Shown here: positions 1 through 64,000 of the stretch, piece after piece | Numbering within the stretch: position 1 is the stretch's first letter | How the letters are laid out: each line of letters starts with the position of its first letter | NCBI GenBank assembly: GCA_951406725.2 | Contig: OX597816.1 | Location: 147,808,001 to 147,872,000, forward strand | Reading direction: 5' to 3' | Source of the DNA: Octopus vulgaris | Taxonomy: Eukaryota | Length of the DNA: 64,000 nt | The notes under the pieces: model-generated | What the model was told of the DNA's origin: nothing | What the model saw: only the letters and a program-made list of their open reading frames with translations | Databases searched by the model: none | Translations under genes and position numbers: made by a program

Positions 1-2045
1 AATAAGTTTATAAGTAAAGATATGACAGACATAGTATTAGAAAAGCACAACTATGTAGCTTGTCCGTTGCTTTCTCTTTTTGCAAAGATTCCAATATTCG
101 CGTTTCGCAAGACTCTTTGTAAGACTTCTAAGTACTATCTACTAGCAAAGATTGCATTGCGAGGTAGTAGGTTAGAAAGCAAGAATAAACAATACGTGCT
201 TCATTACTGGAGCAAAGCTGCATCCGTGGATAATGTATTTATCTCATGTGAGACTGATCCATATGGTAGTATATAAATGCGATAGAGTAAAGTTTACTAT
301 CAAACAACGATATTATATAATTAATAAGTTTCAGGGTAGAGTACAGATACTCGTGTAATATATCGCGATATCCCTGCTTACTTATTCTTGCATATTTTCT
401 TTTCACTATTTAATGGTATTCTTAGACGTGAAAGAATTCCGATATATAATATTCGATTACATCTAGTACCGGTTTTTTTTAGTATATTTATACTGAATAA
501 CGTATTCCTATTGTCGTTACTGTGTTGGTATGCAAAACGAATGTTACACGGATAAAATTACGGTATGAAAATAGGAACCCAATTTTATCGCATGAAGAGA
601 AATTGTACTAAGGTTTTTTTTGGCGCCGGGAAAACCTGGCAATGTATTTGAAAAGTTAATATTTTCTTAATGAATGCCGCTAGCAATTTTCTATATTAGA
701 TGTTCTACTATTAGGGTGACTCAGCTGTTTTTACATCTTCTGCACATGGAAGTATATGCCATTGGCAATTAATTTATTTTTTCTAAATATCAAAACTATT
801 TGTGACAGCATATTAATTTGTCGTATCAACGTATTTTTGATCATATTTAAAATAATTTTCTGACGCTGGAACTCGTACATTTTCAAATTTATTAAATAGT
901 ATGATTCCAAATACAGATTAGTTCATGCCAAATAGCATTTTGTGAAATCCAAATTACATAAAACAATTCTAAGAACATCTCAAAATGACAATTTTATGAC
1001 ATCGGGTTACAAATGACACTAAAGCTTCTTTCGAGTGTTTTTAGTTGGACGTGACAAATAATTATTGATTTTTCAGCGATTTATATTCGTTGTTTATACT
1101 AGACTCATAGCTTAAAGCATTGTACTAGGAAATACTTTGTTTGCTTATATTTTGAAATAGAGTAATTTTGAGGGATTCAGACAGGTAGCATTTTCTCCCT
1201 GTAATAACAGTAATTTTCCATGTTGAACCAGATATTTGTTTTACTGAACATCTGAATAAACTGCTTAGGACTTCTATAACAAACAACATTCAATTTCGTT
1301 CGTTTCCTTCGATTACGTAAATGGAAAGTGAAGTTTCTGTTTTGAACATTCATGCTCGTTTATAGATAATACATTTCAATTTTCAATAAATTTTGATTCT
1401 GCATATTGTCTGTAGATACAGTTACATGGACAATTCTTACTCAACAGTTCTTTTTCATGTAATGATTCAGATTATGAAAATGCTTCTTCACTAAATCATA
1501 TCGGGAAATGCTTGAAATCTCAAAGCTAAAACGGGTGACATCAGAACCAAGTGTGGCATACTGAAGAAACTCCTATAGTAAATTTGTTCACTACTCTTAC
1601 CCCGTTTAAAATTAACGACTTTCCATTAAACGCCAGGTCTAAAAAGATATATATATATATATATATATATTTACTGAAGATATTATGCTTAATTTATAGG
1701 TATATATACAATATGTGTGTGTGCATGCACGTATGTTAATACATGTATTATACATATACATGTACGCATGTACATATATATATATATATATTTAAATTTA
1801 ACAATTAAGGATAACTTCTTAATAAGGAATCTTAACAAGAAACTATCAGGTAGTTAGCGTGAAAAACCTCAAGAGAAAAATTCGAAAGTAATTTTTTCCT
1901 TTTGAATATATTAATTTATATTATATAGAGGGCATTATTACACATAAATGCCTCACACTAAGAGGGACATAAGTCATTACTACCAAAATTTCACTAATCA
2001 TACCCAATGCAGTTTTTCAAAGCAAGACATTTAAAAGATGAATTT

Positions 2046-2112
2046 AGTCCTATATCACCTGTGATTTCGCACTTACCGCATAAAAAATGCGTCTATGTTC
2101 ATCGGTAGAACT
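2046..2112 (-). ncRNA. Second (antisense) copy of the same HHR motif, with G10.1 changed to A
   Basis: Reverse complement reads agttctaCCGATGAacatagacgcattttttatgcggtaagtgcGAAAtcacaggtgatataggact. Confidence 0.6.
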
Positions 2113-2367
2113 GATTCTGAATACATCATAAATAAACGACCAACACTACCTGATAATTTCTTGTTAAGATTCCTTATTAAGAAGTTATCCTTAATTGTTA
2201 AATTTTTTCCGAAAAATCTTTTCCTACCCGAAATGCAGTTCGAATAAGCCCGCCATTTACCGAATATATGATTTATAAACATCTCCATGTGCTTGGCCGG
2301 AGAGAGCAGTTTCCTGTTCGACTTCGCCAGGTAGTGTTGGTCGTTTATTTATGATGTGTTCAGAATC

Positions 2368-2434
2368 AGTTCTACCGATGAGCATAGACGCATTTTTTAT
2401 GCGGTAAGTGCGAAATCACAGGTGATATAGGACT
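2368..2434 (+). ncRNA. Type I hammerhead ribozyme motif, core CCGAUGA (U4C variant)
   Basis: Stem I AGTTCTA/TAGGACT; core CCGATGA at 2375-2381; stem II GCAT/GTGC extended by CGCAT-TTTTT-ATGCG; GAAA at 2412-2415; stem III ATCAC-AG-GTGAT; predicted AUA cleavage after 2427. Confidence 0.75.
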
Positions 2435-3073
2435 AAATTCATTTTTTAAATGTCTTGCTTTGAAAAACTGCATTGGGTATGATTAGTGAAATTTTGGTAG
2501 TAATGACTTATGTCCCTCTTAGTGTGAGGCATTTATGTGTAATAATGCCCTCTATATATATATATATATATATAGATAGATACGTACAGGCGTGTTCACA
2601 CCTACATATCATAGTATGTGTAACACTGGCATTAAGTTTCTCTCACGCATAATATCTGTGTATATACACACTCACAAACACACACTGGTGTGCATGTATG
2701 TAAGCTGGAAACTAATAAAATCTCGGCGTATATATTATGCAGTATTCGATACGGCATTCCGTCTCACTATACATTAACCCTGATATTCAATGAACTCCCT
2801 TGGTGCACGGAATTCAGGCACATATCACTGATTGAGTAAATTGGTGTGCAGGCGTGGTTATGGATACGAAAATTGTTTCCCATCTACAAGCTTATGGGTT
2901 CAATGCTACCACATGACAACTTGTGAGAGTATTTTTAGCTATAGCCACTATATAAACTTAGATAAAATAAGACTTAGATATGCTTCGGCCAAAGATGGGT
3001 CCAGGCCATGTCTAACTTAATAGCCCCACCTGATAGGATTATCTAAATCCTTTTTAAGTCAAGTTGTGTGGTA

Positions 3074-3620
3074 TTATAGTCCATTCAAGTAGTGAGTTCT
3101 TGTCGGGTGAGTTGTATCCAGGTATGAGTGGCTTATGTGGTATTCTTTGAAGTAATTTGTCCAGATTCCGTTTAAAGGTGATGGTATATTTTTCCTCTTT
3201 GATCGGTTTTGGGACAGAAATTTTGTCGCAGTGTACCTATATGTTGTGATCCTGAGTTGGGCAGGGGACGTATGGCCCGTGGTCACAGTCTTGGATGAAC
3301 CTTGAAGCTAATGTTCAGGTCGTTTAGGCAATGAGGGTAGTATATTCTTCCCATCGTTCCAATGATGTACCGCTCGCAGCGGCGCTGGAGAGATTAGAGT
3401 AGCATGGCTTTAAGGCGGTCCCAGTAATCGAGATCTGTCATGCCCTTAATTCGTTTAGTAAGTGCTCTCTGTGTTGATTCAATTTTTGAATGGGGAGATC
3501 ACAGAGAGCAGCAGTATTTGAGGTGTGGCAGTATAAAGGAAGAGAAAAGTGGAATAACACTTGTTCTCTGGACCGGAAGGTTCTTAAGATCCAGGAGCTC
3601 ATCCTACGAGCTACATCAAC
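3074..3620 (-). mobile_element. Degenerate 3' fragments of a CR1/L2-type LINE
   Basis: Minus-strand translation gives QRALTKRIKGMTDLDYWDRLKAM..SLQRRCERYII, typical of the LINE RT C-terminus, and ARRMSSWILRTFRSR. Confidence 0.65.
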
Positions 3621-4471
3621 CTTATTGATAATAATAAGTGGATGTAAACACATGAACAAAATAAGAATAAACAAAAACAACAACAACAAAAACAAATTAC
3701 ATGAACGTATATAAACAGAATATACAAATATTACAGGCACCCCCCCCCCACACACACACACACTAAATAAACATAGACGCACATAGAGATATAAGCATGC
3801 ACAAATGAAGACATACAATAGAAATACAAAATGGCTGACGGTTAGTAAGGAGAGACACAAATAAGAAAGAAGAAAAACAAAGGACCACTGATGCGGTCAC
3901 AGGAGTGTGACGAAAGAACTTTGGCCGAAATAAGATTAAGATTAATGTAAAAAATAAATAACACTGAAGCAAAATAACACCAAATATGTAGTACGTGTGT
4001 TTTTATTGGCTAAACTGTGTGTGTGTGTCTTTGTATCAGTAGTTGTCCCTCACCACCGTTTGACAACCGGTATTGGTGTGATTATATCTCTGTAACTAAG
4101 GGTTCAGCGAAAGGGACGATACACTAAGTACCGGGCCTTAATAAAATGAGTACTGGGATTGGTTCTTTCCACTAAAACCTCTTCAATGCGATGTGCTATC
4201 ATGGCTGCAATTTAATGAATGAAACAAGTAAATGATAGCAGATAAAATGTGTGCGTGTGCGCGCGCGCACGTATCTGTTTGTATCTGCATCTCCGTTTGT
4301 GTTTGTCCAGCAAACCGCTTGGCAGCTGTTGCTGATGTGTTTACGTCGAGAAGGGAGGCCGGTAGAATAAGAACCATATCTTTGAAAAATTAAATCCTGA
4401 TATCGATATGTTCGACGAAATCCCTCAAGGGATGCCTCCTTGCATTCCAATAATTGAAAGACGTAAAATAT

Positions 4472-4575
<104 letters not shown>

Positions 4576-4720
4576 GGGCACAGGTTTCGCTGTGTGGTAA
4601 GGAGTTTTCTTTCCAACCATATGGTTCCGGATTCCATCCTACTGTGCAACACCTTCAAAAGATGTCTCCTACTATCGACTCGGGCCGACCAAAGCCTTGT
4701 GAGTGTATTTGGTAGACTAA
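4576..4720 (+). mobile_element. tRNA-derived SINE, 5' part
   Basis: A-box-like gtgtggtaagg, B-box-like ggttccggattcc and a body ending ccgaccaaagccttgtgagt, shared with 6590-6745 and 63765-63875. Confidence 0.7.
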
Positions 4721-5415
4721 AACCGAGATTCTTCAGTCGATCCCAATAATGAAGACCTGCCATGTCATCTATTTTTTTATTGATCTCTTTGTTGCCTCAG
4801 ATTTTGTAAAACTTTGTTTCATGTTCGGAGTCATAGCGGGCAACAACATTCAATGTGAGGGCAGGCGAAGGTAGAGAAAGGTAATGTTAGGAGTATTGCT
4901 AGATCGGAAAGGCCTAAACATTCTGGAGCATGTCATAAAGATCATATCAACTTTGCTGTTTATGTAGTCACTCCAGTTTATGCTCTTATCAATAGTTACC
5001 AAGGACCCTAGAATTGTTTGATGTCAGGGGTGTAAGGTAGCTTAAGAGCAGCCTCTTTACCGAAGTAGATTATCATATGAGGGATGAAACTTACTTTTCG
5101 TTATTAATACCTTCAAATGAAACTCAGTAATTTTAGTATCGGGTTGAATCATTCACATCAGGCTTCTCTGCAGTTGTACGCTTAAATCACATCAAAAGTG
5201 ATCACCTTTCGAAATGTTTATGAAATTTATAACACTTCTTGATTATTATAAACTACAAATATTCATTCTAAATCCATTATAGTGTATATTCCACCGTTTG
5301 TCAGAAGAAATTTAACAGATGAAATCAGTACACTTGCATACATCATATAATATTCATGTACGTGCATGTACATACCAATATATATACATGCATCAACTAT
5401 GCACGCACATGCATA

Positions 5416-5448
<33 letters not shown>

Positions 5449-5451
<3 letters not shown>

Positions 5452-5750
5452 CAAATTTACAGAAAACAAAAGACGAAGACAAGTGTAGGAACAACAGGCT
5501 AGTATTAGTTTAACGCACGGGAAGAATGGAAAAGTGTTTTACGTTTCGAGCGTACGCTCTTCGACAGAAAGTGTTAAGAAGAAAAAAGGGAAAGAGAATG
5601 ACAAAAAAAGAGAATGAAATAAAAAAAAATGGCGAGAGAAAAAATGTGTAGGGTTTGACTTTTCAACATGATGAAACGGCCGGAGAAGAGTGGCTGAATG
5701 AAAGCGAAATAATAACGATGACTCGGCTGAACGAATTTGCTCAAGCATGT
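5449..5750 (-). mobile_element. Short PLE-terminus-like repeat with a minimal HHR motif (5537-5571, core CUGUCGA)
   Basis: Reverse complement reads TTT CTGTCGA A GAGCG TA CGCTC GAAA CG TA AAA. The downstream tail is similar to 7080-7163, 40200-40305 and 45648-45747, and abuts (TA)n. Confidence 0.65.
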
Positions 5751-6283
5751 GTGTGTGTGTGTGTGTGTTTATGTGTGGGTGGGTGTGTGTGCGCGTGTGT
5801 GTATGTGTGTATGATGATGGTCTGTGTGTGAATGTGTATATATTAATGGAGGCTAGTGCGTGAGTAGGTATGTGTAGACGGCCTGAAAATTATGTGGGCC
5901 TGTGTGTGAATATGTGTGTAAGTGATCCAGAGCCATATGCGTTACATGTACTGGTATGTATGTGTATGTGTGCGTATGGACATGTCTATATATGTGTGCG
6001 ATTATCATGTATATGTGCAAATGTGTGCGTATGCGTACAAGTAAACTAGTGTATGTGTTGTGTGGAGCGATGTGCGTTTTGTGCATTTGTGTTTGTGTGT
6101 GTATCTGCGTGTGCATGCATATGGGCGTGTGTATGTATGTGAGACTGAGGTGTGTGAGAGTGTGTGTATATGTATGTGTATTTCTGCTGTCCTAACGGCA
6201 ATTCTGTCTTCGAAACAATATCAACTAGTTTGTATTGTTCATATATAGATATGTTTCTTTATTAGCCACACAGGGCTGCACAC

Positions 6284-6394
<111 letters not shown>

Positions 6395-6589
6395 AAAGTA
6401 GGTGCAGCAGAACATTATGTAATCAAAGGAAAACAATCCAATTTGCGCATGCAGAAAATATTCCATATTTTCACGGCTAAAGAACAGTTGCTTAACAGTA
6501 TGCAAAAACTAACCCTAAGCTATTCGTACGTCCACAGAAGCACTTTCAAATAGTTCCATAGGAGTGACATATAATTTAGTAACCACCAC

Positions 6590-6745
6590 AGCTGTGTTGT
6601 AAGAAGCTTGCTTCCCAACCCCGTGGTTCCAGGTTCAGTCCACCTGCGTGGCACCCTGGCCGACTGTCTTCTACTAAAGTGTCGGACCGACCAAAGCCTT
6701 GTGAATGAATGTGGTAGGAGGAAAATGAAAGAAACCTGTCGTATA
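6590..6745 (+). mobile_element. tRNA-derived SINE
   Basis: Head aagaagcttgcttcccaacc..ggttccaggttcagtcc; body ggaccgaccaaagccttgtg; ends gaaagaaacctgtcgtatata. Confidence 0.75.
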
Positions 6746-6899
6746 TATATATATATGTATATGTATATCGCCTCCCCCACACCCCACACTACTACACAAC
6801 ACACCACCACACCACACACCATCATACCACACCATACCACATCACAACAGGCCCCTTCCATACGCACATACACGCTCTCACATACATACGCACGGGCAC

Positions 6900-7165
6900 C
6901 TTTGTTTTCGGATTTACACTAGTTTATTATCTCCCGTTCTTCCTAGCCCTCCTGTGTGAAAACCCTGTCCGGCATTCGCCATGATAGATCGGTAGCCACT
7001 AAACCTTTTTCTGCTTTCTCTCCCTGTTTATTTTAGTGTTCCCTCCCGTCGAAGAGCCGTAGGCTCGAAACGTAAAAGACTTTCTCACTTCCTGAGCGTT
7101 AAACTAATACATCTGTTTGTTGTTTACACACCCGTCTTCGACTTTTTTTTTGTAAATTCTCAATA
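6900..7165 (+). mobile_element. PLE-terminus-like repeat with a degenerate minimal HHR (7043-7078, core CCGUCGA)
   Basis: CCGTCGA A GAGCC GTA GGCTC GAAA CG TA AAAG; same family as the 5449-5750 copy; ends at (TA)n. Confidence 0.6.
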
Positions 7166-7593
7166 TATATATATATGAGTGTGTGTGTGTGTTGAAAAAA
7201 TACGGTTGAAAAAGTACACTTTGACCAACTACGTCTCGTATTCTCATTTCGACCTTCACTCTAAGTTCGGGATGATGTCAACCTTATAGTAGATTCTATA
7301 GCCATATCAAGTTTCCAAATCTCTCCCCCACATTTCTTCTCTCATAAACTATGGTAAACTAGCAAAATATTGTTAACCAAGCCAACATACACTTAGTTCG
7401 TTGCAGACTACATCGGTGGACGCTTTTTCAATAGACTGCTATTCAAATGGTTGGTAGCAAATACAATTGGTATCTTCCTATGCAGCAGACACACGCGCTG
7501 GACAAATTTAAACCAAATATGCCGTATAATTGACTGTAGAAAACAATATATGTCGATGCTATTAATCTCCGTATTCATTGTAATTACTTTATG

Positions 7594-7656
<63 letters not shown>

Positions 7657-7672
7657 CGATACTAGGTATATA

Positions 7673-7896
7673 TTTCTTTATTGCCCACAAGGGGCTAAAC
7701 ACAGAGGGGACAAACAAAGACAGACAAAGGGATTAAGTCGATTACCTCGACCCCAGTGCGAAACTAATACTTTATTTATCGACCCCGAAAGGATGAAAGG
7801 TAAAGTCGACCTCGGCGGAATTTGAACTCAGAACGTAACGCAGACGAAATACCGCTAAGCATTTCGCCCGGCGTGCTAACGTTTCTGCCAGCTCGC
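7673..7896 (-). mobile_element. Full-length tRNA-derived SINE with an 11-bp target-site duplication
   Basis: Minus strand reads ggcgagctggcagaaacgttagc (A box)...gagttcaaattcc (B box)...gaggtcgactttacctttcatcctttcggggtcgataaa. It is flanked by ctaggtatata at 7662-7672 and 7897-7907. Confidence 0.9.
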
Positions 7897-8169
7897 CTAG
7901 GTATATAATTGTGTTGAGCATGCATAATGTTATGAATACTTATAACATTACGCACAAATAAAATTTAAGAGTTATGTTTTTTGTGTCTTAATATCAATGA
8001 AATTTCAGTGGATTAAAACAGTAAATACGCCTGTGTTGTTATTCAAGCATGGTGGTGTTCTATAGAGAAAATAATACAGAGGAATATTGAGGACAGTTGT
8101 TGTGTATAAAGTAGAAACTGACAATATGCATACATAAACGCACAAATACACGTATATACAGGCATATAT

Positions 8170-8270
8170 ATAACGGGAAGCTTTATGAAAATAAACAAAA
8201 GACGAAGGCAGGTGGAAAACAAACGAACAATTGTATTAGTATGGCGCTCAGGAAATATAAATAAAACAAA
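8170..8270 (-). mobile_element. Truncated copy of the 40110-40305 repeat tail, lacking the HHR
   Basis: Near-identical reverse complement of 40208-40308, flanked by (TA)n. Confidence 0.75.
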
Positions 8271-8272
8271 TA

Positions 8273-8303
<31 letters not shown>

Positions 8304-8811
8304 GTGTGTGTGTATGTGTGTATGTGTGTATGTATATATGTATGTATATAAATCCACGTAAACGAATCAATAAAACAGAGGAATGTAATCCTGAGGGATC
8401 TACCTATGCAAATGCTAAAATAAGTAGATATATCTAATCCCACCTTGTATTTGTGCATTTCAAAAGCATAAATTCCCATATTTGTTTGGGTTTTGTATAT
8501 ACCTCTGTGTGTGTGAATGTTTGTATGCGTGTGTGTGTCTTTCTATATGAATACATCATATTATATGGATTGTAATGTGTGTGCAAGGTTTAATGGATGA
8601 GATACGTAGAATATATTTTCGTGCATAAAAATGGAAATTCTCTGAAAAGATAAAAACTAAAATAACGGTAAAAATATAGAAACATTTATATTAGATTTAA
8701 TGGGAACTTTACATTTACATATATCTTTGTCATATTTTCGTGTAGGAATGGGAAAAATACACAGTACTCTTGTTTATGATGGTACGTAAGGTACACACGG
8801 CGAGGCATAAG

Positions 8812-8852
<41 letters not shown>

Positions 8853-9237
8853 AAACAGACACATACACATATATAAATTTGTACAAACACATATATATCT
8901 ATCTGTCTATCTTTCTATGTATACAAATTTATGTTTAAACTTATCTATTTATATGCATGTACACACACACATTCACATACACACACATATATACATACAC
9001 ACACACACACACTTATATATATATATATATACATTGTATGTATGTATGTATGTATGTATGTATTATGTATGTATGTATGTATGTATGTGTAACTATCTAT
9101 CTATATACTTATATGTTTCTTGATATAAACACGAGGGAAAAGATGAGAAAACATGTGCGTGTGTGAATTTGTATACTGCCATGTATGTGTCTACGTACGT
9201 CTATGTAAATGTATTTGTGTGTATGTATGTGTATGTG

Positions 9238-9268
<31 letters not shown>

Positions 9269-9600
9269 TTGTGTGTGTGTGCTTGTATAATATAATATAA
9301 AACAATCGCGCATACAAACGTGCACTCCAACAGGTAGAAACGCACGCAAATACACACACGTAGACCATACGTATCTATGCTACCCGGCATTAGATATTCA
9401 AGCAGTATTTTACCCATAAATCGCAAACATTGCATTTCTCATGGATTCTGTCAAATGTGGAAGAAAGATATAACATTTATAGATAGAGTCACCTTAGATA
9501 TAGAATACAGATATATGTTGTAGAATATGAAAATGCTATCTAAATCATCTCTCTTTCGTATAATGGGCTTAATATCAAAACACGTTAGTCTCTCTCTCCA

Positions 9601-9655
<55 letters not shown>

Positions 9656-9806
9656 TTCTTTCTTTCTCTTCGTCTCTTCCACTCTCCCACTATATATTTT
9701 TCTTCTCGGTACACAGAGAAACATTCCTCTTCTAAGCATGTATAAATATATGTATACGCTGTCTCTCTTTTTCTTTTTCTCACTCTCTCTCCCAATCTTT
9801 CTTTAT

Positions 9807-9874
<68 letters not shown>

Positions 9875-10156
9875 TAAGAGAGAAATATAGTTATACATAT
9901 GTACCATATATTTGTGTCTATACATACATATATATGTGTGTGTGTCTGTGTGTACATTGTGTGTGTGTGTACATGGGGTGTGTGTATGTATATGGTTGTG
10001 TTTGTGTACACACACATACAACCATATATATGCATACATATCAAAAAGCTGGTTTCCTGTATTCTTTGGGGTGTATATTACTACCTTGGATGGAAACCGG
10101 TGCATGAATCGACAGCACAACCTTTCGATCAAGTGACTACAAGAGATTAGCATTAT

Positions 10157-10187
<31 letters not shown>

Positions 10188-10263
10188 CGCACACGTATAT
10201 ATGTTTATATATATGCATTTATGTATTTATGTATGAATATATGTATGCATGCTCGTATATATA

Positions 10264-10314
<51 letters not shown>

Positions 10315-10320
10315 CATATG

Positions 10321-10363
<43 letters not shown>

Positions 10364-10978
10364 ATAGATAGATAGAATCAAATGATACATCGCAATGCAG
10401 TTCCGCCATAATTTAGATCGTAAATATTGAATACTTAACAAAACAACTTCTCAAACCTAAGGTTCAATTTGAATATTGAAAGCCATTATAGAGAAAGAAT
10501 AATATTTAAATTAGAAAATATTCGAATATTCAATGCGTTTTAGTTATCTCGTATTTAACATGTGGATACAAAAGAAAATATTGTAAGGTTTTGAAAAAAG
10601 TGCCAAAGCTTTCATTATTATGGCGCCATAAAAAAAATCATGTTTTCACAAACCAAAATCACGTATTTCAAAATTCAGTGTACGAAATGTCCTCCGCTAT
10701 AATTTATATATCTCATATATTTATGCACGAACGGTAAAACTATATTTTGGCGCAGTTGACTAATGAATCTGAAAGCAGTTATTCTTACAAATTGTTCAAG
10801 TTCTTAGAAATGTATTTTATATCCATAGAGAATTTTAGATAACCATGAACCGACCCGTATATTTCAATACGGTGATATAAAAACGTATTTCGATTTTCTA
10901 TTATATTGTTAACAAAAAAGGGCGTACTACTTACTAATGTTAGAGATACATTTATATGTAGATATATGCATGTATATT

Positions 10979-11400
10979 TTACATACAAAATTAAGAGGAA
11001 TGGCCGCTTAAGTAGATTTCTGATATGCTAAATATAGACGTCAAATCGCCATTACTACGAAGAGTCTGTTCTCAAGAAAATAAAATTCAGCAAACGCCAA
11101 AATGCAAAAATGAGCAAGACAAATGAAAATATGCAAAATAAATTGTGTTTTGTAAATGACAGACTGTACTGATGATCTTGCAGATATTTACATACGTAAA
11201 TATTAACAAGTAAAACCATGGACCGTAGGTAATCGTTTTTTATTTCGTATATTTTCATTTGTGTTGCTCATTTTTGCATTTTGGTGCTTGCTGAAATTTT
11301 TTCCTTCAGAACACACTCTTCGTAGTAATGGCAATTTGACGTCTATATTTAGCATATTAGGAGTCCTCTTTACTGTTCCTTATCTTAATTTTGTATGTAA
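10979..11400. mobile_element. Foldback element with ~170-bp arms and a decayed HHR in the spacer
   Basis: 10979-~11152 is the imperfect reverse complement of ~11238-11400. The spacer contains CTGATGA (11169-11175). A related hairpin copy is at 51360-51505. Confidence 0.7.
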
Positions 11401-11484
11401 TATAATTTTTAATCTTCGGATATTTTAAATATGCTAAGCCACTGTTTTTAATTAATTAGTATCAATTTCTACCCTCATTATTTA

Positions 11485-11531
<47 letters not shown>

Positions 11532-11577
11532 AAATAAGACTTGTATTCCCATGCAGGAAAGAATATAAAAAAATGGT

Positions 11578-14325
11578 TTGCTTCAGGGTTTGAATATACA
11601 CCTGAATCTAAAAACGCGTAGTCGTTTTTAAATTTCGAAGATTTATTCACATACCATACTAGTTGGTGTCTTCCTCTCAGATCGCTCCTTCCAAGTCCAA
11701 GTAAATGGTTCGCTGCCCGACGTCTCCAGTGCGAGCAGTGGTGTGCCTCAAGGTTCAGTGCTTGGGCCCTTATTGTTCTTAGTCCTCATAAATGACTTGC
11801 CCGACGACCTCACGCAACACACCCTTCTATTTGCCGACGATGTCAAACTGGTCGCTCCTCGCGGTGATATAGAGGATCTTCGTCGATGCCTCCACCAAAT
11901 TTGGAGATGGTCTAACGAAAGGGACCTGTGTCTGAACGTGTCAAAGTGCTGTCATCTGCCTGTTGGCTCTCCTCCTGCAACTCGATTTCGAGCCGGGTCG
12001 TCTGCTGCTGGAGAGGACCGACCAGGTAAAGGACCTGGGTATCTTGGTAGATTCCCCCTTTTCGCCTTCGGCCCAGTGCGTCCATCCTGCCAACAAAGCA
12101 CGCGGAGTTCTGTTCTTGATTCGACGGTCATTCGGAATGCTCACAGCAGCCATATTCCTACCGCTCTATGTCACGCTGGTGAGACCCATATAGGAGTACG
12201 GGATTCAAGCCTCTTCTCCTTATCTCCTCAAAGACATACAGCATCTCGAAAGAGTTCAGAAGCTGGCTACCCGCATGGTTCTTGGTCTCAAGACTTTGTC
12301 TAATGAAACTAGGCTGAAGACGCTCGACCTTTATTCTCTAGAAAAACGGCGACGCCGTGGTGATCTCATTCTTGCTCACAACATCATAAGCGGAAAGTGT
12401 AACCTCTGGAAAGAGCTGTTCTTCACTCCTGCTCCAGAGCGTCGGCTGCGGAGTCATTCCGAAAAGCTCTATCTGCGACGATTTCATCTCAATCGAAGAA
12501 GAGGGGCTTTCTCCGTCCGGGTTGCGGATCCGTGGAATAAGCTGCCGGGCGAGATGGTGAAATGCCGACGACCGCTCGGTTCAAAGTCTCCCTTGACCAC
12601 AAGTGGCCTGAACTCTTTACATGAACACTAACAGGTACGTAACTCCATGCCCCCCTACATGGCCTTGCTTTTTGCTTTTTGAGCCAAAAAATTAACTAAC
12701 TAACTAACAAGTTTCGACAATGGTTTTGCTTATCAATTGTACAAATGTATAAATAAGGATTTTAGGAAAGTTTAATTTCTATAAGGTAAAAATTGGACAA
12801 ACATGTTTTAACGCTGAAATGTTCAAGTGTTTAATCAAAAATGAAATAGAAACTATAATAACGAGAGACATCCAAAACAAGAAAACCCAATCACACACTA
12901 AAATCTTTTGTCTTACCTATCAACACACAACCCAGAGAACATTGATGCATACAACATCTTCCATCAGAATATACCTCTCCTACTGAGCGACCTGCCAATT
13001 AAAACAGCTTTCGAAACGCATAAATTTCTTAAAAGTAAAAGACAATCCAAATCCCCCAAAACGTTAATTAACAGCACCAAATTACCCACCCAAAATACAA
13101 CCCCACTAGTCAAAAAATGCAACCACTTGAACTATGGCACTTGCATCAATTTATGGAAGGTTCAACATATGAATTCAAATCAGTTCAAATATTCACCATA
13201 AAAATCACTTCATCTGTGCATCGAAGAACTTAATTTATGTTCTCAAATGTCATTGGTGTGGTGGGGACTACACAGGTCAAGTCAAACTAGCATGACCTAT
13301 ATAACTGATCCGGGGCCCACGAACAGGAAAATTCCCGTAAGCAAATGGGATCAATGCCCTGCAGTCATAAATCCGAAATACCAAATGTTCCCTTCCTGTC
13401 AATGAACCAGAATCATTTCCACTCAATTCTGATTGAATAAGGAAACCATCCCTATTCGTTAAAAAAATAAAAGCGCACATAAATATTCTAGTATAACACA
13501 CCTGAAAGAGAAAACCCATTATTTCCACAAAAACCTACAAGACAACAGATATTAGTCGAAACGTTTAGGTAACAGGCTTCTTCGGGGATTCAAAACCCCA
13601 ACTCTAAATTACTATACACTTTCTCAAACAACAGTCACTGACGTCACCTCAGAAAGAAACCAATGAAATTTTTCTGTGGTCAGAACCGGACGTTCAGGAA
13701 AGAAAAGAAAAAAAAACAAATAGTGACTTCCTGAAGGAAACATCTAACCGGAACGATAAATGACTATCAAACAAAAACAAGTTACCGTGTCTATACCAGG
13801 TCAATCAGACAGCACGCTGAACGTTGCCAAAACAACAATATTTTGTCCAAAACGGAAAATATTTTTGATCAAAATAAAGTGACATTATGAAACCTACAAG
13901 CAAAACTATAACCAATCAAAAATTGGATTCTTTTCCGTAATATATACATATATATTTATATATATATATCAACTCTACCCTTTTCTCTTTTTTCTTCACT
14001 TTTTGCATATAAACTCAACGTGATCTTTCAATAGTATACATTTGTTATGATCTTCACCAAACATTTACACTTATATTACCAGCTATCCCCGTGAAATTGA
14101 TTGAAATTTCTGAGAATATTTGAACATATGAGCGTTAAGTCATGCTTGTCCAATTTTTACCTTTTAACTTTGCACTCTCCTAATCCATTTATTTATCTAT
14201 TCGTACCACTGAGATGCAAAAGTTTGTCGAAACTCTTAATAGTTCGGTATGTGAATAAATCTACAAAATTTAATAACGACTACGTGGTTTTAGATTCAAC
14301 TGCATTTTCAAAATCTAAAAACAAA
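11578..14325 (+). mobile_element. Decayed Penelope-like element with a GIY-YIG remnant and inverted pseudo-LTRs (interrupted by the CR1 LINE)
   Basis: KKCNHLNYGTCINL (~13110-13155) and FICASKNLIYVLKCHWCGGDYTGQ (13209-13280) fit the PLE Zn-knuckle plus GIY-YIG consensus. 11578-11661 joined to 12708-12835 is the reverse complement of ~14105-14325. Confidence 0.8.
11662..12707 (+). mobile_element. 5'-truncated CR1/L2-type LINE (RT C-terminal half, frameshifted), inserted into a PLE inverted repeat
   Basis: FLSDRSFQVQVNG..SGVPQGSVLGPLLFLVLINDLP..LLFADDVKL; VKDLGILVD; LYVTLVRPI; LYSLEKRRRRGDLI; FSVRVADPWNKLP. The 3' tail is (taac)n. Confidence 0.92.
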
Positions 14326-16590
14326 TTCTATCAAGGCCGGTTTATGGCGTTACTCTGTTTCCCATCCATAAAGGGTTCAAATTGATGACGCGTCGTCACA
14401 TGCCAATGCCTGATTACCTAAGACCACTTTATAATATAGAGGAGAAAGAATCTTGATACAAAATTCAAAAGTAAACAAGGGGATTATCTCCCTTTTCTAG
14501 TGAGTATTGACTTCCAGTCGTGGTGCCATCAATCGGCTATGACGGTAAACAATAGGGGATTATCTCCCTCTTCCACGAGTTATCAAATTTTTGTTCCCAA
14601 AAGGCCAGCACAAATTTCATAAAATGCAATTATCACTTAAAATCTCCGTTCTGGAGTGAAGTATGGCCCCTGGTTCGAGCGATCTTTTTAGGATCCCCGT
14701 AAGTTCGGCTATGCATAGCTTGCAGCGTTTCATACCGTTTATGTAGGGGCCTCGTCTTTCGAGGATTTTCCCTGAGATTGAATGTGGATTTCTGTCGTCC
14801 TTTAGTTGCCATACATGGCCAGCCAGCGATGTTACGTACCTACTTTCTGGGACCCGGAAGGAGGTTCTGTAGTTGAAAACACGTATTTAAATGAATTTGC
14901 CGTATAACCAATGTATTCTCGTGGACGCGCGATGTATGTGCTGTGTCTATTATTGTTGCCATGGGTACTGCTGCTGCTGCCGCTGCTACTGCTGCTACTG
15001 CTGCTGTTTATGTTGTTGCAATTGTGGCTACCGATGTCGTTGTTTTCGGCAGTGTTTTTGTTGCTGCTGCTGTTGCCGATGCTGATGTGTATAGAGCTAG
15101 GGCTGTAGGAGCTAACGCTGTAGGAGTTAAGGCTGTAGGAGCTAGGACTGCTGGTGTTGGTGCCGCAGGCGGTGGTGGTTGCGTCAGTAATGTTGTTAAT
15201 GTTACCGCCTCTGTTGATGTTGATATCAATTCTGCCGACGTTATCGCTGCTGTTGCTGTTTTCGCCGTTGTTCCTGCCGCTCCTGAAGTTGACGCTGCTA
15301 TAGCTAGAGCGGAGTCTGTTGGTGTTGTTGGTGTTGGCGAAGGTGGGGCTTGTGGTGACATTGGTAATGCTATCGCTGTTACTGTTGCTACAATCGGGGT
15401 TGTGAGGCTTGTCGGTGTGGACTTTTCAGGTCTGCTACTGTGGGCATCAGGAAAGCTGTTAAGGCTGGCGTTATGGGCGACGCCACTGTAGCCGATGTTA
15501 GTGATGGTGCTGTCGAGGTTGTGGATGGCGTTGTCGTTGGTGCTACTGTTGTTGACGTCGCTAACGCTGTCTGCTGCGGTAGTGGTGGCGGTATTGTTGG
15601 CTCTGTTGTTGGCCCTGGTACCGTATTTGCCGGTGGAATTGGCAGGGTTTGCTCGTACTTATAGTATGGGGCCGCGGCGTCAAAGTAATCTTGGTTAGAG
15701 GAAAGGCTCGAAATGCAGGTTCTTGAATACGATGGGTGGGTGACAGGATGCCGTGTTGATGTAAGTATGTCTCTCGTTTAGTTTGCGGTAGGGTCTGTAA
15801 ACACCGGAGCCCAAGTGTAGCATGACATCCGTTGTGGCGATCTTCAATCTCGTGGAGGTAAGCGTGTTGATTAAGTGCTACCTAGGCCCATCTAGTCTAC
15901 GCAGTTTGATTCCCTGGAGATGGGTGTCATCCCTGTAGACGCCAAAAGAGGACAGAGGAGAATTTTTCGTAAGGGTATCCTGGATATATAACCTTTTGAG
16001 GTGACACCCGTCAGCTCTGTCGTAAGCCCCAATCGCTACCTCAAAGGAGCCCGTGAGGTCGCATTGTTTGACCCATGCCGAATCTTTGTTGAACAGTAAT
16101 CTCTTTCTTGCATGCATAATAATTTTTACATCTCTATCGTTAAGGCTAGTAAAGCCCCTAGCGAAAGAAAGCACTTTGGTAAGTAATCCTTTTGATATAG
16201 CCGAATGCATGAGGATCCTAAAATACTCGCTCGAACAAGGGGCCATAATTAACTCCAGAACGGAGATTTCCGGGCCATGCTTATATTTTAGGAAATTCCT
16301 GCTGGTGTTTTCGGAACCGGAAGTTGATAGCTAGTGGATGAGAGAGATAATCCCCTATTGTTTACCGTTATAGCTGACTGATTGCGACACTGTAGGAAGT
16401 CGATAGCCACAAGCAAAGGGAGATAATTCCCTTGTATACTTTTGCATTTTGTATCAAGATCTTTCCCCTCTATATTCTCAAGATATTTTACGCCATCAGG
16501 CATTTGGGTGTGACGACACGCGATAAAGTTGAAGCCTTTATGGACGAGAAACCCAGAGTAACCCCATAAACCGGCCTTCACCAGAAAATT
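14325..16590 (-). mobile_element. Decayed Penelope-like element (RT-thumb-GIY-YIG) with a ~390-bp inverted terminal duplication
   Basis: Minus strand: SAISKGLLTKVLSFA..IIMHARKRLLF..WVK..FEVAIGAYD..GVYRDD (RT); YRPYRKLNERHTYINTASCHPPIVFKNL (thumb); EYIGYTANSFK, TSLAGHVWQLKD, PYINGMKRCKLCIAE (GIY-YIG). 14333-14716 is inverted at 16196-16579. Confidence 0.88.
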
Positions 16591-17264
16591 ATATGCGTGT
16601 GTGTGTGAGTGTGCGCGCGTTATATTGTTATATAAGACTTGAAGAAAATTATCAAGTCTTCAAAAACTCTTGAAACTTGATTTGTCTCTCACACTGTTAT
16701 TGGGTCTTTTCCAGTGTAGATTTGCATTTTCGAGGCACAAGATGTTTCACTGTCACAGATTGACCAAAGTTTATTTCTTTGTTTCCCTGGTTTTGAAGGA
16801 ATATATGCGCGGAATGGGTAGCGCTCTCTGAATGAAACTAAGGAAACTGTCATGCATGAACTTGGAACATATCCATCTTATCATTATAGCATTTCATTAT
16901 AGGGACAGCACTTCTCTGAAACGATTGTAAGATGCTTTAAAAACTTAATAGAACACTTTTAAACTGTCACATACATTATATATTTATACTTATAAATATG
17001 TACATATATTTTTATATATATTTATAAATTTAATACAACAATTATTTTACACGCGTATATATCTTTCTGAAGAATTTTCTAATATTGATTTCCCGATATT
17101 AATAATAATATATTATAAAATATATATAATGGTTCGTATTAAATATATAAATACTTTAATAGTATTAACACTTTGATACAATAGAGCACTCAATATAAAT
17201 TCAGTATAGAATATTCTCATTGACTATATTTAACGAAAGAGATTTATATATATACATATGTGTG

Positions 17265-17317
<53 letters not shown>

Positions 17318-18449
17318 ATTTTTATTCATTTTTCTTACGAAATAGTATTATATATCCATATGTAACTTAAGCAAGTCACGTTTAGAAGAATCCTGTCTTC
17401 TTAATTTGAAAAATTTCTGCAAGACACGAGACACTATAGAAAGCATTACAATATTACATAATCTGCTTTATCTAAGTGGTACTCTGTATTCATTTTCTAC
17501 CAAAATTGTTATTTGGAAAATTAGTTTCATTGCTGCTCATTTGGATGTCAGCCTTAACTAATAATACTTTTGAGTAGAGTTGTTTAAGCGGAGCTTATTC
17601 TTTTCTTTTTGTTTTTGTTTTGATTTTTTTTTTTCAAAGAGGAAAATGCATGAGGAAAAATGTACTGCCTTTTCTTTTATGTTCTACATAGCTTGAGATA
17701 ACTTGAACTGGAATTCATATCCAAATACAAAATATTTTCCTTACGTTTTCCTAGTTGGCGATCGATCACGTTCTTTCTTGCCAAGCGTAAGCATCTAAGA
17801 TTTCATTATTCATATTCTTGGTTACAGTACATTTTCCTCCTTTAACTACATACCTCGCCCAAATGAAACATTCCAAGAAAAAAATTCTATCATTCGCAAG
17901 ATATATTCCTATATTTAGTAAGCTAATAGTTTATTAGAAAGTTGCTAATATCCCGTATATTTTTCCAAATGTTGCTCGATTTCTTTTTTATTATTTTTTT
18001 AGTACGATTACTTTGTATATTACATTTCACATTGAGAGCCATATGTTTATTTCATTAGATATGATATGTTTGTAACTATTTAAATCTTCTGTCAGTGACC
18101 TTACACTCATATTTTCCTTGTTTGAAATCATTCTGTGAATATTTGCACATCTTTAAATACGATATCCTACGACGATCGGAGAAAATGAATGATGGAAATT
18201 TTGTGTAAATACATCAGTTCTAAAGATGTTTTTCATTTATGACGGTAAAGTGAGTATTTCAAAAAAGAATAAACTCATCGACTCTCAGTTATTGAAGCAA
18301 AAGGCTGTAACCAGTGACTGACCAGCAATATGAATTCTGTTGGTTTTTTTTGTATTAATGTTCTGCAGAAAGAAGTCTTTTCCTATTTTCAACGCTTGTT
18401 AATGCATGGGCCGCAAGGAAGGAGGAGGCGAACGACGACGTCGACAACG

Positions 18450-18864
18450 AAGAAGGGGAAGAAGAAGAAGAAGAAGAAGAAGAAGAAGAAGAAGAAGAAG
18501 AAGAAGAAGAAGAAGAAGAAGAAGAAGAAGAAGAAGAAGAATGATGAGGAGGAGAAGGAGGAACAGGAAGAGGAAAGAGGAAGGAAGAGGAGGAGAGGGA
18601 GGAAAGAAGAAGAAGAAGAAGAAGAAAGAGAAGAATAAAAAGAAGAAGAAGAAGAAGAAGAAGAAGAAAGAAGAAAGAGAAGAAGAAGAAGAAGAAGAAG
18701 AAGAAGAAGAAGAAAGAGAAGAAAGAGAAGAAGAAGAAGAAGAAGAAAGAGAAGATGAAGAAGAAGAAGAAGAAGAAGAAAAAGAAAGAGAAGAAGAAAA
18801 AGAAGAAGAAGAAGAAGAAGAAGAAGAAGAAGAAGAAGAAGAAGAAGAAGAAGAAGAAGAAGAA

Positions 18865-18896
<32 letters not shown>

Positions 18897-19020
18897 AGAA
18901 GGGGAAGATGAAGAAGGGGAAGATGAAGAAGTTGAAGAAGAAGAAGAACAACAACAACAAGAAAGAGAAGAACAAGAAGAATATCAACGACAGCAAAAGC
19001 AGCAGCAACAGCAACAACGG
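18450..19020. repeat. Compound (GAA)n/(GAG)n/(CAA)n purine-rich microsatellite
   Basis: About 570 bp of mostly gaa triplets. Confidence 0.95.
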
Positions 19021-19485
19021 TGAGTGAAAGCAAACTGGGAGAATTTGATGAATAAGAGAATTGATGAGAGATGCTGGAAGAGGAAATTAGATGAACATGG
19101 AAAAAGGTTGGTCGAGTCAAGAACATGTGGAGAATTTTCAAAAAATCCCTCTACATCCGGAGAGTGCTGATGATTAATGGAGTATATTCTATGCATATGC
19201 ATGTATTTGTGTCCTACCATCACTCTAGCAGCATCAACAACACCATCAAAAAGAGAAAGAAAGTATCATTCCATTGATGAAGGTAGTAGCTGAATACTCA
19301 TTACATTATTTATTTTGATACTATCTTGTGATCTGTTAGTGAAGAGATTATCAATGAAAGATTAGTGAGGCAGAGGTAACGTATTTAGCTTGATATGCTT
19401 TAATAATACACATGCACTCACACACACATATACATATGTACGCACACATCCATCCATATATTCGCTTACATACTAACATACATGC

Positions 19486-19539
<54 letters not shown>

Positions 19540-19613
19540 GTATGCATGTATGTTTGTAAGCGAATATATGGATGTATGTATGTGTGTACGTATATATAGA
19601 TATATATACATAT

Positions 19614-19682
<69 letters not shown>

Positions 19683-22600
19683 CATACATGCACACACATA
19701 TGCGGTGAAGAGAAAGTGCTCTGTACAGAAATGATTAATGATGATGATAAAGGAGAAGAGGCGAAGGAAGAAGAAAGAAGAAGAAGAAGAAGAAGAAGAA
19801 GAAGAAGAAGAAGAAGAAGAAGAAGAAGAAGAAGAAGAAGAAGAAGAAGAAGAAGAAGAATGGAGGGGATTATAGGGTATCATTATCGATGATGATGTAT
19901 TCGTGGCAAAGAAACAGGAAAAGAAACGCTTGCTTATAGCTTCTTATCTTCTTGAACCTTAAATCAATCATTGTCCAGCAAACCCATGATGAAAGGAATT
20001 TAAGCTGTGAGTAGGCTCTCATGTTAGGAGTGAGAGTTGAGGCATATCTGTGCACTATTTAGAGTAGTCACACAATTATGCAGTGACTCCTTCGTTGGCA
20101 CTCTGCCTTAAGGATTATGATCAGGCGAGAAAATGGCGTCAAGTGACTCCAGCACATGATTAAAACGGCAAAGAGTGAACGAGGTATACAATAGCAATTC
20201 TGAGGATGGAAAAGGAACTACTGATGATTAAAATTTTGTTCTCGCTGTTATCCTAAAATCCGTTATGGACGGAAAGAAGGAAAAGATAAGAGAAGAGAAC
20301 CAGAAGGAGAAGTGAGAAGAAAAACAGAAGACGAAAGAGAAGGTGATGATGATGATGATTACGATGATGATGATGATCATCATCATGACTACAGCTACTA
20401 TGAATATAGCAGCAACAACAACATCCAAATAAAAGAAGAAACAAGCATCATGCCATTCATGAAAACAAATCACAACACTCAGTATCTATAGAAAATCCTG
20501 ACTGCATGCACTTATCTACTTTAAAAACGTATTTGAAATGTCCATCAATGAATAATTCTACGGAATTTTGAAGTGCCTACTTCAAGTCTTTATTTTTTTA
20601 ATAAACCTTTTCAATCTTTCGTGATTAATTTACATACCAGTTTGCTTTATTGAAATATAGCTAAACTGCAGCAGCCATGCTACACACGAAAAGCAAACAG
20701 AACTCGACAATAACAATAAGCATGGTAATGAATATATCATCAACATTACTATAAGTATTAACACAGCAAGAAGTAGCGAATTGAAGGAGGCAGGTGAAAT
20801 ATGCATTATATAGGTTGCATATTTAATATGAGGAAAAAGTATTTAAAGCAATCTACAACGTACATTCAATTATATATAAACATATTTTCCTTCAAGCATC
20901 TGAGCTCAAATCCAGTAGATTATAGTTTACTGAGTAAGCTAAGTGGTGCAGATGGATATGAACCGCAGTAATATGTTGATACGTAGGTCTTATGGATATC
21001 ATGTAACCACAAGACTATTTTGCTGTCGTACATCTCGGATGATGTGATGTCAAGTTTACTGGTGCTTATCACCTTGTCGGCTGCGATTGAAAATAGTTAT
21101 GATCAAAGGCATTCTAACCCGTACTAGCCAATTATATTTTCTTTTATATTTGCTACAAACCGAAACTGACCTCTTAAGAAACAGCCAGGATGTGGTTTGT
21201 GTGAGGCGTACTAAATATTTCAAGCAAGTCGAGAAAATAAGTAGAGACGGTCTCCATTCAGGAGGAAAACATAATTCAATTGATACACGCATGAAGGAAA
21301 TCCGCTTAAATTTATTCTGTTCAAGAGTTAAAAAAATTATATAAGAATAGAGAGAGAATCAGAAGACAGCAGCGGAAAAAGAAACATGTTCAGAGGTGAA
21401 GAGCATGTGTGCTGGAACCAACAGAATTAACCGAAATTTCCTCATTCACAGGGTCAACAATAGAAAGAGACAATAGCGATTAAGAATGTAAGGGTTCGTC
21501 TCCCATAATATGGGACCTATGCGACAACAGGAGAAACAATATAGCCATATGGGTTTGTAGTGATGAAGTGGACAAGTTGAAGAAAGACGCGGGAAAAATA
21601 GTAGGTAAATTATAAGGCGTGTGAAGGAGGAACACAGAGTGGATCAGGAGTAAGAGCAAGTACGATACGGGAAGAAGAGCACATCCTGCTGTAAGAAGAG
21701 CACATCCATTCACAGTTTTTAGAGCCATAAACAAAAATATACTGGATTTGTAAAACGATTTAAGTATAAACAAGAGAAATACTATGATGACTGAGAAGCG
21801 GATAGGTAATAACGAATAGAAACCATTTATGATAAATTAATGGCAAATAAAACATTAATAATCTACAAGCTGCAAAAATTCAGGGACCAAATGAAGTAAA
21901 AATCTACCCATCTAGGCCGCCAGCGAAGATGATCAGAATTGTAGGTTGAACTAAGTCTACGTATGCGGCAGTTTATCACTTAATGTTAAATATGCTGTTC
22001 TTTTTTGTTTTGTACACAAAGCAATACGTTTTAATTTGTCTTCATGAATTTTATTACATGTATTCACTAAGTCACATGATCATTGATATATAGCATGTAT
22101 ACACACATATATGATCTCGTGTTTGTAAACGTGTATGTATGCCTGTATATGTTTGTACAGCTCCATATGTTGTGTAACCCTTTTGTTACATTATTTGCAT
22201 TTGTAATTGTGACCAACAAGAACTAACAATCGTTATAATTAATTTGATAGGTATGTTATTTAGTATAAATATACACTTACCCATATACCATCATTATTAG
22301 CTGTACTCATGCTTAATTGTTGGATATTCAATCAACGTACGATATAATTTTCCTACAACGTTAATTACCTGCAAAAATAACAGCATTCCTTGTTGGTAGA
22401 TATCAATTATAAACATGAAAATTTCTATCAAAAAATGGAGATGTACCCCATCCCCATTATAAAATAGGATTCGATAGATATATTTTTCTTACCTGAAATA
22501 AAACCCATTATGTTTTCTTTCAAATATTCCCGACGTTCTCCTAAGCGTAAGAGCTAATTCGAACAATGTTACTCCATATCGTAAGACACTGGGACAGATA

Positions 22601-24490
22601 TATTAACTTTTATTTCCCAGTTAGTATGACGATAACTTGCTACGCAACATTGTTGAGGTTTTGATAATGGCGTACATGACAGAGTTAATGGTATATCTCA
22701 CTGGCACTTTATGCTTATGTTGAAATAGATTTCATCTGACATCAAATTTTATGATACAATCCGTTTTGTTGTCACAAAAGACGTTGTGCTAAAAGTGTCT
22801 TTCAAGGGACACCAGCGAAGAATTATTTCGCAAATCTATTATACGAAACACTTATAATAATTCTAAACTGTGTATGTATATGGTTCTTTATTACCGAAAA
22901 CATTTTTGCTTTTTATTTTGCAATTGTTACACATGATTGCTTCTTCTTACATCGATTAGAGGAAGATGAAAGACAACGTCTGTGGGAACATGATTTAAGC
23001 TAAGAACATAAAATGAAGTAACTAAATAACGCTAAATATGTTGCTTTGTCTCATACTCATTGTGAAGTTTTATCATCCTCACACACTTATAATAGTTTTA
23101 TTTTCACAAAATATTTTTTTAAACATACAGAAACACACATCTGGCTTCTGCTGAATCTATTATAATTCAGTTTTTACTAAACTGACCTTTGGAGATTTTC
23201 AACTTAAAGCAGCGATACATACCATTTCAAGATCTGTTTCTATTATCATTGCATCAAGGTGGCACTTCTATCGACAATAAGGACGAAAAACATGATAGAG
23301 ACGGGGAGTAAAGGATGCTGAGAGAGAAGATGTAAAATAATGAAAAATTTGTGGCTGTTGATGATAACGATTATGATGTTGAAAATATATTGATAATGAT
23401 AGTTATATAGAAAATAGTATTGTTGGTGGGGATAATGACAATGATAATGATAGAACACAAAATAGTAGATTGCATTAAGATTGCAATAGAGGGGATATAC
23501 GTACAATAGAGTATAATAACTATAAGGATGACTACGATGATGGTTTCATTAATACAAATGTGGATGATAATGTCGAGAAGGAAAACGATGAGAAAATAGA
23601 GGATGAGCAGGAGGGAGGAAAATGCGAGTAATTTTAACATGCAAAGTGTAATTAAATATGCACCTATTTCTCAAACATACAAAGTGTAATTACATATAAA
23701 ATTATTAGCCTCATTTTTTATATTTTGAGTGTCATTAATCATTATAATACATTTATCATAACTATAATAATACTTTTATCGTAATCATTTTTAATTTTTT
23801 TAAATAAAAATAAATGAGTATTGTACGTGTTTCTTGTTTTCATAACTGTTTACCTACTTTTGCACCACCCTGTAAGGACATTTATTATATGTACTATAAA
23901 TACTTTTCGTAAGCATATTCATCATAAGAATAAATATGTATTCTTTCGTTATTAAATAGAAGCGTGTGTGGAGTGAAGTGACAGAATTGCTGGAGCTTTA
24001 GAGAAAATATTTTTCTGCATTTGATTTGCACTGTGCGTGTTGCTTTCAAATAACGTTTAGATATCTTCGTCATTTATCTTTCCAATGTCGATAAAATAAA
24101 GTATCATTCAAGCAGTGGCGTACATGTAATCATCTAAAGCCCTCACCTTAAAATGGCTGGAATTGTATCTAAATCAGAAAACCTTATTATATTCCTGGTT
24201 ATGAAACGTTTTTTCTTTATATAAATTCATTTACGATACAAATACGCTGTCAAGTCTTTCCATTTTTTTAAAATTCGGTAGTTGAGTGTTGGGTAAGGCA
24301 GTTTAAAAACGTATATTGTCATAGACTATCTTAACCATATTGATCGTTTGTATATCGTTACCGGGTGTATATCTATCAAAACAAATATTATTGAAATGTA
24401 TTTTTGAAAAAATATATCGATTCGATTTGGGATTGTGTAAAGTCCAAAATTCGAGGTCTTTCAACTTTACCTGTGTTCAGTTAATATCGT

Positions 24491-24740
24491 GAAGGCACAT
24501 GTCTCAGTGGTTAGAGCGTCGGGCTCACATTCATGAGGTAGTCATTTTGATAACCGTTCCGGGCTGTGTCTTGTGTCCTTAAGAAAGACACTTTATTTCA
24601 CGTTGCTCCAGTTCACCCAACAGTAGAAATGATTTGCTACATTACTGGTGCTAAGCAGGATCGGCCTTCGCCTTTCCCTTGAATAACATTGGTGGCATGG
24701 AAAGGGGAGGCTGGTATACATGGGCGACAGCTGGTCTTAC
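24491..24740 (+). mobile_element. tRNA-derived SINE (second family)
   Basis: Head ggcacatgtctcagtggttagagcgtcgggctc; core gtgtccttaagaaagacactttatttcacgttgctcc. A related copy is at 57720-57930. Confidence 0.7.
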
Positions 24741-25032
24741 CCTTAGCTCTATTGTTTTTACCCTTTACTCTATTGCTTAAACAGGTATGCAGAACTTTGT
24801 AAACAAACCTACACATGTTCTTTTATTAGGTAAACCAAGGCGTGAAGGCATTTTTGCTGCTTTTGTTATTATGGGATTTAATCGTATGAATTAGTACTTC
24901 AGCCCTCAGTAACTGGATTTGTCAACTTATGTTTCAAACGGATGTAAAGTGGGTATGTGTGTGTGAGTGTTTGTATGTGTGTGTGTGTGCACATAAGCAC
25001 ACACACACAAACACCATATCTCTCTTTCTCTC

Positions 25033-25067
<35 letters not shown>

Positions 25068-25071
<4 letters not shown>

Positions 25072-25283
25072 AATTTAATCCAAACAAGAAAACACAAAAC
25101 ACAACAACGCAAGGACGTGGAACAAATATAGTATAATTGGACGCTCAGGAAAGAAGGGAAGAAGGAGGGTTAAACGTTTCGAGCGGAGCTCTTCGTCGGA
25201 AACATAGGAGAAGGAACGATCCAGAGAAGGGAAGACAGAGGAAAAAAAATCGCCAACGGTACACACAAGGTCACATTTTGAAA
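25068..25283 (-). mobile_element. PLE-terminus-like repeat with a minimal HHR (25169-25203, core CCGACGA)
   Basis: Reverse complement reads GTTT CCGACGA A GAGC TCC GCTC GAAA CG TT TAAC. The element lies between (TA)n runs. Confidence 0.7.
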
Positions 25284-25317
25284 TACATATATACATATAT
25301 ATACACACATACATATA

Positions 25318-25388
<71 letters not shown>

Positions 25389-25826
25389 TATATATAGTGA
25401 GTAGGGATAGGAGTGGAAGCAAGCCTCTAAAAGACAGGTCTAATTTCCATTAAGTGTGAATATGACATACTCTTCAGGATTGCAGCTAGCCACTGTCCAC
25501 TGTGGACGTAGTTTAACATCTAACTGCTTTTAGAACAGAATCCAATGACACACATGCTCACACACACATACACACAGACACACACAGGCACATGCTGATA
25601 TTCAGTCAGTAAGCAACTCTCCATCGTTTAGGATGTAAATGAATATATGTGAATTCTTGCATTAAAGAGATTTTTACCTCCTACATTCATAATGCAATTT
25701 TAATTGTAAAATATGAATGTAGGTGACAAATTGGAACCTCTGTAGGGTGACATGAAATTGACTATTATATAAATAAATTGATTTTTTCCCTGTTACAACT
25801 CACCATTTTGTTAATATTATATATGA

Positions 25827-25874
<48 letters not shown>

Positions 25875-25913
25875 TATAATATATATATATATATATTATA
25901 TATATAATATATA

Positions 25914-25952
<39 letters not shown>

Positions 25953-26032
25953 AAATATATATAATATATATATATATATACGTAAATAAATAAATAAATA
26001 TATATATATAAACATGTATATGTAATATATAT

Positions 26033-26063
<31 letters not shown>

Positions 26064-26914
26064 TCATATATGCGTACCAATAAAAATGCACGCATACATA
26101 CGTAAATACTCCATACTTCGGAGTTGAAAATTAAAAAAAACGTTTCTGAGTAGATGACATGGCAACTGGTAATAGTTTGTTGGAAACCTTAAACTCCAAG
26201 AGAACCTTTGAGATCCAATGTATTTAAGTGGCAGTTGTTTCCGTGAGAGTGAGTAAAACTCAGTAATAATTCATAAACCCGAATACGTGATGCGTGTTTG
26301 CTTCATTTATAATTCAAAATACATCATGCTTAGTAACAATGAATAATTCTCAACTACAATGTATATCGTCTCGAAACACGATAAGAACCTTGCTTGTATG
26401 AACTTCACACTCTAGCATTCTTATGTACATAGTAGAATGTTACATGAATCTGAGCTAAGGTCCTTCAGAAACCAAATATACAAGGTCATAACTAAATTTC
26501 TATCCAAATCTCTAAAGAGACATTTATGCGTGTAGAATCACATTTTCTATCAATTTTCCTTTAACCGGATGTACATTTTATACATGGAGTTGCTATATAT
26601 CCTTACATACTCAACGGATACTATTTCTGTAGTCAAGTAATTACCATAAAAAGAACATATTCAGGGAAAAGTGAATTTACTGGTTGAAAACGCCTCCTTC
26701 AATTAAAGATGAAATATATTTCTATATATTTCCCAAGTTTAAGAGCAGTTTCTAAATCTTCTTCAATACAATAATTGGATTTGTAATGGAGTTTTAAGGT
26801 GTTCCGTTCATCAAACTATAGGGAGGATACCCATGGACAATTATAGTTGCCTCTATTAGCAATTATATTTCCATAATGTCTTATGCCAGCATCTTTATGA
26901 AATCAGGTACCAAT

Positions 26915-27112
26915 ATTTACAATTTCATTCGTTCGATTCCAGGCAGTGACCTGAATAATAATAACAATAAAAGCATCGAAAAATATCTAGGGACTTCGAA
27001 CCCGGGTTCGAAATTTCCCCAAGACACCTGATGAAGGCTGGAGGGTATATCATCCGAAACGTTTTGTTAACAAGAAACAAGATAAGGACAAATATCCGTC
27101 AAATGTAAATAA
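26915..27112 (+). mobile_element. Short repeat with a canonical-core minimal type I HHR (27023-27068)
   Basis: GACAC CTGATGA A GGCTG gagggtatat CATCC GAAA CG TT TTGTT. It is preceded by the 18-bp perfect palindrome ttcgaacccgggttcgaa (26995-27012). Element boundaries are approximate. Confidence 0.7.
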
Positions 27113-28282
27113 TTGGTTTGAAATGTTGGCGCAAGGCAATCAATTACGGGTGAACCGGGATGGTTGATTACATCAACCCTAGTTGATTCTATTGACTTTG
27201 AAATGATGGAAGAGAAAGTCAACCTTGGTGGAATTTACAATTCCATATATTAATACGCATAAACGTAGAGCTACCAATCTTGAAACAGAATAGAGTGATC
27301 AATATTTACCTCCCTGTACTTATTTTATAGACGTCAGAGTTCGTAAACTTACTTTTCGTATGAACCCAAAGAGGACTTATGAATTTACATAAACCTGAGT
27401 TAAGGAGTTGCTAGCAAGTACAGGGAAAATTCAATTTTACATGAAATATAAAATGTTATGCCATATCATTATGGTATGTTGATTATCGCATGATTTAATA
27501 ACATCGGTGACGCACGTCAATGCCTCTTCGATTTGATTCAGTTCTATATTTCGCGAAGAAAACAACCTCAAAATACAAGTAAAATCCTTTTTCTTTTATT
27601 TTTTACTGATACCAAAAGACTAGTTGTGTTTTTTTCTCACGAGTTGTTTTAAATAAAATATTACTACTCTGCACCTAATTTTCTATCAATCAAATCATTC
27701 TGGAGTTTATACTTACATAAAATTATTTCGTAGTTTTTTTTTATCATATTTATTTTTTCTATGTTAATTTTTCACATATTCTTTCACGCTTTAAACCAAA
27801 TGTGCCCATGTACCGGACACCCATTCTTTTCCTTCAACCGTTTTTTCTTATTTCCCTCCATCTCCTTTTCCTCTTTCTCTCTTGCTCAGTATTACCTTTT
27901 TTCGTTTTTTTCTCAACTTCCTCATTCGTCACGAGTTACTGTTCAACCTTCTCTGTTCATGTTGAAATACATTTATCTAAATGCTTTTGACAAGCTTATT
28001 TTCCTTTTAACAATACTGAGATTTGTTCAAAAAGATCCTTTATTCTAATCGTTTTGATCGATATATTTGGTTGCCTTCAAATATATTTCTGTTGCACCAT
28101 TTTCTACATTATCATTCCATGGTCGAAACGTGAAACTCGATGAAAATATTTTTGAAATAATGCTCTGTGTGAAATTGTGGATTTTACGTTTGACAATAAA
28201 TCAATGAAAATGTAAAATAATTAACTATTTGCTATATTTCTCAATATCATAAAAATAATCTAAAGTATATATATATATATAT

Positions 28283-28406
28283 TATATAGAGGGCATTATT
28301 ATACATAAATGCCTCACGCTAAGAGGGACATAAGTCATTACTACCAAAATTTTACTAATCGTACCCAATGCAGTTTTCGAAGCAAGACATTTAAAAAATG
28401 AATTTA
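28283..28406 (+). mobile_element. Truncated copy of the 1797-2556 family
   Basis: Nearly identical to 1922-2046; breaks off just before the HHR. Confidence 0.85.
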
Positions 28407-28410
28407 TGAA

Positions 28411-28690
28411 TACCTCGCTCAGAGATTTATTATTGCTATATATATATATATATAGCAATAATAAATCTCTGAGCGAGGTACAAACAGTAGCTGCACGACA
28501 TCGTAAAGTATATATAACTCTTAAGAGTGGATGCTACTGTAGCTTGTAGCCCCAGGAGGACACCTCCTCCAGCTGGCTAGTGTATCATACAGGCTGAAGA
28601 CGGGAATGATGGCTTCGCTTTGCAATAACAAGCTGGAGGAGTGTCTTCCTGGGGCTACAAGCTACAGTAGCATCCACCTTTAAGGGTTAG
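28411..28690. repeat. Two adjacent foldbacks: a perfect palindrome at 28411-28480 around (TA)n and an inverted pair at 28515-28574 / 28631-28690
   Basis: tacctcgctcagagatttattattgc-(ta)n-gcaataataaatctctgagcgaggta; gtggatgctactgtagcttgtagccccagg versus cctggggctacaagctacagtagcatccac. Confidence 0.85.
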
Positions 28691-28725
28691 CCACATTTAA
28701 GTAACAAATTATACATCACGACATA

Positions 28726-28785
<60 letters not shown>

Positions 28786-29534
28786 ATTTTACGGAATCAC
28801 AGTCCTGTTCCTATGAATTAAGTCTGAAGAGGGGCAGTCAGAGTAGTCATCATGTAAAATAAGATAAATTTTATGTACATTTATTTGTATAATATACATT
28901 AGTTTCATTAAGGACACGTCGATCGAAGAGTCAGTGAACGTTGTACAATTCAAACTTTCTATATTTAGCGTACTTTCTAGTAGATAATGCATCAATAACA
29001 GTGGGTTTAGATATACATAGAAAAATTAATACATTTATTTTAAAACATACATCAAGAACACACCTTTAGGCTATAATCTTTCATTCAATTTACGTTAGGA
29101 AAGTCATAATCCAGATATATTATATAGAGAAATAAAATACTTACGATAAAGTAATATTACAAAGAAAATATTAACTATTAATATAAGATATGCTCATAGT
29201 TTTTAATATACGAATATATATATATATATATGTATATTATATACACATATAATACATATATCCATATATACATACATGCATACGCACACATACAACCACA
29301 CATATGTACATATATGCGTGTTTATATATTTATATATGTAAACAGGTATATTACTCGTTGACAGTGACTTGGAAGTGTCCGACCGCTAACATTCATTGAA
29401 CTTTCAATGTTTTCGAAATCACTGTCAACGCAATTTCGGTAAATGCGTAAACGAAAAAATATGTATATATGTATATATATGTATATATATTATATATATA
29501 TGTATATATATATATATATATATACATACATATA

Positions 29535-29602
<68 letters not shown>

Positions 29603-29641
29603 CATATATATACATATATATACATATATATATATATATAC

Positions 29642-29672
<31 letters not shown>

Positions 29673-29680
29673 AATATATG

Positions 29681-29741
<61 letters not shown>

Positions 29742-30111
29742 TTGTGTGTGTGTGTGTGTATGTATGTACCTTAGCATTTATGTACCCATGTATGTATGCT
29801 GCATCTGTTCAAGTGTGAATTATCCTGTATTTTGTGTGTTTTGAATTATATTAAATATTGAAATAGAATATCTACGTGAAAATAGTACTACAAAAGGAAT
29901 ATATACGCGTATATTATATTTAATACGCTTTTGTCCGTACTTATGTGTATATATGAATGATCTGTGTGAGTGTGTTTGCGTGCGTCTGTGTATACCTGTG
30001 CGTCCGTGTGTAGAGACAGAGTAGTGTGTATTTCTCTCAAAATGTGAATTTAAATGTGTATGTAAATATGTATGTATATATACAGATGTATATATCTATA
30101 TGTATATGTTT

Positions 30112-30167
<56 letters not shown>

Positions 30168-30332
30168 ATATATACGTATGTGTGTTTTATACACATATAA
30201 ATTTATATATACACGTGCATGCATATATACATTATATATACACATGTATATATACACATATATTTACATATATATATACGTAAGTATATATATATATATA
30301 TATGCATGTATTTATATATATATATATGTATA

Positions 30333-30378
<46 letters not shown>

Positions 30379-32912
30379 TGCCTTCGTATGTTTGTTCAGC
30401 CGTGCCTGTTAATGTATACATCGTCTTTTTTATTGTATGCGTATATTGAAATAGATTTCATCCGATATCAACTTTTATGATATAATCCGTTTTGCTGTCA
30501 CAGAAGACACTAGATGTCTCTCATTGGACACCATCGAAGCGTTATTTTGCAAATGTACAATACAAAACTCTTATGATAATTCTGAATATGTGTACTTGTA
30601 TATGTGAGTCTGCGTTTATACCTATATATGTAGGAGTGTATGTATGCTCGATTTGTTAAAAATGTATATTTTTTTCTCTGCCAATCGTATTTTTTTTCAT
30701 GTGATATTTATTGTTTGCTCTAGGTAAGTATGAAGCTTATTATATATCGGAATAACAGACATATCCATAAACATACATGCTGAAGCACATAAACATAAGT
30801 GTGGCAGTGTGTGTATATCTGTGTTTATATAGATATAAGTATCTCCTAAACGTTCCAGTGTGTGTGTGTGTGTGTGCATGTAGATGCACAGGCACACATA
30901 TATAGCAGACACACTTATAAATATATAATGCTTTGTGCACATATATGTGTGTTTGTGTGTTTGTGACTCTGCGTCTTTGTGCGTGTGTCTCTGTGTTTCA
31001 CTATGTGTGTGTGTGTGTATCTGTGTGTATGTTTGTGTATGTGAAAGCGTGTGTGTATATACATAGGGTGTTATATGTGTAACTAAGAATATATGTCTCT
31101 TTCTGTTGCTGTAGTTTAAATTATTTTAACATTTGGAATGTTTACTTTGTTGGCGTATATTAAAAAAAACAAAAAACTATATATTGCTTTCAAGTTTATT
31201 TTCAATATTTCTCAGTCCTGCACAAAACACGAAAAGAAGAAAGAAAGGATTACCAGTTAAATTGAGTAAATAAATTTTTAATGTAATTTATATCATACTT
31301 AAAAACTGAATCGTTGATAAATTCTAATAAAATGTCTCTGTTATGGTTGCTGAAAGTTAGAAGATGATGAGGCTGCCAGCATAATAGATGAAGTCAAGCA
31401 ATATTGAAAACCACGATCTACATACATATACAGAAATAAAAGTTGTTCTCAGCTATATTTTTCTATTTGCTCTAGTTATAGGAGTCTCCATCGACAGGGC
31501 CACTAAATAAGTATTGAATTATATATATTTTTTTTAAATCAACAAATTCTGTGATATAGAACTCTAGTATGATAGTGAATGGACTGATATTGCCATATGA
31601 GATGTAAAAATTCGATTTTTGATAACAATTTATAATGCAATAAACGAAATATTCTATAGGGATGGATTCACATTTTGTCAGATGACAATTTAATATTTAA
31701 ATGTGACTGAACGAAAGGAGTACAGAAAATGAGTAGAAGGTCATATCAAAGACTTCATTATTATTAATTTATTCTTCCTATGTTTAGTGTTCAGATAGTA
31801 TCAGAAATGGCTTTGTTTACCACTCAAAATTACTTGAATCATATACAACCAACATACAGCACGTGAGAATACTAGATTCGTAATTCATCAAAGCAAAGAG
31901 AATATTCGGCTTGTATCTCATCAAAAGAAAATCCTGATAATTTTGATTTGTAACAAAAACGTATGGTCTAATACTGTGCGGGAGTATATAAGTCAATAAC
32001 AGAGTAAAGTACGTGATGTAGAAAGACATAAGACGAAGAAAACATAGATAAAGTAAGTACCGTTAGGTATTTTCTTTGACCCTCGATCGATTCTGCAAAA
32101 ATCAAAAATGTACAGAATTTAGCAGAGGGCACGAGAATCGTGCATAACGAACGAAGATTCTATTAGATAGATATTAGTACTTAACTGGCTCTTAATTTAT
32201 CGCCCCCTGACTGATACATGACAAACTTTAATACAATCGAAACTTAATAAAAAATTTAAAGGACTACATATAAATACAGAACACAGAATATCTAAGTTAG
32301 TCAAGTACTACAAGTATTCTACCGCCCATCACTGTCCTTTATTTACGCAAAACCTTATGTTGGTAAATATAGGTCGAGTGCATATCAATATGTTGACAAT
32401 ACTTACAACGATGTATTATTTCTTTGCAAATAGCTACAAAAGGCTTCTTGTCATACCTTCAAGTATTTTCTCTTGTTTGAGACTTTGTTTAGATTTACAT
32501 GGAGTATTAGAGGTTTGTGGCAGTTTGCATAATGAAAAGAATATATGGGCAGTGTATATTCATTAACCAGACAAATATCCCTTTCATATAACTTTCATAT
32601 CACCTTTTCATATCACTGATACAGTGTATTTTTTATCGCCTAAAAGCTGAACTCCCTGTGTCTTAGTGAATCTAAACATAAATTCTAGTACAGATATTTT
32701 GTAGAAATGGCAGGAAAACATTACGATAACTGAATGAGTCGTACAAGAGTATACAAGGCAAATTATAGTTCTTTTCTATGGCTGCATTAGGCATCAGGAA
32801 AGCAATAATTTCCCCATATACACACATTAGAAGACACAAAATTTGTTAGATGATAAGGCGCTGAAATGCCCCGACCTGTTCTATTGCTTAATTCCTTAGT
32901 AACTAACAACAG

Positions 32913-32938
32913 TAATAATAATGATGATAATAATAATG

Positions 32939-33025
<87 letters not shown>
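32913..33025. repeat. (TAA)n microsatellite, 5' flank of the Dong-like element
   Basis: Tandem aat array. Confidence 0.95.
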
Positions 33026-35559
33026 GAAGTCACTGCAGCACCAACGGCAGAAGAATTGGAAGAATTCTGGAGAGAAATATGGTCGGCGAACGAACAACCA
33101 AAAAAAGGAGTATCAAAATAACAAACTCGGCATCTGAACAACTTTGGAGCCCCATAACAACTGAAGAGGTCACCCAGGCACTGCAAAGACTAAGCAACTG
33201 GAAGGCACTCGGGCATGACAAGATCCCCAACTTCTGGTTGAAATATCTAACAGGAAGGCACAAAAAGCTGGCTGAAAACTTTAATAACATGCTAGCAGAG
33301 CCAGAGACAATGCCTATATGGCTCACGAAGGGGAAAACCATCTTAGTTCCCAAATCAAATGAAACAGAAAAACCAGAAAACTACAGACCAATAACCTGCC
33401 CCCTTACTAAGTTCAAGGCATTTACTGCAGTGATATCGCAAAGGTTGAACAAGCACATGGACGAAAACAAACTGTTCCCAGGAGAGCAGAAAGGATGCCG
33501 CAAAGGCTCATATGGCTGTAAAGATCAACTAATGATCAATAAAGCCATAACTGAAGACAGCCACAGAAAGAAGAAAGGCCTCAGTATGGCCTGGATTGAC
33601 TACAAAAAGGCGTTTGATAGCATCCCCCACACATGGATCCTCGAAACACTAGCCATTATCAAAGTAGCACCAACAATCATAAAATTCATAGGACACTCTA
33701 TGAATAAATGGCAAACAGTCCTACACCTCCAAACAAAAGAGGGACTCATGAAAACCAAAGACATCCCCATTAAAAGAGGAATATTCCAGGGAGACAAGCT
33801 CTCTCCACTCCTTTTCTGCTTGGCACTGTCACCTCTATCTGATATACTAAATAGAACTGGATGTGGATATAAATGTTACGGCAAAACGATCAGCCACCTT
33901 TTATATATGGATGACCTAAAACTATACGCTGCAAATGACAACCAGCTGGAAACACTATTAAAGACAGTTCATGGATTTACCAAAGAAATAGATATGAAAT
34001 TTGGATTAGAAAAATGCGCCAAAGTAACCATGAAAAGAGGAAAACTAGTTAAGAGTAGCAACATCACACTAGATAAAACCAATGAAATAAAAAATTAGAC
34101 CAAAGCCAAACTTACAAATACTTAGGAATCCATGAACTAGATAAGACACAACACACACAAATGAAAGAGAAAATAAAAAAAGAATATTATAGACGAGTTA
34201 GATCAATACTAAAAACAGAGCTCAGTGCTAAAAACAAGATAATAGGTATCAACACTTTAGCTGTCCCAGTTATAAGTTACAGCTACAATATCCTTAACTG
34301 GACACGAAATGAACTGACCAAAATAGATAGGAAAACAAGAAAAATAATGACAGGATCAAGGATGCATCACCCAAAATCTGACATAGAAAGACTATATATA
34401 CAACGTATAGAAGGTGGAAGAGGCCTTATACAGCTGGAAAACTACTATAAAATAACCACCATAGGACTGCAAAAATATCTACTTCAGAAGGAAGGAAAAC
34501 TGACACAAATAGCGGCAAAACACGAGCAAAACAAAAAACTGTTCTCAGTATTTAAGGAAGCTGACACATACAAACAAGAAATCATACCACCTAATAAATA
34601 TGAAGAAGAAGAAGAAGAAGATGAAGAAACAACAAAAGCTATAAAACAAATGAAATCCAAACTAAAAATAGAACAGCAACGAACCATGATAAAACGATGG
34701 CAAGAAAAGCCCCTTCATGGTAAATACTGGACTAAACTAAACGCAAAAGAAATAGACAGAGAAAAATCCGAGCAATGGTTGAGAAGCTCAGGACTCAAAG
34801 CAGAAACAGAGGGATTTTTAATTGCAGCACAAGACCAAAGCCTCCCCACCAGAAATTACCAAAAACATGTATTGAAAAGAAATATTACAAGTAACTGCAG
34901 AATATGTGGAGATGGACAAGAAACAATAAATCATTTTATCTCTAGCTGCCCAGTCCTGGCTAAGAAGGAATATATTCACAGACATGACATAGTTGGAACC
35001 TACATACATTGGAAGCTATGCCAACATTATGGAATAACAACAGAAAAAAGATAGTATAGGCACACACCAGAAAAGGTCACAGAAAACGAGAAAGCAACCA
35101 TACTCTGGGATATGCCGATATACACAGATAGAGAAATTAAGGCCAACTGACCAGATATAGTTGTCAGAGATCATGAAGACAAAAATGCTTTCTAATTGAT
35201 GTATCAATACCGGCAGATGACAACGTATCTCTAAAAGAAATGGAGAAAATTTCAAAATACAAAGACCTGGAAATAGAGGTAACTAGAATGTGGAATCTGA
35301 AAACAGAAACAATTCTTATCATAGTAGGTGCATTAGGCATGATAAAAAAATATTCAGACAAATACATAACAAAAACACCAGGACTTACAAACACATATAA
35401 CATACAGAAAATTGCACTACTAGGCACTGCACACATCCTACGCAGAAACACTTTCCATACAATAACCATCAGAGTATCACAACAAATCACAGCACATACC
35501 TAAGGCACACAGAGCTGCGCTCGGTAGTGAAGTGAAAGCACGCTGTAAAAATAAAACTA

Positions 35560-35562
<3 letters not shown>
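33026..35562 (+). mobile_element. 5'-truncated R4/Dong-clade non-LTR retrotransposon (RT + CCHC + restriction-like endonuclease), pseudogenised
   Basis: RT motifs ENYRPITC, EQKGCRKGSYGCKDQL, WIDYKKAFDSIPH, RGIFQGDKLSPLLF, HLLYMDDLKLY. Also AAQDQSLPTRNY, CRICGDGQETINHFISSC, YIHRHD, and [R>stop]PDIV..IDVSIP..EKISKYKDL (RLE). Frameshift near 34095; stops at 35052 and 35148. Flanked on both sides by (TAA)n. Confidence 0.93.
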
Positions 35563-35637
<75 letters not shown>

Positions 35638-35685
35638 GAGGAGGAGGTGGATCATCATCATCATCATCATCATCATAATAATAAT

Positions 35686-35730
<45 letters not shown>
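35563..35730. repeat. (TAA)n plus (GAG)n/(CAT)n microsatellite, 3' flank of the Dong-like element
   Basis: Tandem aat arrays interrupted by gag and cat runs. Confidence 0.95.
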
Positions 35731-35731
<1 letters not shown>

Positions 35732-37559
35732 CATCAAATGTAACAAGAAAATGTTGAACTACAAATGAAACTGAAAATGTAAGCCATGGTTATCACCGCG
35801 ATATTAAATGATGGCAGCTGGAATTTTGGGTTTTAGTTCGTTGCCTGGCTAAAATGTTTAAGAAAACACCTGATATCACATACTCATTTCAATTTAAATA
35901 ACTACAAGTGATATGACACAATATAATTGAGAATTGCAATGTTTCCATGGCGAAATCTTGTTTGTGCTCGATAGAACGATGATGCAGCTGAAACGGATTT
36001 CTGCATAATCGACTGAAACTTAATGGATGTATCAGAATAATGCTACAGGAATTAAACTCATTTAATAATCATATTTGACAATTGTTGTGTTCACTTTTTC
36101 ACCTCTCTATTTCAACCACATTGGATTTTAATTGGCCATTGCCTTAGAATAAAGCACTGCATGACTGGTTTGTGCGTTTGAAGGAACATTGGTGAGACGT
36201 TTCTAATTTGATTACTGTGTTCAGTCTCTAACAATTTTTTCGATGATGTTTTAGAGATATAAATTAGTCAAATTTGATTCTGTTTGAGAAATTTGAGACA
36301 TGCGAGTAACAAGGTATTGACAAGAAATGACATTAATGCACAAAACCAGGAATATTATTTGCCATTTTAAATGAAAAGATACTTCGCCTGACATTAAAAA
36401 AACCCAATTCTTATCTGAAGCCACAATAAAGAAGTTAAGAAAAGAAGTGACAATAATACAAAATATATTTTCGTATAAAAACAGAAAGCAAACAATTGCT
36501 TCTTTTTACTTTTTATATATCTCCTTGTATTAAATATCAAGGTGAGGACGTGATAAACAATTATTCATAGCAGCTAAATTATACGTTTTTATTGTCTAAG
36601 CTTTCAGAGAGTGCTGACTGACAGCAGACATTTGGGTTTGCATCCCATTCAAGGTTTGTGAGATCGAATATGTCTATCGTCCACTTGAAATCTTGCAAGC
36701 TGTCTGCTGCAGGAGCGACACTTGCTGCGATGGGAATCCAAAAAGCCAATGTTATGAGATAGAAAAATCTGATATAGTGCCCAATGCGAGCACTCTGGTG
36801 AAGTTGACACAACGTGGATGGTAATAAGAGAAAATATTTGGGACTTTTAAATATATAAATGACGGTGGCACGATTTCGGTCAGCTCTAAAGAATACAAAC
36901 ATAGAAGAGAGAGGAAAAAGTAAATGTAAATAGGTAGGAATTGGAATGTGTTGGTGAGTAACTTTAGGCCAATTACTTCCGTAGCTTTAGATGAGCGCTG
37001 AATTTAGTTACCTGGTCTTTCTGAGAGCCTTATCTTCAAACTGAAAAATTTTAAATGACATTGTGATATTTAAAGACCTATGTTTTTCGTTGAAGAGAAA
37101 CCTTACTACAAACTGATCACCAATCGGAGTTTAAAATTATAAATTAGATAATAGCTGAAGTAATTATATTCCTCAAATACAATGAAAATATATTTTCGTA
37201 GAAAATCAAGGCACACAATATAATTGAATAAAATATCGAATTACATCGAATCACGTCACGTTATAGCTATGATAAAAAGATGTGTAAAGGATATCAAAAA
37301 TGATGATAGGGATATGAAAAAGATATGAAAATGATGAGAAGGATGTGAAAAGGATATGAAAAATGATGATAGCAGACCAAATTTATATATCTTGAGTGTT
37401 AACATATACACGCAGCAAGTAATTTGAAAGAGTCGTATTCATCATGTACATGACTTGTATTTTAATTTACCAGCCACAGAATAATAAATCTCAAGCTATT
37501 GTAGTACAGTGCCCTTACACTAGACAGGATGGCTGCGATATTTGGAAGAGTGCAATGAT

Positions 37560-39060
37560 GCCCAGTTTGGGGACTGGTATATCTCTCGATATCAAAGCTT
37601 GGTGCCAACACCTCTACGATCTTCCAAATATATATCACTCTATGTTGCTCCCGTCTTCACTCCAGGGATTAAATTCAAAGCAAATTTAGTCTCTCAAAGT
37701 AGCTTGGCTTTTCCATTGATGCAATCTTCCTGGCAAAACACCACTGAGTAGCCTCAAGTTAGCAATAAATTTGACATTCTGTGGTGACCGCAGTTGAGAG
37801 CAGTAGTCCAGACGGCTGAGGGCAAATATCCTCTATTGAACCAGCGTCGTTTTTTTAGGTCACTTGTTCCGAAAGTTCTCAAAATCCATCCGGCTATTCG
37901 CCTGCATATTGCAACCATTTTGGTGATACGCATGGAAAACAAGGTGTTGTTGTTCATAGCAATCGCCAGATCACGCACTCTACGGGACCTTGAGATTGCC
38001 GCTCCTTTTTAATCCAAAGTATCTTTGTTGTGTTATGTCAGCTAATAGCGGAGGATTTCAAATTTTTCAACATTGAACTGCATTATGTTTTCTTCACCCA
38101 TTTATACGTGGGGCTTAAGTCTTGCTGGAGAAGATTAGCATCGGAAGGTTCCTTGACTACTTGTAATACTTTGTGTCGTCGTAGCTAGTGAGTATGGCTA
38201 TCTGAGTACCTAATGACATGTCTGAAAGATCCACCATAACCAGCAGCAGTCCCAAAACAGTTCCCTGAGGCACTGCATTCATTACTACTACTGTCTCGTT
38301 AGAAATAGCTCCATTGCCTGCCACAGCCTGACTTCTGCCCTCCCTTCTCCGAGTATCTCAAATCTCCGTAGCTTCTGATATAACATCCCAAGAGCAACCT
38401 TATCACCTTTCCAAAATCATGATATATCACATCCACGTTTGAGCAATTCATTAGTTGTTTCAACACCCAGTTATAATGCTGCAGAAGCTGTATAAAGTAG
38501 CTTCTTGAGCGGAAGCCATGATGGATGTCAGGGAGCAAGTCATTATCTTATAGGAACGGGATCCGATTCTTCCTAACAATATGTTTCATGACTTTTCTGA
38601 TAATGAGATTAAAGAGACGGACCTATAATTTTTAGCATCTGCTCCGCTAACTCTTATATATATTTAATATATATTATACCTTCCTTTATTATCCTGGGAA
38701 GTCTTCCCGTATTAAGGAAACTTTAGAAGAGAATCTGTAGTGGTCTTACTAGAACCCCTTTGCATTTCTTTATGAGGATTTCTGAGAAACCATTAGGATC
38801 TGTGGCTGAGTTTAAGCGCATTTCATCAGTGGCTGATATTACATAAGTTTCCTTTATTTCGATGTTATCAATAATTGCCATCTCCTTGTGTATATAAGTG
38901 GTCGAAAAAGACTCATCAAGTTTAGGTATTTGCGAGTCTCCCAACGGAGCTTTGAAATCAATTTTGTATTGCACATTCAGTATTTCACTTATCCTCTGCA
39001 GTTCGAACAATGGCCCTATCTTTTACCGTAATGAAGCAGATCCTTTTGCAAATCCATAGA
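37560..39060 (-). mobile_element. Heavily decayed CR1/L2-type LINE RT
   Basis: Minus strand: SATDPNGFSEILIKKCKGVLVRPLQILF, NYRSVSL, HHGFRSRSYFIQLLQHY..VDVIYHDFGK, VPQGTVLGLLL, YDDTK-like, VRDLAI, CRRIAGWILRTF. Confidence 0.8.
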
Positions 39061-40109
39061 AAGCTTAAAGATACAAAATTCCAACGTTGGAGTACAGATT
39101 AAAAAAATTAAACTTGAGTAAAGTCTTGCATATTTTTACTGTTCTATTTACAGGTTGTATTTATAATGTGCGAATTAGCTGGATGATTTCTTTTTCTGGG
39201 AATTCCAGCTTATCTAGACTGTCACTAAGGCATTTACTCACCAGAGCTATGTGAATTATTGTTATTAATGTGAATTTGTCATCTGGATATAACAGCTTAT
39301 GTTTCAAAGAAGTTGTCCATATTTATCGTCTTGCTTTTTTGATATTGGAAGAGATATACACATTAGCAGAGCACCCGTCCTCTATAACGGTATATACATC
39401 TTCTCGTCGATCCTAAACAACAATATCCGGCCTGTTATGTTTATACTTGTCATTCATGTATGTATGTTTTGCTTAAAATGCATCGATGGGAATGTAATAA
39501 TTCTCATGTGCAATTGAAAAAATCTTTTCAAGAAATTTTAGCAAAATGTTCAATAAATGCGAATAGAATATACTTACATGGCAATAGGAGCCATAATTTC
39601 ATACAATATAATGTAAAAGGATCGTCACTCAAAAAACTCACAGTTTACATATTATGATAAAATAAATATATATTTTCCTCGCGGTTGTAAACAAGTGTGA
39701 CACTTACAGCCAAATGCATATAAGACTTACTTGTTTTTATACATTGCATTCATCATTCATCACCATTGCTCCGATTTAATAAAACCATATTCAAATTTGT
39801 TGACATTTTTATACAGGTCACTCTAGAATATGCATCTACATCTTTCCTATATTTTTTCTTGTGACATTTTGTCAATGCTGAACACACACTTCGCAAAAGT
39901 TAATTGTAATTTTGTATTCGTGAATCTTCCTGTCCATACATGTACCCACAGTAGATATCTATCAGTGACTCATTCTCACAACTGTGGTTTGCTCGTTTGC
40001 TATTTTCCTGATACATGAGAAAAAATATTCTCACATAAACATCTACAATCTTCAAAACATGTGCTCCACCATATTGTACACAAAGGTTTATATATATATG
40101 TTGATTCGT

Positions 40110-40426
<317 letters not shown>

Positions 40427-41120
40427 TGCAGTTTGTAATGCCTATGAAGCGACACTGTTTAAATGAAGAAAGGAGTGACTTCTTGTGCATATTTATGTAT
40501 ATATGTATATATGTAATTACACATGTATATATGTGAATAATTACATCGTAAGCGACATGAGATAGGTTGAGTGATCCGTTTAAAGTCTCTCCCAAAACTT
40601 TCTAGTTTGAATTATGCGGATAAACGATAATGCGGCTGGAACAGTTATTTAATACGCGATGCATTGCTGCATTTGTATTCGGTTATTGATTGTAATTCGG
40701 TTTGATAAATTTATAAGGTCTGGTTGAATAATGGCTATACTAACAGGTACGTGATTTCAGGCAATTAGTGGAATCTAATGAATGATATTCGTTGAGAAAC
40801 GCTATTTATAATTTGTTGTAGGTAAGAAGGGCAAGAAGTTTCAGCAGTACTCAACCTTCTTGCGCTTCTTATCAAACAGAATAAATGTAACTGGTAAACT
40901 GATGCGTGTTTTAGGTATATATTATGGGACATCTCATGCTGTATGATGTGTTGATGTCGCGAATTCTTTTATATTATCCTAGGTTATATCTACTTGAAAA
41001 ATTACGTGCAGATATGTATTGCCATTGTCAATAAAGTGTACTCAGTATAAATACACATAGAAGGAGGTATGTGTATAATGTATGTGAGTATAAAATATAT
41101 TCATATAAGTATGTAAGTAT

Positions 41121-41189
<69 letters not shown>

Positions 41190-41195
<6 letters not shown>

Positions 41196-41910
41196 CTTAA
41201 TCAAAGGACATACTAAGTATGTCTACCTGCTGGAAACAACAGTCAAAACACTAGTTTAAATCGTCGTCAAAATACACTGATAATAACAACAGAAATCAAC
41301 CGTCCGAAGGCAAACGGGCTGAGGCAATATCCAGACGTACAGTGGAGTATTTGGACTCACGTGGACCACTTTTTTGCACTGGCAAAATAGTCTCGGCTTC
41401 CTCACCACGCGCGTTACCATGATAGGAACCCCACAACCTGTTGTGTTGAAGTCTGCGCCACAACTAATTCGTTTTGCGCCGAAATTATGGCAGCCACCAG
41501 TGTGAAAATTCTTTCAATACGGAGCAAATAATTAACGAGGAAAAAATAGCTAACGAAAAGATATTTTGCGAAGATATCGGTCCACGAGAGTCTAAATACT
41601 TGAATGTACGTTGGGAGATTGCCTTAGCCCGTTTGCCTTTGGACGGTTGATTTCCCTAATTATTATCAGTGTATTTTGACAATATAAATTTTGACTGTTA
41701 ATTCCAGTGGGTAAACATACTTAGTATGTCCTTTGATTAATTTCAATCTTTCATCTATTTAATCCTTTTTGGGGAGCCTGCAATTGCCTATATTAGTGAG
41801 TCTGTTATTATCATTTTCAAATTGTTACACTAGATGATAACAGAATCAATGTTATCTTCGCAAAATATGTTTTCTTGAACTATTTTCTTTCTCGTGAATT
41901 ATTTGCTCCA
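41190..41910. mobile_element. Diverged nested inverted-repeat element (B-spacer-A-B'-A')
   Basis: 41190-41367 is the reverse complement of 41579-41747, and 41521-41576 is the reverse complement of 41853-41909. It starts right after (TA)n. Confidence 0.7.
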
Positions 41911-43016
41911 TTTTAATGTCCTCTATTGCATTTTTGTTCCATTTTACACTTATGTATATATATATATAGATATACAGACTGAGAGGTTGATTTGATCGTT
42001 AAGAACATTATAGTATTAGAATTTATCTTCTGACTGTAGATTTTTCTTTTAGTTATTTGGATCTGCTAGTGAGGAGGGAGGGATATTCGGTTGAATGGAG
42101 ACAAAGGGTTTTTCTATTTATAGATATCGAGAATGGTAAAATAAATGTCAAAAGTTATTCATGTTGAAGTTAATGTGGTAGGGGGATTATAGACTAATAA
42201 TGTCTTAGAGGTTGCCTACTACTACTTAGCATTGTAACCTTGTATCAAGAAAACTAAGCCAATACCCTTTTTACAATTAACTAAATGACCTCAATAAACA
42301 TTTGTATCTTATAAAGTTATAGAAAATATAGAGATTCCTTTACTTTTGCATAAATATATATACATATGCATTTGCATTAATATATATAATCGGAATTGGC
42401 TAGTAAGTGGTGATTATTTTAATACGTTGGATTAAAAGAAAATGTTCGAGCATTTTCTTTTAATCCAACTTATTGGACAGTGTAGGAGGTGTGTTTGGGT
42501 GGGGGAAGGAAGAGCAATGTGGAATTGAAAGGAAGTTGTTGTTTCTCTTTCAAAGTTCAGTGGTTTTGGGTATTGGTCTTTAGCGGTCAGAATGGTGTGA
42601 GTCTGGGTGTCTCTGTGTATTTATATATATATATATATATACATACATGTGTGTGTGTTTGTGTGTGGGGGCCGTCTTTGATTGGTCCCAGGGTTTATTG
42701 TGGTGTATGTAAATGTGTCTGTGTGTATATGTGTGCACGTTTGTGTGTGTGTATGTGTTTGTTCAGATGTGTGTATGTGTGCGTCTGTGGGCGCGTGTGT
42801 ATGCTTATGTATTTTTGGATTAGTGGGGATGTTATGTGTGTGTAGGTAAGTGTGTGTGTACATGTGTGTGTGTGTGTATCTCTGTCTTAGTATGTTTGTG
42901 TTGCTATGGTTGTCTTGGTGTTGTGTGTGTGCGTATGTATGTGTGTGTATATGTGCGTCTGTATGTGCGCGCGTGTATGTGAGTGTGTGTTGTGTCTGAG
43001 TATGTCTGTTTTAAAT

Positions 43017-43122
<106 letters not shown>

Positions 43123-43123
43123 G

Positions 43124-43154
<31 letters not shown>

Positions 43155-43157
43155 ATA

Positions 43158-43232
<75 letters not shown>

Positions 43233-43499
43233 GTTGAAGGTATAGAGGATTTCTATCTTCCTATTGAACGAACCATTTTAATCTACAGCGAAAGCGCTGT
43301 AAGTTCTATTTACTGACTTTGGAATGAAAGGCATTGATGAGAATGTTGAAGATACGTTCTCAGTTGCAGATAACTAATGCCTCTATAGAAGACGTCGTTA
43401 TAGTAGAGTTTGTAAATGTTTTTTAGAAATTTTCTAGATTGAAAATGACGGACCTTCTACACGTGAGAGAAAGAAGGCTTATAAAGCAAACCTACTATT

Positions 43500-43763
43500 C
43501 TGTTAGGGGAAGAGGGCGGAGCAGATGAGTAAGGAGACTAGAAGAATAAGAAGAGTAGGAAGAGAAGGAGTAAGGAGTCAAGAAAATGAGTAAGGAGTGA
43601 AGAAGAATAGGAAGTGAAGGAGCAAGAGAAGGATGTGGAGGAGGAGGAGGAGGAGGAGGAGGGGAGGGGGGAGAAAACGAAGAGCAAGGGGTTATGGAAG
43701 AGGAAGGGAATGGAAAAAGAAGGTGCAGGAAGAAAAGCAAGCAGCAGCAGTAGTGGTAGCAGC

Positions 43764-43831
<68 letters not shown>

Positions 43832-44280
43832 AAAAAGAAGAAGAAGAAAAAGAACACGAAGGGGAAGGAGATTTGGAGGATGAAGAGGACAAGATAGAGA
43901 AGGAGAAGGGATGAGAAATAAGAGAAACAAGCAGCAACAGCAGCAGCAGTATTAGAAGAAAAAGGAGAAGAAGAAGAAGATAAACAACAACAATAACAAG
44001 TGGAAGAAGACGTAGAAAAAGAAGAAGAAGAAGAAGAAGAAGAGAAGAAGAAGAAGAAGAAGAAGAAGAACAACAACAACAACAACAACAACAAGAAAAA
44101 GAAGAAGAAGAAGAAGAAGAAGAAGAAGAAGAAGAACAAGAACAAGAACAAGAACAAGAACAAGAAGAAGAAGAAGAAGAAGAAGAAGAAGAAGAAGAAG
44201 AAGAAGAAGAAGAAGAAGAAGAAGAAGAAGAAGAAGAAGAAGAAGAAGAAGAAGAAGAAGAAGAAGAAGAAGAAGAACAT
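43500..44280. repeat. Compound purine-rich microsatellite (GAG/TAG/GAA/CAA)n
   Basis: Direct inspection. Confidence 0.95.
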
Positions 44281-45589
44281 TATGAACAAAAGAAACGATG
44301 AGATGTTGGAAACAGAAATAGGAAGGGCATGGGAAAACGACTCGAATCAGGAACATGTGGAGAGTTTTCGCAGAATTCATCTTCATCCGGAGGGTACTGC
44401 TGATTAATGTTATATTCTCTATGTATATACACGTATTTGTATGAGCTTACTTGCGTATGAATACGCCATGTATGTATGTCTGTTTGTATGTATATACGTA
44501 CGCACGTATATATATATATATATAAGCATGCATGTAGGTATGTATGCACGAGTGCGTGCATGTACATATGGATAACAAGCACTGAAAGGCAACTCCCTCG
44601 TTAACTGTAATATTACCAACAATATGTGCAAAAAGTGCAGCATCCAATGTAGATCTGTTCCGTTGTGGTCAGATATCTATCTATCTATATTCAGTCATTT
44701 ACATTTCAATGGTTGTTATAAAGATGAAGGAGTAAGAGAACACTACTATTATAATAATTCGGAATAAACTCATGACCTTAGTATGCAATCTGATCTCAAC
44801 TTCGTAAGTATGTGACCTCTTATTACCTCAGGGTGAAAATTTCAGCATTTCAGCAAACTTATTAGTGAGGTTCCGTGCTACAATGTAGATTACTTAGATG
44901 TATATATGTATCTATTTTCTTATGGAGGATTATATCCCTCTCCCCCCTCTCTATCTCTCTGTATGTCACCTACTCTATCTCGTTATAATACATATATATA
45001 TATATATATATATATCAGTGAATTTGTAAATGTATGTGCATACATATGTGTGTGTGAATGAATGTTATGCTATAAATATCACTATGTGCATGTTTCATAC
45101 CTATAAATTACACACACACACATACACACACACACATACACACACACATACACAAATAACATACACACAACAGTGTAAGTGGACTCGGCTGTATGTATCC
45201 TTATGTGTGTACCTATATCATTTGTGTGTGTACATATCTATACAAATTCATTCAGATAGATACAATTCTCTGCGTTCTCTCGTTTTACACACACATTTAC
45301 TTTCTTCCATTTTCTCTTCCCTTTCTTTCTTTCTTTAATACATTTTCAGACGTTCTGTTCTCTTCACGATGTCCTTTTCTTCTATCTGCTACAGCGCTTG
45401 AATATATGTGTATGCACACAACTAGTTACACAGATACATATATACACATACATAAACACAAACATACTACACAAGTATGTCTGTACGTGTCTCTATGCAT
45501 ATGAGGTCAAGATGAAAAAATTTAATATATCAGCTAATATAGTTCACTCTAAAACTCTCATTCCTTCCCCCCCTCTCTCTCTGTATATG

Positions 45590-45644
<55 letters not shown>

Positions 45645-45749
45645 TGTTCAAATTTATAGAAAAACCAAAACACGAAGAGAAGTGAGTGAAGAACAAGGAA
45701 GTGTATTAATTTGACGCTCGGGAAAGTGAAAAAGTCTTTTACATTTCAG

Positions 45750-45821
<72 letters not shown>

Positions 45822-46852
45822 TGTGTGTTTCTATATACACACACGTATATATATATACATGATATATATATATATATGTTCGTGTGTGTGTGTAGATATA
45901 TATCTATACTATAATGGAGAAAGCCGCTTAATAATTAGGTATGTAACAATTACTAAGAATAGTAAAAGAAAGGAATTATTAAAGGGTTGACTGTCTGGAA
46001 GCATTTTTATAAATTCCTGTTCTAAGAAATTTCTTATAATTTCGATTTCTCAAGTTTATTGAATTTTTTGCTCCAATTTCTCGCAAATCTGAATATTCAT
46101 CGCATTCTCTATATCCAATTCTTCGCGAATTTAAATATTCATTGCATTCACTGCGGGGCATTCAATTTTCATTTGAAAAGTCTCTCACTTTGTCTTTTAA
46201 TATTTTCAAGTTTGGAAAACCGACAGTTCATTCTATTAATGCATAGGTAATGTAAAAACATTATTTATCAGATGAAAACGTTTTAAAATACGTATAATTT
46301 TTGTTAAACAATTTTTAAGTGATTTTGTTGTTATGGCTGCTTGGAACGCTATAAGCCTTACAATAATAACTATCCAGACCGATTTTGACCATTTTCCTTT
46401 TTAACATAAAATCCATGGGATGAAAGTTTTCGGTAACAAAAAAAAAACAAAACAACTCAATCGTTTTTGCTGTTGTTTTTAGCACAATCCAAATAACCCT
46501 CCTCTTTCATTCTCACTTGTATTGATGTTTTTTCAACACGTTTCTCCCATTAAACACATTTTGTGAAATGTTGATGCCGAAGTAAAACACGCGTGGTTCA
46601 TTGGTAGAAGAAAAACAAAATAAATTGTAATCTAAATTTTTACCCCCATCTGAATAAAGCGAAACCGTATGTATATGTGCAAGAAAAGCCATTTTCTAAC
46701 CGAAAAGTATGCTATTAAAATGAATTATAGCTTACGTAACTCTTTGTTTGTTTGTTTTTTAAATCAACGACAATTGCAGCGTGGAAGATATATGTAAGCC
46801 ATTCAATAACGCACAAAAAGTTAGTTTCACTTCAACATTTAAATTTCATTTG

Positions 46853-46899
46853 TGTCAAAATATTTTCGTCGCTTTGAAACCGCGACATGTTCACTGACA
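46853..46899 (-). ncRNA. Antisense copy of the GUGAACA hammerhead motif
   Basis: Reverse complement reads TGTCA GTGAACA T GTCGC ggtttcaaa GCGAC GAAA ATAT TT TGACA. Confidence 0.65.
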
Positions 46900-46931
46900 A
46901 AAATTCGTGCTACATAACTTTTGTGAAGTTT

Positions 46932-46978
46932 TGTCAGTGAACACGTCGCGGTTTCATAGCGACGAAAATATTTTGACA
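46932..46978 (+). ncRNA. Minimal type I hammerhead motif with core GUGAACA (C3G/G8C swap)
   Basis: TGTCA GTGAACA C GTCGC ggtttcata GCGAC GAAA ATAT TT TGACA, with 5-bp stem I, 5-bp stem II and palindromic AATATT stem III. Confidence 0.65.
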
Positions 46979-48782
46979 CAAATGAAATTTAAATGTTGAA
47001 GTGAAACTAACGTTTTGTGTGTTTTTCAATGGCTTACAAGCATCTTCCATGCTGCAATTGTTTTTACTTTAGCACACGATCTCAGATGAAGTCATTTGCT
47101 ATGCAAGTACATCTCCGTAATTTTATTTTTAAATCACTTTGGATAAATGCCAGCAATGATCTTCTCAGGGTCTCCAATATTTTAATTTTGAAACAGTAAT
47201 AAATCGGGGGCAGGGAGTAGCGTCGCAAAAATTTATAATTTCTTAAATTTTCTTTTTTATAGCATACAAATATATTTATGGGGAGGGATATTAAAAAAAA
47301 CATCAATACATGCGAGAGTAATAAAGAAACACGGAGGGTTGTCTTTGGGTGTGCTAGAAACAGCAGCCAAATTGCCCTTTTAATTATTCATTTTTCTCTC
47401 TGAAAATATTAACAATCTTTTAAAACATTTTATACTGAAAATGCTCTTCCGATGGTTTTGAAGCTCAAAACAAAAAAATTGCCAAAATAGGTCCGGAATG
47501 GATGGTGAGAAGGGGAGCCGATTGCAAAAAACAGTTTTCAAAACATTTATGTGAGAACAGATCAACTTGTTCGTCACCTTTCTTAACTTTTCCAACTCTA
47601 CCTCCTCGTGTATCACGTCTGACGTTTTTCAAGACATCTGTCTCTCTGTCGATTATTTGGTAGAAATATCTTGATTGCAGTATCCACTACTCTTGGTTCC
47701 AACATAGCTACAGCATCCGTAACCCTCCGATTCCATAAAAATTCACTTTGGAGGAAAGAATGACTCAGCTTACTACACAATAAAAACTCTGTCTCGTATC
47801 GTCGACGCTACCTGCAAAAGCACTCATCTCTGCGTTCCACGTATCTCTAGGGTTTGATCCTTGAACAATCGTTTTCTCTTCCTCTAATCTACCACCGCAT
47901 TATTAAATCTGTCCAGCGTGCCATAATATCACAATTCCCATTTCTGAAGCGTGATCCAGCTACTTCCGACCTCGTTACATAGAACTGTAATCTGATGTGA
48001 CACTCTCGCCCACAACACATCATCTACTCAACACAGCCAACACGGGCCTTCAGTAGTCTCATTTTCACTACTTCACCCGTCCGTTCCTTTCAAAACTAAT
48101 ACTTTCATAATCGGACTTAGTACCTACATAGATCTCCAGAAACCTCATTTACTGCAATAAAATGCCAACTATGTTCAATGTTAAATGCATTCCAAGTTGA
48201 GTAGAAAATTTGTTAATATGTTGATCGTGTAATGTAGATATGTAACATTTATGACTCACGGATCACTCGTATCCTGTCATATATCTCTGCGCACACCCGT
48301 TTTTCGCTTCAGAGTGGATATCCCATCTTTCGAATGGAGGTGTGTAACAGACTTTCTACCAGCACCGAAAAATTCAACTTCATGTATTAAATCATTGAAT
48401 CAATTTTTATAGCTATCTGGATTCATATGACTATATACACAGTGGGCCTCTATTCAATAAATGCACAGAAGCACACACAAAAATTTCAATATATCTACAG
48501 AAACACCTGCACATTGCATACACATAGTACATACACCTACGCTTATTCGATATGCTTATACACATATAGCAATGCACACGCGAGCGAACACACACACACA
48601 CACATATGTTGCAAACATGTGCACACATATCGCTGCACACACACATACACACACATACCATTAAGCCCCAGCTCCCTCCACTGACGCTCGTCCATTCACT
48701 TGACATTCAACGATATTCATCTCCTAAACCGTAATTCACTATCCACAAGCACTTAGGAATTATACCATAAGAAAACCTATAT

Positions 48783-48838
<56 letters not shown>

Positions 48839-50219
48839 TAGATACCAGAGCAGGTAAACGCGCACCTATCATATGCACGTACATCATGACACACAAGAGG
48901 TTGCACGCTTATTATGTTTTGTAATGTTCACTCTTTTAACCTTAAAACCTATTTCATACATTCTTTACAAAACAGCAAAGACAACTCGCTCTAAAAGTAA
49001 TAGTATTTTCTATTGGTATTGTTTCAGATGACGTCATTCTTAGTAACGTGACAGATTGTGTACACAGTACGGCCGACTGACAATAGTATCAATACTGATA
49101 ATATAATGTGTACTCTGAGAATAAAGTCACCTTTTCGAAGTTAGATGTAGCATTAAAATAGAAAGTGTCTCTTTAGCCTTGCTGTAGAAATTCTTGAGAC
49201 TAAAATTCAAGAAGCATTGTGTAGTAGTGAGATGTTGGAAACATAAGTAGAGATGTTGGAAATATAAATGGAATAACAGAAAAGAAGATAGTGATAATAA
49301 GACACAGGGACGAGGTGCAGAAGATTACAGTTAATTAAAGACAAAACAAGGCAAACAAAATATTAAAGCCGTATCAGGTTAAAAGAAATAGATACCAATA
49401 ATGAGTAAACCAATATCAGTAGAACTAGCTCTTCAGAAACAATAAAAGTAGAGTTTAGGAGCAGATGAGCAATGAGAATGAACATCAAATGCTGAAGTAG
49501 CAAGGATTTTTGGTCAGATATTTGAAACAAATACCTTCAAAATAACAGGGAATCTGAATGGTTGCAGAAGTTTATCAGTGAAACAAGAAAATAAAGATTC
49601 CACATATAAAATATTGAAAAAGATTCTTCAGAGAATACCAAGTGTGAAAGCCAGCGACCAGATGGTGGAACCCCAACATGTATGACAAAAAGAAGGACAG
49701 TGCTAATATAGAAGGATAAAGAGAATCGGTGGTGGGGGTTTAAATCAGTAATTATAGACTTATAACATTCATAGCTTTTCTCCGGAAATAAAGTGGGCGT
49801 ATAGCCAGAGGAGCAAACGTAATGCAAGGACAAGCCAAGAGAAAACTGATGATCTGTGATATAACAATCGAATGATTTTTATAAGTAGCATAAGAATGAG
49901 AAAGAATTTGTCAAAATATGCTTCCCTCTCCTCTTTATGTATGCTGCAAATCTTAATATTACTTCATATGGCGCATAACCATTGTTTGAAATTTTGACAA
50001 AGACAGGGATTTTAGAGTGAAAAGTTCATCGATCACATCAAGCCTAACACTTTAGTGGTACTATGTTTTATTCACCCCAAGGGGAGGAAAGGAGGTTTTG
50101 ACCACAGCGATTATTTAATTTAGACTGCAATGAGCCAGAAGAAATTCTACTAAGCGTTTTGTTCAACGCACTAACGAGTCAGCCGCCGCTTCAACTTATG
50201 CGGTGTTAAAAAAACCCAT

Positions 50220-50395
50220 TCCCCAAAGGCACAAGGTCTGAAATTTTGTGGGAGAGTCTTTCACTGGTTCTTAATTTATCGACCCCGAAAGGATGAAAGA
50301 CAAAGTCGACCTCAGTGGAATTTGAACTCAGAACACGAAGACAGACGAAATGCCGCTAAACATTTTGCCCGACGAGGTAACGATTCTGCCAGCCA
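50220..50395 (-). mobile_element. tRNA-derived SINE (family of 7673-7896); an older copy is adjacent at ~49980-50190
   Basis: atttatcgaccccgaaaggatgaaagacaaagtcgacctcagtggaatttgaactcagaac...gattctgccagcc. Confidence 0.8.
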
Positions 50396-50868
50396 CCTTA
50401 TGACGTGTATAATAATAACAATAAGAGCTGTATGTTGAAATGAGTAAAAGATAATAATAGAAGAAGCTATATTCCCTCATTATCAGAAACAAATAAACAC
50501 CTAATGGAGTTTATGTTATTGACGGTAAACCAGTAAATATATTGCCACCATATTCAGTTCCTCAATATTCATCCTATTTTATGGCTGTATACATGAGCTT
50601 GTATCTGTGTGTATATGAGTATGCATGGGTGTGAGTGATGGATTATCTAGCAGGTCGATAAGCTGAATAATTTCATGAATGAGCATGCCAAATGGCAGAG
50701 TACCCCGCATTCTCCTGTACGGGCAATGTAGTTTGAAGTATAATAAATGTGACACCGAGTGACAAGGGTAGATATTTGAATTACTGTTACAGTCCGCGTG
50801 GCATGTTTTTGCGGTGCTTCTCTCCACAAAGTGTAACTGAAAGGCGTGTAGTATCCTGAGGTACATGC

Positions 50869-50898
50869 ATTCGGTCAAAATGCCTCACGGTGAAATAC

Positions 50899-50934
<36 letters not shown>

Positions 50935-51179
50935 CTTTGTCACCTCTACCGGTGCTGGTGCGTTTACGTCCACGTAATTTCGCTCGCAGTTCGGCAAAGG
51001 AAGCCCACAGAATGAGTAAGTACAGGGGTAAATTCATCCGACCAAAACTACTCCTTCTGTGGGTTTCCTTTGCCGAACTGCGAGCGAAATTACGTGGACG
51101 TAAACGCACCAGCACCGGTAGAGGGGACAAAGACACACACACACACACATATATATTTCACCGTGAGGCATTTTGACCG

Positions 51180-51182
<3 letters not shown>
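50869..51182. mobile_element. Near-perfect 314-bp foldback (MITE-like) whose arms include a SINE 3' segment and (TG)n
   Basis: attcggtcaaaatgcctcacggtgaaata...ccggtgctggtgcgtttacgtccacgtaatttcgctcgcagttcggcaaagg is mirrored at 51048-51182. Confidence 0.85.
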
Positions 51183-51220
<38 letters not shown>

Positions 51221-51504
51221 CTGTATATATATTAACTAATGAGCGTAGAAAAAATGCTGTCAATCAATTATCATCAATTTAAACAAGTGGTCTAGCATAC
51301 TTTAAAAAAATCCGAAGATTTATAAATTATATTACAATTAATATGAGGAATGACTACTATAGTGGATTCATAATATGCTAAAGATTGCCGTCAAATCGCA
51401 TTACTGAGATTGTTCCTGAGAACAAACTCTTCGTGGTAAGGCGATTTGATGTCTAACTTTAGCATTTTAGGAATCCAGTTTAGTGGTCATTCTCTTATTA
51501 ATTC

Positions 51505-51547
<43 letters not shown>

Positions 51548-51999
51548 CTATGTACGTGTGCATACACGTACATCTGCAGGTACTCTATCCAGATCACAAG
51601 TTCAGGTTTATAAATGTAATTATTGGGGCCCTGGGATATGTAACACACGGCCTAAATACCAATCTTGTGAAATTAGCTTTCTCAAAACCAGAAAGGAGAA
51701 AGCTAATTCGAAGACTGCAGATCCAATCCATCACTGGAACTATAAAAATCTGTAAAGCTTTCCAGAAGTTTATTATTTAAATATATGTGTGAGCATGTTT
51801 AGATACGCAAATATATGCATGAGAATACATTCATAAAGCAAAAGATACAAATCTTCACATATACATACATACATACATACAAAAACACCCTGTTGTTGAT
51901 GTTGAAATTCCGATTAAGGACCCTTGAAGCTAGGTTAGAAACTGGCTCTTTCTGTATTGGCAAGAAATCTTGAAATAAAACGGAACAATGATATATATA

Positions 52000-52063
<64 letters not shown>

Positions 52064-52123
52064 CGTAAATTATGTATATAGTTATATATACTCAGTATAG
52101 GTATATCTATGTATATATGTATG

Positions 52124-52179
<56 letters not shown>

Positions 52180-55176
52180 CCATACTTACGCACATATATA
52201 TGTGTGTGTGTGTATGCATGTGTGTGTGTGTTTGTGTATATAAGCATAAATGTAGATATATTCAGCAGTATATTGGTGAAATTGTTTTATTATTTATTGC
52301 ATGCAACAGGAAACTGAATTTACTATGGAAAATATAGTGTTAGACAAGTCTATTTTTCACTGGGAATATATGTTCGCTGTCTGAATAGGAATCGTCTAGT
52401 ATAAATAACTTAATCATACTTTCATATGAACTCAATACAAGATAATAGTTTGTTTCCGCTAATGCAAGAATATATTTATATTTATGATGAAACCTGATCT
52501 ATTCTACGTTAATCATATAAAATCTATATCATTTTATAAACTTGAGGCTCTTAGCAACACTTTTGTTATATCTTATTTCAAATATATCGGCCGCGATACT
52601 AATTTTTTTTCTAATTCATTTATAAACTGCCGTGAGAAAAGAGAGGGCAGCACTAATATTGATTTTTATAAATACTAACATAATTATGTATCGATAATTG
52701 TTTTAGTTATATTCTCATTTGTTTTGTTTTTCGCTTGTTTTCTTATATATACTTTCATATATAATGAGATGTTATATAGCCTCAACTTAAAGGGAATGAG
52801 GGAAAATTATAAGTACATAAGCATTGCACATGGCAATCGAAAAATCTTTATTGTCCATGCAATAACGGTATCTATCTCATCTCACTACAACCTAAGTGTC
52901 GTAACTCGAAGTTAAAGTAGTCAACACCATAGCAAAAAAGTTAAGAGCAGCTAAGATTTTTTACAACGCTCTCTGTAGGCTAATAAATATAGAATTTCAC
53001 CTTGACATATCTACTAACAAATGTTACTCATCTCAAGGAAATCAGTGACTTATATAATCACAGCAAATATTATGACTTTCCGAAAACACATATTGCTTAG
53101 AAAAATATTGGAAGAGAATATTGAAGCCTCTAACTATATTGCAATTTTCTGTACACGTTGCTAGATAAATTTTCTTCATATCTCTTACTTTCAGAGATCT
53201 ATATAGGAGAAAAGGCAAAACTCAGACTGTTCAATTTTATTAACAGTCTGGATGTTGTTTTTTTCTCTCTTCCTTAACTTGATCCTTTCTTGTGTGAAAT
53301 GAATTCAACCATGTTTTCTCCCAAGAGCAACGGACCAGCTCTGCCATTTTTTATAGAAATTGAAAGCAAATACCCATTCCTTTCAAGGAAACTCGTATTA
53401 CTCAGTCTAATGAAGATAATATTAAAACATAACGTAAATATATTCTCTGGGTCACGTGAAAATTCTGTAAACCTTTTATGTGCTTTCGGTATAATCATCC
53501 AAAGTAAAAAGTTTACAGCGGAAATGTAAGGATATTTTTCAGTTATAAATAAATGTATGAATTTGTGTCGTAAATAAATATAGTAATAACGTTTTACATT
53601 TTAATACTCTCTGAAATGATAATAAATTCTACTAGGAGTTAAAGAAATTATATATTTCTTTGCAGATCTAGAGAAACATTAAAAAAAAATTATGGAAAAT
53701 ATATTATATTATGCGTAGATATTTCTTTCTCAAAAACCAAATACCTTAAAGTAATAAATATCATTTAACGAAAAAGGAATATAATTGCTCATAACCAAAA
53801 AGATTCTTTTTAGACAGCCGAGAAATATAATCTCTCACAGAAATATATTTTATCTAATGTATTAATGCATACATAAATATGACGTCTTTGTGGAATAAAA
53901 TATTATACATGTGATTTTGAATAGTTGAGAATGCATTTGCTCATATTCACACCAGTAGCACTAGTGAGTTTAATATCTTTAACTCATAAATTGTATGAAT
54001 GTGTGTATGTGTGTGTGCGCGCGCGCGCGGAGAAGATATAGTGCTCTGTCTATACTACCAAATCATATTAAGTAATGTAAAAAGATTTGTGTCTATTCCC
54101 TTATATTCTATCATTGTATTAGAAAGAGATTTTACACATTATTTTCTTCCCTTTCTCTTATTTATTTATTCATTTGATTTGAAGTGCCCTTAATCTTGAT
54201 AACCCGAAGGAGACCAGATTGAGATTAAAATTTTATCCCTTGTTAATAAATTGCGTCTAACTTGTAATATCTACAGATATTGGCTACACGTTCTAGCTCA
54301 ATATAAACTGACTAGTTCTCATCACACTGCACGAGGGCTATTAATGGCTGCAGGACATTTTCATTGTTTTCTTTTTTGTAATCAATATAGATTACTCCAT
54401 AAACTGATAACTATATTTACATGTTCTGGCTTCAAATAATGACACCGAAATATGATATTCGCTCTTATTATACGAACCTCCATAAACGCAAGAAAAACAT
54501 ATTGTGAAAATAGAAACGCGTTTTTGTATCAAAATCAAGTAACGAGATACAACAACTAATAACGAGAATTTCAAAGTGAAAATATGCATGTGGCTTCAAC
54601 ATTATATACAGAAAAAACATTGCAAATCTTTCATGCTTCACACAAGCCATTAACAATATAATCCTTGAATAAAGAATGGAACAGCATTTTAGTAATGCTT
54701 GTGAAAGAGTAATTGATTTTTCGTCCCACAAAATATCACTTCATATGACAAATGAAAAACAAGGACAAGCATCTTTACAAATTATTGTTAACCTGAGCAG
54801 TCAAGGATCCTTTGATATCATTATTTTTTTCTATTCATAAAGCAGAAATCTATTATTCTTATAAGATGATTATTTTGATAAAGACGATCATATTTAGTAT
54901 GTGTTTTAACATGTGGTTACATGATTCTGAGGAAAAAATGATAATGAAGAAATATTAATAATAATTGTGATAATCTTTTATTTATATACCACAAGGATAA
55001 CAAAGGCATGCATACATTGCAATAAAATACAAAACTGTTTATTTTTTCAATAAAGAACGTTATCACAAGAATAAACATTCATGAGATATACATAAACATA
55101 TGAATATAAAACACGATGTTTCACAAGTTTGAAGATTAAACAGATTCACATACATATTACCGCATAATACATATAC

Positions 55177-55223
<47 letters not shown>

Positions 55224-55785
55224 TATGAGTGTGTGTGTGTGTGTGTGTTTATGCATATGTTTGTATATATGTATAAAAGAAGGTAGGTAGGAAGGTAGGT
55301 CGGTAGTTATGTAATTTATGCATGTATGTATGTGTGTACATCTAAGAGAAACAGAACGGGTAGCGAATTGGCACAGACGTTAAAACATGACATATAGTTC
55401 CTTACTGCATTTGCTCGGAGTTTCTGGAATTTGAGATCAAATACCATCGAGGTCAGTATTACTTTCATTATTTCGAGGACAACAAATAAAATACAAATCT
55501 AGAGAAATGAATTTAGTGAAACTGTACAGCGTCAGATAAGATAGATTGAGGCATCTGTTTCGGATTATGTGTTCTGTGTTCGAATCCTCTACCGTACTGG
55601 AGCAACGCCTGTATTAACATCATTAGAACCGTAGAAATCTAATGCAATGCGTAAAACAGCAAAAAAGGAAGAGCTTCAACGAACTAACAAGCTGTGATCT
55701 GATTTTATACAATGACATGCATCCGGTCAGGGTGGCAGGATTTTTACAAAAAACCATACAGATACAAAAATACACACAACACATA

Positions 55786-55828
<43 letters not shown>

Positions 55829-56112
55829 GCACATACACAAACACGCACGCACACACATTCATGAAATGCCACGCTGGATTTCTCATTGATTTCTCTATTT
55901 ATTGATTTCCAAATTAAACTCAAATCAATAGAAAATAAATTTTATGCTGTGAACTACATGTTGCGCAAAGACTTTCAGCAGCGTAATGCTTCTGCCATGT
56001 AGGTATTCCTATATGTATTCGTAAAACATAAACAGAAATAAAAAAAAAAGATATTCATACATTTATACATGCATATACATACATATCTGTCTGGGTGTAT
56101 GCATAAATATGC

Positions 56113-56160
<48 letters not shown>

Positions 56161-56187
56161 ATATGTATATATATATATATATATGTG

Positions 56188-56239
<52 letters not shown>

Positions 56240-56243
<4 letters not shown>

Positions 56244-56448
56244 ACAATTAAGGATAACTTCTTAATAAGGAATCTTAACAAGAAATTATCAGGTAGTTAG
56301 CGTGAAAAACCTTATAAGAGAAAAATTCGAAAATAATTTTTTCTTTAGAACATATTAATTTATATTGTATAGAGGGCATTATTACACATAAATGCCTCAC
56401 ACTTAGAGGGACATAAGTCATTACTACCAAAATTTCACTAATCGTACC
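56240..56448 (+). mobile_element. Partial copy of the 1797-2556 family
   Basis: Highly similar to 1797-2004; begins directly after (TA)n. Confidence 0.85.
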
Positions 56449-56599
56449 TAATAAAAATATATAAATGTATGTATCTATTTATGTATGTATATAACATAAA
56501 GAATGTGGCTGGACTCATTTTAAAACCAAAGGTAATCAATTTACAGCCATTAAAAGTGACCAAGGGTACCGTGACCACCAGCATTGCCAGAAACAGGAG

Positions 56600-57640
56600 T
56601 CAAAGTCTCCTTAGCCACAAAAAGTCACATGTTCTATTTGAACTGACAGGGAAGACAACACACCCCACGGCAAGCGAGCTGCATTAGATTAGCATACTGA
56701 TTTCGTATAACAGATTAATACTCATCACTAATGCTTACTCCAGTAACGGGAGATTAAATTCACGCCTTTCAGTATTATCAAAATTACCATAGAAATCAGT
56801 GATTGATTCAACAAAATGGTAATGTGCTAATTATGAAATACTAAAGGTGCTGGACGCAATTTAAAACCAAAAACTGAGTAGGGAACCCCAACTACCAGTC
56901 TCGATTCGGAAAACTCATAGCTGCCAAACTTTCTCTTTGCAATCGTGCCGAAGGCTCCCGTGCTTAGCATGCTTCAATTCGTGAACTGATTTCACACTTC
57001 TTGTGGGTTTAATCAAGGTCATTTCTTGTTCTTTACAGACCACAGAACCACATCTGGTCTCAGGATTTTATGGACGACCTGTGTAAACTGCAGCCTCTCT
57101 CCCCCATGTCCATTTTAACATCCTAATTGGGGTCCACGCAGCAAACTATGTGTTTTTCTGCTGCAATTACTGGTCTCTCGCCACTTTTCACGAACATAAT
57201 TGCTGCTGTTGCTTCCCTCTGATGATGTTTCTTGAGCCTTTCGTACTCCAGGGCGTGAGCGAGTGTAGCAAGCATCCTGTCATGGTGCTACTTGTATCAT
57301 CCGTGAGGGAGCGCTATTCTGCGCCCTGGCAAGATGTGTGCTAGCGTGCTCCTTTCTCCACAATGTCTACACAGATGTTCGTCTCGCAAACCCCATCTAT
57401 GCAGGTTTGTTGGCGTTGAGAGTGTGTCATATACCGCCCGCAGCAAGAAGGAAATACAGAAAAGTTCCAGTCTCCACAGGTCTTTCCATGTGATCTTCCT
57501 CTTAAGGAGGTCCCATTTAGTTCAGGCACCCTGAGATACCAGCTCGACAGCTCTTGAATTTATTCTTTGTCCCTCCTGATTCTACACTTCTGCCTGGGTC
57601 TTGGACCTCTCCTGCTTCATGTTCGCCTGTTTCCATTGTT
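56600..57640 (-). mobile_element. Decayed 3' part of a HERO-type RLE non-LTR retrotransposon
   Basis: Minus strand: RAVELVSQGA*TKWD, KITWKDLWRLELFCISFLLRAVYDTLSTPTNLHRWGLRDEHLCRHCGERSTLAHILPG..ALPHG*YK*HHDRML, LRPDVVLWS, FRIETGSWGS, FLWLRR. Confidence 0.8.
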
Positions 57641-58834
57641 GTAAGTGGTAAGAACCGAGACTCTGGCGACTTCTGCACGTAACTGCATATATTATATATA
57701 TATATACATATATACATATGAGGGCACATTGCCTAGAATTCCGAGTGATGCATTCACGATCTCAAGATCCTGGTTTCAGTCCCTGGCCCAGGTGGTGCAT
57801 TCTGTTCTTGAACAAAACACTTCATCCCACGTTGCTCTGTGATGACGTCGACACCTGACATGTAGTTCACTGTGCACCTATTCAGGCAACGTCGATTAGA
57901 TGGAGTTAGTGATCTAATGTAAAGCACATTTGATCAATATACAAAAATAATTTGAGCAGTTCTTTCAAGAACAACTGAACTACAGATCACTCATACATCG
58001 TCTTCGACTATAGGTTCCATTTTATATGCATATATGTGTGTGTCTATATTTATTGGGCTCTGGCAGTACCCTTAGCGGCATTTTGACCGCTTGTATGTTC
58101 CGAGTTGAAAATTCCGCTGAGGTCGACTTCACCTTCCATCCCTTTCGGTAAAATGACTACCAGTTCAGTACTCGGGTCGATTTATCCAATCCCTTGAAAT
58201 TGCTGGAAATATTTTAATATTTTGAATTGTCATGCGCACCTCAATTGCCTTGCGGTGCACAGATGGTTTCCCCTATCAAATGGCTATGTTTTTTCACACA
58301 TTACATAAGATAAAATTGAGGGTGTAATGGCGGACGAAAAGTCCAGTATATAGAATGCTAGAAAGTGATGAACATATATCGCAACATTAACTGTCTCCGA
58401 TATATAGGCATTTATCGAGAACGTTTTCCTTTTTAAATAAATATGTTTTAATCAATAAATACGAACGGAAACTTAAAAGCAAAGTTGTACGTAATTTAAT
58501 CAGCAGTTTCGCACGTAGCAGGTATTAAACTTTTGATAGTCTTATGCACTAAACTTTAGCCTTTCAGTCACGTCTTTGAAAGTGACTGATAAAGATATAA
58601 TATGAAGCAGTGCATCTTCGATTCGATTGAAGTGTGTGCTTTAATAAGCCACAATAATGGCGAAACATCGGTGCCCACCACTCTTGGATTCGATCCGAGA
58701 TGAGTTGTTACATCTAGTCTATAATTTGCCTGTGTTTTAACAGTCAGAGGTATTAGAGAGTATCCCTAAATATAATCCTGCAGCAAATATGGTGTATGAA
58801 CAAGACACAGATATTTTGCATAAGCGATTCGATT

Positions 58835-58891
<57 letters not shown>

Positions 58892-60327
58892 ATGTGTGCA
58901 TGAATTTTTGGGACTATGAAATAAACGTTAGGCTTCAATGTCCCCATTTTTTTCGGATGTTACTAACTTGTAGGATATTTCCGTGATATTTCTAACAGAT
59001 CAAACAACCGCTGTTATTTTTAATCGAGAGGATCAGAAAATTACAACACTGCCTATGGGATAACGCCATACTGACACTGCAATCCACCAACTAAGAATGC
59101 AATGCCTGTGTATTAGAAAAGATCATGTTCACACAGCTGTCATACATTTCTTAAGTCATCTAAGAATAACATCTATTTGATGCAACTTTTGTTGTATAGA
59201 AAAGAACTTGATCTTTCAGCTTTTTCTAAAATGTTATCTTCAGCATTATCATCACAATACCTAAGACTTTTCTTGGACATTTTATCGCATCATTTAAAAA
59301 AAACATACCTAAATAGCTTTCTGTTATTCATTTCGCAGTAGATGTTGATGATTATCCCAGTAGACTACTGTAAAATAAACAGTCATTTACTCTTAGATGA
59401 TTTAGAAAGTCAAGTGGATGATCATATCAGTTGGAAAATGCCTTGTGTTATCAGGTTACATTTCTTTAGATTCTGGTTTCAAATTCTGCCGAGTTCTTAT
59501 TTACCTTAAATAGTCGACTTTTAGATATAACAACCATATCATCCAGAAATAACATTCACCGCCATCTCAAAATAATTAAAAGCGATATTGGATGCCGTAG
59601 ATGTAGAGACACAAGTTAAAACACTAATAACTGTGGGAAGGCTAGAATATTTTTCCTGATTGATCTGCCGCAGATCTGAGCAGGCGAATGAAACAGAAGC
59701 AAATCATTGGGGACAATTTAATTGACTACAGACTCGAAATGAATTTTCGTTGTATCTTTTCTATGATCCTTGCTCTGATAAAATTGATAAAATTGCTCTG
59801 ATAAAATTTGTGGTCTAGTAACAGCTGTCAAAATCTTTACATATGCCACCAGATTCTCTCCCCGGACGCATCGTTTCTGTTGAATTTCTGCTTAGTCATA
59901 AGTACTTTTATACTAACAGATTTTCTTCAAACTGTTAAATTATGGATTCCACCACCATAGTGTTTTTGTTTTGAATTCTTTTAACCCTGATCTATGATAT
60001 TTAGTCGTTTTAGCATTCTGTCAATCAAGGGCTCCTTTCTTTTCTTCCTTGTAGTCCCTTATTCCACAGTAGCCTCAACTCTTGTCCGGGACAAAACCGT
60101 TTAAGAAAAGGCCTTCATACTTGTGGCCGACTTTATTATCTCTGTTTTAAACAGTTATTTACTTGCTTCTTGTTATTTTCTGATCGGTAAATAATGAATT
60201 ATTCAAATTTTGCGGGCATTTTAATTTATTGTTCCTTACCACAAAACTTATGGCCTTATGTTAATGTAAGAAAAAATATTAACATTACTTCCGAACATAT
60301 TTAGTAAAACATTATCTAGAAAAGATG

Positions 60328-60520
60328 AGGCAGCGAGCTGGCGTAATCGTCACAGTGCCGGACAAAATACCTAGCGTTCTGAGCTCAAGTTCCCTCGAGT
60401 TAAACGTTGCTTTCATTCTTTTGGGGTCCATAAAATAAGTACCAATTCAGTACTGTGGTCAATGATATTAACTTACCCACTTCCCCGAAATTGCTGGCCT
60501 TCTATCAAAATTTGAAATGT
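60328..60520 (+). mobile_element. tRNA-derived SINE (family of 7673-7896), diverged; further diverged copies lie near 23960-24185, 55360-55490 and 58050-58210
   Basis: aggcagcgagctggcgtaatcgt..gttctgagctcaagttcc..gctttcattcttttggggtccataaaataagtacc. Confidence 0.7.
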
Positions 60521-60859
60521 TTATATATTAGGATACACCGATTTTCGAAGCTCTAGGGCAAGACATTAACAATTGAAATAGCATACTAAAACAAATATCA
60601 GGTTTCCATTTTTCGTTGTATAACCCTCTAACTCTTATACAACTCTGCGTGAACGAATCGTTAATGCTTAAAGACCTCACATTTGCACGGATGTGTTACT
60701 AAGCATTCCAAGAGAAATAGTTTATATAATTATTGAAAAGGTATCTAGAAACATAACTGCATTTAATATCTGACTACTACGAAAAAATGTATATCAGCAG
60801 TCAAATTATGATGTCTAGTGGAGGGGGAAGAATTAGATGTATGAGGTGCCTTGAAGAAG

Positions 60860-61460
60860 TTTTGATACTTTTCAGGAAAGACTTTTATTAATTTCAAAAA
60901 AGTAGAAAACTCTAATTTCCTTTAAATTTGGATCCTCTGACTGTAATGCGCTTTTTAGCGCTTCAGTTACTTTAAAAAAGGCCCCATGGAAGTATTCCAA
61001 ACTGAAGGCGCTCAGGACCACTGTCATATCCTTCTTCATCCTTTTAATATTTTCAAAACTGAAGCCTGGGAAACAACCAAAAGTCAAAAAAAGGATAGAG
61101 CTGTGAACAGGCACATGGTACGGGTGCAGGTACCACCGACCCGAATAAAAGAGCTCTGGCCTCTTCCGATGATATTCTCTCCTTGAACTCCCTCAAACCG
61201 CCATTGCTGAACGTCTGGCTAGAGTGGGTGTAGATGATATATTTGCTATCGAAAAATGTTATCATCATGAGCTGTCCGGTGTACTTGCTTTGCTCGGCTT
61301 TCTTGACTCTCTTGACTCTCTTGACTCTCTTGAATAGAAACCTTCCAAGTTGTCTTCCCGTCCAGACTGCAATCTGCAAACTAGTCAGCTGTGACAAGCA
61401 GTTTTTCGTGGGCAATGTTCGAAGTTCTGTTACAATCGTCTCCTTCAGTATGGAATAAAA
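60860..61460 (-). pseudogene. Tc1/mariner transposase relic (mariner-type catalytic region)
   Basis: Minus strand, across frames: KKAEQSKYTGQLMMITFFDSKYIIYTH, KRPELFYSGRWYLHPYHVPVHSS (compare WxLHxDNAPxH), GFSFENIKRMKKDMTVVLSAFSLEYFHGAF. Confidence 0.75.
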
Positions 61461-62570
61461 AAACGTTGGCAGGTCAGCTTATATCTGATGTAAAGTAATA
61501 ATATACTAGAATTAGAATAATCTAGGGCATTAATAACTGCTTCTACTAAAAAAAACTCTCAAAACCTGTGGAATGCACCTCGTATTAAAGTACTTGTACA
61601 TTATGAATTTAGTTACATCCAGCGAAGTTTTGATTTACATTCGTCTTGGATCTATGAATAAGTACTTCTTACTTCCTGTCATTGACAGGAGAACAATCTT
61701 CACTTGAAGACTGGCGGTATTGCCAGAAATATATAATAGTCACAGTGGTGACTTAAAATACTTATGACCGTATTTGTCTCAGTTCTGATCATACCTCTCA
61801 TTCATCTACCTTTGAGAATTTACTAAAATGTAAACATAAATACTCTTCCAAATAGTTAATGTTAATCTAGTATATTATTACTATACATTAGTTACACTAA
61901 TTGAGCCTTCCAGTGATCCTGGGGATTCCAACTATTGCCTCTGGGATTTTTAGAAATATGTAGCCCTACAGCATTTAATTTGCCCTGTCCACATATAATA
62001 AGCTGGGGTGAGATTTAAGGAAAATTTGGCTATTATCTCAAGCATGTCAAGCTTACATGTAATATTGTTGAATGATTTATTTGAATAAATACCGCTTCCT
62101 TAGATTATTGATCGATTGACTATTGAAAAGAAATCAATATTGCATTTCAACAATAGGAATACAGTTCTGGTCTCTGATGTGAGAACTGGATCAATTGAAA
62201 ACTGTTCTTAACGTCCTCTTTTATTAAACAGAGCATCTATCTCGCATTGAACGTAAAGGCAATTCCTCCCATTATGACAAAAAGGAATCCATAATGCTAT
62301 GAGAATTTCTTAGAAATTTGGGAAGATTACTTCTTAAAAAATGAATTCCTCGTGGTTTATACAATTTTAATATTCTCATTCAGATTTATTATCTACTCCG
62401 CAGTTAGGAACTATATCAAAAAGCGAAATAAATCGTTACTCGAAAATCACTTTTTTCAGCGCATTTAGTTCAAAGCAACCGAGGTGCTGTATGTTTGAAG
62501 CTTAGGTAGATCATGCGTGTTGCAAATGTGAATATATAATATACACGAACATGCTCAAAGTGACGTCACA

Positions 62571-62606
<36 letters not shown>

Positions 62607-63764
62607 ATTCACTTTAGCAATGCGCCTGTGGTCATCCTGGAGCACCACCATTATTTTGTATTTTCACATTCTTTTCTGGGTTGATTTCTCAGGGTGGTGC
62701 GATTTCATATCACCATTTCTGTGTGTGATTTGCCAGAGGTTGTTGACCCATTTGGTATATGAGGGTGTTTAAAACTACTCTCTTCATCTGTACCTCATGC
62801 TAGGTCGTTGGTTTATCCGGTATTGTGCAGAGGAGAATGTCCAGTTCCTTACTGGAGACATCTTTGTCTACATTCTGTAAGTTTTAATTTGTTTGGTAGG
62901 GGATTGAAGCAACGTGGGCCTTAGAACCCTAAGCTTTCGCAGTACTTGGTCTTGCCTTTAGATGGGGTGGTGATATCTTTAGTACAATACAATGACGTAC
63001 AGCTCGAACAATCGTATAACACTCAATGCCAAAATTAGGTACCAACCCTTCCGGAATTTTCAATCTGTAAATATTTACATACAGGAGGGGCAGAGAGGGC
63101 GGACGATTTTGAAAATTTCAGAAGATCATTAAATATAGCTGCAAATAAATTTTATTGACATCGGTGTGTTCGTATTGCATTAGCATTTGTAAAAAGCAAG
63201 GGTGGAACTCAACATCCATCATGTGGTGTCTGTTTTCATTGATGCACTTCTGAAGGCTTCCAGTCTACTGTCTACAAAATAAATTGCTAGATACACTTAC
63301 CTGGAGTCCACTGTTTAGTAATGAGCTTGTTTATCTTTAGGGTTCCACTGTGTACATGTGTGGACGGACGACGAGTGTGTACAAGCGGCGGTGGGATTTT
63401 AACATGTTTAACATTGGAATAGAAAATTATGTGGTTTGCCTGTCGTGCGTCGAGCACATCTAATCATACGTTATATGTGTGAATAATGTATGTATGTATG
63501 TATTTATGTATTATGTATGTATATATCTATATATGTATTTATATATGCATGCTGGCATCTTTGAAAGTATAAGCATACCTGTATTAATTTTATATAACTG
63601 TAAAGATACATAAATGGCACAAGTGAGTGTGTACGTATGCGTGTATGCGTGAGTGTATATGTGTGCCTGTTTCTGCGTTTGAGTGCGTCTGTATGTGTCC
63701 ATCTGTTCTTCTATTTTACCGATACGAAGCATCTGCCTTTTACACTAAATAATCATGAGATTTA

Positions 63765-63875
63765 TAAGCTTGCTTCCCAATCACATGGTTCTGGGTCCAG
63801 TCCTAATGTATGGCACCTTTGGCAGGTGTCTTGTACTATAGCATCGGACCGACCAAAGCCTTGTGTGTAGATTTT
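63765..63875 (+). mobile_element. tRNA-derived SINE fragment (family of 6590-6745)
   Basis: aagcttgcttcccaatcacatggttctgggtccagtcc..ggaccgaccaaagccttgtg. Confidence 0.75.
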
Positions 63876-64000
63876 CTACCTTCTACCAAATATAGCCCGT
63901 GTATATATATATGGTGGACGCGCGTGCGTGTGTATGTTTGGCCCAACAGAATCACCACCGCTTGGCAATCGGGATAATTTGCATCCCCGTAACAAAGGTG

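What the first reader, a model, noticed from the sequence alone, without database searches (positions are those of the whole stretch)
1797..2556. Nested inverted-repeat element with a U4C hammerhead on each strand
Seen: an interleaved A-B-A'-B' structure of ~760 bp between (TA)n tracts with near-identical arms, so probably young. Each B arm holds an HHR with a 7-bp stem I, an extended stem II and a stem III of ATCAC-AG-GTGAT, longer than in typical minimal PLE HHRs. Two further partial copies (28283, 56240) both stop before the ribozyme. Inference: a non-coding PLE pseudo-LTR product of template switching and inversion that may self-cleave as a monomer and would form long dsRNA if transcribed.
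Basis: partly seen in the sequence, partly recalled or inferred. Interest (0 to 1): 0.7.

Follow-up and report, generated by a model that had tools for sequence, protein, structure and literature searches.

The report
Head-to-head hammerhead mini-retroelement insertion
The two mirror-image repeats are two partial copies of one very abundant, roughly 480-base non-coding repeat that carries a hammerhead-ribozyme motif, likely pasted head-to-head into a TA microsatellite by a Penelope-type jumping gene's enzymes, which is a known insertion style, and the ribozyme is predicted to cut poorly on its own.

Summary
Observation confirmed: interleaved inverted arms A/A' (61 nt, 98%) and B'/B (229 nt, 99%) between (TA)n tracts. 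The right arm holds a type I hammerhead motif with U4C (1 strict hit; 0 in 40 shuffled windows). The left copy has lost the G10.1-C11.1 pair. Contigs of public runs show a very high-copy family. Its natural junctions close into a ~481-nt ORF-less unit (Y'-A'-X-B), and other inversion junctions occur at other points. The locus is best read as one Penelope-like (PLE) insertion: two 5'-truncated copies joined head-to-head at an 8-nt overlap, with a tail (here 130 nt) on one end only. That architecture is published for PLEs. Monomer self-cleavage is unlikely. Stem III is palindromic (self-duplex -11.2 kcal/mol, hairpin about 0). U4C is reported to lower activity. A read-through transcript would bury either ribozyme in a 229-bp duplex. 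No autonomous partner or ORF homologue was found, and cleavage is untested. The scan noted similar PLE stumps in two other genomes. What is less ordinary is a dispersed, retrozyme-sized closed unit with PLE-type insertion footprints.

The parts
1771..1793 (.). (TA)n tract at the left end, likely the target microsatellite
   Evidence: sequence; the left 3' end abuts it
1794..1923 (-). 130-nt tail of the left arm (Y' then A' in sense orientation): the next part of the unit after the B end
   Evidence: the same B-Y'-A' order and the same end within a few nt in copy 56239-56452; A|Y bridged by X13 record 1
1924..2152 (-). left arm B' (5'-truncated copy, pLTR-like part)
   Evidence: 229 nt, 3 differences from B
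2046..2112 (-). left hammerhead motif, U4C plus G10.1A, likely damaged
   Evidence: A.C mismatch; all X2 depth at 2098 (1854 of 1854) carries the G10.1 allele
2145..2152 (.). 8-nt overlap ACTACCTG/CAGGTAGT at the head-to-head junction
   Evidence: not bridged by any of the 32 contig pieces shown of 2727
2145..2205 (+). A', with a strong stem-loop (2152-2189) just upstream of the tail end; candidate RT-binding or initiation hairpin (inferred)
   Evidence: -14.8 kcal/mol, z -5.07, 0 of 200 shuffles as good; the same fold in the 56240 copy
2206..2327 (+). X, the segment present once in this insertion; a natural part of the unit
   Evidence: A'|X bridged by X18 record 14; X|B bridged by X3 records 30 and 31 and X13 records 4 and 7
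2328..2556 (+). right arm B, ending at the family's common 3' end in (TA)n
   Evidence: copy 28283 ends within a few nt of the same point; summed contig depth in X3 peaks over the matching 1908-1965
2368..2434 (+). type I hammerhead motif, U4C, palindromic stem III, predicted cut after 2427
   Evidence: the canonical U4 allele is in 2742 of 3857 depth in X3 and 0 of 892 in X2
2553..2574 (.). (TA)n tract at the right end
   Evidence: sequence
28285..28406 (-). 5'-truncated family copy, 3' end at the B end in (TA)n
   Evidence: 93-95% identity
56239..56452 (-). 5'-truncated family copy with the full 130-nt tail, ending in (TA)n
   Evidence: 94% identity

Best explanation
The locus holds two partial copies of one abundant ~481-nt ORF-less unit (Y'-A'-X-B) with a type I hammerhead motif, likely inserted in a single Penelope-like retrotransposition event using an autonomous partner's enzymes. 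Shown: the unit's junctions, the two recurrent 3' ends in (TA)n, the variable 5' ends and the 8-nt overlap. Inferred mechanism, in steps: (1) a more-than-unit or circular RNA with an uncut or re-ligated ribozyme site is bound by a PLE RT/GIY-YIG protein; (2) both strands of a (TA)n target are nicked; (3) each strand primes reverse transcription at one of two internal start sites, the B end and the A' end 130 nt further on; (4) both cDNAs stop early and are joined head-to-head through the 8-nt microhomology. The ribozyme would serve the family's RNA processing, most likely as a dimer through the palindromic stem III. In this copy the left motif is likely dead, and both would be buried in duplex in a read-through transcript.
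For: Unit: X|B is bridged by 4 records among the 32 pieces shown, in runs of two organism labels, with 5-18 differences per piece. A'|X is bridged strictly by 1 piece and partly by 3. One record (X18 record 13) has a joint consistent with B end, about 70 nt, A', start of X. B-Y'-A' recurs in the 56240 copy. Abundance: 1149 and 1436 contigs were laid in the two DNA? runs, and there are 3 loci in 64 kb. The inversion point is not fixed: joints 1965-2145 and 2011-2339 (X2) and 1988-2182 (X13) occur, and none of the 32 shown pieces bridges this locus's junction. The arms differ at only 4 of 290 nt, while the left arm departs from the family-majority allele at several B positions, such as 1957, 1961 and 1992; both arms therefore share those alleles, as one template would give. 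Ribozyme: the canonical U4 allele and a U.G to U-A change in stem I occur among relatives. Literature: inverted 5'-truncated copy, tail on one end, microsatellite bias (PMC8557442); a 15-bp overlap of inverted and direct pLTR and head-to-head arrangement (PMC3846280); a PLE protein cuts and extends both strands, starts at two internal sites that define the tail, and uses unprocessed RNA (PMC11167929).
Against: No RT or GIY-YIG remnant and no autonomous partner were found. The tail is 130 nt, against 30-40 nt in the papers read. No target-site duplication can be read in (TA)n. Closure of the circle rests on short unitigs and one other window copy; no piece spans a whole unit. Rfam does not recognise the hammerhead. 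Two listed variants in stem II (2408, 2393) break pairs of my model instead of compensating. Summed depth over the ribozyme is about 8-30 times lower than beside it, so most family members have a different or decayed motif. This locus's own junction and flanks were not seen in the contigs shown.
Confidence: 0.72

Rival explanations
1. The arms are simply truncated ends of an autonomous PLE. The ~481-nt closed unit is not itself the mobile entity, but a long pLTR region or a local deletion form of a longer ORF-bearing element.
For: An ATG at the start of stem II resembles the ORF start described for the Anolis PLE. A 33-codon open stretch at 2146-2244 ends in a stop that is a sense codon in 62% (X2) and 52% (X3) of family depth. 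Two earlier scan notes read similar stumps this way in other genomes (AI notes, not evidence). 220 loose ends were not shown and could hide an ORF branch.
Against: A' stands both after B-Y' and before X-B, which leaves no room for an ORF. X|B is bridged by divergent contigs in two organisms, and X has depth of the same order as its neighbours. No protein match was found.
Confidence: 0.13
2. The inversion arose at the DNA level after one ordinary insertion (fold-back repair or a replication template switch), or from two separate insertions.
For: The 8-nt inverted microhomology would also fit DNA repair. The window holds at least 7 other non-microsatellite inverted pairs. 8-nt inverted matches are common in the unit (18 overlapping 8-mers).
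Against: Both outer ends are standard family 3' ends that abut (TA)n, and the left arm carries 69 nt (Y') absent from the right arm, so it cannot be a fold-back copy of it. There is no (TA)n at the inner junction to serve as target for a second insertion.
Confidence: 0.07
3. It is a MITE or other DNA transposon, with A/A' as 61-bp terminal inverted repeats.
For: 1794-2205 is bounded by 61-bp inverted repeats beside a TA-rich site.
Against: A' continues into X in other copies. The two outer ends of the whole insertion are not complementary. Other copies are 3'-anchored and 5'-truncated.
Confidence: 0.03
4. The inverted arrangement is an assembly artefact of a high-copy repeat.
For: No shown contig piece bridges 2145-2152 or the flanks (32 of 2727 shown; repeats near 1560-1680 and 1762-1807 were skipped).
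Against: The arms differ at 4 positions, the structure matches a published biological pattern, and comparable inversion joints stand in contigs of two runs.
Confidence: 0.05

Closest known systems
Insertion architecture of endonuclease-bearing Penelope-like elements (PMC8557442, PMC3846280, PMC11167929)
   Same: 5' truncation, inverted 5'-truncated copy head-to-head with a short overlap, tail on one end only, (TA)n/AT-rich target, type I hammerhead upstream of the 3' ends, stem-loop near a 3' end
   Different: No RT/GIY-YIG ORF; the repeating unit is only ~481 nt; the tail is 130 nt rather than 30-40
Non-LTR retrozymes of animals (PMC7229834; bioRxiv 10.64898/2026.07.22.740005)
   Same: Non-coding, low-GC (36%) unit of a few hundred nt with one type I hammerhead; more-than-unit permuted copy; proposed mobilisation by PLEs
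   Different: No head-to-tail tandem array in this window; dispersed, truncated and inverted copies; U4C core; circular RNA and cleavage not shown
PLE hammerheads with palindromic helix III (PMC4209133)
   Same: Type I topology, palindromic helix III suited to dimer cleavage, G10.1-C11.1 pair (right arm), high variability of the motif within a genome
   Different: Helix III of 4-5 bp rather than absent or 1-2 bp; helix I of 7 bp; long interrupted helix II; U4C, a natural variant reported to lower in vitro activity considerably (PMC3088659)

Membership tests
Autonomous EN+ Penelope-like element | ORF with PLE RT and GIY-YIG endonuclease | tested here: not met
   Six-frame translation; 0 Pfam families for 2 frames; no hits for P0001 or P0002
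Autonomous EN+ Penelope-like element | Inverted 5'-truncated copy with tail on one end | tested here: met
   pattern described; tail longer than published
Autonomous EN+ Penelope-like element | Type I hammerhead in the terminal repeat | tested here: met
   (motif only; activity untested)
Non-autonomous PLE derivative | Shares terminal sequence with an autonomous PLE of the same genome | not testable with these tools
   No genome held; exact 22-nt patterns found nothing in the non-animal collections
Non-autonomous PLE derivative | 3'-anchored, 5'-truncated dispersed copies in AT-rich or microsatellite targets | tested here: met
   4 of 4 copy ends in the window abut (TA)n at one of two unit positions, with 4 different 5' ends
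Non-LTR retrozyme | Short non-coding monomer with a type I hammerhead | tested here: met
   481-nt unit inferred from junctions; no single piece spans it
Non-LTR retrozyme | Head-to-tail tandem of at least two units with complete ribozymes | tested here: not met
   None in this window; tandem arrays elsewhere in the genome could not be examined
Non-LTR retrozyme | Self-cleavage and circular RNA | not testable with these tools
   Only contigs were available; they cannot show ends or strand
Hammerhead ribozyme (type I) | Core CUGANGA...GAAA...UH with three helices | tested here: inconclusive
   The right arm meets all but U4; the left arm also lacks G10.1-C11.1; no Rfam match
MITE / TIR DNA transposon | Terminal inverted repeats bounding the mobile unit | tested here: not met
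   Outer ends are not complementary; A' is internal in the unit

The most novel reading that the evidence does not exclude
This is a dispersed, very high-copy ~481-nt retrozyme that is copied from a circular or multimeric RNA by PLE enzymes. Each insertion would carry the PLE fingerprints (two internal start sites, one-sided tail, head-to-head inversion), giving direct genomic evidence for the proposed but unshown PLE-retrozyme partnership. A splice donor inside helix II may also make splicing and self-cleavage mutually exclusive.
Probability: 0.3. Interest if true: 0.65.

Novelty: new variant of a known kind. Interest (0 to 1): 0.38.

Why it matters
The insertion pattern is textbook PLE, so the locus alone is ordinary. 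The papers read propose that PLE enzymes mobilise animal retrozymes but say the mechanism remains to be worked out. A high-copy closed monomer with PLE-specific insertion footprints would let that be tested on many copies and with the existing in vitro PLE assay. If such inversions are frequent, they would also be a plentiful source of near-perfect 200-300-bp dsRNA; editing or small RNAs were not examined.

Tried and rejected
Rfam gave no hammerhead match. No own genome was available.

Protein remnants: Pfam on 2 frames gave 0 families. The 46-residue sense frame read with X at two stops gave 4 candidates, none at E<=1, which is weak evidence. The 67-residue antisense frame gave 0 hits among 1.84 billion representatives. 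My early idea that this antisense frame is an endonuclease C-terminus (a recalled resemblance), with A-B as the natural junction, was dropped: X|B is the bridged junction.

Exact 22-nt patterns found 0 matches in metagenome (2 scans), viral and prokaryote genome contigs.

Expression: no RNA holder listed. The two runs guessed to be RNA held 53 and 59 family contigs, but their RNA status is a guess and contigs show no strand or ends, so I draw nothing on expression or cleavage.

Splice lead: GTAAGT at 2404-2409 is expected 0.18 times per strand by chance, and no matching joint was listed.

The 5' end of copy 28283 lies 6 nt past the predicted cut; as one case among four 5' ends, it is not taken as evidence.

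I guessed a cephalopod host from the repeat texture (recalled impression, untested) and used that only to steer paper searches. Parts 1-2 of 3 of PMC13282606 describe no such family; its supplement and repeat library were not seen and may contain it. PMC4795812 and PMC5785218 (on PLE hammerhead variants cleaving as dimers) were not held. Searches listed no paper that I could identify as describing this family; Repbase and Dfam could not be checked.

Full report
Observation. The region 1794-2556 has two interleaved inverted pairs: A 1794-1854 with A' 2145-2205 (61 nt, 1 difference) and B' 1924-2152 with B 2328-2556 (229 nt, 3 differences). Between them lie Y (1855-1923) and X (2206-2327), each present once. 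(TA)n tracts flank both ends. B' and A' overlap by 8 nt at 2145-2152. Two more copies lie at 28285-28406 and 56239-56452 and stop before the ribozyme.

The ribozyme motif. A descriptor scan finds a type I hammerhead at 2368-2434 (+) with helices of 7, 4 and 5 bp and core CCGAUGA. It is the only strict hit in the window, and 40 shuffled windows gave none. Rfam does not match it. The minus-strand copy has A at position 10.1, which breaks the first helix II pair; in run X2 all depth at that site (1854 of 1854) has the G form, so the change is likely private to this arm. Canonical U4 is carried by 2742 of 3857 depth in X3, 7.7 of 21.1 in X13 and 0 of 892 in X2. U4C is therefore probably a multi-copy subfamily trait, not a lesion of this locus (inference; summed depth is no copy number). 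One variant turns a U.G pair of helix I into U-A, but two listed variants break pairs of my helix II model. Depth over the motif is roughly 8-30 times lower than beside it, in line with the strong variability of PLE hammerheads described in PMC4209133 (parts 1-2 of 4 read).

Can it cleave as a monomer? Probably poorly. Helix III folds at -0.6 kcal/mol as a hairpin and at -11.2 as a self-duplex. The exact hammerhead fold has modelled probability 6e-4 in 2368-2434; such models ignore tertiary contacts. Palindromic helix III and dimer cleavage are the pattern reported for metazoan PLE motifs (PMC6765202 passages). U4C is said to decrease activity considerably in vitro while still allowing viroid infectivity (PMC3088659 passage). 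In a transcript of either whole strand, the predicted structure puts the ribozyme inside the long B/B' duplex. Cleavage was not tested.

What the unit is. In ribozyme-sense orientation the left arm reads B-Y'-A' and the right arm reads A'-X-B. The 56240 copy independently reads B(part)-Y'-A' and ends within a few nt of the left end. I laid contigs of four coded runs on 1560-2400 at 85% likeness: 1149, 1436, 53 and 59 contigs were laid, and 32 of 2727 pieces were shown. X|B is bridged by X3 records 30 and 31 and X13 records 4 and 7. A'|X is bridged with 31 or more letters on each side by X18 record 14 and more narrowly by three others. A|Y is bridged by X13 record 1. X18 record 13 has a joint whose lengths fit B end, about 70 nt, A', start of X. 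The junctions thus close into a unit of 481 nt, though no piece spans it whole. In contrast, no shown piece bridges B'|A' at 2145-2152, while joints 1965-2145, 2011-2339 and 1988-2182 show the same kind of inversion at other points. Of the two candidate junctions, B'|A' is therefore the one likely made at insertion. No coding remnant was detected.

Mechanism. All four copy ends in the window abut (TA)n at one of two unit positions, the B end or the A' end 130 nt later, and the four 5' ends differ. This is the PLE pattern: an inverted 5'-truncated copy, a tail at one end only and microsatellite bias (PMC8557442 passages), with a short overlap between the inverted and direct repeat and head-to-head orientation (PMC3846280 passages). 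In vitro, an Anolis PLE protein cuts AT-rich DNA, extends both strands, starts at two internal RNA sites that bound the tail, and prefers uncut RNA (PMC11167929, parts 1-2 of 4). I infer that one event made both arms from a more-than-unit or circular RNA, one cDNA per target strand, joined through the 8-nt microhomology. Both arms run through the predicted cut site, so the template was uncut or re-ligated there. A strong hairpin in A' (z -5.07, 0 of 200 shuffles) lies 16 nt before the tail end and is a candidate recognition element; the hairpin at the B end is not significant (z -1.11). Four differences in 290 nt point to a young insertion, though RT errors or gene conversion blur this.

Comparison. 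It works like a PLE insertion but is not an autonomous PLE, because the ORF test failed. It resembles animal non-LTR retrozymes in size, low GC and motif (PMC7229834 passages and Discussion; bioRxiv 10.64898/2026.07.22.740005, parts 1-3 of 5). It lacks their defining tandem array in this window. That preprint also reports dispersed monomers and found cleavage in only 1 of 9 tested dimers. Both papers propose PLEs as the mobilising partner without showing the mechanism. Differences from the published PLE pattern are the 130-nt tail and the closed 481-nt unit. Earlier scan notes describe PLE stumps with inversions in two other genomes; I did not check them, and my junction result came first. No look-alike of this sequence was in the scan's index.

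Limits. There was no own genome, only unitigs and no raw reads, so locus junction, copy number, expression, cleavage and partner remain open. Repeat libraries such as Repbase, Dfam and the supplement of PMC13282606 were not seen and may already list the family unrecognised.

Verdict. The feature is real. Its architecture is known, and the family looks like a non-autonomous PLE-dependent, retrozyme-sized variant. Interest 0.38; 0.65 if the circular-template, PLE-mobilised reading is confirmed (probability about 0.3).

Noticed in passing
window 2378-2409: An ATG at the ribozyme core/helix II start is followed 26 nt later by a perfect GTAAGT donor-like site inside helix II. A shorter helix II variant in one X2 contig appears to keep it. 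A possible acceptor lies at 2167-2168 of the next unit, before a 33-codon open stretch. The motif is expected 0.18 times by chance; no splice joint was listed.
   Followed up: partly
window 2245-2247: The stop ending the 2146-2244 open stretch is a sense codon in 62% (X2) and 52% (X3) of family depth; it may be a remnant of a PLE ORF start. No protein hits.
   Followed up: partly
window 28406 (equivalent to 2434): The 5' end of this copy lies 6 nt downstream of the predicted cleavage site, as run-off on a cleaved RNA might give; one case only.
   Followed up: no
window 28411-28480 and 28515-28689: A perfect 35-bp-arm palindrome centred on (TA)n sits directly beside the 28283 copy, followed by a 49-nt inverted pair at 92%.
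   Followed up: no
window 46770-47061, 50935-51132, 41194-41743, 10975-11404, 14333-16578, 42421-42474: Further non-microsatellite palindromes or inverted pairs (80-93%), some abutting microsatellites; no hammerhead motif was found in them by the relaxed scan.
   Followed up: partly
window 32857-35503 (+), 11632-12631 (+), 15878-16330 (-): Broken reverse-transcriptase-like ORFs of LINE type (RTE-like and CR1/L2-like by recalled resemblance, not searched).
   Followed up: no
loose ends behind 1968: A recurring alternative continuation in all four tables' best rows for X2, X18 and X13 suggests a diverged subfamily that shares only the B 3' end; it could lead to the autonomous partner.
   Followed up: no
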